Shown: positions 1 to 32,000 of the stretch, one piece after another | How the letters are laid out: every line of letters begins with the position of its first letter | Position numbering within the stretch: the first letter of the stretch is position 1 | DNA from: Candidatus Aenigmatarchaeota archaeon | GTDB lineage: Archaea; Aenigmatarchaeota; Aenigmatarchaeia; Aenigmatarchaeales; JACQIB01 | Reading direction: 5' to 3' | NCBI GenBank assembly: GCA_016198755.1 | Contig: JACQIB010000001.1 | Coordinates: 1 to 32,000 of the forward strand | DNA length: 32,000 bases | Position numbers and translations under genes: made by a program | Notes under the pieces: model-generated | What the model saw: the letters and a program-made list of their open reading frames with translations, nothing else | What the model was told of the DNA's origin: nothing | Databases searched by the model: none

Positions 1-72
1 GCAGCCGCAACCACAACTACAGCAGCTGTAACAACTACAACTGCAGCCGCAACAACAACTACAGCAAGATAA
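1..72 (+). CDS. 3' end of a truncated CDS with a Thr/Ala-rich tail (AAATTTTAAVTTTTAAATTTTAR*)
   Basis: Frame 1 is open from the window edge to TAA at 70-72. The Thr-run composition matches the linker of the 21413-22573 lipoprotein. A hairpin plus T-tract follows. Confidence 0.45.
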   Translation, partial: AAATTTTAAVTTTTAAATTTTAR

Positions 73-83
73 ACACAAAATTT

Positions 84-117
84 ATTGGGGCGGTTTCGCC
101 CCAATTTTCTCTTTTTT
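84..117 (+). terminator. Hairpin (attGGGGCGgtttCGCCCCaat) followed by a T-rich tract (ttttctctttttt)
   Basis: A perfect GC-rich 6-bp core stem with flanking A:T pairs lies 12 nt after the stop codon. It is followed by an oligo-T run, which is the archaeal termination signal. Confidence 0.5.
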
Positions 118-154
118 AACATGAATGCGCAAACGTATCCAGATTTCAGTAGGA

Positions 155-162
155 TTTAAATA
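155..162 (+). promoter_or_regulatory. TATA box TTTAAATA
   Basis: The octamer TTTAAATA ends 30 nt upstream of the ATG at 192, which implies a leaderless or near-leaderless mRNA. The same octamer recurs at 12424, 12441 and 27303. Confidence 0.45.
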
Positions 163-191
163 GCTTTGCAAACAAAGGGATTTGGTTGAAT

Positions 192-818
192 ATGAACTAT
201 AAAATTTTAGCTTTGGTTGTACTTGCTATATTGGTAGCAGGCTGTGTAATCCAGCCTCCAACAGGGGCTGTAACAAAGCCATTTGAGTATGATTTTGCAG
301 GCAAAACTTTCCATTTCCGCGGTAATCTTTTCGAGGCAGAGAAAATTCAGGTAGAGCCAAATGACAGGGCTTTAATAAATGCCCTCTTAGACCCGAATGC
401 ACAGTCTATATCATTTTATTTTATCCCAAACAGCACTGAAAACGGTTTTTATCAGGTTGCAGCTTATGAACTCTCTTACAAGCTAACAATAATAAACCAA
501 TATTATCTCGGAAAAACAATTCCAATACACACTTTCTATCTTGATAGCGCTGATGAGACAATACCAAATGGTCCAACCCAGCCTGCAATAGCTTTTGTAG
601 GCCCTTCAAATGCTGAAAAAACTTCTGTAAGAGTAAACAATAATCTTGTTGTTTTGGAGGGCGTGGATTTTTCAGAGAACGGAAGACAGTATACTGATCT
701 TGATTTGGCTGTTGCTAAAATGCTCCTTGTTCTAATGAAGGCAGAGCAAACACTTAGCCAGAATTCAACTGATACAACTAGCACTTCACAAACCCTTCCA
801 ACTCTCCCAGCGTCTTAA
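192..818 (+). CDS. Secreted lipobox protein, function unknown
   Basis: The ORF opens at TTG 186 and the first ATG is at 192. The N-terminus KILALVVLAILVAGC is a signal peptide with a lipobox-like AGC. The C-terminal tail is Ser/Thr/Pro-rich. I recognise no catalytic motif. Confidence 0.6.
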   Translation: MNYKILALVVLAILVAGCVIQPPTGAVTKPFEYDFAGKTFHFRGNLFEAEKIQVEPNDRALINALLDPNAQSISFYFIPNSTENGFYQVAAYELSYKLTIINQYYLGKTIPIHTFYLDSADETIPNGPTQPAIAFVGPSNAEKTSVRVNNNLVVLEGVDFSENGRQYTDLDLAVAKMLLVLMKAEQTLSQNSTDTTSTSQTLPTLPAS

Positions 819-1431
819 CTCCAGTTAAAATATCCTTTTCGTTCACAAGAATAGAGGGCGTTGATTTAATCCCATAAGTGTCTTTTATTTGGTTTACTGA
901 AACTATATCCAGATCTGTTGGCAACGGTATAAGCATTATTTTATTTCCGCACTTGTTCTTTAACTCTGATAAAACCGTGCTCTGCAGCCTCTGGTCCACA
1001 GCAGAGCTTTCATTATACTGAGAATAAAAATATACAACAGTGCTGTATGTTGCATTGCATGCCCTTTTCAGCTGCACAGAATTAAGCCAAAATTGCATTT
1101 GTAACAGTGCATACCTTCTTTTTTCCTCCAAAAGCTGCGGTGTAAATTTGTTTACAGATTCAAACCTCTCTATTTCCAAACCCTGTTTATAGACTTTATC
1201 AGAAAACTGCAAATTTCCCCCAATAAGGCTGTTGCATGAGTCATCTCCAGCCAAAGCAGTCTGGAAAAAAAGATTTTGCAAGCGTGCATCATTCCATTCT
1301 ATATCTATGCCAGTTATTTTTCCCCTTGTCTCCTCCAGCCTCTGGTCATCTATCCAAATCCCTACAAACAAGCCAGCCACAAAAACAGCTACAGATATTA
1401 TAGCAGTAAGGTAAAACACAGACTTGTCCAC
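778..1431 (-). CDS. N-terminally membrane-anchored protein with a possible thioredoxin-like C-terminal fold lacking CxxC
   Basis: 217-aa ORF with a GTG start immediately after the TAA of the upstream GT2 gene (1432-1434). There is one N-terminal TM helix (VFYLTAIISVAVFVAGLFVGIWI). The C-terminal pattern ...STPSILVNEKDILTG... resembles glutaredoxin/thioredoxin-fold proteins; this is weak. Confidence 0.5.
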   Translation of the reverse strand: MDKSVFYLTAIISVAVFVAGLFVGIWIDDQRLEETRGKITGIDIEWNDARLQNLFFQTALAGDDSCNSLIGGNLQFSDKVYKQGLEIERFESVNKFTPQLLEEKRRYALLQMQFWLNSVQLKRACNATYSTVVYFYSQYNESSAVDQRLQSTVLSELKNKCGNKIMLIPLPTDLDIVSVNQIKDTYGIKSTPSILVNEKDILTGVKTLGELEGFVKC

Positions 1432-2673
1432 TTACCACCAGCCTCCCTTCCCACGCACATACTTGATTGTTGAAAAAACAAGATTGAACGGGAACAGTGT
1501 TATGTATACAGTCAAATACAGAGCCAAGTCTATCAATCCTTTCCATCCTCCCAATCCCCTCTTAACAACCCCCAAACTTATCTTTATCCATATCAGTGAG
1601 AGGGCAAATGTAAGGAACCCGAAAATGCTGAAAATGTTAGGAAGGAAAAAGAAGCTTGTATCCCAGTATGGGCTAATGCCTTTTGAAACAGCAAACAAAT
1701 TAACTATTATATTATTGTAAACCCCGTTCAGGAAAACATAAGCATAAACACCAGCTCCTATAATAGAGAAAATATATGATAAAACAAAGAACGGGTAAAT
1801 GAAAGATCCAAGGCTCCCATACTTTGTGCTAAACCCAACAGATTTGTATTTTATTGAGGTTTGTATACCGCCCAAATTCCACCTGACTCTCTGTTTCCAC
1901 CACTTTCCAAAACTTGTTGGAGCACTGCTTTCAACCTCAGATCCAAGGCTCATTTTTATCTTATACCCAGCTTTCAAAATCCTCCAGGCTATTTCTATAT
2001 CCTCTGTGAAGTTTTTCTCATCAAACCCGCCAATTTCTTTCAGAACACTTGCTTTGTAAAGGCTTAGTGGTCCTGGAGTAACATAAACTCCATCCACAAG
2101 CTCCAAAAGCTTCCTTGCCCAGACAATCATCATATACTCTATAGCTTGCAGCCTTTCTATCAGTTTCTTTGGTTCCCTGACAAAGACAGATGAGGTTACT
2201 GCAGCAACTCCAGGATACCTGAAATACTGTACAGCCTTTATCAGTGCATCAGGCTTTGGATAAGAATCTGCATCCACACACCCCACAATCTCCCCTTTAG
2301 CTGCTCTAATGCCCTGATTAAGTGGTATAGCTTTCCTACCCCCGTTCACTGTCCTTTTAATCAGGTTTATTCCTGTAAATTTTCCAGCTATCTCCGCTGT
2401 TTTATCTTTCGAACCATCATCCACAACAATAATTTCCAACTTTCCCTTTGGATACTGCAAATTCTTAACAGCTTCTATTGTTCCCCCAATAGATTTTTCC
2501 TCATTGTAAGCAGGTATTATAAGGCTTACAGATGGAAGCAGGCTAAAATCCCCTATTTCATTCCTGAAACTTCCCCTTTGTTTTATATACAGTACAAAGA
2601 ACAGAAAGCCGAAAAATATGCTTAAAGCTGAGAAAACAAGGTATGTTATATCTATAACAGGGTTCAGTACCAT
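1432..2673 (-). CDS. Membrane-integrated processive family-2 glycosyltransferase (NodC/IcaA/cellulose-synthase-like)
   Basis: GT2 motifs are present: PAYNEE, VVDDGSKDKT, DADS and the processive-type Q-R-V-R-W (QRVRWNLG). An N-terminal TM helix and several C-terminal TM helices flank them. Confidence 0.85.
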   Translation of the reverse strand: MVLNPVIDITYLVFSALSIFFGFLFFVLYIKQRGSFRNEIGDFSLLPSVSLIIPAYNEEKSIGGTIEAVKNLQYPKGKLEIIVVDDGSKDKTAEIAGKFTGINLIKRTVNGGRKAIPLNQGIRAAKGEIVGCVDADSYPKPDALIKAVQYFRYPGVAAVTSSVFVREPKKLIERLQAIEYMMIVWARKLLELVDGVYVTPGPLSLYKASVLKEIGGFDEKNFTEDIEIAWRILKAGYKIKMSLGSEVESSAPTSFGKWWKQRVRWNLGGIQTSIKYKSVGFSTKYGSLGSFIYPFFVLSYIFSIIGAGVYAYVFLNGVYNNIIVNLFAVSKGISPYWDTSFFFLPNIFSIFGFLTFALSLIWIKISLGVVKRGLGGWKGLIDLALYLTVYITLFPFNLVFSTIKYVRGKGGWW

Positions 2674-2703
2674 TCCAATCTCCCCATAGTTTACCCCCTG
2701 CTT

Positions 2704-3852
2704 TTAAATACCTTTTGACTCTGCGGCTTTCATTATCTCTCTAAGAACAACAGTTGCATAGCTGCCTGCTGGCAGCTCAAACTTTATTTTTACCTTTGAT
2801 TTATCTTTGTTCATCTCATCCTCCCCAATAACCCATTCAATCCTGGGTTTTATCAAAATAGCCCTCTCAAACCCTGTGCAGCGCAGCTCTGAAATACCCC
2901 TCGGGGCAAAACTCTCTGCTTTCAGCCCAAGTCCTTTCAACTGCTTTGCTATCTCCTCTTCCAGAGGGTTTGTTGTATCCAAATCAGTTCCATATCCAGG
3001 TAGCGAAGCTTTTCCTTCAATTAAAACCCCTTTTTTCCAGCACTTTTCCAGAGATCTGTTCCAAATAATGCTCTGCACAGCATTTATAAGCATTTTCAAA
3101 ACTCTGAAAGGCAGTCTTCTCAAACAGCCAACAAAATCCTTCGGGTGCTGTGCCAAATAATCTAGCATACTCCTTTCGTAAACAAACTCAGGCGGAAACA
3201 TTCCAAGAGCTTCCCTGTAAGCTTCCTGCTTTCCCCAGTTTTTCCAGACCCAGTCCCTTGCTTTTTTTGCCTCTTCCATTTCCCCATCGAAAACCTTTGC
3301 AATATACATTTTTGCAGCCTGCTCAAACTTCCCTTTAAGTATTGCGAGCCCAGCTTCAGCAGTTACAGCGCGCACTGTACCGAAACGTTGCTCCCCGAAA
3401 ACATTAGGTATACCCATATCCAGTTCTCTTGCAACAACTCTCAGTCTGCTTTCAATCTCCTTTTCTCTCAGCCCTATTTCCCTTATTGTAATCTCAAACT
3501 TGTTTCCTTTCAGGTTTCCAAGCCTTATCCTTCCCCCCTCTTCAATCCCCCATATCCTTATTCCAGGAACTTCTATTTTTTCAACCTGTTCTTTAGAAAT
3601 CCCAAAAACAGAAATTCTTTGTTTTGTTACAGCTCTTTTATCTTTTGTTCCGGCAACTCCAATCCTGCTTGCAGAACAATGGAGAGCTTTTGCTATAGCT
3701 CTCAGGGCTAGGTTATTATCCCAGTTTCTCTTCTCTATCCAGAACTGAATATTCCCCTCCCCCTGAACTTCCTTAGGTATTTCTTCCACTACAAAATCCT
3801 CTACCAGTTCCCTTATCCTCCCCCCAACCCCCTCCCCCATCGTAAAGAACAT
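2704..3852 (-). CDS. truD: tRNA pseudouridine synthase D (TruD/Pus7 family)
   Basis: GTKDKRAVTKQ catalytic-Asp motif, NVFGEQRFG motif, and 382 aa, which is typical of archaeal TruD. Confidence 0.85.
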   Translation of the reverse strand: MFFTMGEGVGGRIRELVEDFVVEEIPKEVQGEGNIQFWIEKRNWDNNLALRAIAKALHCSASRIGVAGTKDKRAVTKQRISVFGISKEQVEKIEVPGIRIWGIEEGGRIRLGNLKGNKFEITIREIGLREKEIESRLRVVARELDMGIPNVFGEQRFGTVRAVTAEAGLAILKGKFEQAAKMYIAKVFDGEMEEAKKARDWVWKNWGKQEAYREALGMFPPEFVYERSMLDYLAQHPKDFVGCLRRLPFRVLKMLINAVQSIIWNRSLEKCWKKGVLIEGKASLPGYGTDLDTTNPLEEEIAKQLKGLGLKAESFAPRGISELRCTGFERAILIKPRIEWVIGEDEMNKDKSKVKIKFELPAGSYATVVLREIMKAAESKGI

Positions 3853-3883
3853 GGGAAGGTTTGATTAGCAGAAGATATAAGTA

Positions 3884-6800
3884 TTAGTTTAGAACAGTGT
3901 TTCTTACTTTTTGAGAATCATTTACAAGATCGTTCCTTGCTTTGTCTACAAATTCCTTTATTTCATCTAGTTTTTTCTTGAAGTTATCATAATCTACTCT
4001 ATTTTTCCCACCCTTTAACAAGTTTGAAAACCCGCCCACCAACCCATCAGTTCTGCCTCTTAAAAACTCTTCCATATTTTCCAAGTTCCCCCCATATTTA
4101 CTCCACATATCAAGTATTTGCTGCTGCGCATCCAAACTGTCCCCAAGCTCGCTTTCCCTCTGCTTCAAATAACGTTTTACCTCCTCCGGTGCATCAGGTG
4201 CAGCAGCAAGTTTTCTTAGCTCATTTACAGTTCTCAGTGCCTCCCCTGCATCATTAGCTTTCACAATAAGCCTGTCAAAATCTTCCATTAGCGTTGGATG
4301 TTCTTCCATAAATTTCTGTACTCTAGTTCCATCAGAAAATACACTTATTCCCCATCCAAAGGTTTCAAAAGCTGCATACCACCCCATAGAAACTCCAAAT
4401 GCCTTTAAACCAGCCGGATTAATTTTCCCTCCAGGAAGCTTTATTTTTCCATACTTTTCTATCCGGTTTTTATATATTCTATGTACAGCAACATCCTTTC
4501 CTATATCCAATGATGTCTCTCTGGCAAAATCTCCGGCAGCTTCACCCAAATTTTTCCTACCACTGTTATAGTCTTCAAGAGCTTTATTATAGCTACCAAG
4601 TATGTCAACTCCAGGCAAGACGGCTTTGTTCAGAACCAGTTTTGCAATGGTTCCAATACTCAAATGTTCAGTCATTTTTTCTACTGTCCAATCAGCACCT
4701 TTCTTAACAATCTTCTTCCCAAGTTCGTTATCTACATTTTTATTGGTGCCCTCTTTGTATGGCATCTTTTGCCCAAAGAAGTCATTCGTCAAACCTTGCT
4801 CAACATCTCTACGATTTATCTTTAATACATCAGATATAATATGGTTTATCCAATTAGAGAGCAACCTGGTGGTATCCAACAAAATGTTGCCCGTTACAAA
4901 TGCTTTCTCGGGCCTCGGATCCACGTAATCCCTTTCCAGTGTTAGTGTCCCATCAGAAAACTCCCTTAGCTCAAGATTAACATCACCATAATTTCCTCTA
5001 TATATTTTTACTGTTCCATGATCAGGTAGCCCCCACATAGTAGGCTGGAAGTCAACGACCTTGAAAATATCCCTTCCTACAACAATTGGCTTGCTGTATG
5101 GCAGAGTTGGAATAAGGTTTGCCAATTTTTCTGTGTTTGCACTAGCAAGGCTTTGCATTGCAGTCTGGTCTGCAACATTGTAGAAGCTCTCTTCTCCAGC
5201 ATCGTTTTTTTGCAGTCTGTAAACATTTCCATTATAAACAATATTCTTCGATTCCCCCCGTTTCATTCCTCTAAATTCTTTGGAAAGAATATCTCCGAGA
5301 CCTCCGCTGAAAGTAGTAATTCCAGACTTAACAGTTGAGCCTATAACAGCATTTTTCATTTCCGTTTCTCTAATCATTTGCAGCTCTTTTTTAATCCTTT
5401 CTTCATTTTCCTGTGCAAATTTATTTGCATAGTTATCCCCGTACTTTTGTTTTATATTGAAGTAATATCCGCCAGGCAGCCACTCAGAAATATACCTTAC
5501 AGAGCTTACATTTCCAAACCCAGCTAGATACCTGCCTGCAACATTCCTCCTTATAGCATTGTTATCCGCACTTGGTGTTATTGAATCTTTTTCAGTTGGA
5601 AATATCTGCACAACTCTTTGTTTAAGTTCAGATAGCTTTGTTTCGAATCCTCTTATTGTCTGTTTTGTAAAAGCAACAGCCGTTCCAATTACGAGAAGGC
5701 CAATTAACGAAACAGCAAGCGCAGTTTCTGTATTATTATCATCATTTTCTCCCCGTCCACCATTTCCGGTTTCAATAGAGAATGGATATGATATATTTGA
5801 TGTATTATCTTCCGAAGATTTAATTAAAACAATAGGAACTTTTATTGTAGCGCGTAATGCATAATCCTTTCCAATAACTTCATTTCTAACTGAAACATCT
5901 CCACCAGCGCTTCCTGAAATAAATGTTTCTGATTGTTTTTCAGTATATCTCAATTCACCAATCTGATTAGAATCATGTACATCCATACAAACCCAGAACC
6001 TATTACCAACAGCAACAGGATATTTTAGTTTGAAAATTCTTTCATCCCCATTTGCTATTGTTGCATTTACAAAACTATCATAATAAAGCAGTGTTCCCAT
6101 CCTATATGCATTATCTGCATACACAAACAGGTTTGTCTGTCGCATAGTTTCCGGAGTAAAGCCAAGAGTACTAACTTCTGTTAATTCTGCTTTTTTTTCA
6201 TTTGTTTCGAATGCTTTACAAAGTTCAATATATCTGTTATCAGGTATAACTCTATTAAGTTTAGAACTGCTGTCAGAATTTTCTGTCTGAAGCTTGATAT
6301 TTTCATAAACAATGTCTTTATTCGGAATAACTTTAATTTCCGAACTATAGACTGCAACTCTTGCATCTATTGCAAAGCTGCCTTGCACATCATTATCAGT
6401 TTTTGTTTGTCCGCCTTCAGGATAGTAATACACACTACTAGAACCACCATTTCTATAGTATGCAAAATATGTTTCTTCTTTGGAGTCTGGTGCACTTAAG
6501 CAGACCCAGAAGTTTCCAGCCACAGGAACTGGAGTTTTAAAGTTAACAATTTCCCCATGTAGATCACCAGTTATAGAATAATTTGAATAGTCTGTACCAA
6601 TAACATTTCCAGGAACTCCACCATTATCAAGCCTAACTGTCCCTTTCAATATTTTGCTGTTAATATCTCCTCCATTAAAACCAGCAGCCCTTATCTGTGT
6701 AACAGCGGCATTTTTATCATTAATACCAACAATATTGCACAGTTCTACTCCGTTTTTAAGTGTACTGCTTGTTTTTTCATCAATATATCCCCAGAATTCC

Positions 6801-8575
6801 CTCAGATTCTTTTCCTTTATAATAGTCCCAGTGAAATTCAGGCTTTCATGAGGTACAGGAATACCCCCAAACCTTGCAAAAATAGCAGTATTGACAGGAT
6901 TTATATATTCATATAATAGTCTTGTTACAGGATTGAAAAAATAATCTGGAAGCCCATTTGAAACTCCTATATTTGTGTCGCGCGTGTAGTATGGTGTGTT
7001 CGTACATATCCAAATTCTATTGTCAGCTAAAATAGGTTCAGGTAAAATAAATGACTCATTATGGTATGATCCTATTTCAATGTCCTTGAAAAGTCTTGAT
7101 AAAAGAATTCCGGGCTTGTTTTTGTTATCATCATAAATCTTTATCTGCACGGTTCTTTTTGCACTTCTCCCGTCAAAACCAGAAACAATAACTTCTTTTA
7201 GTTCAGCTCCATTAAACGGCGGATTCAAAGGTTTGCATAATTCTTTTGGAGCTGTTGTAACATAACCGCCCGAAGCAGAATAACTGCTACTATTAGGCAA
7301 AATCACTTCAGTGTATCCAACAGGCTTATAATCAGCAACAGCAGCAGGATTTGTAATAACATCTGTCCTTATTGCATACTTTCTGGTATAGTGTGCACGG
7401 GTTAAACTCTCGTCTCTATGATTATAATAGTAAGCAAATTCTCCACTTTCGCTAAATGCGAGAAATCCCTGATTTGCATTCTCCACACCGTTGCCCAAGC
7501 AAGCCCAGAACTTCTCAGGCAAATCTACTCTATTCAGTATTATTGTTTCTTCATGAACACCATTTGTTGAAATATATTTTGTCCCTTTTGCAAGCAGAGT
7601 TCCAATTTTCCCAGAGTTATCAGAATAAACTGCGGCACTTATTTTAGATGTTCCTTGATTAAAACCAACACCAGTTACGCCATAAAGCTTGGAATTTGGA
7701 GCTGCGTTTGTAAAAAGTTTGCATACTTCCATGTCAGTAGTACTGGGAATTATGTTATCTGTCAGCATATTAGGAACAATTTCAACATTATCTGTTTTGA
7801 GTGATGTTCTATAACCATCCTTATTATTGTCAGCTGTAATAAAATCATATTCACAAAAATTATCAACCGGATTAAATGTTGGTTTTATACAGTTGTACCC
7901 GCCTCCGCAATCGCTGTCAACACCGCAGTTCAGAACCATGTAAGGTTTTGTTTTTCCGGTGTTTGTATCATTGTATTTTGGAGTAAAACTAGCCCAGCCA
8001 TGTGCAAACCATTGATGTCCACCTACATTTTGTAATGACATATCAAAATAACCAAAAATCGGGGGAGTTCTTATTTCAGCTTGAGGATTACTGTACGTTT
8101 TTTCCACAAAACTATTCTCTGTCTCAGATCTGCAAAACCCTTGTGAAAGCATTCTTGTATTTGTTGTGTTATCAACACAACCATAAGAAAATCCATTATT
8201 CCAGTTCTCATCAAATGCTATTATATCAAAACTAGAAACATGGAAAGATTGGCCAAGTATATTTGTAGCACCATTTACAGTTGCAGTAAACCATGTAGTA
8301 AAGTTTTCGCCAGTAAGCAGGTAAGCTTCTACAGTACCATCACCATCCACATCTGCGTAATGCCAGTCATTTGCACAACTAATTCCCAGCCCAGAAGAGA
8401 AAGGATCATAATCAGTTGGAGCCTGTTTTGTTCCCTCAGAAGGAGTCCAATACATGGAATTATGCGATTCCCCATTGTTATAGAAATCAATGCATATTGG
8501 CTTTACTGCTGCAGCTGGTAGAGCTAGAAAAAGGGAAGTCAATATTAAACCCAGCAAAATATGGCGTGCGTACAT
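3884..8575 (-). CDS. 1563-aa type-I membrane surface protein: signal peptide, about 925-aa ectodomain with four tandem repeats, one TM helix, about 590-aa cytoplasmic domain
   Basis: Uninterrupted 4.7-kb ORF. The N-terminal signal is HILLGLILTSLFLALPAAA. The TM segment ALAVSLIGLLVIGTAVAF (aa 952-969, nt 5669-5722) is followed by TKQTIRGFETK. I recognise no known catalytic motif. Confidence 0.8.
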   Translation of the reverse strand: MYARHILLGLILTSLFLALPAAAVKPICIDFYNNGESHNSMYWTPSEGTKQAPTDYDPFSSGLGISCANDWHYADVDGDGTVEAYLLTGENFTTWFTATVNGATNILGQSFHVSSFDIIAFDENWNNGFSYGCVDNTTNTRMLSQGFCRSETENSFVEKTYSNPQAEIRTPPIFGYFDMSLQNVGGHQWFAHGWASFTPKYNDTNTGKTKPYMVLNCGVDSDCGGGYNCIKPTFNPVDNFCEYDFITADNNKDGYRTSLKTDNVEIVPNMLTDNIIPSTTDMEVCKLFTNAAPNSKLYGVTGVGFNQGTSKISAAVYSDNSGKIGTLLAKGTKYISTNGVHEETIILNRVDLPEKFWACLGNGVENANQGFLAFSESGEFAYYYNHRDESLTRAHYTRKYAIRTDVITNPAAVADYKPVGYTEVILPNSSSYSASGGYVTTAPKELCKPLNPPFNGAELKEVIVSGFDGRSAKRTVQIKIYDDNKNKPGILLSRLFKDIEIGSYHNESFILPEPILADNRIWICTNTPYYTRDTNIGVSNGLPDYFFNPVTRLLYEYINPVNTAIFARFGGIPVPHESLNFTGTIIKEKNLREFWGYIDEKTSSTLKNGVELCNIVGINDKNAAVTQIRAAGFNGGDINSKILKGTVRLDNGGVPGNVIGTDYSNYSITGDLHGEIVNFKTPVPVAGNFWVCLSAPDSKEETYFAYYRNGGSSSVYYYPEGGQTKTDNDVQGSFAIDARVAVYSSEIKVIPNKDIVYENIKLQTENSDSSSKLNRVIPDNRYIELCKAFETNEKKAELTEVSTLGFTPETMRQTNLFVYADNAYRMGTLLYYDSFVNATIANGDERIFKLKYPVAVGNRFWVCMDVHDSNQIGELRYTEKQSETFISGSAGGDVSVRNEVIGKDYALRATIKVPIVLIKSSEDNTSNISYPFSIETGNGGRGENDDNNTETALAVSLIGLLVIGTAVAFTKQTIRGFETKLSELKQRVVQIFPTEKDSITPSADNNAIRRNVAGRYLAGFGNVSSVRYISEWLPGGYYFNIKQKYGDNYANKFAQENEERIKKELQMIRETEMKNAVIGSTVKSGITTFSGGLGDILSKEFRGMKRGESKNIVYNGNVYRLQKNDAGEESFYNVADQTAMQSLASANTEKLANLIPTLPYSKPIVVGRDIFKVVDFQPTMWGLPDHGTVKIYRGNYGDVNLELREFSDGTLTLERDYVDPRPEKAFVTGNILLDTTRLLSNWINHIISDVLKINRRDVEQGLTNDFFGQKMPYKEGTNKNVDNELGKKIVKKGADWTVEKMTEHLSIGTIAKLVLNKAVLPGVDILGSYNKALEDYNSGRKNLGEAAGDFARETSLDIGKDVAVHRIYKNRIEKYGKIKLPGGKINPAGLKAFGVSMGWYAAFETFGWGISVFSDGTRVQKFMEEHPTLMEDFDRLIVKANDAGEALRTVNELRKLAAAPDAPEEVKRYLKQRESELGDSLDAQQQILDMWSKYGGNLENMEEFLRGRTDGLVGGFSNLLKGGKNRVDYDNFKKKLDEIKEFVDKARNDLVNDSQKVRNTVLN
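5831..7729 (-). repeat. Four tandem, divergent protein-domain repeats of about 130-165 aa inside the giant ORF
   Basis: Each unit starts E-[LV]-C-[KN] and has [FI]-W-[AIV]-C 74-79 residues later (Cys pairs 285/359, 447/524, 613/692, 786/863). Tyr-rich and [YF]A[IL]R/FAR/FAID motifs then recur. Units are approximately nt 7346-7729, 6851-7243, 6341-6745 and 5831-6226. Confidence 0.75.
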
Positions 8576-8627
8576 ACGATAGTATAGTAGAATAAGAATA
8601 AAAACTCTCCTTTTCCCTATACGATAA

Positions 8628-9449
8628 TTACAAACTGACAGTCAGAATATCTCTAACACCAAGGGCAAGGCCTAAAATAAAGATAACAATTTTCAGGAAA
8701 TCTCTAAACTTCTCCTCACCTGGCTTTGTGTATTTGTCTAACAGGTACAGAACCAGTCCAATAACAACCAGCTTTATCGGGAACATCATCCATGGCATAT
8801 CTGGCAGCTGGACTATAGGAACAGAACAGTACCTGCCAGTCAAAAGCCCTGTGAGTGGGTGTTGTTCACAGTATGTTTTGAAGAAACTGAGAACAGTAAA
8901 AGTTGCTGAAGCATCTACCATATGGGCGCTCATAATACCCCAGTTTACTTTGCTCAGCAGCTTTGGTTTTAACAGGCTGAAAGCCCAGAGAACAAGTGCC
9001 CAGAATAGAACCAACCCCAAACCAAAAGCAAACACTGGCAGGTTTGTTATTTTTGTAAGCAACAAATTGTAAATCAGTGGAATTAATCCCAATCCAAACA
9101 AAACTTTCCAGTAAGGTATTTTGAACTTTCTTTCTATCACCACAGCCAAAAGCAAAGAGCCTAGGGCAAGTGCAAAAATAAAAAAGTAAATTGGAGGGGA
9201 GCAGAACAATTGACCAGTATACAGCCCATGGTCGCGAAGAGCGCGAGTCCAGCCCCCGTAAATAATAAAGGGAATAAGCCCGATAAACAGGTATTTGTTA
9301 ACTTCTATTTTCAGTTTTCCCAACAGTTTATAAACTCCCCAGACTGCTATTGCAAGCAAAAGTCCATAAGTCAGGCTTCCAATAGGAGTATAATAACTGC
9401 AGAGAGGTCCAAGATAATAGGTTTGAATGAACTCTTCTATTCCCACCAT
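8628..9449 (-). CDS. Polytopic membrane protein, DUF63-like (archaeal)
   Basis: 273 aa with about 7 TM helices. The N-terminal pattern EEFIQTYYLGPL...YTPIGSLTYGLLLAIAVWGVYKLL resembles archaeal DUF63 proteins as I remember them. Confidence 0.55.
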   Translation of the reverse strand: MVGIEEFIQTYYLGPLCSYYTPIGSLTYGLLLAIAVWGVYKLLGKLKIEVNKYLFIGLIPFIIYGGWTRALRDHGLYTGQLFCSPPIYFFIFALALGSLLLAVVIERKFKIPYWKVLFGLGLIPLIYNLLLTKITNLPVFAFGLGLVLFWALVLWAFSLLKPKLLSKVNWGIMSAHMVDASATFTVLSFFKTYCEQHPLTGLLTGRYCSVPIVQLPDMPWMMFPIKLVVIGLVLYLLDKYTKPGEEKFRDFLKIVIFILGLALGVRDILTVSL

Positions 9450-9458
9450 TTTCTAACC

Positions 9459-9794
9459 TCAATAAAGTTTTAATTTTCCTGTTAGTTTGTCTATTAACTT
9501 TTCATCAGCAGGCCCAATACCTAAAGCAGTTGCTGTGCCAGGTTCTAACTGTGTTAAGCCAGCATCCTCTATAAGGGTTGCAGGTAGTTTAGCTTTCTTT
9601 GCTTCCTTAAACAGTTCTCTCAGCTCCTGCTCAGAGGAAACCTTCAAAACAACTTTTTTCATCCCCTCTGAAAGCCACTCATCCTTTTCAGAAGCCTTGA
9701 GGAAAGCTGCAACTGAAGCGTGCGCAGACTGAGCCGAGGCTTTCCCAGCGCCCATTTTCAGGTCCTTTCTAAGTACAATTGCTTGTTTTAGCAT
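9459..9794 (-). CDS. pth2: Peptidyl-tRNA hydrolase, archaeal type (Pth2)
   Basis: 111 aa. It shows LRKDLKMGAGKASAQSAHASVAAF and LIEDAGLTQLEPGTATALGIGP, a typical Pth2 signature. Confidence 0.9.
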   Translation of the reverse strand: MLKQAIVLRKDLKMGAGKASAQSAHASVAAFLKASEKDEWLSEGMKKVVLKVSSEQELRELFKEAKKAKLPATLIEDAGLTQLEPGTATALGIGPADEKLIDKLTGKLKLY

Positions 9795-9855
9795 AAACCA
9801 AACTATCTGGGGAAGAATAAAAACCTTTAATTACTTGAAACATTTAAATTCATTT

Positions 9856-10470
9856 ATGCCGCGCATACCGTTTTTCAACTTAGCAAATCAGATAAGCCTG
9901 TTCAGGATAGCCCTCGTTCTTGCAATTTCTTACATTCTTTTCATAGATAGCATTTCCTTTCCTTTTCTTTCAATAAAGAGGCTTCGTGTTTTAGCCTTCT
10001 TTTTGGCTATTTTGGCTATAGTTTTGGATTATGTGGATGGTTTCATAGCAAGGAGAGATAATGTTGGAACAAAAGTAGGCGGAGTCATGGATGTGCTGGC
10101 AGACAGGATTGTGGAGAATATCTTCTGGATTTCTTTTGCTATACTCGGATTGGTACATCCGGCAATACCTATATTAATACTGATTAGGGGGCTGAGCACA
10201 GATGCTCTCCGTTCCTTTGCTTATGCGCGCGGTGCAACGACTTTTGGTATGATGAACTCTTTCTGGGGAAAACTTTTGGTTTCAAGCAGGATAAGCAGGG
10301 GAATTTCAGGCGGATCAAAGCTGATAACATTCCCATTAGTAATTTTCCAGTATGCGTTCCAGCTTTCTTACATGACAGATATTGTAACAGGTTTTGTTCT
10401 TTTCACAGCAGCCTTTACAATACTGCGCGGAATACTGGTTATTTATGACAGCCGCAGACTTTTCCTTTAA
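9856..10470 (+). CDS. CDP-alcohol phosphatidyltransferase (archaetidylglycerol-phosphate or archaetidylinositol-phosphate synthase-like)
   Basis: Signature D-G-x2-A-R-x8-G-x3-D-x3-D is present (DYVDGFIARRDNVGTKVGGVMDVLADRIVE). The protein is polytopic. The ORF opens at TTG 9835 and the first ATG is at 9856. Confidence 0.75.
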   Translation: MPRIPFFNLANQISLFRIALVLAISYILFIDSISFPFLSIKRLRVLAFFLAILAIVLDYVDGFIARRDNVGTKVGGVMDVLADRIVENIFWISFAILGLVHPAIPILILIRGLSTDALRSFAYARGATTFGMMNSFWGKLLVSSRISRGISGGSKLITFPLVIFQYAFQLSYMTDIVTGFVLFTAAFTILRGILVIYDSRRLFL

Positions 10471-11025
10471 TTACCAGGGCACAGCCTTTTCTTTCAGTTT
10501 AAATCCAATAAGGTTCACAGCTCTGTGCAGTATTGGAGTAATAACAAGCATTACAATAACCATACCCCAGTTTATTTCTGTAAACAAAAAGGAAAACACA
10601 AGAGCCCCTAGAATAAAGTTTAACTGATCCAGGAAAGGTATATCAGCTCCTCTATCCATTCCCAACCTTCTTTTGATAAAGCTCCCGCACATATCCCCAA
10701 TCAAAGCCCCAAATGGAACAAGCAAAATTAAAGGAAGAGTATATTGTGGAAGAGAGCCTCCAAGGGATTTTGCATAACTATTCAGGCTGGGCCATAAGAC
10801 AAACTCCGCACTCCCAACCAAACCACCCATACCAACACCCAATCCAAGACCTTCCCAGGTCTTTCCATCACCAAAAATTCTTTTTCCATCCCAAAGAGTT
10901 TTTCCAGAATCTATTGGATGGGTTCCGTGTGCAAGCGGCGGGTACATATTGGCAGCATAAGCAGGAAAAAGAATCCAGAAAGCTTTAACAAATTCTATCC
11001 ATATAAAGAACAGAACTTCAAACAA
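10471..11025 (-). CDS. carS: CDP-archaeol synthase (CarS, DUF46 family)
   Basis: 184 aa and polytopic. Motifs are LFPAYAANMYPPL, FGDGKTWEG and GDMCGSFIKRRLG...G...PFLDQ. Confidence 0.8.
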   Translation of the reverse strand: MFEVLFFIWIEFVKAFWILFPAYAANMYPPLAHGTHPIDSGKTLWDGKRIFGDGKTWEGLGLGVGMGGLVGSAEFVLWPSLNSYAKSLGGSLPQYTLPLILLVPFGALIGDMCGSFIKRRLGMDRGADIPFLDQLNFILGALVFSFLFTEINWGMVIVMLVITPILHRAVNLIGFKLKEKAVPW

Positions 11026-11596
11026 GCTTTTTCACCCTGAAATTTGCAACCATTAAAGCAAGGGAAATTCCGCATGCTATTGCAAAAACATATTCTGGAA
11101 GGGAGAAAAAACTATAAACTGCAAAAACAGCAGGAAAAATAAGCCCGTTAAAAGTTATGGGCATTCCAATATACCCCTGCGTTGCTGTTATGTTATACCT
11201 AGCCAGCCTGAGCGCACCGCCCATTATAAGCAGAGCAGGTAAAACAAGCCCCAGCGGGTTCGTGCCAATTAGTTTCCAGCTCAGGAAAGCTGGCACAACA
11301 CCAAAGGAAAACAGGTCAGCAAGCGAATCTAAATTTTTCCCAAAATCACCCGAAGTCCCCCTTTTCCTAGAAATTCTCCCGTCATTCCAGTCTAAAAATG
11401 CTGCAATAAGCATCAGAACAACGGCTTCCCATAACCTATTATCGAAAATCAATGCAACAGATCCAAAGCTTACACCAATCTCAGCCAGAGTTATTATGTT
11501 GGCAATTGAAATAAAGTACCACATTGAAAACCTGTCATAATCTCTTACTCTTGCTCCGCGCAACTTTTTTATTTTTGAACGGAAATTATACTTCAT
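11018..11596 (-). CDS. pssA: CDP-alcohol phosphatidyltransferase, archaetidylserine synthase-like
   Basis: DWNDGRISRKRGTSGDFGKNLDSLADLFSFG signature. The gene overlaps carS by 8 nt and psd by 4 nt. Its position next to psd supports serine as the head group. Confidence 0.7.
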   Translation of the reverse strand: MKYNFRSKIKKLRGARVRDYDRFSMWYFISIANIITLAEIGVSFGSVALIFDNRLWEAVVLMLIAAFLDWNDGRISRKRGTSGDFGKNLDSLADLFSFGVVPAFLSWKLIGTNPLGLVLPALLIMGGALRLARYNITATQGYIGMPITFNGLIFPAVFAVYSFFSLPEYVFAIACGISLALMVANFRVKKLV

Positions 11597-12186
11597 TTAA
11601 ACTCCCCCAATACAGTTTCCCCATCCACAACATTCTCCCCCCTACTAACATTTATTTTAAACTGTTTTGATGGAAGGGCTAAAACAGTTGTGGAGCCCAA
11701 AATTATCTTACCTATTTTCTGCCCCTTTTCAATCTTAGTACCCTCTTTCACCGAGCAGACAACCCTCCTTGCCAGCGCTCCAGAAATCTGAACTATAGCT
11801 GCAACAGTTTTTCCGGTTTCCATTACAATAATGTTGCGCGCGTTCTTGAAAAGGCTTTTCTTTATGTAAACAGGCAATCTTTTACCTTCCTGATATTCAA
11901 CCCTTTTTATGGTTCCATTCAAAGGAGCCCGTGTAACATGTACATTTAGCGGGGAAAGCCTTATTACAATAAGCTTTGCTTTTTCCAATCCCTTCACTGA
12001 AAAATCAAAAAGCTTGGAGAAATTCCCTTCAAAAACTTCCACAACCTTTCCGTTTGCAGGTGATACAATACCTTTCTTTGGTACAGTCCTCTCCGGAGAG
12101 CGGTTGAAAAACATATAGAATTCCACACAAGCAACCAAAATTGCAAAAGCAGCAATCCATTCCCAAACCATACAAAACCCTTCCAT
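11593..12186 (-). CDS. psd: Archaetidylserine (phosphatidylserine) decarboxylase proenzyme, short Asd type
   Basis: N-terminal TM helix, a self-cleavage LGST motif (KIILGSTTVLALP) and 197 aa. The start is ATG 12186, with ATG 12171 as an alternative. Confidence 0.75.
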   Translation of the reverse strand: MEGFCMVWEWIAAFAILVACVEFYMFFNRSPERTVPKKGIVSPANGKVVEVFEGNFSKLFDFSVKGLEKAKLIVIRLSPLNVHVTRAPLNGTIKRVEYQEGKRLPVYIKKSLFKNARNIIVMETGKTVAAIVQISGALARRVVCSVKEGTKIEKGQKIGKIILGSTTVLALPSKQFKINVSRGENVVDGETVLGEFK

Positions 12187-12222
12187 TCATTGGTTAAAAA
12201 GGCATTGGTGCCCCCGCTGGGA

Positions 12223-12325
12223 TTTTCACCCTACCTGAGGGGGTAGGGCTGCATTCAACATTGTTTATGTTGTATGCACCGAAACTTTTGAAGTTTCGGT
12301 TGTAGGGGGAAACATCCCCCTGAGC
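12223..12325 (-). other. tRNA intron 2 (103 nt, T-loop, between about positions 56 and 60; placement ambiguous by 3 nt)
   Basis: Removing it restores TTCAAAT between a perfect CTGGG/CCCAG T-stem. The insert carries four local hairpins: GGGGGAtgttTCCCCC, CCGAAACTTcaaAAGTTTCGG, GCATACAACAT..ATGTTGAATGC and CCCTACC..GGTAGGG. Confidence 0.65.
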
Positions 12326-12370
12326 TTTGAACCCAGGTCCTAAGGTCCGCAACCTCATGTCCTATCCATT

Positions 12371-12399
12371 CTAGCACACGAAGCTTGCTTCGCGCGAAG
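12371..12399 (-). other. tRNA intron 1 (29 nt, D-loop, around position 15/16; placement ambiguous by 4 nt because CTAG flanks both ends)
   Basis: Removing it restores a 10-nt D-loop containing GG. The insert contains GCTTCG/CGAAGC/GCTTCG, which are alternative pairing elements. Confidence 0.65.
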
Positions 12400-12423
12400 C
12401 TAGACTACAGGGGCTACAGAAGA

Positions 12424-12448
12424 TTTAAATACCTTTAGCTTTTAAATA
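12424..12448. promoter_or_regulatory. Divergent promoter region with two TTTAAATA octamers
   Basis: The octamer at 12441-12448 lies 27-34 nt upstream of the tRNA 5' end (12414, minus strand). The octamers at 12424 and 12441 lie 45 and 28 nt upstream of the ATG at 12476 (plus strand). Confidence 0.45.
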
Positions 12449-12475
12449 GAGCAGAAGTATGGAAGTTGTGAGAAA

Positions 12476-12637
12476 ATGGTATTGAAGTGCAGCACATGTG
12501 GGATTAATCTGGTTGGACAGGAAGAGTTTACAAAGTTTTTATGTCCATCCTGCGGGCAAAAAGAGTTTGTACGTTGCAGGCAGTGCAAAGTCCATTCCAC
12601 CAAGTATAAGTGCGAGTGCGGTTTTGAGGGGCCATAA
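12476..12637 (+). CDS. 53-aa Zn-ribbon protein (small archaeal Zn-ribbon gene conserved upstream of aEF-1beta)
   Basis: Below the ORF-track cutoff. Sequence MVLKCSTCGINLVGQEEFTKFLCPSCGQKEFVRCRQCKVHSTKYKCECGFEGP has CxxC, CPxCG, CxxC and CxC motifs. Its TAA abuts the ATG of ef1b. As I recall, this synteny is conserved in archaea. Confidence 0.7.
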   Translation: MVLKCSTCGINLVGQEEFTKFLCPSCGQKEFVRCRQCKVHSTKYKCECGFEGP

Positions 12638-12889
12638 ATGGGAACCGTTGCAATATCCATAAAAATTACACCAGAATCCCCAGAAGTGGATATAGAGAAT
12701 ATCAAAAAGAAGATACTTTCTGACATGGTTGTTAAAGACCTAAAAATAGAGCCAATAGCTTTTGGTCTGAAAGCAATCAAAATTTTGATAGTTAAAAATG
12801 ATACAGGCGGGACAGATGATGTTGAGGAAAAAATAAGGGGAATAGATGGGGTTGGAAGTGTGGAAGTGGAAAGCGTTACGTTACTTTAG
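12638..12889 (+). CDS. ef1b: Translation elongation factor aEF-1 beta
   Basis: 83 aa: MGTVAISIKITPESPEVD...EPIAFGLKAIKILIVKNDTGGTDDVEEKIRGIDGVGSVEVESVTLL. Length and motif pattern are typical of aEF-1beta. Confidence 0.85.
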   Translation: MGTVAISIKITPESPEVDIENIKKKILSDMVVKDLKIEPIAFGLKAIKILIVKNDTGGTDDVEEKIRGIDGVGSVEVESVTLL

Positions 12890-12912
12890 AAAAGAAAAAG
12901 AGGTTGATAGAA

Positions 12913-13140
12913 ATGGTAGAATTTGAAACAATGAGCTCAGCTGAAATAAAGTTCGGGAACAACAAGTTCCTGGAAGTTGCGAGGAAAAAGGCAAAGGGAG
13001 AAAGCGGTGAGACGGAAATTATTTCCATCTCAAAAGGCTTCATAGGATATGATGGGCAGAAAAGGTTCAAGAAATCCCTTGGTTTCCCTGCAGACAAGAA
13101 TATTATAGAAGAGCTGGCTGAAAAGATTAAAACAATCTAG
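12913..13140 (+). CDS. Small hypothetical protein (possible PC4/YdbC-like ssDNA-binding fold; weak)
   Basis: The ORF opens at TTG 12904. ATG 12913 is preceded by a GAGGT SD-like element. 75 aa and basic. The pattern FGNNKFLEV...ISISKGF..DGQKRFKKSLGF is only reminiscent of PC4-like proteins. Confidence 0.5.
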   Translation: MVEFETMSSAEIKFGNNKFLEVARKKAKGESGETEIISISKGFIGYDGQKRFKKSLGFPADKNIIEELAEKIKTI

Positions 13141-13265
13141 ATTTGTTTTGTTCCACTACAAACTTTACATCCGTAGGGTAGGGAACAGGTTTTACATATA
13201 GTAGCTCCGCAAACCTTACAGGTTGCTGCAGCCAAGCCCCCGCATCCAGTACATATACCAACCAT
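13137..13265 (-). CDS. 42-aa Cys-rich zinc-finger micro-protein with four CxxC motifs (unannotated)
   Basis: Below the ORF-track cutoff. Sequence MVGICTGCGGLAAATCKVCGATICKTCSLPYGCKVCSGTKQI has CxxC at residues 5/8, 16/19, 24/27 and 33/36. It fills an otherwise empty, locally GC-richer 166-nt gap. Its stop overlaps the convergent gene's stop. Confidence 0.45.
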   Translation of the reverse strand: MVGICTGCGGLAAATCKVCGATICKTCSLPYGCKVCSGTKQI

Positions 13266-13306
13266 AAAGAGTTTTAACCTAGCTAGCTTAAAGCTATTGT
13301 GGTTTA

Positions 13307-14158
13307 ATGGTACTCGAGTTTATAGTTGAGAAGGAGCTGAAGAAGCCTGTAAACCTTTTATTAACAGGCATACTGATCTCCTGCATTGCAATAGTTGTTT
13401 CCCTTTCCTTATTCGTAAGAACCCCCTCCCTTGTTCTTGTTGCTTTCATGACTTTGCCTGCAATCTATATTTTTACAAAGTTATTTGAAAAAGAAAGCAC
13501 TGCAGAGCTAAAAGCAAAAACAACTCTGGAGCTGATAAAAAAGAACAAGGATGTAATAGAGATGTATACTATACTTTTCATTGGAATGAGTATCGGAATA
13601 TCTCTCTGGTATGCATTCATGCCAAGGGAAACACTTTCAGTTTTGTTCTCCGAGCAGCTATACAATTTAAACCAGCTTGGTGTTTCTACAGGCTTCTATA
13701 CTTCCAGCTCTATCTTTAACGTTATTGTAGAAAACAATGCAAAACTCGTACTTTTGTCTGCAGCTCTTAGTTTTATTTTCGGTGCAGGCGCCCTCTATAT
13801 TTTATCATGGAACGCTTCTGTTGTTGGCTCTGCAGTTGGAACGCTTATCTATGGTATACGTACAGCAGAGTCAAACTCTGCAATAGGACTCTTGAAAGGG
13901 CTGGGAATGGGAGCAGCTTTTTATATACTGCATTTAGTTCCTGAAGTTATAGCCTATTTTAATGCTGCTATTGCCGGTGCAATAATATCAGTTGCAATAA
14001 TGCGTTACCAACCGCTCACAAAGCACAGCAACAAGCTGATATTTGCAGGCCTTTTCCTGATAGCACTCTCACTGATTTTGATTGTTTTCGCAGCAATGAT
14101 TGAAGTTGGTATAAGTCACCAGATACAATCGATCTTAAATCCTGCGCGCGGTTTCTAG
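13307..14158 (+). CDS. Polytopic membrane protein, SpoIIM/DUF95-like
   Basis: 283 aa with about 6 TM helices. The central and C-terminal pattern (NNAKLVLLSAALSFIFGAGALYIL, LHLVPEVIAYFNAAIAG) resembles stage-II-sporulation-M-like/DUF95 proteins. Confidence 0.45.
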   Translation: MVLEFIVEKELKKPVNLLLTGILISCIAIVVSLSLFVRTPSLVLVAFMTLPAIYIFTKLFEKESTAELKAKTTLELIKKNKDVIEMYTILFIGMSIGISLWYAFMPRETLSVLFSEQLYNLNQLGVSTGFYTSSSIFNVIVENNAKLVLLSAALSFIFGAGALYILSWNASVVGSAVGTLIYGIRTAESNSAIGLLKGLGMGAAFYILHLVPEVIAYFNAAIAGAIISVAIMRYQPLTKHSNKLIFAGLFLIALSLILIVFAAMIEVGISHQIQSILNPARGF

Positions 14159-14646
14159 GGCAGTTTTAGTTTTGCAAGCATTTCTACATAAGTGTTTAAT
14201 CTCTTTACCTGAGCTTCAATAATGTTCAGGGTTCTGAGAACATCCTTGTTTTCCTCTCCCTGCAGTTCTTTCCTGTATTTTGCAAACCTCTCCAAACTAT
14301 CCCCAACAGATTTTTGTATCTTTATAACAAAAGCCCTCTTTAACCCATCCAGCAAGTCCCCCTGCAGTTCAATATACAGGTTCCTGTCTCCAACCTTCTT
14401 TATTTTCTTAATCATACCTAAAAACTCCAGCAAATCCAAGCTAAGGGAGATTGCTGCAGAAGAAACACCAACTTCTTTTGCCAGCTCTTTCATGCTCAGT
14501 GTTTTTCCTGCAACCAAGAGCGCAGCCAGTATCCTCCCATTAATATCAGAATAACCAATAGAGGAGGCTATATCAGCAAAAGCCATGTAAATTTCCTTTT
14601 CAATTTCACGTTTTGTCGTTCCCATGTTCTGCACCTGTCTATTCAC
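14155..14646 (-). CDS. Winged-helix transcriptional regulator, GbsR/MarR-like
   Basis: The wHTH region is GRILAALLVAGKTLSMKELAKEVGVSSAAISLSLDLLEFLGMIKKIKKVGDRNLY, followed by a C-terminal helical domain. The gene is divergent from the radical-SAM gene. Confidence 0.65.
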   Translation of the reverse strand: MNRQVQNMGTTKREIEKEIYMAFADIASSIGYSDINGRILAALLVAGKTLSMKELAKEVGVSSAAISLSLDLLEFLGMIKKIKKVGDRNLYIELQGDLLDGLKRAFVIKIQKSVGDSLERFAKYRKELQGEENKDVLRTLNIIEAQVKRLNTYVEMLAKLKLP

Positions 14647-14708
14647 TACAGAGTAATAGCTTAGTTTTATATACCACCGCCCCTATAAATCCTTTAAACA
14701 TTAACAAG

Positions 14709-14726
14709 ATTTAAAACGTTTTAAAT
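14709..14726. promoter_or_regulatory. Perfect 18-bp palindrome ATTTAAAACGTTTTAAAT in the divergent intergenic region (candidate operator overlapping TATA-like elements)
   Basis: The sequence equals its own reverse complement. It lies 14-31 nt upstream of ATG 14740 and 63-80 nt upstream of the regulator start at 14646. Confidence 0.5.
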
Positions 14727-14739
14727 GTTGTGATAACAC

Positions 14740-16455
14740 ATGGCAGAACTGGCAACAGAGTTTATACCAAAAACAACATTGGAAATGAAAGAGGGAGAAA
14801 CCCTATACTATAAGTCAGCTTCTCTCTGTCCGGAGTGCTTAAAATTAATACCAATGAATGTTTTTGAGAAAGATGGAAAAGTTTTGCTCAGGAAAGCCTG
14901 CAAGGAACATGGAACAATAGAAGATGTTTATTGGGGGAATTCAGAGCTGTTCAAGAAGGCTAAAACATTCGAAGTTAAAGGGAGGGGATTGGAAAATCCA
15001 TTCATAACAAAGGACAATCCTATATGTCCTCAGGATTGTGGTCTTTGTTCAATACACGAGACTCACTCAGGCTTAACAAATTTGGTTATAACAAACCGCT
15101 GTGACTTAACCTGCTGGTACTGTTTCTTTTATGCTGAGAAAGCTGGCTATATTTATGAACCAACTTTAGATCAAATACGCGGAATGGTCGCACAGATAAA
15201 GGATGAAAAGCCAATTGCAGGAAATGCAATCCAGATTACAGGAGGAAACCCTGAACTAAGAGATGATTTGCCTGAAATAATAAAAATAATAAAGGAAGTC
15301 GGAATAGATCATGTTCAATTGAATACAAATGGCACAAACAAACTTTTCAAAGACCTGAACTTTGCAAAATCCATACGCGCCGCAGGAGTAAACACGGTTT
15401 ACCTGAGCTATGATGGTGTAACTCCGCAAACAAACCCAAAGAACCATTGGGAAGCACCTGCAATTTTAGATAACTGCAGGAAATCAAACCTTGGGGTTGT
15501 TCTTGTCCCAACTGTCATAAGGACAATAAACGACCATGAGATAGGAGATATACTGAAATTCGGATTTGATAATAATGATATTATAAAAGGAGTTAATTAC
15601 CAGCCAGTTTCTTTGGTTGGAAGAATGCCCACAAAAGAAAGGGAACGATTCAGAATAACAATACCAGATGTAATTGAAAAGCTTGAGGAAGCTACTAACG
15701 GTCAGGTTGGAAGGGAAGCTTTCTATCCAGTTCCATGTACAGTTATACTTTCAAACTTTGTAGAGGCTTTAACAGGCGGACCCAAATATGAGCTTTCAAT
15801 TAATCCAGCCTGCGGAATGGCAACCTATATTTTCAAGGATGGGGAAAAGCTTATACCAATAACAGACTTTGTGGATGTGGACGGTTTGTATGGATATCTA
15901 CGAGAGCAAACAGAAGCTCTGCAGAGCGGCGCAAACAAGTATGTTGTTATTGCGAAAATGATGACTAAACTCCCTTCATTCATAGACAATGATCGCCAGC
16001 CAAAGTGGCTTAACCTAGGAAAAGTCCTGTTCAATATTTTAGTAAAACATAACTATGAGGCTCTGGGTGCTTTCCACAAGAATGCTTTGTTCGTTGGAAT
16101 GATGCACTTCCAGGACCTATATAATTGGGATATACAGAGGATAAAGAAGTGCGACATCCATTACGCTACACCTGAAGGAGTTATCCCATTTTGTACATTC
16201 AATGTTATACCAGAATGGTACAGGGACAAGATACAGAAGAAACATTCTATCTCTTTACAGGAGTGGGAACAGAGGACAGGTCAGAGTTTGAAGGGAGGAT
16301 ACTACAAGAGGAACATTAAAGCTCTTATGGCAGATCCGCTCTATGCTAAAACTTATCCAAAAATTGCAGCCAAGCTTGCTGCACGCGCTGCTGCTCTTCC
16401 AGTTGCCCAGCCAGCCCAGTCTTCTTGCGCCACAGGCCCAGGCTGCGGTTGCTGA
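14740..16455 (+). CDS. Radical-SAM enzyme of the MJ0619/Tes (tetraether lipid synthase) architecture
   Basis: N-terminal rubredoxin-like CPEC...CKEHG, then CPQDCGLC, the radical-SAM triad NRCDLTCWYCF, GGNPELR, and a C-terminal KCDIHYATPEGVIPFCTFN. Radical-SAM assignment about 0.9; Tes-specific assignment about 0.5, from recalled family features. Confidence 0.7.
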   Translation: MAELATEFIPKTTLEMKEGETLYYKSASLCPECLKLIPMNVFEKDGKVLLRKACKEHGTIEDVYWGNSELFKKAKTFEVKGRGLENPFITKDNPICPQDCGLCSIHETHSGLTNLVITNRCDLTCWYCFFYAEKAGYIYEPTLDQIRGMVAQIKDEKPIAGNAIQITGGNPELRDDLPEIIKIIKEVGIDHVQLNTNGTNKLFKDLNFAKSIRAAGVNTVYLSYDGVTPQTNPKNHWEAPAILDNCRKSNLGVVLVPTVIRTINDHEIGDILKFGFDNNDIIKGVNYQPVSLVGRMPTKERERFRITIPDVIEKLEEATNGQVGREAFYPVPCTVILSNFVEALTGGPKYELSINPACGMATYIFKDGEKLIPITDFVDVDGLYGYLREQTEALQSGANKYVVIAKMMTKLPSFIDNDRQPKWLNLGKVLFNILVKHNYEALGAFHKNALFVGMMHFQDLYNWDIQRIKKCDIHYATPEGVIPFCTFNVIPEWYRDKIQKKHSISLQEWEQRTGQSLKGGYYKRNIKALMADPLYAKTYPKIAAKLAARAAALPVAQPAQSSCATGPGCGC

Positions 16456-16562
16456 AACGAGTTTCTAAGAAATAAGCCTATATTTAGCAACGTCTATTGA
16501 ATAGGCTAAAAAGCATATATTTATATACTTTGATATATACTAATATATAAAGAGGCACGAAT

Positions 16563-16826
16563 ATGGCAGTGGCACAAATATTACACTATCCAAACCTAAA
16601 AACAGTGTTAATGGTAGAGGAAGTGCTAAAAAGGGCAGATACAGCACTAACAAAACAAGAGATAAAGGAAAGGCTTCCAAAAGCAGTCATGCACCAAACT
16701 TTGAATGTAACATTGGAATACTTGGAAGAAAAGGGGATGGTAGCCTTTACAAGCAAGGGAATAGTTTGGATATACAACCCCAGCTCTAAAATGAAAACCG
16801 CTTTAGAAAACGCAGTAGAAGTCTGA
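16563..16826 (+). CDS. 87-aa winged-helix protein, probable antitoxin/regulator partner of the downstream RelE/ParE-like gene
   Basis: Small wHTH-like sequence (TKQEIKERLPKAVMHQTLNVTLEYLEEKGMV). There is a 10-nt gap to the next gene. An A/T-rich promoter with the repeated motif TATATACT lies upstream. Confidence 0.5.
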   Translation: MAVAQILHYPNLKTVLMVEEVLKRADTALTKQEIKERLPKAVMHQTLNVTLEYLEEKGMVAFTSKGIVWIYNPSSKMKTALENAVEV

Positions 16827-16836
16827 GGGGATTATT

Positions 16837-17214
16837 ATGTTTTCCTCAAAGTCAATAAGGACAAAGCTCTCTGAAGAGGCGGATGAGCAATTCAAAGAGT
16901 TAAACAAAATTGTTGGGGAAGAAGTTGCAACTGGCATATCAAGCTCAGAAAATCAAACCCTCCTGCGCTCCGTTAAACGAGCAATTGATATTATAAAGCA
17001 AAATCCATTTGCTGGTACACAAATAAGGAAGGAGCAGATACCTACAAAATACTTGCTGAAATATGATGCAAATAATCTATGGAAGCTTGACCTCTCTAAC
17101 TATTGGAGAATGCTTTACACAGTCATAGGAAGTGAAATAGAGATAATATCATTTATTCTGGACATAGTAGACCATAGGACATATGATAAAGTTTTCGGCT
17201 ATAGAAAAAGGTAA
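16837..17214 (+). CDS. RelE/ParE-superfamily toxin-like protein
   Basis: The C-terminal pattern NLWKLDLSNYWRMLYTVIGSEIEIISFILDIVDHRTYDKVF matches the RelE/ParE 'yR..Y.i....i.il.i.hR..Y' core. The N-terminal helices (EEADEQFKELNK...IKQNPFAG) are as in ParE/RelE, with an insertion. Confidence 0.65.
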   Translation: MFSSKSIRTKLSEEADEQFKELNKIVGEEVATGISSSENQTLLRSVKRAIDIIKQNPFAGTQIRKEQIPTKYLLKYDANNLWKLDLSNYWRMLYTVIGSEIEIISFILDIVDHRTYDKVFGYRKR

Positions 17215-17244
17215 TTTAAAAGCCAACACCCCAAATAATAGCTT

Positions 17245-17559
17245 ATGCCAGATTACTGCCAGCTCTTTATCAGCGCTACAACAAAGAAAGAAGCCGAGGC
17301 AATAGGTAGGCAACTTTTAAAGAGAAAATTGATAGCAGGATATCTTCTCCTGAAAGGCCCTTCAATGTTCTGGTGGAAAGGGAAAATTACAAGGACGATT
17401 TACTACAACCTAATGGCCTTTTCTCTCATGAAAAACAAGCCTAAAATTATTTCTGCTGTCAGAAAAGTTACAAACGAGAGCGTTCCAATTATTTCCTTCT
17501 CAAAAATAGATGGGAATAAAGAATTCCTTTCTTGGATAAATAATAGCTGCAAGGCTTAG
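17245..17559 (+). CDS. cutA: CutA1-like divalent-cation tolerance protein
   Basis: KKEAEAIGRQLLKRKLIAGYLLL.GPSMFWWKGKI matches the CutA pattern ('..rLiAC.n......s.y.W.gki'). The C-terminal ..VPIISFSKIDGNKEFLSWI also fits. Confidence 0.65.
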   Translation: MPDYCQLFISATTKKEAEAIGRQLLKRKLIAGYLLLKGPSMFWWKGKITRTIYYNLMAFSLMKNKPKIISAVRKVTNESVPIISFSKIDGNKEFLSWINNSCKA

Positions 17560-17633
17560 AGCCCTTCTAAGAAATCTCACGTTTTTAGATGGTGTATTTA
17601 AACTTCAAAAAGCAATTATTAAATTAGGTTATT

Positions 17634-17849
17634 ATGGAGGCAATAGTTCAAATAAAACGAGATGGTAAGTGGTTTGTTGCAACAGATTTGGTTACATATG
17701 TTGCAGACCAGGGTCTAACAAGGGAAGAAGCTATTCAGAATCTCCAAACTGGTCTGCGTGAACACTACAAAACTCTTTTTCACATAGCCCAGAAGAAACA
17801 ATCTCATGTAATAATAAAAGACCTTAAAATACCTCAATTTGCAAAGTAA
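17634..17849 (+). CDS. hicB: HicB-like antitoxin (UPF0150 N-terminal domain only)
   Basis: 71 aa with DGKWFVATDLVTYVADQGLTREEAIQNLQTGLREH. It lies immediately upstream of hicA. Confidence 0.65.
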   Translation: MEAIVQIKRDGKWFVATDLVTYVADQGLTREEAIQNLQTGLREHYKTLFHIAQKKQSHVIIKDLKIPQFAK

Positions 17850-17864
17850 AATGAGCGTGCTAAA

Positions 17865-18083
17865 ATGAGGCTTCCTGTGATTTCTGGAAAAGAAATGGGA
17901 AAAATATTAGAGAAGCATGGTTTTGTTTTTGTACGGCAGAGTGGGAGCCATCTGCACTATTGGAGTGAAGAAAAGCTAAGACTTGTAACAGTTCCAAATC
18001 ACCCAGAGCTGGCCTTAGGCACACTCCTTTCAATATTAAAACAGGCAAGCTTAGATAGAGGTATATTTGAAAGGAGGAGATAA
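17865..18083 (+). CDS. hicA: HicA mRNA-interferase toxin
   Basis: 72 aa with ISGKEMGKILEKHGFVFVRQSGSHLHY...VTVPNHPELALGTLLSILKQA, a canonical YcfA/HicA pattern. Confidence 0.8.
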   Translation: MRLPVISGKEMGKILEKHGFVFVRQSGSHLHYWSEEKLRLVTVPNHPELALGTLLSILKQASLDRGIFERRR

Positions 18084-18084
18084 A

Positions 18085-19101
18085 ATGGGAGTGCAGATAG
18101 CTGAGATACTTCCGAAGAAACAGACCTCAATAGAAGAACTAAGGGGTAAAACTTTTGCTGTGGATTCTCTGTTATGGATACATCAGTTCCTTTCAATAAT
18201 CCGCGGACCAGACGGAACTCCTTTAAAAGATTCAAAAGGCAGAATAACTTCCCACTTGTCTGGTATACTTTACAGGAATGCAAAGCTATTGGAAGCTGGG
18301 CTAAAATTGATTTGGGTTTTTGATGGAAAGCCACCGGAATTCAAGTCCAGAACCACAGCAGCTCGTGCTGAGATAAAAGCTGTAGCACATAAAGAGTGGA
18401 AAGAGGCTTTGGAAAGGGGTGATAAAGAAAAAGCAAGATCAGCAGCAATGAGAACTTCTTCTGTAAACGAAGAAATTTTATCCTCTGCAAAGGATCTTAT
18501 TTTGGCAATGGGCATTCCGGTTTTGCAGGCTCCATCAGAAGGTGAAGCTCAATGTTCTGCCCTCTGCTCTTCAGGTTTGGTCTGGAGTGTTGCAAGCCAA
18601 GATTCTGACTCTCTTTTATTTGGAACCCCGCGTTTAGTTAGAAATCTTTCCGTTTCCGGAAAAAGGAAACTTCCGGGAAAACAGGTTTTCGTGGATGTTA
18701 ATCCAGAATTAATAGAGCTGAAAGAGACACTATCGATTTTGGGCCTCACACGAAGCCAGCTGATAACTATGGGACTTCTGGTTGGAACAGATTATAACCC
18801 CGGAGTAATGGGCATTGGACCAAAGAAAGCGCTAAAGCTTGTGAGAGAGGAAAAAACCCTTGAAAATGTTCTGAAAAAAGTGAAGTGGGACGGCTCACCT
18901 GCTGAAGAGCTTTTAAGTTTCTTCCTTAATCCACCAGCTCTTGAAAATCCTAAAATAGAAACTCCAAAACTAAACCCGGAAAGGATAATAAAAATAATGG
19001 TGGATGAGCATGAGTTCTCAGAGGAAAGGATAGAAAAAGTAGTTAAGACTTTAGAAGAACTTAGCAAGCCAAAAGGGTTGAACGCCTTCAGAAAACCCTA
19101 A
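18085..19101 (+). CDS. fen1: Flap endonuclease 1 (FEN1)
   Basis: MGVQIAEILPKKQTSIEELRGKTFAVDSLLWIHQFLSIIRGPDGTPLKDSKGRITSHLSG...VFDGKPPEFK is a canonical archaeal FEN1 N-domain. GGAGG SD lies 7-11 nt upstream of ATG 18085. The ORF track's TTG 18067 is unlikely to be the start. Confidence 0.95.
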   Translation: MGVQIAEILPKKQTSIEELRGKTFAVDSLLWIHQFLSIIRGPDGTPLKDSKGRITSHLSGILYRNAKLLEAGLKLIWVFDGKPPEFKSRTTAARAEIKAVAHKEWKEALERGDKEKARSAAMRTSSVNEEILSSAKDLILAMGIPVLQAPSEGEAQCSALCSSGLVWSVASQDSDSLLFGTPRLVRNLSVSGKRKLPGKQVFVDVNPELIELKETLSILGLTRSQLITMGLLVGTDYNPGVMGIGPKKALKLVREEKTLENVLKKVKWDGSPAEELLSFFLNPPALENPKIETPKLNPERIIKIMVDEHEFSEERIEKVVKTLEELSKPKGLNAFRKP

Positions 19102-19445
19102 CCAACCCTTTCCCCTATCTTTGCTTCCTTCTCGGGCTTTAGCAAAACAACTCCTTTATCAGAATAAATGCCCATTACAAGAACTTCTGAGGAAAAGCCT
19201 GCAATCTCTTTTGCTGGAAAATTAACAACAGCCAAAATTTGTTTTCCAACCAGCTCTTCAGGCTTGTAAAGTTTTGTTATCTGAGCAGAGCTCTGCTTTA
19301 TTCCTAACAACCCAAAATCAATCTTCAGTTTGTATGCAGATTTTGTAGATTTCTCATGCTTCTCAGCACTCACTATTTTGCCAACGCGTATGTCTATCTT
19401 CTGAAAATCCTCTATTGTTACTGATACCATAAACCAACATCTCAC
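19098..19445 (-). CDS. tRNA-binding domain protein (Trbp111/CsaA/EMAP-II-like OB fold)
   Basis: FQKIDIRVGKIVSAEKHEKSTKSAYKLKIDFG...QILAVVNFPAKEIAGFSSEVLVMG is the typical tRNA_bind domain. Confidence 0.8.
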   Translation of the reverse strand: MRCWFMVSVTIEDFQKIDIRVGKIVSAEKHEKSTKSAYKLKIDFGLLGIKQSSAQITKLYKPEELVGKQILAVVNFPAKEIAGFSSEVLVMGIYSDKGVVLLKPEKEAKIGERVG

Positions 19446-19472
19446 ATTTGAATGTTCATAAAGCTTCTTAAT

Positions 19473-19871
19473 CTAAATAAGTTTAAATAACTCTTCTGGT
19501 GTCAATATTTTTATTCCGTTATACTCTCCTATCTTAAGCAAGTGCTTATCATATGTTATTATATATTTGCTCGAAGATGCTATAGCACACTCTATTATTT
19601 TATTATCGTCCGGATCATCTCTTACAATCTTCACCTCTATAACAGGTCTGACAAGTTTCAAGAAAGATAACACCCTTTGCAATATATATAATATCTCTTC
19701 GTCCGAATATTCGAAGTCCCTTTTTAAGACATTTTTATACTCTGATATAATTTCAGAAGAGGAGAAAATATTGACATCATTGTGTATTAGTTTGAATAGA
19801 AGTTTTTGTGCGCTGCTACCTTCCCAGAGGGTAGCAGAAAGTATCACATTAGTGTCGAGGACGACATCCAT
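19473..19871 (-). CDS. vapC: PIN-domain toxin (VapC-like)
   Basis: MDVVLDTNVILSA with the N-terminal acidic D-T-N motif, 132 aa, and a 3-nt gap to the upstream AbrB-type antitoxin. Confidence 0.8.
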   Translation of the reverse strand: MDVVLDTNVILSATLWEGSSAQKLLFKLIHNDVNIFSSSEIISEYKNVLKRDFEYSDEEILYILQRVLSFLKLVRPVIEVKIVRDDPDDNKIIECAIASSSKYIITYDKHLLKIGEYNGIKILTPEELFKLI

Positions 19872-19874
19872 AAG

Positions 19875-20144
19875 TTACCGTCTCCGGTTTCTTTGCACAA
19901 CGTTATGTATATACGATTCATTCAAACCTCTCTTTTCTAAGCGCCTTCTGCCCTCTCTTGCTATAATCTCCAGTTCCTTTATAAGATTCTCCTTTGAAGG
20001 CGTTTCTATTTTTTTCAAAACAATCATATCTTTGTTTCCAATAACCGCAAACATCGTGCCATCTGTTGCATGTATTTCCCGCCTCACATCTTGAGGTATT
20101 ACAATCTGACCCCTTGAAGACATTTTTGTTGTTTCCACAGGCAT
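19875..20144 (-). CDS. vapB: AbrB/SpoVT-type antitoxin (VapB-like)
   Basis: MSSRGQIVIPQDVRREI swapped-hairpin motif followed by a C-terminal basic tail. The start may be the internal Met at residue 8. Confidence 0.75.
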   Translation of the reverse strand: MPVETTKMSSRGQIVIPQDVRREIHATDGTMFAVIGNKDMIVLKKIETPSKENLIKELEIIAREGRRRLEKRGLNESYIHNVVQRNRRR

Positions 20145-20234
20145 ATTATCACCGTTCTTATTATCTTATTATAGGAAAATCTTATATTTAAAGCTTAGCG
20201 TTACTATAAAAGCAATTTCAGCAAAACATTAACC

Positions 20235-21350
20235 ATGTTCAACTTCGTGCAGGCGCAGAAGTTCAAGGATGCTGTGACTTTTGTGCCAAATAAAACAGAG
20301 CCAATACACAACTGGTTTTATTACAAGGAAGGGTTTTCAAAACAGCTGGCAGACTTCTTTATCAAGCAATTCAATCTTACAAACACTTCTCTCGTTTTCG
20401 ATCCATTTATGGGAACAGGCACAACACTCCTCTCATGCAAACAGCAATCAATATCATCCATTGGAATAGATGTAAATCCACTGCTGGTTTTTGTATCAAA
20501 GGTAAAAACAACTGATTATGATTTAGTATCTTTGGAAGAGATAGTGAAAAAGGCTGGCAGCTGGAAGTTTGAAAGACCAAAGGATATTCCAAAAGACCCA
20601 TTTTACAAGAAAGCTTTTTCCCGCTTTTCACTTGAGGATATGGTTTTTCTCAGGAACAAAATAGGTGAGATAGAAAAACCTGAAGAAAGGGAATTCCTTT
20701 TACTTGCTCTAATAGACAGTGCAGTAAAAGGTTCCTATACATACAAGGATGGAGCTGTGCTGAAAATATTCAAAAATCCGCGTCCGCCTGTCAGGAAGCT
20801 TTTCAAGAACAAAATCCACAGGATGCTAAAAGATTTACAGCGCAATCCTTTGCCTAAGGCAATTGCAAAAGCAGAAGATGGGGATGCGCGTTCTTTGCAG
20901 TTAAAAGATGAAATAGTGGACGCGGTTATAACATCTCCCCCATACTTAAACAAAATAGAATATACAAAAGTTTACAGGCTTGAGAATTCTTTATTGGGTT
21001 TAAACTCCCAGCCTATGCTGCCCTCGCATATAGGATCGAAGGCAGAAAGAACAATAGAAGGTTTAGAGAGCCTGCCTATAGCAGCACAAACTTATTTTGC
21101 AGATATGTCTCTTGTTCTGGCAGAGCTGCACAGAGTCTGTAAGCCTTCAGCCCAGCTGGCTGTTGTTGTGGGTGGAGGCTGTTTTCCAACGCAGGCTGTA
21201 AATGCAGATGAAATTTTGGCTTCAACAGCTGAAAAGACTGGCTTTAATGTGGAAAGTATTCTTGTAGCAAGGAACAGCTGGTGCACAAGAGCCAGAACAA
21301 TAAAGGTGGGGCAGATAAGGGAGAGCATTATAATACTCAGGAAGCCCTAA
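20235..21350 (+). CDS. Orphan DNA methyltransferase (N4-C/N6-A type) with the AdoMet motif before an SPPY catalytic motif
   Basis: VFDPFMGTGTTLLSC...GIDVNP (aa 54-81; motifs I and II), GDARSL (aa 216-221) and DAVITSPPY (aa 229-237; motif IV). About 125 residues are inserted between motifs II and III. No nuclease gene is adjacent. Confidence 0.7.
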   Translation: MFNFVQAQKFKDAVTFVPNKTEPIHNWFYYKEGFSKQLADFFIKQFNLTNTSLVFDPFMGTGTTLLSCKQQSISSIGIDVNPLLVFVSKVKTTDYDLVSLEEIVKKAGSWKFERPKDIPKDPFYKKAFSRFSLEDMVFLRNKIGEIEKPEEREFLLLALIDSAVKGSYTYKDGAVLKIFKNPRPPVRKLFKNKIHRMLKDLQRNPLPKAIAKAEDGDARSLQLKDEIVDAVITSPPYLNKIEYTKVYRLENSLLGLNSQPMLPSHIGSKAERTIEGLESLPIAAQTYFADMSLVLAELHRVCKPSAQLAVVVGGGCFPTQAVNADEILASTAEKTGFNVESILVARNSWCTRARTIKVGQIRESIIILRKP

Positions 21351-21412
21351 AATACAATACTGTTATACTCCCATAGAGATAACTATTTAACCCCCCTTCC
21401 AATACTATTTTC

Positions 21413-22573
21413 ATGAAATACCTTGCTGCAGCCCTTGCTTTAGTAATTTTAGCAGCAGGCTGCACAGGCCAGAGCTTTGGAGTAGATTCTTTAGTAAAGC
21501 AAACACCAGCAGTAAAAAACTTTCTTGCAGACTACCCGAATGCAAAGTTAACTACAAACCTTCTGAACAACCAAACAGTAGCTGCACAGTTAGATAAAAT
21601 AAGGAAAGATTGCGACAATGAGGATTTTCAGGTTAGTAGCTATTATAAAACAGTTCTGACAGATTCTGACTCAAATACAAAATTAACTCTCTGGACAGAT
21701 TCTACAACCTTCGAGGTTGTTTGTGTTATAAAAGAAGGTCTGGGTACAAAATCCACACTCCCGCCAGCAACCCTTCTAAAGTCTGATGGCAATGATTGTT
21801 CTTCCAATCCTGAATGTATAAGCGGATACTGCTTAAACAAGATTTGTTCAACTCCAGGAGCAATTCCAACCACAACTCTAGCAACAACTACAACCACAAC
21901 TAGCACAACCACTGTACCAACAACTACTATTGGAACAACAACCACTGCAAATACTACTACAACAGTGAATGCTACAGTCAATACAGCAACAACCATTTTT
22001 AACGCAACAACAACATCAGCCGGGCAAACAACCACTACATCTCAAGGTCAAACAACAACCACGGCAACAACAACCACTCAGGCAACAACAACCACAGCCA
22101 TGTCATGCCCAACCACAACCACAACGCAGAGCTCATCAACAACACTGTCTCATGGATATTATTACGGGGATTTAGCTATAGATTCATCCCATATATGGAT
22201 AGAGCCAAATTGCCAAGGATGTGGAAATTCCGTGAAAGTTATTGCTGGAGTAAAAAATCTCGGGACAGATTCAGCAGGCGGCAGCATAAACTCTTATCTC
22301 ACAGGAGCTTCATGCCCTTCAAATCCTCAGGCAATAGAATTTGGCAATCTCGCAGCAGCTAGCCAGCACCCAGATATTGATTTTGAAGATAAAACACGAT
22401 ATGTGAATAACGGATGGGTATTTAACTATAATTCTTTGCCTGATGGATTGTACACAGTTCAGATAACTATAATAGGCTCTTCTGATCCTGCAATGGGATC
22501 TCCAGATGTTGACAGTTCAAACAATATTGTCACGAAAACATTCAGGATACCATGTGTTTCCGGTAGTTGTTAA
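21413..22573 (+). CDS. Secreted lipobox protein: N-domain, about 90-aa poly-Thr linker, C-terminal CARDB-like domain
   Basis: Signal plus lipobox LVILAAGCTGQ. The Thr-rich stretch covers roughly aa 150-245. The C-terminus shows VKVIAGVKNLGTDSAG...YTVQITI...DVDSSNNIVTKTF, resembling CARDB (V.N.G... D..N.v.E.nE.NN). Confidence 0.7.
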   Translation: MKYLAAALALVILAAGCTGQSFGVDSLVKQTPAVKNFLADYPNAKLTTNLLNNQTVAAQLDKIRKDCDNEDFQVSSYYKTVLTDSDSNTKLTLWTDSTTFEVVCVIKEGLGTKSTLPPATLLKSDGNDCSSNPECISGYCLNKICSTPGAIPTTTLATTTTTTSTTTVPTTTIGTTTTANTTTTVNATVNTATTIFNATTTSAGQTTTTSQGQTTTTATTTTQATTTTAMSCPTTTTTQSSSTTLSHGYYYGDLAIDSSHIWIEPNCQGCGNSVKVIAGVKNLGTDSAGGSINSYLTGASCPSNPQAIEFGNLAAASQHPDIDFEDKTRYVNNGWVFNYNSLPDGLYTVQITIIGSSDPAMGSPDVDSSNNIVTKTFRIPCVSGSC

Positions 22574-22580
22574 TTTTTTA

Positions 22581-23237
22581 TTAAACACTTCCCTCTGAAA
22601 ACCCATATTCTCCCAGCAATGGAACGAAAGCAAATCTTCCTAAAAACTTCCTTTCAAATTTATTCTTTTCAACTCTTTTAATCAAAATCATTTCCTGTGA
22701 AACCATGTCACCAACAGGGGCAATAGCAAACCCGCCTATTTTTAACTGTTCCAGAAGCGGGCCAGGCACGAAGCGGACAGCAGCAGTAACAATAATCCTG
22801 TCAAATGGAGCTTTATCTTTTAATCCCAGAGAGCCATCTCCCTCAATAACCTCTATGTTCTTTGCTCCAATTCTGTTCAAGTTGTCTTTAGCAATTCTTA
22901 TAAGTGCTTTCAGTCGTTCAGTTGTATAGATTTTCCCTTTCTCCCCAACCAAAACCCCTAAAATAGCAGACTGCCAGCCACTTCCCGTCCCTACCTCGAG
23001 AACATTTTGCCCTTTCTCTACTTTTAATGCTTCTGTCATTAAAACAACAGTAGAAGGCTGGGAAACAGTCTGCCCAAATCCTATATGCACAGGTTCATCT
23101 AAATAGGCATCCTCTTTCCTATCCTCAGGCACAAAAAGCCCTCTTGGGCATTTCCTTATTGCCTCTTCCAGAGGTTTGCTTTTCAAAAATCCATGCTTTT
23201 TAATCTCTCCTATTAGCCTTTCCAACCCCTCACTCAT
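22581..23237 (-). CDS. pcm: Protein-L-isoaspartate O-methyltransferase
   Basis: GQTVSQPSTVVLMTEAL and VLEVGTGSGWQSAILG motifs; 218 aa. Confidence 0.9.
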   Translation of the reverse strand: MSEGLERLIGEIKKHGFLKSKPLEEAIRKCPRGLFVPEDRKEDAYLDEPVHIGFGQTVSQPSTVVLMTEALKVEKGQNVLEVGTGSGWQSAILGVLVGEKGKIYTTERLKALIRIAKDNLNRIGAKNIEVIEGDGSLGLKDKAPFDRIIVTAAVRFVPGPLLEQLKIGGFAIAPVGDMVSQEMILIKRVEKNKFERKFLGRFAFVPLLGEYGFSEGSV

Positions 23238-23297
23238 ACCTTCTCTATCTGATAGCAGTTTTATAAGCCTTCCTGCAGAATACTCTTTGCGATATTC

Positions 23298-23672
23298 ATG
23301 GACCAGCCACAGCCTGCAAAGAGTAAATGGGGATTCAAGTTTCCTACACTTACAAAGAAAGATAAGATAGGCATAGTCCTTTTGCTTATTTTTCTTATTC
23401 TTATCAATATTCCAGCTTATTTTTCTACTGGTAAATGCGAGGTTGCAAGAGCAGGTTTCAAGTGCGCAAAGTTTACTGATGTACTAAAGGAAAACTGTGA
23501 AGTCTGGGCAAACTATAGCTGTAACACAGCAGCAGATGTTTCCTTCCCTTCTGTGGAATGGTATATTGGAAACATGTGCAGGCTTCAAAGCCAAAACCAT
23601 GGCGGTATTACTTGTACAAACCTGAAAGAAACCTGCAATTCTATTTTGCAAAAGCAGGCCTGCTCAGCCTAA
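23298..23672 (+). CDS. Membrane-anchored Cys-rich extracytoplasmic protein, unknown function
   Basis: 124 aa with one TM helix (IGIVLLLIFLILINIPAYF) and 10 Cys in the predicted external part. I recognise no motif. Confidence 0.5.
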   Translation: MDQPQPAKSKWGFKFPTLTKKDKIGIVLLLIFLILINIPAYFSTGKCEVARAGFKCAKFTDVLKENCEVWANYSCNTAADVSFPSVEWYIGNMCRLQSQNHGGITCTNLKETCNSILQKQACSA

Positions 23673-24007
23673 CGCCCTGCAACTTTTTCTCCCGTTTCTA
23701 GATCAATAGCGCGAAAAGCTGCAGCAGGACACGAGTCACACATGCATTTTGCTTCGTTCCTCACATCCCTCACATTTTCATCAACAATAACCTCAAAAAT
23801 GCCAGGTTCAGTTTCCTTTCCCCCTATAAGGTCTACCTTGTTGTCAGCTTGGTTTAGAACAACCAAATGTGGAGCTATAGGTGTGCAAACATCAGCTCCA
23901 ACACATTTGTTTCTATTGTAAAGGATTTTGTACTTTCTGGGTTTTGTATCCTTATCTTTGGTAGCCAATATCGTTGAATCGAATATAGCAGGTTTTTTCT
24001 CAAACAT
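23669..24007 (-). CDS. Small ferredoxin-like Fe-S protein (single-cluster type)
   Basis: NRNKCVGADVCTPIAP and a C-terminal CMCDSCPAAAF Cys pattern; 112 aa. The assignment is from Cys spacing only. Confidence 0.5.
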   Translation of the reverse strand: MFEKKPAIFDSTILATKDKDTKPRKYKILYNRNKCVGADVCTPIAPHLVVLNQADNKVDLIGGKETEPGIFEVIVDENVRDVRNEAKCMCDSCPAAAFRAIDLETGEKVAGR

Positions 24008-24047
24008 AAACTAATCTTTGCCTGCCACACTTATAAATATAACACTG

Positions 24048-24491
24048 TTATAAAACTTTAAGCCCTCCCAACAAATCAGTTGAGTGTCCATCAGCCTTAA
24101 CATCAGAATCCACATAAACCACTTTTCCATTCTTTACAACAAAAGTAACTCTTTTAGCAGCTATCAGCGCAGGCACACCAAAAGCTTTGCAGATTTTCTT
24201 TTCCTTATCAGAGAGCAGTGGAAAATTCAGCTTATACTTTTCCACAAACTTTTTATGGCTCTCAACAGAATCTGTGCTGACCCCGAAAACTTTTACTCCT
24301 AATTTTTTAAATTGCTCAATATCGTTCCTAAATCCGCAAGCCTCTCTAGTACAGCCTGGCGTGTTATCACGCGGGTAAAAGTAAACAATTGTTGTTCCTT
24401 TGAAATCTAATTTCTGCAGTTTTCCCTCTTGATCAAAAGCTTCCAAAGGATTTACATCCTCACCTTCCTTTAGCATACAAAAACTAGGCAT
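24048..24491 (-). CDS. bcp: Peroxiredoxin, Bcp/PrxQ type
   Basis: VYFYPRDNTPGCTREACGFRN active-site motif and FGVSTDS..SHKKF; 147 aa. Confidence 0.85.
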   Translation of the reverse strand: MPSFCMLKEGEDVNPLEAFDQEGKLQKLDFKGTTIVYFYPRDNTPGCTREACGFRNDIEQFKKLGVKVFGVSTDSVESHKKFVEKYKLNFPLLSDKEKKICKAFGVPALIAAKRVTFVVKNGKVVYVDSDVKADGHSTDLLGGLKVL

Positions 24492-24529
24492 TTACTAAAT
24501 TTAAATGTAAAATAACATTAATATCTTCC

Positions 24530-25330
24530 ATGAAATTGCTCTGTTTCAATCCACACAATGACGATACAATTATCGGGGCCGGTGGGACTGTAATAAAGCT
24601 CCTGAGAAAAGGCTGGAAAATAGGGTATGTTTACATAACAGACGGGAGGTATGGAAGCGATATTTTAACCCCGGAAGAAACAGAAAAAATAAGGGCAGAA
24701 GAAGCAAAAAAAGAGAGGAAAATTTTAGGCATAGAAAATTTCTGGAATATGGAAATAGAAGATGGAACACTGGAAAAGTTATCAGCAGGTGAGATAGAAA
24801 GTCTAGAAAAGAAAATCCTAACTATTATATCAGATTTCAGTCCAGACTTCATCCTTATCCCCTCCCTCTCCGAGCTCCATCCAGACCATAGATCAACTCA
24901 CAATATAGTTTACAATCTTGTAAAATCCAATAAGCTCGAGATTCCTGTACTAAAGTATCTTGTATGGTCACTTCCGGATTTTTTCAAGAAAAACTATGAC
25001 TTAGCTGAAAAGGCAATAATAGTAAACATAGACAAGGAATTTGAGGACAAAATAAAAATACTAAAGCTCCATTCCTCGCAAGACAGTGAAGGGAGGTATA
25101 CAAAGATAGTATACCATTTTAATTCCTACATCTCTCTCGTTTTTAAAACATACAAAAATCTGGACTTTGATAAAAGCGAGATAATTGGTATTTTTAACCT
25201 ATTGGAAAAAAACAAAGTATCCTTAGAAAATCTCCTAAAAGACCTGGAAAATCCAACAGACGTTACAATAATGTTCCATGGAAGGCAGGAAAAGAAGATA
25301 AAAGCCCAGCTGGGGGATGACTTTGGATAA
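24530..25330 (+). CDS. PIG-L/LmbE-family N-acetylglucosaminyl deacetylase
   Basis: NPHNDDTIIGAGGT (PH.DD motif) and HPDHRSTH metal-binding motif; 266 aa. Confidence 0.75.
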   Translation: MKLLCFNPHNDDTIIGAGGTVIKLLRKGWKIGYVYITDGRYGSDILTPEETEKIRAEEAKKERKILGIENFWNMEIEDGTLEKLSAGEIESLEKKILTIISDFSPDFILIPSLSELHPDHRSTHNIVYNLVKSNKLEIPVLKYLVWSLPDFFKKNYDLAEKAIIVNIDKEFEDKIKILKLHSSQDSEGRYTKIVYHFNSYISLVFKTYKNLDFDKSEIIGIFNLLEKNKVSLENLLKDLENPTDVTIMFHGRQEKKIKAQLGDDFG

Positions 25331-25553
25331 AGAAACTTTTACTAAGTACGCAGCAGAAATATGCATACTTTTGGGTCTTCTCCTTATCCTCTACTTTTCT
25401 TTTGTTTTGGGTTTTGTTCAAGCATTTTCAAACATGTTTTCCCATATTGTAAAGGACTTTACAATCGAACTCTCAGACCACCTGTACATAGCAGGCTGGC
25501 TGCTTCTTATCTATGGATTGTACAAGCTGGCAGGAAAGAGGTTTTTATCCTAA
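25317..25553 (+). CDS. Small two-TM membrane protein, unknown function
   Basis: 78 aa with two hydrophobic helices. It overlaps the upstream stop by 14 nt, which suggests coupling. Confidence 0.45.
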   Translation: MTLDKETFTKYAAEICILLGLLLILYFSFVLGFVQAFSNMFSHIVKDFTIELSDHLYIAGWLLLIYGLYKLAGKRFLS

Positions 25554-25571
25554 CCCTGCCTATATAATAAC

Positions 25572-26789
25572 ATGCCAAAGAAGACTCTTCTTGTAGTTTT
25601 GAGTGGAATAGGGGACGGGTTGGTGGAAGGCAGGGAAACATCTCTTCAGAGAGCTGCAAAGCCAACTTTAGATATTATAGCAAAGAACGGCTACTCTGGT
25701 TTGGTTGAAAACAACCTTCCCAACCCAAGCACAGAGCTTTCCCTATTCTCTCTTTTAGGTTATAATTCAGAATATCCTGGAGACGGGTTGGTAGAAGCTC
25801 TTTCAGTCCACCCAAACCTTATAGAAGGCGATGTTCTTGTACGCGCAAACTTCTGCACCGTGCGCGAACAGATAGGTGAAGTAGCGCAGGGAGAGTTTGA
25901 ACCCAGATTGGTTGTAGAAGAGCCCTGGGCAGGCAGGGAGAAAGAAGGGTTGATTGAGCTTTCAAAATCAATAGAAAACATGCTTATAGACGGAGTAAAG
26001 GTAGAGTTTCATAAAACTCTTGGATACCGTGGGTTTGTTTTAATCAGGAACATAGACGTTAAGCCAAACATAACAGATACATATTCAGAAACAGTTGGTT
26101 CACCAGTAAAAATTGTAAAACCTACAGCTCAGGATTCGGGTTCTGTTAGAACAGCAGCAACCCTGAATAAATGGCTTTTGGAAGTCTGGAAACTGTTAAA
26201 AGACCATCCAGCAAACAGGAACAGGCGCTACCCTGCAAACTTTTTACTTTTAAAAGGCGCATCCACACCAATTCCATTTCCTCCATTTTACCAGAAAACA
26301 GGATTAAAGGGAAATATGGTTTCAGGTTTGCCAAGTCCCAAAGGATTAGCCAAGCTTTTGGGAATGAACGTGACAGAAGTGCATGGTGCAAATGCTAGCA
26401 CAGATACAAACCTGAGGGATAAAACTTTGGCTGCGCTAGATGGCCTACGATTACATAATTTTTCTATCCTACACATTTCCGGCTTTGATCGCTGCAGCCA
26501 TGAAAGGAACCCAAACCTGAAAAGAGCCTTTATAGAGAAAGTTGACAACGAGGTTTTCAGGAGAATAATGGAGTACATAAACCTGAAAACCACAAACTTG
26601 GTTGTTGTTTCAGACCACTGCACTCCTGTTCAGACTGGAGTACACGAAGCAGGCAAATTCCCATTTGCTATTGCAGGTGCAGGAATAAAGCCAAACTCTG
26701 TTTCCAGCTTTAATGAGAACAGCTGCAAAGCAGGTCCGTTGGTTTCCATAGAAAACTTCATGGAAGAAATCCTGAAATTCTCAGGCTAA
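25572..26789 (+). CDS. apgM: Archaeal-type cofactor-independent phosphoglycerate mutase-like protein (ApgM / alkaline-phosphatase superfamily)
   Basis: Overall ApgM pattern: GDG..EA...., RANFCTV, ISGFDRCSHE, VVSDHCTP..TGVHE. The N-terminal motif reads LSGIGDG where, as I recall, ApgM usually has DG.GD. It may therefore be a divergent paralogue. Confidence 0.6.
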   Translation: MPKKTLLVVLSGIGDGLVEGRETSLQRAAKPTLDIIAKNGYSGLVENNLPNPSTELSLFSLLGYNSEYPGDGLVEALSVHPNLIEGDVLVRANFCTVREQIGEVAQGEFEPRLVVEEPWAGREKEGLIELSKSIENMLIDGVKVEFHKTLGYRGFVLIRNIDVKPNITDTYSETVGSPVKIVKPTAQDSGSVRTAATLNKWLLEVWKLLKDHPANRNRRYPANFLLLKGASTPIPFPPFYQKTGLKGNMVSGLPSPKGLAKLLGMNVTEVHGANASTDTNLRDKTLAALDGLRLHNFSILHISGFDRCSHERNPNLKRAFIEKVDNEVFRRIMEYINLKTTNLVVVSDHCTPVQTGVHEAGKFPFAIAGAGIKPNSVSSFNENSCKAGPLVSIENFMEEILKFSG

Positions 26790-27244
26790 GACTTTTTATC
26801 CAACCACCCTGAAATATAGCCCCTATATTTTTGTTTAATTTTTGCAGGCAAGAAACTATATCCCTTTATAATCTTCCTGCACCCTTTAGAGCCGCACCTG
26901 CATTTCATAGACCACTCGCTGTCTTCAGACATGGCATAATCAAAAGTCAATTCTTCTCCCTTCCTTATATTCACCATAGCAACAATTTTTATGGTTCCTC
27001 TAATCCCGCAATTTGGGTTACATGAGTGGTTGATAAATTTCGAATCATCGCTGATTACCAGCCATTTATTGTTGCCGATCTGTACGCTGTGGTTTTCATC
27101 ATATTTTGATATAAACCTAAAGTCCTCCAAAGAGCGGGCTTTGCCTTCAAAAACTAAAACCACACCATCTTTTTTTATATCATTCTTTGCAAACAGGCCT
27201 TTTCCAAACCTGGATTTTCCCACACAAACATCTTTGTTTATCAT
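26786..27244 (-). CDS. SET-domain protein-lysine methyltransferase with a post-SET Cys cluster
   Basis: GKGLFA, NHSCNPNC, EELTFDY and post-SET CRCGSKGC motifs; 152 aa. Confidence 0.85.
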   Translation of the reverse strand: MINKDVCVGKSRFGKGLFAKNDIKKDGVVLVFEGKARSLEDFRFISKYDENHSVQIGNNKWLVISDDSKFINHSCNPNCGIRGTIKIVAMVNIRKGEELTFDYAMSEDSEWSMKCRCGSKGCRKIIKGYSFLPAKIKQKYRGYISGWLDKKS

Positions 27245-27302
27245 AACACCAGTTTACCTTATGGTTTTTAATAAGGTTTTGGAAATCGGAGCTTGCGCAA
27301 GG

Positions 27303-27310
27303 TTTAAATA
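27303..27310 (+). promoter_or_regulatory. TATA box TTTAAATA, candidate rRNA promoter
   Basis: Same octamer as at 155, 12424 and 12441. It is the first promoter-like element after the convergent or divergent SET gene, and lies about 520 nt upstream of the 23S 5' end. Confidence 0.4.
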
Positions 27311-29077
27311 CCTTCGGCTCACAGTAAAATACCTGTAGAAATGGTGGCTTTGTATGTTGAACCAATAAAGTGGCATTGGAAAACTTAACTTAGGCTTAAA
27401 AAAGCCTCTTTTTCTCGTGGTTCCCCTCAGGAGCTTTGTGCTATAACTGTGGTCCACGGTGTTTTTCCTTGTTGCAGAAATGCAGCATGCTATCATAGTC
27501 CTTAACAGGACTGGCACATACCGTACGTGCCAACAGCCCTCAATGAATTCAAGTAACGCGGCTGAGCCGAAAGGCAATGACATGCCCATGGGGTATATAA
27601 GAGGGTGCAAAAAAACCGGGCAGTGAAGAAACAAAACTGTCTCTTTGAGCAAAAAGCGATGAAAAAAACAAATGACGTTTCGAGCCCGTAAGCAGATGCT
27701 CATTCGAACCTGGGAGTTCGGGTGTAAGGGCAAATAGGAAGCGATGAAAGGTTTAGAACACCTATTGAGCTTTCAAGATCTTTATGATCGATGATGCCAA
27801 CAGAGGAAAGAGGAAAGGGTCTGGAACATCACAATAAAGGATACTGTATGGTGGATGACTCGGCATGGGTTACCGATGAAGAGCGTAGCAAGCTGCGATA
27901 AGCCTGGGTGAGACGCAAGCAGTCTTAGAACCCGGGATTCTCCAATGCGACCTCGCGCCAGTTTAGGCTGGCATTCGCATACAGAAATGTTTGCGAAAGG
28001 GAACCCGCTGAATTAAAGCATTTTAATAAGCGGAGGAAGAAAAATCAAACGAGATGCCGCTATTAGCAGCGAGCGAAAACGGCAGAGACCAACCCGAATC
28101 TTTTTGTGTAAGCAGGAAGAGATGTGGGGCCAGGTACAATCTTTCTTTCGACCTGAAGTTCCGTGGAACACGGGTGCCATAGAAGGTGAAAGTCCTGTAA
28201 GGGAAAAAAGAAAGATTGATTCTGGAGGAAGAGTACCATTCCCCGATTCGGGAGTGGGAATATGGGGGTCATCAATCTCCAAGTCTAAACATAAACCATG
28301 GCCGATAGCGAAAGAAGTACGGTGACGGAATGTTGAAAAGAATTCTTCACCGAAGATGAAAAGAACCTGAAACCATACAGTGATAGTCGCCCATGGCGCG
28401 AAAGGTGCCCTTGTGAAGGAAAACTGCGTGAGCAGTGTGTACGAACAGGGGCTTACAGCGTTATGGGGTTCGTTTCGAAACACGTGGTAGGGAGTTTGCT
28501 TTCCTGGCGAGCTTAAGCTGTAAAACGGCGAAAGCGTAGCGAAAGCGATTGCACGCAGCCCGCAAGGGTCAGGTGCAAGGTTCGAAAGAGCCTGTAGTCA
28601 GGGGGGCAAGACCCGAAACCTTTCGATCTTACCCTGGGCAGGATGAAGTGCGGCGAAAGCTGCATGGAGGTCCGATACCGATGCTAGCGCTAACTTCTCC
28701 AGCAGGAGAAGCTTCCAAGAAAAATCTGATTGGAGGAGGTGCAACCTGCTCGGGTGACCTGGGGTAAGGGGTGAAAAGCCAATCGAGAAAGGTAATAGCT
28801 GGTTCCTCTCGAAATGTCCCTCAGGACAGCCTCGCTGGAGGCAGCTTGTGGGGTAAAGCACTGATTGGGGTGTTAAGGTGGGAAACCGCCGGCACGCCTG
28901 TCAGACTCATAACCTGCAAGCACCGTAGAAGGCGGGAGTGAGGGTACCTGGGTAAGCTAGGTATCCGAAGCGGGAACAACCGCGCCTGAGGTTAAGGTCC
29001 CTAAATGATAACTAAGTCACAAAAGTGGTGTCAGTCCAAAGACAGACGGGGCGTAGGCTTAGAAGCAGCCAATTTGA

Positions 29078-29934
29078 GTAGTAATCTATACTTTAGAATA
29101 CGAAAATCAATAAAAGGAAGATTGATTAATAGAATAAAGTGCACAAACTACCGCCAAAAAATCCGAAAATCGCGTTGAAGACTGTTAACCTGCAAGGGTT
29201 AACAGCTTTTAGAAAAACTAAGCCTACGATACCCAATTACATAAATCCGCAACTAGCATATCTGGCGGGAGCACTAAGAGATGGTACAATTTCAAAAACT
29301 ACAGGGCCGTATGGCACAAAATACTATCTAGCAATATGCAATAAAGACAAGATATGGCTTGATAGTGTAATACGGCCTACCATAGAAACAATATTCAACA
29401 TAAAACTTGGGAAAATACTGAAAGACAGACAAAAACACCAAATCAGAATAAGAAAATATGGGATAGTGCAATTCTTGGCAGATTTGTTCCAACATCCATA
29501 TGGTAAACAAACCTTATGGAAAACCCCAAAGATCATAGAGGATTCGCATAAAGAAATAAAAAAATGGTTCTTGCGAGGATTCTATGATTCTGAAGGAGGT
29601 TGTGGGAACATAACAAAATTGTATAATAAATATCCGTGGCACAGTCCATTTCCTATCAGATTCCATTCTGGATGGATAAATGAAAAAGAATGTCCTCCAC
29701 TGGATTCTATTAGGTATATATTGACTGAAGATTTTGGTATAAAATGTTCGCCTGTTATCTTTTCTAAGAGATATAAAACAGGCAGATACAAAACTCAAGT
29801 AAAAATGTTTTATATAAAAATTACAGATAAAGAACAAAAATTGAAATTCATTAAAACCATAGGTAGCTCAAATCCAACCAAATTTAAAGAACTATTATTT
29901 TTGAAAGGATTGCTGCTCAAAGCTGAACCGCATA
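29078..29934 (+). mobile_element. 23S intron I1 (about 857 nt) carrying a LAGLIDADG homing-endonuclease ORF, inserted at E. coli position about 1085/1086 (GTPase-associated centre, between the A1067 and A1095 loops)
   Basis: The exon sequence GCAGCCAATTTGA (29065-29077) stops aligning at 29077. Alignment resumes near ATCAACGCGTAACAGCGGACC (29935-). The insert is AT-rich. TTTGAG (29073-29078) can pair with CTCAAA (29917-29922). Boundaries are +/-5 nt. Confidence 0.8.
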
Positions 29935-30068
29935 ATCAACGCGTAACAGCGGACCGTTCGAGGACTGATGCGCTGAAAATGGACGGGAGTAAGTTATCTA
30001 CCGAGACCTCAGATACCAAAAGGTATAGCGTAGAGAGGCGCTCTGTTCGGGTAGAAGTTGGGGCGTAA
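29139..30068 (+). CDS. Double-motif LAGLIDADG homing endonuclease (intron-encoded)
   Basis: Motif 1 is LAYLAGALRDG (aa 39-49) and motif 2 is FLRGFYDSEGG (aa 144-154), spaced about 105 aa apart. The start is GTG. The endonuclease core ends near aa 265. The last 45 or so codons (29935-30068) are read-through into rRNA exon sequence and are probably not part of the real protein. Confidence 0.85.
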   Translation: MHKLPPKNPKIALKTVNLQGLTAFRKTKPTIPNYINPQLAYLAGALRDGTISKTTGPYGTKYYLAICNKDKIWLDSVIRPTIETIFNIKLGKILKDRQKHQIRIRKYGIVQFLADLFQHPYGKQTLWKTPKIIEDSHKEIKKWFLRGFYDSEGGCGNITKLYNKYPWHSPFPIRFHSGWINEKECPPLDSIRYILTEDFGIKCSPVIFSKRYKTGRYKTQVKMFYIKITDKEQKLKFIKTIGSSNPTKFKELLFLKGLLLKAEPHNQRVTADRSRTDALKMDGSKLSTETSDTKRYSVERRSVRVEVGA

Positions 30069-30734
30069 GTTCCAATGGACCGTTCAGAGATGAGAATCCT
30101 ACCGATAGTAGCAGCAAAGAAGAGTTGGAATCTCTTCCGCCCGAAAGGCAAGGTTTTCCCGGCAACGATACTCGGCCGGGAGTAAGCCGATCCTAAGTCG
30201 CCCCCTAACGGACGGCGACGAAAGGGAATACGGTTAATATTCCGTAGCTGCAGCCATAGACGGGGTAACCCAAGCCCAGGCAAAATGTTTTTGGATATGT
30301 TCATGTAAGCGAAGCGTTTAAACCCTTGGAGTTCCGTCAAGGAGAGAAAAGGGTGAATGCGTTACAGGCTTCGGCGCAAGCTGGAGTTGAGCAAATTCCA
30401 AGAATCCATGAAAATTTGCCAGGGAGCGATTGGCTGCATTCGTACTCAGAACCGACGCAGGTGACCTTGTCTGAGAAGGACGTGGCGTGACGAGATACAC
30501 CAGGCTAGGGAACTCGGCAACACTGGCCGCGTACGTTCGCTATAAGCGGTGCCCATCTAGAGATAGGTGGGTCTCAGTGACCAGGGCCAAGCGACTGTTT
30601 AACAAAAACGTAGCCGGTTGCTATGCGGAAACGCTGTGTATAACCGGTGAGGCCTGCCCAGTGGCGGTGTGTCAAACTCGGTTTCAACCGAGCTAAGCCC
30701 CGCTAAACGGCGGCGGTAACTCTGACCGTCTTAA

Positions 30735-30775
30735 TCCAATCATGTAGAGAAATCTGTATGGTTGCATTGGGTACA
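30735..30775 (+). other. 23S insertion I2 (41 nt) directly 3' of helix 69 (E. coli about 1928/1929); putative mini-intron
   Basis: ACCGTCTTAA | TCCAATCATGTAGAGAAATCTGTATGGTTGCATTGGGTACA | GGTAGCG. The insert folds as CCAAT/ATTGG plus CATGTAGA-GAAA-TCTGTATG (GNRA loop). Confidence 0.6.
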
Positions 30776-30910
30776 GGTAGCGTAATCCCTTGCCGATTAA
30801 ATGTCGGCCTGCATCAATGGCTTAACGACTTGGCCGCTGTCCCGGTCTGGAACTCGGCGAACTTGCTATTGTGGTGAAAAGGCCACAGACCCTCAGAGGG
30901 AATCGGAAGA

Positions 30911-31171
30911 AGTGCTCTCGAAAATTTTAAAAAATAAAAATAGGTGATAAAAATGAGAGAAATCAAAAATTTAATAGAGACAAAGTCTTGCGATCCTATA
31001 ACAGCATTAAATGTTGCAACACAAATAGTGTCAGCAGGAGCAGCAGTTGCATCTGTATACTATGCATCTAAAAAGAAATAAAATAAATACCTACCAACAT
31101 AAGCGAGAAGGTATTATGATCATGAATAGTTAGAATAGAATTTGAGCATTTCTCCGACCTCATAGAGAAGA
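30911..31171 (+). other. 23S insertion I3 (261 nt, AT-rich) within GGAAGA|CCCC (E. coli about 2058-2063); putative intron with a micro-ORF
   Basis: Removing it gives ATCGGAAGACCCCGTGGAGC, which matches the archaeal-type G2058 sequence. GAAGA is repeated at both junctions, so there are six equivalent placements. AGTGCTC (30911-17) pairs with GAGCATT (31144-50), and TCGGA (30903-07) pairs with TCCGA (31153-57). Confidence 0.65.
30953..31081 (+). CDS. Intron-encoded 42-aa hydrophobic micro-ORF (MREIKNLIETKSCDPITALNVATQIVSAGAAVASVYYASKKK)
   Basis: ATG is preceded by AGGTGAT (30942-30948), a 7-nt match to the anti-SD of archaeal 16S. The C-terminal half is a roughly 23-residue hydrophobic segment ending in KKK. 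I recognise no homing-endonuclease motif. Coding status is unproven. Confidence 0.35.
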   Translation: MREIKNLIETKSCDPITALNVATQIVSAGAAVASVYYASKKK

Positions 31172-31591
31172 CCCCGTGGAGCTCTGCGGCAGCCTGTCGT
31201 TGCTGTGCGGTCGCGGTTTCATAGAGTAGTTGGGAGAGGTTATATCAGCGTTTTCGGGCGCTGGTTACTCGGCAATGTAACACCAACATCTCGTGACTGT
31301 ACTGCTAACCTCGACTCGGGGGACACCGATTGGTGGGCCGCTCGGCTGGGGCGGTACGCTCATGACAGGAGATCATGAGCGCGCAAAGTTATCCTCATCC
31401 CGGTCAGAAATCGGGAGTAGAGTGTAAACGCAAAAGGATGACTGACTGTGTTCCGCAAAGCAAGGAACGCAGACGCGAAAGCGTGCGTTAGCGATACACC
31501 GAGTGGTCTTTGATGGATTTCGGTGACTTCAGAAAAGCTACCCCGGGGATATGGGTTGGCGCAGAGAAGCGGGTTTTCTTGGAACAATTTA

Positions 31592-31649
31592 ATAAGGCAA
31601 AGCTATCTTGCCAATAGAAATATTGGTTTGCAAAGCAAGCTTTATGCTA
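31592..31649 (+). repeat. Copy 1 of a roughly 57-nt direct repeat inside intron I4
   Basis: ATAAGGCAAAGCTATCTTGCCAATAGAAATATTGGTTTGCAAAGCAAGCTTTATGCTA. It contains the hairpins GGCAA..TTGCC and CCAATA-GAAA-TATTGG. Confidence 0.85.
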
Positions 31650-31725
31650 CACATACGTGTAGTGATTTTTCTAGAAAATCCGTGATAACCATCATTCTTC
31701 CACACATGCTATGATCGTACCTTGT

Positions 31726-31782
31726 ATAAGGCAAGCTTACTTGCCAATAGAAATATTGGTTTGAAAAGCAAGCTTTATGCTA
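31726..31782 (+). repeat. Copy 2 of the roughly 57-nt direct repeat inside intron I4
   Basis: ATAAGGCAAGCTTACTTGCCAATAGAAATATTGGTTTGAAAAGCAAGCTTTATGCTA. It is identical to copy 1 over the central CTTGCCAATAGAAATATTGGTTTG and terminal AAAGCAAGCTTTATGCTA. The differences fall in the first hairpin loop. Confidence 0.85.
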
Positions 31783-31876
31783 ATCAGAGTTTGAGAGCAA
31801 TTACTTTTTGTGGAAGAACATCTCTGCGCCAAGCCACTTCATAACAGAGTCGTGGCGGGCGAGAGCTCCTATCGAC

Positions 31877-31938
31877 ATTTCGTCGAGTATAGGGTTTCAA
31901 TTTTAGAGTTAGCTATGCCAATATTCGCGGAACGAAAA
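31877..31938 (+). other. 23S insertion I5 (62 nt) in helix 89 (E. coli about 2483/2484); putative mini-intron or hairpin insertion
   Basis: CCTATCGAC | ATTTCGTCGAGTAT...ATATTCGCGGAACGAAAA | CCCGCGCG. Removing it lets GCGGG pair with CCCGC as in H89. The insert's ends pair: TTTCGT/ACGAAA and CGAGTAT/ATATTCG, with a CGGA bulge. Confidence 0.6.
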
Positions 31939-32000
31939 CCCGCGCGTTGCTACCTCGCTGTCGGCTCCCCCCCTCCTGGCTGTGCAGTAGCAGCCAAGGG

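Follow-up and report, generated by a model that had tools for sequence, protein, structure and literature searches.

Non-canonical introns and multiple introns within one tRNA gene, including introns at position 59/60 in DPANN archaea, have been published previously, and the type of gene described here is known. The non-canonical insertion sites, with 59/60 among them, the occurrence of several introns per tRNA, and the hBH and HBh′ motifs have been reviewed (PMC4090602). Introns at 59/60, HBh′ motifs, and multi-intron tRNAs are also on record from other archaea, with cleavage shown in vitro (PMC3239211, PMC4090602, PMC5829648). Among the closest described systems is that of the DPANN archaeon ARMAN-2, where 59/60 introns, for example those of pre-tRNA-Cys(GCA) and pre-tRNA-Pro(GGG), and a two-intron tRNA are cleaved in vitro by a broad-range endonuclease (PMC3239211). 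Disruption of tRNA genes is increased in several DPANN lineages, and undetected disrupted tRNAs are expected there; an L3-type loop of EndA is also described for DPANN (PMC5829648). As quoted in PMC4090602 from Sugahara et al. (2007/2008), tRNA-Pro(UGG) of Pyrobaculum islandicum carries introns at 25/26, 37/38, and 56/57. For the Thermoproteales, the model cited in the same review (Fujishima 2010) has families of introns transposing from one tRNA gene to another. In a natural population of Caldiarchaeum subterraneum, the number of introns at the tRNA-Thr(GGU) locus varies, and this variation was read as recent gain (PMC3293823).

A tRNA-Arg(GCG) gene with one intron in the D-loop and one in the T-loop is described here from a 32,000-nt stretch of DNA of a Candidatus Aenigmatarchaeota archaeon (the window). 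As in ARMAN-2 (Candidatus Micrarchaeum), the host belongs to the DPANN and the T-loop intron lies at 59/60 with its BHB on the T-stem. Unlike the ARMAN-2 introns, which are 13 nt long, the T-loop intron is 103 nt long with four hairpins, the phylum is a different one, and the partner is a D-loop intron instead of a second T-loop intron. With the multi-intron tRNAs of the Thermoproteales the gene shares several BHB or HBh′ introns per tRNA gene, sites in the D-arm and T-arm, and escape from the standard finders; it differs in its DPANN lineage and in the lack of a canonical intron in the window copy. An earlier note on this DNA had placed D-loop, T-loop, and multi-intron tRNAs mainly in the Thermoproteales, which is contradicted by the reported DPANN cases, including ARMAN-2 with its 59/60 introns (PMC3239211; PMC5829648). 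As at the Caldiarchaeum tRNA-Thr(GGU) locus, close relatives carry different numbers of introns at one orthologous tRNA locus. The Caldiarchaeum case includes a scattered tRNA fragment and, nearby, an insertion that bears a recombinase; at the window locus, neither a mobile element nor a tRNA fragment was found. Site 17/17a, occupied by the D-loop intron, is not among the sites listed in PMC4090602 (20/21, 22/23, 25/26, 29/30, 30/31, 45/46, 53/54, 56/57, and 59/60, followed there by "etc."), and a literature search specifically for tRNA introns of Aenigmarchaeota found no report in the searched collection.

Computational Procedures

Window positions were obtained by subtracting the precursor position from 12415. 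BHB motifs were scanned for as a 4-bp central helix (H) followed by a 3-nt bulge on each strand, with the cut placed after the second bulge nucleotide. The geometry is as described in PMC4090602, according to which the central helix of the canonical intron includes the first two anticodon bases as paired positions. As a positive control, the same scan recovered the canonical 37/38 introns of two orthologues (L009 and L012). In the shuffle control the exons were held fixed and only the introns were shuffled in 200,000 trials. Orthologous loci (labeled L001 and onward) were taken from the DNA upstream of decarboxylase homologues or found by scanning collections of genomes and metagenomes for the exon core GGATAGGACATGAGGTTGCGG.

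The tRNA-Arg(GCG) Gene and Its Predicted Spliced Product

The features of the locus are listed in Table 1. The earlier note had proposed that removal of 29 and 103 nt from the gene yields a 77-nt cloverleaf with an encoded CCA, and ARAGORN called this spliced sequence tRNA-Arg(gcg), with either the D-loop junction of that note or the one derived here from the BHB motif. The remaining structural features that it had listed were also found: an acceptor stem of 7 bp with a single U6·G67 pair, a perfect 5-bp T-stem (CTGGG/CCCAG), the anticodon loop TTGCGGA, G15 and C48, and no intron at 37/38 in the window copy. The conserved nucleotides U8, A14, G18 G19, and U54 U55 C56 (T54 T55 C56 in the DNA) are present, and the anticodon loop has 7 nt. 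The predicted mature product is a 74-nt tRNA plus CCA with the D-loop AGCUUGGAUA and the T-loop UUCAAAU. The predicted tRNA decodes the CGC and CGU codons.

Table 1. Coordinates of the tRNA-Arg(GCG) gene, its flanking signals, and the 23S rRNA intron in the window.
Feature	Window position	Strand	Precursor nt	Remarks
tRNA-Arg(GCG) gene	12206..12414	(-)	1-209	209 nt; G1 at 12414, last A of the encoded CCA at 12206
Exon 1	12398..12414	(-)	1-17	gap-free against L012, L014, and L017; BHB scan
D-loop intron	12369..12397	(-)	18-46	29 nt; between tRNA positions 17 and 17a; HBh′-type BHB
Exon 2	12326..12368	(-)	47-89	anticodon GCG at 12350..12348
T-loop intron	12223..12325	(-)	90-192	103 nt; tRNA position 59/60; BHB on the T-stem
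Exon 3	12206..12222	(-)	193-209	
Likely TATA box, TATTTAAAAG	12439..12448	(-)		25-34 nt upstream of G1; putative promoter, read from the sequence
Run of five T	12196..12200	(-)		starts 6 nt past CCA; putative transcription stop
23S rRNA intron	29072..29927	(+)		856 nt; HBh′-type BHB; inside the 23S gene at 27827..31630

The acceptor 5′ strand GCCCCUG, U8 A9, the D-stem 5′ strand GUCU, and A14 G15 C16 U17 are contributed by exon 1. The remainder of the D-arm, the anticodon arm, a 4-nt variable region, the T-stem 5′ strand, and T54 to A59 are supplied by exon 2. Exon 3 holds U60, the T-stem 3′ strand, the acceptor 3′ strand, A73, and CCA. The TATA-like box upstream of the gene is conserved in L005 and L009, with a similar box upstream of L011, L012, and L017, and the T-run downstream of CCA is likewise conserved in L005 and L009.

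The locus is very probably a functional tRNA-Arg(GCG) gene whose two introns are cut by EndA at their BHBs and whose three exons are ligated. The course that we infer for transcription, cleavage, and ligation is as follows. A precursor of about 209 nt would be transcribed from the upstream TATA box and end at the T-run. Both introns would then be cut out at the BHB motifs by the archaeal RNA-splicing endonuclease EndA, to which the T-loop intron would offer a 3-4-3 BHB with the T-stem as the outer helix and the D-loop intron a relaxed HBh′ motif with a palindromic CUAG/CUAG helix and nearly no outer helix. The three exons would be joined by an RNA ligase, which is RtcB in known archaea. The relaxed form of the D-loop motif implies an endonuclease of broad substrate range. 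No EndA or RtcB genes were found within the 32-kb window, and the recorded contigs end within it.

BHB Motifs of the Two Introns

In the BHB scan of the 209-nt precursor, the D-loop and T-loop motifs were the best candidates that leave the tRNA intact. Two 3-nt bulges on opposite strands flank a 4-bp helix at both introns. A 4-bp central helix together with an inner helix of at least 3 bp at the required register was obtained in 8e-4 of the shuffles for the D-loop intron and in 5e-4 for the T-loop intron. The fold with both BHBs enforced has an energy of -92.6 kcal/mol versus -98.8 kcal/mol for the minimum, about 6 kcal/mol higher.

The outer helix of the T-loop BHB is the 5-bp T-stem (12336..12332 with 12221..12217). 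The central helix pairs UUCA (12331..12328; precursor 84-87) with UGAA (12228..12225; precursor 187-190), with AA|G and AA|U as the bulges. The inner helix has 3 bp, one of them G·U, and competes with the last hairpin of the intron; when both BHBs are enforced, that hairpin stacks directly on the central helix. Canonical 37/38 introns have this same 3-4-3 geometry on the anticodon stem. The four hairpins that the earlier note had described in the 103-nt intron are seen in the minimum-energy fold of the precursor (z = -8.4). An AAA repeat does flank the insertion as reported there, but the junction ambiguity that had been ascribed to it is resolved by the two bulges, and the predicted location of the intron is fixed at 59/60. 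The L009 orthologue, which has no T-loop intron, reads TTCAAAT, the exact product predicted for splicing at 59/60, and the same T-loop is found in L014. In L005 the T-loop intron retains the same central helix and bulges, with an inner helix of only 1 bp. A role of the T-loop introns as C/D-box small RNA was considered and rejected; neither the window intron nor that of L005 has a UGAUGA box, and the window intron also has no CUGA.

The central helix of the D-loop motif is formed by CUAG (12403..12400; precursor 12-15) with CUAG (12374..12371; precursor 41-44); the bulges read CU|U and AA|U, and a hairpin stem of 9 bp (12396..12388 with 12383..12375; precursor 19-27 with 32-40) serves as the inner helix. 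Since the outer helix has only 1 bp, the motif is assigned to the relaxed HBh′ type. For C12 and U13, pairing in the central helix is in competition with pairing in the D-stem. The same central helix and bulges are kept in the D-loop introns of L005 (20 nt) and L009 (50 nt). The length of 29 nt given in the earlier note holds for this intron, but the BHB and the orthologues locate it 2 nt downstream of the placement given there (precursor 16-44). The CTAG direct repeat of that note is present; its two copies are the strands of the central helix, which has 4 bp and is palindromic, and do not reflect an ambiguity of the junction.

A 27-nt register of the D-loop intron (precursor 19-45), shifted by 1 nt, also scores well in the BHB scan, and the minimum-energy fold adopts it. 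This register is disfavored only because the resulting D-loop would have 13 nt, which is seen in no orthologue.

Orthologous Genes and Their Intron Architectures

Most of the tRNA-Arg copies retrieved are known to adjoin the same gene for phosphatidylserine decarboxylase, the exceptions being L011 and L014. The gene sequence of the window, with its 29-nt D-loop intron, 103-nt 59/60 intron, and empty 37/38 site, is found unchanged in the independent assemblies L001-L004, and samples of the SRR121134xx series also carry it. In L005, L006, and L008, where the decarboxylase is 82% identical and the exons are identical, the D-loop intron is 20 nt and the 59/60 intron 53 nt, again with nothing at 37/38. 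L009 (GCA_053536735.1; decarboxylase 76% identical) combines a 50-nt D-loop intron with a 21-nt intron at 37/38 and has none at 59/60. A 43-nt intron at 37/38 is the only one in L012 (Aenigmatarchaeota JZ-2_2_bin_245). All three sites are empty in L017, L019, and L020, which adjoin the decarboxylase gene, in L014, a short metagenome contig, and in L011, from an uncultured archaeon with different downstream sequence. The D-loop reads AGCTTGGATA in L012, L014, and L017/L019/L020, and AGCCTGGATA in L011.

After splicing at the BHBs, the six distinct mature sequences align without gaps, and excision recreates the sequence of the intron-free homologues. The cloverleaf is fully paired across the six orthologues (126/126 pair cells), and three pairs are changed on both sides. 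The exons of the window and of the L005 lineage are identical at 77/77 positions; those of L009 show one difference, from U6·G67 to C6-G67. The exons are thus near-invariant, while the introns and the neighboring protein (76-82% identical) diverge, which argues for a working gene and not a pseudogene.

Two further observations were made on the retrieved loci. Relative to L011 and L017, the conserved promoter block of L012 is separated from the tRNA-Arg 5′ end by about 30 additional nt (3120..3152), with GGCC at both ends and a GACGGC/GCCGUC hairpin inside. This segment was tried as an intron of the 3/4 type, for which the BHB scan found no motif; possible readings of it are a structured 5′ leader and an unusual insertion in the acceptor stem. 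In L016 (OBEQ010026294.1, 2750..2960), a tRNA-Arg(GCG) of another type was found, with an acceptor and D-arm unlike those of the archaeal copies. Its T-arm/acceptor 3′ part TTCCACGCGAGGGCA is repeated after an insertion of about 70 nt, which could be an intron or an integration scar.

Alternative Explanations

The D-loop intron might instead be excised at the junction proposed in the earlier note (precursor 16-44, or an equivalent within the CTAG repeat), which would give the D-loop AGAAUGGAUA. That product is likewise accepted by ARAGORN as tRNA-Arg(gcg) and leaves G18 G19 and A14 G15 intact. By hand modeling and by the BHB scan, however, none of the five CTAG-repeat junctions (0/5) yields a 4-bp helix with both cuts inside flanking 3-nt bulges, and the resulting D-loop is found in no orthologue. 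Among the copies without a D-loop intron, three D-loops read AGCTTGGATA, one reads AGCCTGGATA, and none reads AGAATGGATA; the lack of any orthologue with the last of these supports the BHB-derived junction. Splicing at the BHB gives AGCUUGGAUA in place of AGAAUGGAUA, identical to the D-loops of L012, L014, and L017, and excision at the other junction is regarded as quite improbable.

It is very improbable that the locus is a decaying pseudogene, inactivated by the two insertions, with another tRNA-Arg(GCG) elsewhere in the genome doing the work. Such a reading would fit the fact that the unspliced gene is called by no standard finder, but the exons match those of the L005 lineage and differ once from those of L009 while the introns vary in length and sequence, and the neighboring protein is conserved far less than these exons. 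The BHB helices and bulges are preserved in all intron-bearing copies, and the promoter box and T-run are conserved. In the scans of the genome and metagenome collections with the exon core, each matching contig had a single copy, and no second one turned up near these lineages. [quoted passage not shown] In favor of this explanation, tRNA genes often serve as integration targets, intron gain has been modeled as the work of mobile elements (PMC3293823), and the T-loop intron starts with GCUCAG, which can mimic the T-stem 3′ strand. Against it stand the identical sequence in at least four independent assemblies and the precise BHB motifs of both insertions. Neither intron has another copy in the window or in the fetched loci; a blastn search of these with a 7-nt word returned only the gene itself as a match to the introns. 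An origin of the T-loop intron start by duplication and decay of the tRNA 3′ end was rejected, since the local alignment score was matched by 91% of shuffles. A viral origin was also tried with one segment, the 21-nt hairpin of the T-loop intron, and an exact scan of viral contigs gave 0 matches.

Detection by Standard Tools

The expectation of the earlier note that standard finders miss the unspliced gene was confirmed, since ARAGORN and the Rfam tRNA model were both silent. On the unspliced window ARAGORN reported no tRNA anywhere, and the Rfam tRNA model RF00005 gave no match to the unspliced gene even at E<=10. Across the orthologues, all intron-free copies were called by ARAGORN and all intron-bearing copies were missed. 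At the gathering threshold, the sole Rfam match in the whole window was the archaeal 23S rRNA. No further tRNA was found by the Rfam scan of positions 1-27800 at E<=1. A T-arm/acceptor pattern scan of the whole window likewise revealed no hidden tRNA, although a tRNA with a split T-loop would evade this pattern.

A false T-arm, CUGGG-UUCAAAG-CUCAG, can form at 12320..12336 on the minus strand, where the start of the T-loop intron, GCUCAG, is able to pair with the T-stem 5′ strand. This false arm was chosen by ARAGORN when the D-loop intron alone was removed.

Neighboring Genes and the 23S rRNA Intron

The neighboring genes are archaeal and include those for phosphatidylserine decarboxylase, two CDP-alcohol phosphatidyltransferases, CDP-archaeol synthase, a small zinc-finger protein, and aEF-1beta. 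The decarboxylase is 100% identical to an NCBI protein from a Candidatus Aenigmarchaeota MAG (DPANN). A radical-SAM/HMPTM-type gene at 14740..16455 encodes 571 aa in the window, while the orthologue in L009 (1..54 and upstream) has 1033 aa and matches Intein_splicing and LAGLIDADG_3. The L009 lineage therefore has an intein that is absent from that of the window. No Pfam match at E<=0.001 was obtained for a 1563-aa ORF at 3884..8575 (-), which other assemblies of the same organism (L026) also have as a called gene.

The nearby 23S gene had been described as intron-laden, but a single insertion, the 856-nt intron of Table 1, accounts for its excess length. This intron has an inner helix of 15 bp, a central helix of CAGC (29066-29069) with GCUG (29922-29925), and CA|A and AA|C as bulges. 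Removal of the intron restores the conserved sequence GGCUUAGAAGCAGCCA|CC. The GGCUUAGAAGCAGCCA site is presumably the L11-binding/thiostrepton region near E. coli position 1076. An ORF of 309 aa at 29139..30068 has a sub-threshold LAGLIDADG match (E = 0.006). With its HBh′-style motif and this ORF, the intron resembles the archaeal rRNA BHB introns that carry LAGLIDADG-type ORFs; it differs from the tRNA introns in residing in a different gene and in being far larger and protein-coding, while the tRNA introns are non-coding. The HBh′ motif in both the 23S and the tRNA introns indicates that this genome uses relaxed BHBs in rRNA and tRNA alike, on both of which one splicing system would act.

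Possible Intron Turnover among Relatives

The D-loop intron is homologous in three lineages and differs mainly by indels within its hairpin, with the bulges and central helix unchanged. The 59/60 introns of the window and of L005 (103 versus 53 nt) show 26 aligned matches, versus 21 ± 3.8 in shuffles, and so resemble each other no more than shuffled sequences do, although the flanking sequences are identical at 66/66 upstream and 53/56 downstream bases. Judged from these alignments, the two 59/60 introns could reflect independent insertion, replacement, or very fast change. The third lineage (L009) has an intron at 37/38 and none at 59/60.

A wider reading of these differences is that the BHB introns of this Aenigmarchaeota sub-clade turn over actively, being replaced or re-inserted at fixed sites instead of drifting slowly. 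This is offered as a speculation and is rated unlikely. The earlier note had suggested a lineage-wide expansion of BHB-type introns. Such an expansion is seen for only one tRNA gene in one sub-clade; the deeper relatives have one intron or none. Similar introns in different tRNA genes or sites, by which intron transposition is recognized, were not found, in a weak test that covered one tRNA gene.

The 66-nt intergenic region at 12415..12480, which separates the tRNA gene from the divergent zinc-finger/aEF-1beta genes and holds two TATA-like boxes, is 100% identical between the window and L005, against about 82% identity of the flanking proteins. Judged from these two loci, its non-coding conservation appears unusually strong.

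Implications

The current understanding of archaeal tRNA splicing is unchanged by this locus. The HBh′ motifs in the tRNA and 23S introns predict a broad-range endonuclease in this lineage. ARAGORN and the Rfam tRNA model are blind to genes of this kind, and DPANN genomes may therefore appear to lack tRNA-Arg(GCG) while having such genes. Undetected intron-bearing tRNAs affect estimates of genome completeness and claims of missing tRNAs.

The main value of the locus lies in close relatives that carry different sets of introns in the same gene. Five architectures occur in one orthologous gene: no intron, the canonical intron only, the D-loop plus the canonical intron, and the D-loop plus the T-loop intron with two unrelated T-loop introns. 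These constitute compact data on the gain, loss, and replacement of protein-spliced introns outside the Thermoproteales. If replacement of an intron at a BHB site is real, the locus would be a natural snapshot of such a process, and possible routes would then be reverse splicing and recombination with excised intron circles.

Follow-up and report, generated by a model that had tools for sequence, protein, structure and literature searches.

Five putative bulge-helix-bulge introns in the partial 23S rRNA gene of a Candidatus Aenigmarchaeota archaeon

Results

The 23S rRNA gene is interrupted at five conserved sites

The window analysed here, 32,000 nt of DNA from a metagenome-assembled genome of Candidatus Aenigmarchaeota (DPANN), a mesophilic groundwater archaeon, ends within an archaeal 23S rRNA gene, of which it holds about the first 2545 nt in E. 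coli (Ec) numbering; the 3' part lies beyond the window end (Table 1). In agreement with a preliminary description of the locus as unlinked to 16S, no SSU rRNA or tRNA was found anywhere in the window, and the 27.8 kb upstream of the 23S gene are without 16S. Exons make up 2661 nt of the partial gene and introns 1513 nt, and the introns are AT-rich (34% GC vs 53% for the exons). The nucleotide at Ec A2503 is a C in this gene. The relatives are contigs from Rifle groundwater.

Table 1. Features of the partial 23S rRNA gene (Ec, E. coli numbering; CM, covariance model)
Feature	Position	Strand	Description	Evidence
Partial 23S (LSU) rRNA gene	27827-32000	+	Ec ~1-2545	Rfam RF02540 LSU_rRNA_archaea, 1853 bits; sub-window CM alignments; blastn vs E. 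coli rrlH
Exon 1	27827-29071	+	Ec ~1-1077; 51% GC	
Intron I1	29072-29927	+	856 nt; 33% GC; Ec 1077/1078, H43/H44, GTPase-associated centre	
Putative LAGLIDADG ORF in I1	29139-29927	+	Two-motif homing endonuclease, 263 codons	
Exon 2	29928-30733	+	Ec 1078-1927	
Mini-intron I2	30734-30774	+	41 nt; Ec 1927/1928, known archaeal site L1927, H69/H71 junction	
Exon 3	30775-30901	+	Ec 1928-2054	
Intron I3	30902-31163	+	262 nt; 32% GC; Ec 2054/2055	L011 intron-less allele; Logan assembly L061
ORF in I3	30953-31081	+	42 codons; GGUGAU before ORF	
Exon 4	31164-31550	+	Ec 2055-2449	
Intron I4	31551-31842	+	292 nt; Ec 2449/2450, adjoins A2451 (peptidyl-transferase ring)	CM, E. coli alignment; Logan assembly L061
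Exon 5	31843-31876	+	34-nt micro-exon; Ec 2450-2483; holds A2451	Gapless alignment to E. coli; skipped by CM
Mini-intron I5	31877-31938	+	62 nt; Ec 2483/2484 (H89)	
Exon 6	31939-32000	+	Ec 2484-2545; truncated by window end	

The Rfam CM, together with a hand alignment and a comparison with E. coli, recovered the five insertions claimed at the outset. Sub-window CM scans skip about 855 nt after 29066, 42 nt after about 30733, about 271 nt near 30900-31170 and 375 nt at 31563-31937, and the hand and E. coli alignments resolve the last of these into 292 nt and 62 nt flanking the micro-exon. A full-window Rfam match ending at 31630 (model positions 1-2987) was rejected as a local-alignment artefact; at sub-window level, 30690-32000 corresponds to model positions 1987-2640, cut by the window end. 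The sizes and boundaries initially given for I2, I4 and I5 proved right, whereas I1 and I3, placed at 29078-29934 (857 nt) and 30911-31171 (261 nt), were off by 6 to 9 nt and have been corrected in Table 1. The hand alignment misplaced I3 because a GAAGA direct repeat stands at both of its ends, and the site once assigned to the macrolide region at 2058-2062 becomes Ec 2054/2055. Four insertions had been assigned to the functional core of the ribosome; to these must be added I1, which also lies in a functional centre, so that all five do. The blocks interrupt universally conserved 23S sequence, and their precise excision restores the consensus exactly, with no indels, as judged from the archaeal LSU CM, E. 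coli, relatives in the I2, I4 and I5 regions, and, for I3, the allele L011 described below.

It is extremely unlikely that we are dealing with an rRNA pseudogene in decay or with a chimeric metagenome assembly. The genome was assembled from a metagenome, Logan contigs of several samples end within the 23S gene, and the C in place of A2503 could be taken as a mark of decay. Against these points, the exons score 1853 bits with the archaeal LSU model, match the independently assembled L011 at 97-100% identity and retain all conserved cores in alignment to E. coli once the introns are removed; separate Logan assemblies of other samples contain I1 to I4 at 100% identity (I5 was seen in the window only).

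The junctions share a relaxed BHB geometry

Bulge-helix-bulge (BHB) geometry, expected from the start to be relaxed, was found at all five junctions, mostly in relaxed form. At each junction, first-exon nucleotides -6 to -3 relative to the 5' splice site pair with four nucleotides near the intron 3' end to form the 4-bp central helix H, which is flanked by two 3-nt bulges that hold the splice sites between bulge positions 2 and 3 (two exon and one intron nucleotide in the first bulge, two intron and one exon nucleotide in the second), and the intron termini pair together as helix h. At boundaries consistent with the alignments, H has four of four pairs in I1 to I4 and three of four in I5, and at least seven of the first eight positions of h are paired in I1, I3, I4 and I5. 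Among random position pairs in the 23S gene, four of four in H together with at least seven of eight in h is reached by only 0.015%. The exon-exon helix h' measures 0-1 bp in I1, I3, I4 and I5; I2 has an h' of 3 bp, but its h does not adjoin the bulge and its 5' bulge is disrupted. None of the five has the canonical hBHBh' motif with both outer helices. Four introns thus lack a regular h', or any h' at all, and in I2 a bulge is disrupted, which makes the introns relaxed hBH/HBh' forms.

Five alleles that naturally lack an intron served to calibrate and validate this geometric rule, namely the I3 site in L011 and four L011 intron sites in the window. L011, assembled from other sites, carries over the same stretch at least six complete introns and the start of I4 at its contig end; it lacks I3 and has four introns absent from the window (Ec 981, 1677, 2070 and 2310), which brings the sites across the two alleles to nine. 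Its I3-less sequence reads CAGAGGGA↓AGAGAAGACCCC (↓ marks a splice or junction point), the exact predicted spliced product, and for its four extra introns the rule reproduces the intron-less allele of the window each time. Such presence/absence polymorphism between near-identical alleles (I3 in the window only, four introns in L011 only) is the pattern of mobile introns, and the pair shows that introns were gained and lost recently. Two alleles so similar in sequence but unlike in their introns are a natural experiment that fixes splice sites without RNA data. The intron density of the gene, at first called unusual, is so in comparison with cultured archaea only; it is not unusual beside L011, and several more distant relatives have introns in their LSU genes too.

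The motifs differ in quality from intron to intron. The junction of I1 is an hBH motif (H CAGC/GCUG, bulges CA↓A and AA↓C, h of at least 12 bp), and introns at this site in four other lineages (L062, L065, L013 and L064) have the same H and bulges, with helix h in four further sequence versions that show compensatory changes. I3 has H GAGG/CCUC, bulges GA↓A and AU↓A, and an h of 5 bp, a bulged A and 9 bp; the short ORF within it has no Pfam match, and a search of a protein database returned only the ORF itself. In I4, H is GGGG/CUUC, and a terminal stem (31552-31567/31821-31836, 16 nt) is 94% complementary. The intron also holds two 50-nt direct repeats (31600-31649 and 31733-31782), and its predicted fold reaches -105 kcal/mol, vs -66 +/- 4.7 for shuffled sequences (z=-8.3). 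I5 has H AUCG/CGAA with one mismatch, bulges AC↓A and AA↓C, an h of 6 bp and a weak fold (z=-1.4); its predicted spliced length agrees with E. coli and with the intron-less relative L017, and no relative sharing the site and no second assembly were found.

I1 encodes a predicted LAGLIDADG homing endonuclease

In the ORF scan, I1 is the sole insertion with a long ORF, which upholds the claim that it alone carries a homing endonuclease gene. The frame has no stop within I1 and continues to 30068 in unspliced RNA. The predicted protein has the motifs LAYLAGALRDG and FLRGFYDSEGG, and D48/G49 and D150/G153 are invariant across 13 homologues. Twelve homologues were found, with PF14528 on seven; the match of the ORF itself to Pfam (E=0.0033, 18.1 bits) lies below the cut-off of 22.5 bits. 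Searched against the PDB, a profile of the ORF matched 2dch, a 'putative homing endonuclease' (E=5e-7), and I-DmoI (E=0.008). Two motifs, the acidic residues and similarity to the family together point to a LAGLIDADG enzyme.

The 41-nt intron I2 can be read in two ways

In the 41-nt model, I2 has a relaxed motif with h' ACC/GGU, a 3' bulge AC↓A and H GUCU/GGGU (one G-C and three G-U pairs); its 5' splice site falls within a 3x2 internal loop that adjoins a 13-bp hairpin, and the predicted exon-exon junction is CUUA↓AGGUAGCG. It is possible, if unlikely, that EndA instead uses an hBH motif inside I2, removing 33 nt (30741-30773) and leaving 8 extra nt at Ec 1928/1929, with the predicted junction AAUCCAAU↓CAGGUAGCG. 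In this internal motif (H UCCA/UGGG, bulges AU↓C and UA↓C, h AUGUAG/UUGCAU), a 6-bp h directly adjoins the bulge and H is stronger than in the 41-nt model; L011 differs only by C30765U, which leaves a G-U pair in place. The relatives speak against it, since intron-less ones all read GUCUUAA↓GGUAGCG at this site and every one of them has exactly GUCUUAAGGUAGCG. Moreover, introns at the site in L041 and L021 have the same 5' splice point, after CUUA, with the exon strand GUCU (H GUCU/GGAC and GUCU/GGAU), and all other tested introns restore the consensus exactly. The cleaner hBH motif inside I2, the weak I5 motif and the lack of a canonical hBHBh' were counted against a BHB reading.

Self-splicing and fragmentation as improbable alternatives

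It is very improbable that some or all of the insertions are self-splicing introns of group I or group II. A U before the intron, as group I introns require, is present at I4 alone, and I4 sits at Ec 2449, a classical group I site in organelles. No match to Intron_gpI (RF00028) or to a group II model was obtained at E<=10 with permissive filters. The group I combination of a P3-P9 core, terminal G and preceding U was not found in the five introns, none of which ends in G (no omega-G); nor was the group II combination of a GUGYG 5' end, AY 3' end and domain V, none beginning GUGYG and the termini being unfit. At 41 and 62 nt, I2 and I5 are far below group I or group II size, and all five have EndA-type geometry in which the intron ends pair directly. 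In favor of self-splicing, group I introns accompany BHB introns in DPANN LSU genes, and the general Rfam model is insensitive to them and may overlook divergent ones (PMC6125680).

Sequence alone cannot show ligation, and one may ask whether the insertions are excised without re-ligation to give a fragmented 23S, as with bacterial intervening sequences, or whether I2 and I5, which have the weakest motifs, are retained as micro-expansions; I2 indeed folds as a simple hairpin. Both are quite improbable. All relatives examined are invariant at these sites, which are single-stranded or belong to the core (GUCUUAAGGUAGCG in 32 intron-less loci), fragmentation would free a 34-nt piece with A2451, and the very site where I2 would be retained carries canonical hBH introns in L041 and L021. 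Known archaeal BHB rRNA introns are also ligated (PMC4496867, PMC5829648).

Discussion

The five insertions are most probably archaeal BHB introns in a single-copy-like 23S rRNA gene of a Candidatus Aenigmarchaeota archaeon, a reading to which we assign a probability of roughly 0.85; that they are spliced we infer from the gene and its relatives. If introns of this class behave here as elsewhere, the tRNA-splicing endonuclease EndA would cut within both bulges, and an RtcB-type ligase would join the exons and circularise the introns. Ligation would restore the conserved GTPase centre, the H69/H71 junction, the peptidyl-transferase ring and H89. I1 may be mobile, its LAGLIDADG endonuclease cutting intron-less alleles at GCAGCCA↓CCGC and repair copying the intron in, and I2 to I5, which have no endonuclease, are probably degenerate descendants of mobile elements like I1.

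Without a regular h', the junctions would have to be accepted by the host EndA as relaxed hBH/HBh' substrates, and an EndA of relaxed specificity is a reasonable inference. According to the literature, relaxed forms are cleaved only by broad-specificity EndA types, the (alpha-beta)2 and epsilon2 enzymes being credited with this ability, and in DPANN lineages the loop-bearing alpha4 EndAs go together with more frequent disruption of tRNA genes (PMC5829648). A scan of the window ORFs found neither an EndA nor an RtcB gene. With all junctions relaxed, the organism is predicted to have a broad-specificity EndA.

Archaeal 23S introns, the L1927 site and multi-intron DPANN LSU genes have already been published, and the window is an intron-dense example of them. 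The crenarchaeal 23S BHB introns (Desulfurococcus mobilis with I-DmoI, Vulcanisaeta Vdi141.L1927 with I-Vdi141I, Aeropyrum pernix, Pyrobaculum) belong to the same protein-spliced class at conserved sites and share the BHB core formed by exon and intron 3' end, the paired intron termini and the optional LAGLIDADG endonuclease. I2 occupies the same L1927 site as the Vulcanisaeta intron (PMC2602781), and the closest solved relatives of the I1 enzyme include archaeal I-DmoI. Unlike those hyperthermophilic crenarchaeotes, the host here is a mesophilic groundwater DPANN archaeon with five introns in 2.55 kb, of hBH type, four of them without an endonuclease gene and two of only 41 and 62 nt. The multi-intron DPANN LSU genes of Nawrocki, Jones and Eddy (2018, PMC6125680) come from the same superphylum and habitat type and have several introns, including BHB ones, and LAGLIDADG ORFs; that work describes group I introns (1923, 1931, 2500 and 2593) and merely draws the BHB ones, whereas none of ours is group I by the tests run.

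Two further systems offer partial parallels. As far as the work of Brown (2015) is reported in PMC11270868, rRNA insertions in CPR bacteria are likewise found in large numbers in ultra-small groundwater organisms at conserved sites, often with LAGLIDADG genes, and are absent from transcripts; their hosts, unlike that of the window, are bacterial. The non-canonical hBH/HBh'/BHL introns of tRNA genes similarly lack one outer helix or have one bulge disrupted (PMC5829648), but the introns considered here lie in 23S rRNA and are as long as 856 nt.

A more far-reaching proposal, to which we give a low probability, is that this lineage has rapidly turning-over BHB introns, with at least nine sites that differ between the two near-identical alleles, mini-introns that have non-canonical junctions and no endonuclease gene, and a micro-exon holding A2451, and that either I4, with its exceptional structure and internal duplication, or I3, with its 42-codon ORF, is perhaps a functional stable circular RNA. 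If that is the case, ribosome production would rely on EndA-type splicing beyond any described cultured archaeon.

The accepted mechanism of archaeal splicing is unchanged by our findings. In practical terms, rRNA genes of this kind break assemblies, evade primer- or length-based rRNA detection and confuse covariance-model annotation. As of 2015, the archaeal group described as richest in rRNA introns was the Thermoproteales (PMC4496867). The gene described here would extend a heavy rRNA intron load from hyperthermophilic Crenarchaeota to a mesophilic DPANN lineage.

Five probable introns in a 23S rRNA gene with no 16S gene in the 27.8 kb upstream

The Rfam archaeal LSU covariance model matches the DNA from position 27827 to the window end (1853 bits). 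A cmscan of the full window returned a complete, untruncated LSU gene (model 1-2987) with a single intron and an end at 31630, a result refuted by sub-window scans: 30690-32000 scanned alone matched model positions 1987-2640 and was cut by the window end, and 28850-30250 matched positions 978-1536. The 3' end at 31630 is false: it arose because a local alignment ran across introns close to where the sequence stops, and automatic annotation of such a gene would misplace the end of the 23S. The model skips four blocks: about 855 nt following 29066, 42 nt following about 30733, about 271 nt near 30900-31170 and 375 nt at 31563-31937. Alignment with E. coli rrlH splits the last block, which contains a 34-nt exon, and the insertions therefore number five (I1 to I5), as the preliminary description had counted. 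Their GC content is 34% versus 53% for the exons. Neither SSU rRNA nor tRNA was found anywhere in the window; thus, the 23S gene, described earlier as unlinked to 16S, lies at least 27.8 kb from any upstream-side 16S gene.

Features of the interrupted 23S gene and of the window (H, central helix between exon 1 and the intron 3' end; h, intron-intron helix)
Feature	Window position	Size	E. coli 23S position	H	h
I1	29072-29927	856 nt	1077/1078	CAGC/GCUG	at least 12 bp
Endonuclease ORF in I1	29139-29927	263 codons
I2	30734-30774	41 nt	1927/1928	GUCU/GGGU
I3	30902-31163	262 nt	2054/2055	GAGG/CCUC	5 bp + bulged A + 9 bp
ORF in I3	30953-31081	42 codons
I4	31551-31842	292 nt	2449/2450	GGGG/CUUC	terminal stem 16-nt, 94% complementary
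Direct repeats in I4	31600-31649, 31733-31782	50 nt each
Micro-exon	31843-31876	34 nt	2450-2483
I5	31877-31938	62 nt	2483/2484	3 of 4 pairs	6 bp
L011-only intron site	28977/8		981	4 of 4 pairs	at least 5 bp
L011-only intron site	30520/1		1677	4 of 4 pairs	at least 5 bp
L011-only intron site	31179/80		2070	4 of 4 pairs	at least 5 bp
L011-only intron site	31409/10		2310	4 of 4 pairs	at least 5 bp
A2503 equivalent	31958		2503
ORF without Pfam match	3884-8575 (-)	1563 aa

A2503 is a nearly universal residue of the peptidyl-transferase centre and the target of RlmN/Cfr. Its equivalent in the window is C (ACCUCGCUGUCGG), and the distant relatives L025, L017 and L026 read CUCCGCCGUCGG here.

Seven window proteins are identical to GenBank entries within MBI4015095-MBI4015127, from a Candidatus Aenigmarchaeota metagenome-assembled genome. 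Further archaeal proteins encoded here include CDP-archaeol synthase, FEN1 and TruD. The 1563-aa ORF is flanked by TruD and a DUF63 membrane protein. A genome-contig scan for syntenic relatives with the neighbouring phosphoglycerate mutase gave a Thermococcus gene, at 31% identity, as its sole match.

Junction motifs and natural intron-less alleles

Boundaries were placed with the archaeal splicing motif, whose geometry derives from pre-tRNA. In helix H, exon-1 nucleotides -6 to -3 are base-paired with n-5 to n-2 of the intron; the 5' bulge with its splice site has two exon nucleotides and one intron nucleotide, and the 3' bulge with its splice site two intron nucleotides and one exon nucleotide; helix h, formed by the two ends of the intron, adjoins the 5' bulge. 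Every boundary pair near each insertion was scanned and then re-scored. A full H together with at least 7 of 8 pairs in h occurs in 0.015% of random position pairs in the 23S gene. Bulge-helix-bulge (BHB) geometry, which the preliminary description had proposed to seek, is present at the junctions in the relaxed hBH/HBh' form. The earlier boundaries of I1 and I3 were 6-9 nt off: those of I1 are ruled out by the covariance-model pairing of helix 43, which needs exon 2 CGC, and those of I3, misplaced in the hand alignment because a GAAGA repeat occurs at both intron ends, by an intron-less allele.

That allele is in L011, a near-identical relative. A homologue of the I1 endonuclease, 90% identical, occurs on the ENA contigs L011 and L012, one of them a Rifle aquifer scaffold, and their 23S exons are 97-100% identical to those of the window, with a different intron set. 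Both I1 (92% identical) and I2 (one substitution) are also present in L011. L011 lacks I3 and reads CAGAGGGA^AGAGAAGACCCC (^, splice site), the exact product predicted from the motif. L011 also has four introns of its own, at sites where the window is uninterrupted, and their removal under the junction rule reproduces the window sequence. The rule is thus confirmed by five natural cases. The insertions are not expansion segments, in line with the earlier reading; they are optional elements of recent gain or loss. A metagenome scan with an exon 20-mer returned 43 loci, all of them only 65-79% identical, and none therefore served as an intron-less allele for I1, I4 or I5.

Could the locus be a pseudogene or a chimera? 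This is unlikely, because exon conservation is high and Logan assemblies of other samples contain I1 to I4 with 100% identity; I5 was seen in the window alone. The Logan samples are a groundwater series, and the Logan contigs obtained toward the window end stop inside the 23S gene. The groundwater series SRR121133xx-SRR121134xx, which holds the organism, appears to consist of DNA only. Contigs from different samples end at 29961 (L002/L003), 30503 (L004) and 30913 (L008), each 12-34 nt away from an intron border or a polymorphic site, which suggests within-sample heterogeneity in intron content.

Other element types are unlikely. With permissive filters and a cut-off as loose as E<=10, the general Rfam group I model and the group II models still gave no match. 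None of the introns has a terminal G or a GUGYG start, and two of them are 41 and 62 nt long.

I1 and its LAGLIDADG endonuclease

The ORF wholly inside I1 contains two LAGLIDADG motifs, and their acidic residues are invariant. A Pfam search with this ORF alone returned nothing at E<=1e-3, and it was classified from an alignment of homologues, single-sequence Pfam being insufficient: PF14528 is recorded on seven homologues, and the protein profile matches PDB 2dch ('putative homing endonuclease', E=5e-7) and I-DmoI. As first noted, only I1 carries an endonuclease; I2 to I5 have no comparable ORF. The enzyme would drive homing into a predicted intron-less target, GCTTAGAAGCAGCCA^CCGCATAATC. Homologues with 47-50% identity occupy the same rRNA site in L013, L062, L064 and L065. 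In all four, H is CAGC/GCUG as in I1 and the bulges are preserved too (CA^A, and AA^N or AU^U), while helix h of I1-site introns is found in four other sequence versions that differ by compensatory changes.

In the L013 homologue (about 10795-10812), the endonuclease reading frame ends within the conserved junction core, at the UGA of GGC-UGA-A. The ORF in the window and L011 has no stop at this core (window 29922-29927 / 29072-29077); the window frame reads GCU-GAA and then 47 codons into exon 2. If I1 were circularised, the next codons of the ORF would be AUU-UGA.

I2 and the L1927 site

At the I2 site, 32 intron-less loci invariably read GUCUUAA^GGUAGCG, so the 41 nt of I2 must be removed exactly. 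This is the published archaeal L1927 site of Vulcanisaeta and Aeropyrum (PMC2602781). Introns of relatives at this site, in L041 (59 nt) and L021 (137 nt), are spliced after CUUA and have H GUCU/GGAC or GUCU/GGAU. The motif of I2 in the window is a weakened version: it has an exon-exon helix h' (ACC/GGU) and a 3' bulge AC^A, and its 5' splice site is in a 3x2 internal loop adjoining a 13-bp hairpin. An alternative is that a cleaner hBH motif wholly inside the insertion is used, excising 33 nt, but we regard this as improbable because 8 nt would remain in invariant sequence.

Contents of I3, I4 and I5

A GGUGAU sequence precedes the short ORF in I3 (MREIKNLIETKSCDPITALNVATQIVSAGAAVASVYYASKKK) by 5 nt. 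Pfam gave no match for this ORF, and a database search for homologues returned the ORF itself alone, on a Logan contig. The two direct repeats of I4 are 94% identical, each contains the hairpin CCAAUAGAAAUAUUGG, and neither the window nor 61 loci hold another copy. The I4 fold is far more stable than those of shuffled sequences (z=-8.3). When relatives were searched by sequence pattern for introns at the I4 and I5 sites, the window was the sole match, and the H89 introns of L026, L044 and L049 occupy another site than I5.

Splicing and endonuclease specificity

From the known intron class, we infer that the splicing endonuclease EndA would cut in both bulges and that the ligase RtcB would join the exons and circularise the introns (PMC4496867, PMC5829648). 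Four of the five introns lack helix h' or have an irregular one, and in the remaining intron a bulge is disrupted, which makes the substrates relaxed hBH/HBh' forms. Such forms are reported to be cleaved solely by (alpha-beta)2 and epsilon2 EndAs, and loop-bearing alpha4 EndAs of DPANN archaea have been linked to more tRNA gene disruption (PMC5829648). Relaxed substrates would agree with the endonuclease of relaxed specificity envisaged in the preliminary description. Neither EndA nor RtcB is encoded among the window ORFs scanned.

Relatives and novelty

In several more distant metagenome relatives, this part of the 23S likewise contains mini-introns as well as large ones. Mini-introns of 35-48 nt recur in the H69 loop (around E. 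coli 1913), after GGCGGUA, in L013, L051, L017 and L028, that of L013 fitting the same hBH rule; other core sites are occupied in L038/L053 (GACCGU^...^CUUAA) and L026/L044/L049 (H89 loop). The distant relative L013 (GCA_975962685.1, 962-13000) has a 16S gene of 3091 nt with two LAGLIDADG ORFs inside, then a tRNA, a stretch of about 4.3 kb whose protein genes lie mostly on the other strand, and a 23S gene with an I1-site intron, a 48-nt H69-loop mini-intron and a further LAGLIDADG ORF.

Seven JGI contigs of about 3.0-3.1 kb (L014, L015, L022, L043, L050, L052, L056) hold intron-less, circularly permuted LSU rRNA; in L014, which was checked in detail, the contig ends overlap. The layout of these contigs suggests that circular 23S molecules were their source, in agreement with a published account of circular 23S rRNA in the ribosomes of archaea (PMC12918454).

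Archaeal 23S BHB introns, the L1927 site, stable circular introns, and LAGLIDADG-bearing and endonuclease-less intron variants are already published, as are several introns in one DPANN LSU gene (PMC6125680). What is new here is the host phylum and the density, with five introns in the window, nine sites across two alleles and a 34-nt micro-exon; some of the intron sites are possibly also new.

Follow-up and report, generated by a model that had tools for sequence, protein, structure and literature searches.

An AT-rich insertion in an archaeal 23S rRNA gene

The window, a 32,000-nt stretch of DNA from a Candidatus Aenigmatarchaeota archaeon, closes with an archaeal 23S (LSU) rRNA gene that extends past the window end and is broken by at least five insertions. 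Intron 1 of this gene encodes an endonuclease gene of its own, and a second insertion is a 292-nt intron without an open reading frame (ORF). The insertion studied here is a 262-nt intron with a GC content of 0.32, compared with ~0.5–0.6 in the adjoining exons, and it holds a 42-codon ORF preceded by a Shine-Dalgarno (SD)-like motif and a TATA-like box (Table 1). A first-pass annotation made from the sequence alone had already described an AT-rich insertion in an archaeal LSU rRNA gene, and both the base composition and the match of the gene to Rfam model RF02540 bear this out.

Table 1 Features of the 23S rRNA gene, the intron and its ORF, in window coordinates
Feature	Position	Strand	Basis
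Archaeal 23S (LSU) rRNA gene	27827..32000	+	Rfam RF02540, 1853 bits; BLAST breakpoints versus relatives
Exon-1 side of BHB motif	30892..30901	+	Folds, pair counts, junction match to intron-less relatives
Intron, 262 nt	30902..31163	+	Folds, BLAST breakpoints, junctions of intron-less relatives, rrlB numbering
Core stem, 5′ arm	30903..30929	+	Folds; common to L003, L008 and L015 with compensatory changes
TATA-like box TTTTAAAAAA	30925..30934	+	−28 to −19 from ATG; inferred from spacing
Shine-Dalgarno-like AGGTGAT	30942..30948	+	4 nt before ATG; P (7-mer or longer) = 0.001
42-codon ORF plus stop, MREIKNLIETKSCDPITALNVATQIVSAGAAVASVYYASKKK	30953..31081	+	Translation; codon score; gene call; AlphaFold2
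Core stem, 3′ arm, TAGAATTT GAGCATTTC TCCGA	31136..31157	+	Folds, pair counts
3′ side of BHB motif	31158..31167	+	Folds, pair counts, junction in relatives

The last base of exon 1 is 30901 and the first base of exon 2 is 31164, and BLAST breakpoints fell at 30902/31164 in eight loci. Removal of the intron gives GGGA/AGAGAAGACCCC, which is read exactly so in 11 intron-less relatives. The longer spliced product, GACCCTCAGAGGGAAGAGAAGACCCCGTGG, is identical in L002, L007 and L018/L019, and the remaining intron-less DPANN loci differ from it at few exon positions. The limits drawn in the first-pass annotation (~30911–31171, 261 nt) were consequently off by ~9 nt. Part of that annotation's case had been an echo of the exon edge GACCCTCAGAG by GACCTCATAGAG within the end of the intron. 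Both strings are present in the sequence, but the last 8 nt of the insertion as it was then drawn (AGAGAAGA) are exon 2, so that half of the echo is exon; what appeared to be an echo is the central-helix 3′ strand of the bulge-helix-bulge (BHB) motif and, after it, true exon 2.

Using E. coli numbering read directly from rrlB of NC_000913.3, we placed the insertion between 23S positions 2054 and 2055, with a 1-nt A/A ambiguity; a blastn search with the spliced exon against E. coli genomes gave no match. This position is 3–4 nt 5′ of position 2058 and outside the interval 2058–2062 to which the insertion had been assigned. It lies in the 5′ strand of helix 73, adjoining the peptidyl-transferase centre, and to our knowledge it matches no listed archaeal rRNA intron site. 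The locus records a BHB insertion site 3–4 nt from macrolide-binding nucleotides. The Rfam alignment had put the insertion inside the preceding hairpin, a placement that we rejected because it disrupts the hairpin and has low posterior probability. This serves as a practical warning about covariance-model alignments, as the one used here put the insertion in the wrong place.

Folding of the junctions into a BHB motif

Minimum-energy folds of natural and truncated constructs contained a BHB motif at the exon–intron junctions. Two 3-nt bulges on opposite strands, GAA (30900–30902) and ATA (31162–31164), flank a 4-bp central helix, GAGG/CCTC, and the outer and inner helices are both present around it. 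The exon-1 side consists of the outer helix CTC (30892–30894), an unpaired A30895, the central-helix strand GAGG (30896–30899) and the bulge bases G30900 and A30901, and the 3′ side consists of the central-helix strand CCTC (31158–31161), the bulge bases A31162 and T31163 before the junction and A31164 after it, and the outer helix GAG (31165–31167). The motif is slightly relaxed owing to the extra unpaired A30895 opposite the 3′ bulge. A cut between the second and third bases of each bulge leaves uninterrupted conserved rRNA sequence. The 5′ arm of the core stem comprises TCGGA, a bulged A, GAAGTGCTC, a bulge TCGA and AAAATTTT, and is partnered by 31136–31157; the terminal pairings that had been proposed from the sequence (AGTGCTC/GAGCATT and TCGGA/TCCGA) formed in the minimum-energy fold.

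These results make it nearly certain that the insertion is a BHB intron interrupting the 23S rRNA gene of an archaeon of the DPANN group (Aenigmarchaeota). Following the established archaeal pathway, the splicing endonuclease EndA would make both cuts, and the ligase RtcB would join the exons and circularise the 262-nt intron; the genes for both enzymes lie outside the window. The predicted spliced junction is ...CAGAGGGA/AGAGAAGACCCC, and the predicted junction of the circular intron is ...CCGACCTCAT/ATCGGAAGAAG. Circularisation of archaeal rRNA introns after excision is known, and the excised introns can be stable (PMC3326292).

We considered whether the insertion might be no spliced intron of this kind but a MITE-like transposon with terminal inverted repeats and a target-site duplication, a group I intron, an unspliced expansion segment or an insert carried by a dead rRNA gene, and regard this as very improbable. 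Its inverted-repeat ends and the apparent duplication of the exon edge would suit such an element, but the duplication vanishes at the true junction, which places its second half in exon 2 and makes CCTC a strand of the BHB central helix. No further copies of the insertion were found in the window or in 23 loci, and it matched neither a group I model nor any other Rfam model in the window at the gathering threshold; when the intron alone was searched against Rfam at E ≤ 10, the only match was a chance one to a CRISPR repeat (E = 7). Moreover, the exons fit the LSU model and share 98–100% identity with the corresponding gene of a relative, indicating that the rRNA gene is not decaying, and an unspliced 262-nt insert in a helix 73 strand beside the peptidyl-transferase centre is expected to be lethal. 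A C/D-box RNA or other RNA cargo within the intron was likewise rejected, as the intron lacks a CUGA D box and its sole Rfam match is the chance CRISPR-repeat hit.

One intron family in four sizes at a single site

Four versions of the intron, of 874 nt (L003/L014), 262 nt (the window), 40 nt (L015) and 37 nt (L008/L013), occupy the same site in DPANN archaea, with the same termini and a core stem common to all. In this sample of four sequences, 17 of 17 tested pairs formed in every version, with compensatory double changes at three pairs, whereas controls in which the partner was slid by 1–3 columns were 41–54% paired. The 262-nt intron is built from the conserved core stem and a lineage-specific 225-nt loop; when its interior was compared by blastn with all loci and with the remainder of the window, only chance-level matches appeared. 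The 874-nt version carries an ORF of 259 aa with two LAGLIDADG-like motifs and a sub-threshold match to LAGLIDADG_3 (E = 0.0018).

The closest relative, L018/L019, which we reached via the intron-1 endonuclease gene, has exons 98–100% identical to those of the window and no intron at the site. The intron is polymorphic for presence and absence at this position, where an endonuclease-bearing homologue (L003/L014) is also found, and intron content varies sharply among near-identical rRNA genes. The locus displays one intron family across its full range of sizes at a single position, together with fast intron turnover among rRNA genes whose exons are 98–100% identical. The comparison is confined to loci that cover the site; L016 and L017, obtained via synteny of the iPGM gene, end before it, and the more distant L021–L023 are too short. 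Scans of viral contigs gave no match, whether made with the 3′ junction or with a back-translated pattern of the peptide.

Codon usage and putative expression signals of the ORF

The ORF translates exactly as first annotated, and AGGTGAT was confirmed 4 nt upstream of its ATG. ORF length by itself is weak evidence for a gene, because dinucleotide shuffling produced an ATG-initiated ORF of at least 42 codons on the sense strand in 5% of cases, and on either strand in 17%. The codon log-odds score of the ORF was 0.347 per codon, compared with 0.235 ± 0.086 for host genes and 0.03 ± 0.09 for stop-free random sequence of the same composition, of which all but 0.02% scored lower (P about 2 × 10⁻⁴). 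This score ranked 1/290 among short ORFs of the window and 1/62 within the rRNA gene, while the two other frames scored −0.94 and −0.34. GC content by codon position was.405/.429/.19, with a drop at the third position. The codon signal comes partly from a GCA-rich, triplet-repeat-like stretch, although the score is still ~0.25 without codons 28–33. On an independent contig, the Logan contig L001, the 42-codon ORF was the only gene picked by the gene caller.

The SD 7-mer lies at −11, and a match of at least 7 nt to the anti-SD complement at −17 to −4 has P = 0.001. It is the strongest SD-like match among the ORFs examined in the window, and no other 7-mer is correctly placed; most genes of this genome have no SD. 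The 3′ end of the host 16S rRNA lies outside the window, so the complementarity refers to the general archaeal consensus. The TATA-like box is at a distance typical of this genome's leaderless genes, and its spacing equals that of host genes in the window and of intron endonuclease genes in relatives; TATA-like strings are, however, frequent in AT-rich sequence and expected at 25–30% GC. The support that these data lend to the earlier proposal of a real, SD-led gene is statistical: codon usage is host-like, the SD 7-mer is rare, and a TATA-like box is present at the leaderless-gene spacing.

An alternative is that the ORF, together with its SD-like motif and TATA-like run, arose by coincidence within an AT-rich spacer whose only role would be to supply the loop of the intron stem. 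Coincidence would accommodate an ORF length reached at the shuffle frequencies given above, a GCA/CAG-rich stretch that is repeat-like and open in all frames, an ORF without conservation, and the existence of a 292-nt intron without an ORF in the same 23S gene, but it has to explain an improbable joint pattern, namely the first-ranked codon score combined with the only correctly placed SD 7-mer, as well as off-frame scores that are strongly negative, like those of real genes, and the fall in GC at the third codon position. We therefore judge coincidence to be improbable.

A putative orphan peptide with a predicted long helix

No homologue of the peptide was found among ~15 billion proteins. 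A word-indexed search of 5.8 billion clusters returned the peptide itself only, and a full HMMER scan of 1.84 billion representatives returned the self-match and two others judged to be low-complexity noise. Rejected as homologues were a repetitive 758-aa protein, which matches residues 2–17 six times, and a 1166-aa protein with a borderline E = 9e-4 and no reportable aligned stretch. Searches of Pfam (at E ≤ 1, including PF05635), NCBIfam, PADLOC and PDB gave no match, nor did tblastn of the peptide against all fetched loci (E ≤ 5). Exact look-up of the peptide produced one match, in the 1,098-nt Logan contig L001, which is 100% identical to the window; exact look-up of a 45-aa GTG-start form found no record. 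Because this sole other copy is 100% identical, it gives no evidence of purifying selection, and no copy was found in any other organism searched, so the peptide is a putative product. The first-pass annotation had looked to homologous introns for a check on the ORF. The same-site introns (L008/L013, L015 and L003/L014) are indeed without it, because the entire interior is missing from them; the nearest relative has no intron, and no second copy exists from which coding conservation could be read.

AlphaFold2 predicted helices at residues 3–9 and 15–40 with fair confidence, at a mean pLDDT of 79.8. The hydrophobic segment noted earlier is present but moderate: its best 19-residue Kyte-Doolittle mean reaches 1.36, with an Eisenberg <H> of 0.50, and N and Q lie within the segment, values that are marginal for a transmembrane helix. 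From composition only, we infer a putative association of the peptide with membranes. A predicted tryptic or semi-tryptic peptide of the ORF product is SCDPITALNVATQIVSAGAAVASVYYASK.

The earlier description of an rRNA intron without a homing endonuclease held up, since the ORF has no Pfam or NCBIfam match and no similarity to the endonuclease genes tested; compared by tblastn and blastp with the intron-1 gene of the window and the endonuclease gene of L003, the intron gave chance-level matches only. The ORF may nevertheless descend from such a gene. There is an appreciable minority chance that it is the dead relic of a former gene in the same BHB intron, whether an endonuclease gene or some other gene whose 5′ end had been captured, and that this relic kept its old promoter, SD and start while deletion shortened it toward the 37–40-nt mini-intron in the classical cycle of homing-endonuclease gain, decay and loss. 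Such decay would fit the full series at the site (874 nt with a LAGLIDADG-like ORF, 262 nt and 37–40 nt), the sharply different intron content of near-identical rRNA genes, the TATA-like boxes found at the same distance in endonuclease genes of related introns, and the orphan status of the peptide; 'remnant' introns are also a recognised class in Thermoproteales (PMC4496867). It is harder to reconcile with the absence of DNA or protein similarity to the L003 endonuclease gene, the window's intron-1 gene or 11 other intron ORFs, with a codon score far above that of endonuclease-gene windows (0.133 ± 0.084, with 1.2% reaching 0.347), and with a start, stop and SD that are all intact. Reading the interior specifically as a decayed endonuclease gene was rejected, as tblastn, blastp and blastn gave chance-level matches only, and an N-terminal likeness to one L018 endonuclease gene seen by eye (MKEIITIETL versus MREIKNLIETK) was unsupported by tblastn at E ≤ 5.

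A possible small gene as intron cargo

On balance, we favour, with some reserve, a BHB intron whose ORF is a genuine small gene or was one until very recently; the micro-protein reading is plausible but unproven. The intron loop that in one relative (L003/L014) holds a LAGLIDADG-like gene here holds the 42-codon ORF, which could have a promoter of its own and yield a near-leaderless mRNA, or could be translated via its SD once the intron has been excised. The predicted peptide would have a single long helix, moderately hydrophobic and rich in small residues, and a KKK tail. The more ambitious proposal, that the ORF is an expressed bona fide gene and the intron the first archaeal BHB rRNA intron with a small helical, probably membrane-associated peptide as cargo, is a tentative one that we rate as possible though rather unlikely. 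We know of no earlier case of an archaeal BHB rRNA intron with such a non-endonuclease peptide cargo. If the proposal is true, the peptide might, for instance, be a toxin-like addiction factor, making loss of the intron costly, or a micro-protein that benefits the host, and its expression might start from a promoter inside the intron or use the excised circular intron. The usual view is that archaeal rRNA introns hold a homing endonuclease gene or nothing; an intact, codon-adapted small gene as cargo would mean that they can carry other genes, and that excised, possibly circular, rRNA introns or internal promoters may serve as expression platforms in DPANN archaea.

Proteins other than homing endonucleases are coded inside LSU rRNA insertions elsewhere, examples being rps3, which lies in the mL2449 group I intron of fungal mitochondria, and the '23S rRNA intervening sequence protein' family (Pfam PF05635) of Leptospira and Coxiella. 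Those proteins are conserved, ~120 aa or more in length, and located in group I introns or RNase III-excised sequences, whereas the present ORF encodes a 42-aa orphan in a BHB intron, with no Pfam match. Ldr, Fst, TisB and Hok are type I toxins or small single-helix membrane peptides, and the peptide shares their layout in being under 60 aa and having a polar N-terminus, a single long helix of mainly small and hydrophobic residues, aromatics and a basic tail. The likeness is one of layout only, with no sequence match to any such family; by our own estimate, the hydrophobicity of the peptide is below the type I toxin norm, and no antisense RNA partner was identified from the sequence.

Jay and Inskeep (2015; PMC4496867) described archaeal rRNA introns as endonuclease-encoding, as remnants without an ORF, or as hairpins under 50 nt. 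Like the BHB rRNA introns of Thermoproteales and Desulfurococcales, the intron family described here has a BHB motif at its junctions, a long end stem and a location in a conserved functional rRNA region, occurs in endonuclease-bearing, intermediate and mini versions at one site, and varies in presence among close relatives. It differs in that its host is a DPANN archaeon and that the intermediate version, instead of an endonuclease gene or a remnant free of ORFs, has an intact, codon-adapted, SD-preceded 42-codon ORF. Whether such introns carry other genes is a question that W. F. Doolittle's review comment appears to raise (PMC4496867).

DPANN LSU rRNA genes are known to contain BHB as well as group I introns (Nawrocki, Jones & Eddy 2018, PMC6125680). 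Woese-, Pace- and Micrarchaeota have several introns per LSU gene, many with LAGLIDADG genes, and group I introns are catalogued at positions 1923, 1931, 2500 and 2593 (PMC6125680). Compared with these, the intron described here is not of group I, as judged from the lack of an Rfam match, and is without an endonuclease gene. Multi-intron rRNA genes of this type break primers and rRNA-based binning.

A BHB intron in the 23S rRNA gene

The archaeal large-subunit (23S) rRNA gene of this window far exceeds the length of its Rfam model because it carries several insertions. The one studied here is AT-rich, with a GC content of 0.32 versus ~0.5–0.6 for the exons. [quoted passage not shown] The terminal pairings that the first-pass annotation had read from the intron ends are present and form in this fold. 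It had also described the 5′ exon edge as echoed at the 3′ end of the intron; this near-repeat exists in the sequence, and its "echo" GACCTCATAGAG resolves into the 3′ strand of the central helix (CCTC) and the bulge AT/A, with the true exon 2 starting at AGAG.

Coordinates of the 23S rRNA gene, its insertions and the BHB elements of the studied intron
Feature	Coordinates	Strand	Details
Archaeal LSU rRNA gene	27827 to window end	+	Rfam RF02540, 1853 bits
Insertion 1	29072-29927		309-aa LAGLIDADG-like ORF, 29139-30068; sub-threshold Pfam match, E = 0.006
Insertion 2	30735-30774		40-nt mini-intron at E. coli ~1928/1929
Insertion 3 (studied intron)	30902-31163		
Intron ORF	30953-31081		42 codons
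Insertion 4	31552-31843		292 nt; E. coli 2450/2451
Insertion 5	31877-31938		E. coli 2483/2484
BHB outer helix	30892-94 with 31165-67		CTC with GAG; minimum-energy fold
BHB central helix	30896-99 with 31158-61		GAGG with CCTC, 4 bp; minimum-energy fold
BHB bulges	30900-02 and 31162-64		GAA and ATA, 3 nt per strand; minimum-energy fold
Long inner stem			Intron ends paired together; minimum-energy fold

Canonically, a BHB motif is cut between bulge bases 2 and 3, a geometry known from the standard tRNA 37/38 case. Applied here, this rule ends exon 1 at 30901 and starts exon 2 at 31164, therefore delimiting an intron of 262 nt, with GACCCTCAGAGGGA joined to AGAGAAGACCCCGTGG as the predicted spliced product. 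Compared directly with E. coli rrlB (NC_000913.3), the junction falls between 2054 and 2055; an A/A ambiguity leaves this uncertain by one base. The site is 3–4 nt upstream of A2058 and outside the 2058-2062 site originally assigned. The Rfam placement, a 270-nt insertion within the preceding hairpin loop, was rejected for its low posterior probability and because it breaks the hairpin.

Intron-less relatives and an intron family at the same site

A scan for the exon-2 sequence, with one genome per species, recovered 11 DPANN loci, all from Aenigmatarchaeota, Nanoarchaeota or unclassified MAGs. Nine of these have no insertion at the studied site: two (L002 and L007) match GACCCTCAGAGGGAAGAGAAGACCCCGTGG without a single mismatch, and seven deviate from it at only a few positions of the exons. 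In eight loci, the BLAST alignments break at 30902 and 31164. The decisive case for the junction is a close relative (L018/L019), reached via the window's intron-1 endonuclease gene (homologue 90% identical), whose 23S exons are 98–100% identical to those of the window and whose sequence, ...GGCCACAGACCCTCAGAGGGAAGAGAAGACCCCGTGGA..., runs through the site without an intron. L018 (1-6556 of ENA ERZ4903072 k141_3570600) shares intron 1 (93% nucleotide identity) and mini-intron 2 with the window and carries insertions absent from it, namely three LAGLIDADG-like endonuclease introns at window-equivalent positions 28978, 30520 and 31409 and, 15 nt further downstream than the studied site, an insertion of 83 nt after E. 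coli ~2071. Intron turnover between the window and this relative is much faster than exon divergence.

Three further intron versions occupy exactly 2054/2055: an 874-nt intron (L003 and L014) with a 259-aa ORF, in which two LAGLIDADG-like motifs can be seen by eye and Pfam LAGLIDADG_3 matches below threshold (E = 0.0018), and mini-introns of 37 nt (L008 and L013) and 40 nt (L015). All versions have a common core, 5′-AT(C/T)GGA..AAGT and ATTT(C/T)TCC(G/A)ACC(T/A)CAT-3′. When the junction regions of the four versions are aligned, every version forms the full set of 17 BHB and core-stem pairs, and in three pairs both partners have changed (AU/UA/GU in the central helix and, in the inner stem, CG/UA and GC/AU); with the 3′ partner slid by 1–3 columns as a control, pairing falls to 41–54%. 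The mini-introns are in essence the core stem plus a small closing loop, within which the 874-nt and window introns add sequence.

The sequence data directly show the BHB geometry, an excision that exactly restores the rRNA, helix covariation, homologous introns at the same site and presence/absence polymorphism among close relatives, as well as coding-like statistics for the ORF. We regard a BHB intron at E. coli 2054/2055 as nearly certain, and an insertion that is no intron at all as highly improbable. Membership tests place the element among BHB introns, and not among homing-endonuclease introns, group I introns or MITEs. BHB introns of rRNA genes are well described, in endonuclease-bearing, remnant and hairpin classes (PMC4496867), and DPANN LSU genes with multiple introns have been documented (PMC6125680).

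Only ~17 nt separate the L015 mini-intron (JGI Ga0213870_1013420) from a larger, second insertion downstream, which starts after CCCCGTGGA. At this sort of spacing, endonuclease-less introns are reportedly co-converted by a neighbour's endonuclease, as in the I-PogI case cited in PMC4496867.

Coding signals in the intron ORF

As first annotated, the intron contains an ORF for a 42-aa product, with AGGTGAT four bases ahead of its ATG. Its length by itself is weak evidence, as 5% of dinucleotide-preserving shuffles hold a sense-strand ATG-ORF of at least 42 codons. Codon log-odds (in-frame versus off-frame, trained on 16 window protein genes) rank it first of 290 window ORFs of 25–80 codons. Seven GCA codons in a repeat-like stretch supply part of this signal, and the mean is ~0.25 without codons 28–33. 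GC at codon positions 1/2/3 is.405/.429/.19.

Codon log-odds of the intron ORF and comparison sets
Sequence	Score per codon	Share reaching 0.347
Intron ORF, in frame	0.347	
Intron ORF, other two frames	-0.94 and -0.34	
Host genes, 42-codon windows	0.235 ± 0.086	
Stop-free random sequence, same composition	0.03 ± 0.09	0.02%
Relative's host genes (outside training)	0.199 ± 0.091	5.6%
Intron endonuclease-gene windows	0.133 ± 0.084	1.2%

For sequence of such composition, a match of at least 7 nt to the anti-Shine-Dalgarno (SD) complement at -17..-4 has P = 0.001, and the two strands of the entire window together contain just eight such 7-mers. The majority of window genes lack an SD and instead carry a TATA-like box 22–32 nt ahead of the ATG (e.g. 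14740, 20235, 22581, 24530), which suggests mainly leaderless mRNAs. Related DPANN intron endonuclease genes (L016/L018/L020/L023) show the same layout and may be transcribed from promoters of their own within the rRNA gene. The intron ORF, too, has a TATA-like box, TTTTAAAAAA at -28..-19, and it is the gene caller's sole call on L001, an independent Logan contig. Taken together, codon usage, SD, promoter and gene call make a purely random origin unlikely, and we consider coincidence quite improbable. The ORF has the look of a sequence shaped by coding constraint, and on balance we lean towards its being genuinely coding, now or until recently.

Other observations speak against a working gene. 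The homologous same-site introns lack the interior, and the nearest relative lacks the intron. No relative of the peptide appeared in a search of 5.8 billion clusters, among 1.84 billion representatives scanned in full with HMMER, or in Pfam, NCBIfam, PADLOC and PDB, and the 225-nt intron interior matches neither the rest of the window nor any of 23 related loci. The first-pass annotation had proposed to judge the ORF by its presence in homologous introns; by that criterion the result is formally negative, yet it says nothing on selection because the whole loop is missing and not the frame alone. The sole other copy of the ORF is 100% identical and so gives no measure of selection either. That the ORF is the relic of a former intron gene seems rather unlikely to us; that it is a currently expressed, functional micro-protein seems only slightly less so.

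Predicted peptide and possible expression

AlphaFold2 (single sequence) predicts helices at residues 3-9 and 15-40, with a mean pLDDT of 79.8. The long helix is only moderately hydrophobic (best 19-residue Kyte-Doolittle mean 1.36, Eisenberg <H> 0.50, hydrophobic moment 0.16–0.29), and one of its faces carries T17, N20, T23, Q24, S27 and S34. The predicted peptide could possibly associate with membranes, perhaps as an oligomer. It resembles type I toxins, to which it had been likened, in layout only, and membership tests place it neither in the known small-toxin families nor among PF05635-type intervening-sequence proteins. An intact, codon-adapted, non-endonuclease micro-ORF as intron cargo would be new if true; in a limited literature search, we know of no described archaeal rRNA intron with such cargo.

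Following the established archaeal pathway, the splicing endonuclease EndA would cut at both bulges, and the ligase RtcB would join the exons and circularise the intron. Excised rRNA introns can last as stable circles (PMC3326292). Judging from its sequence signals, the ORF might be transcribed as a near-leaderless mRNA from a promoter inside the intron, or else translated via the SD once the intron is excised.

Other features of the rRNA gene and its surroundings

The 23S gene holds at least five insertions in a span of 4.2 kb. Insertions 4 and 5, fused by Rfam into a single 375-nt insertion, are separated by a 33-nt micro-exon (31844-31876, E. coli 2451-2483) whose first base is the catalytic A2451. 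The 292-nt insertion at 2450/2451 holds neither an endonuclease gene nor any ORF that scores as coding-like; it contains a ~57-nt direct repeat of 93% identity at 31592-31649 and 31726-31782 (…ATAAGGCAA(A)GCT…TTGCCAATAGAAATATTGGTTTG…AAGCAAGCTTTATGCTA). The C/D-box sRNA family sR39 is matched below threshold at 31340-31402 (minus strand, antisense to a 23S exon; 19.7 bits against a gathering threshold of 50; E = 0.015), probably by chance.

In the related locus L016 (1-2152), a radical-SAM HMPTM homologue of >1033 aa contains an intein with a LAGLIDADG_3 domain; the window orthologue (14740-16455) has 571 aa and no such domains. Elsewhere in the window, the product of a 1563-aa ORF (3884-8575, minus strand) matches nothing in Pfam at E ≤ 0.001. 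No 16S gene precedes the 23S gene, so the rRNA genes appear unlinked. Directly upstream (region 26786-27827) lie an iPGM gene and, on the minus strand at 26786-27244, a SET-domain gene, and the iPGM–23S neighbourhood is kept in L016, L017 and probably L010.
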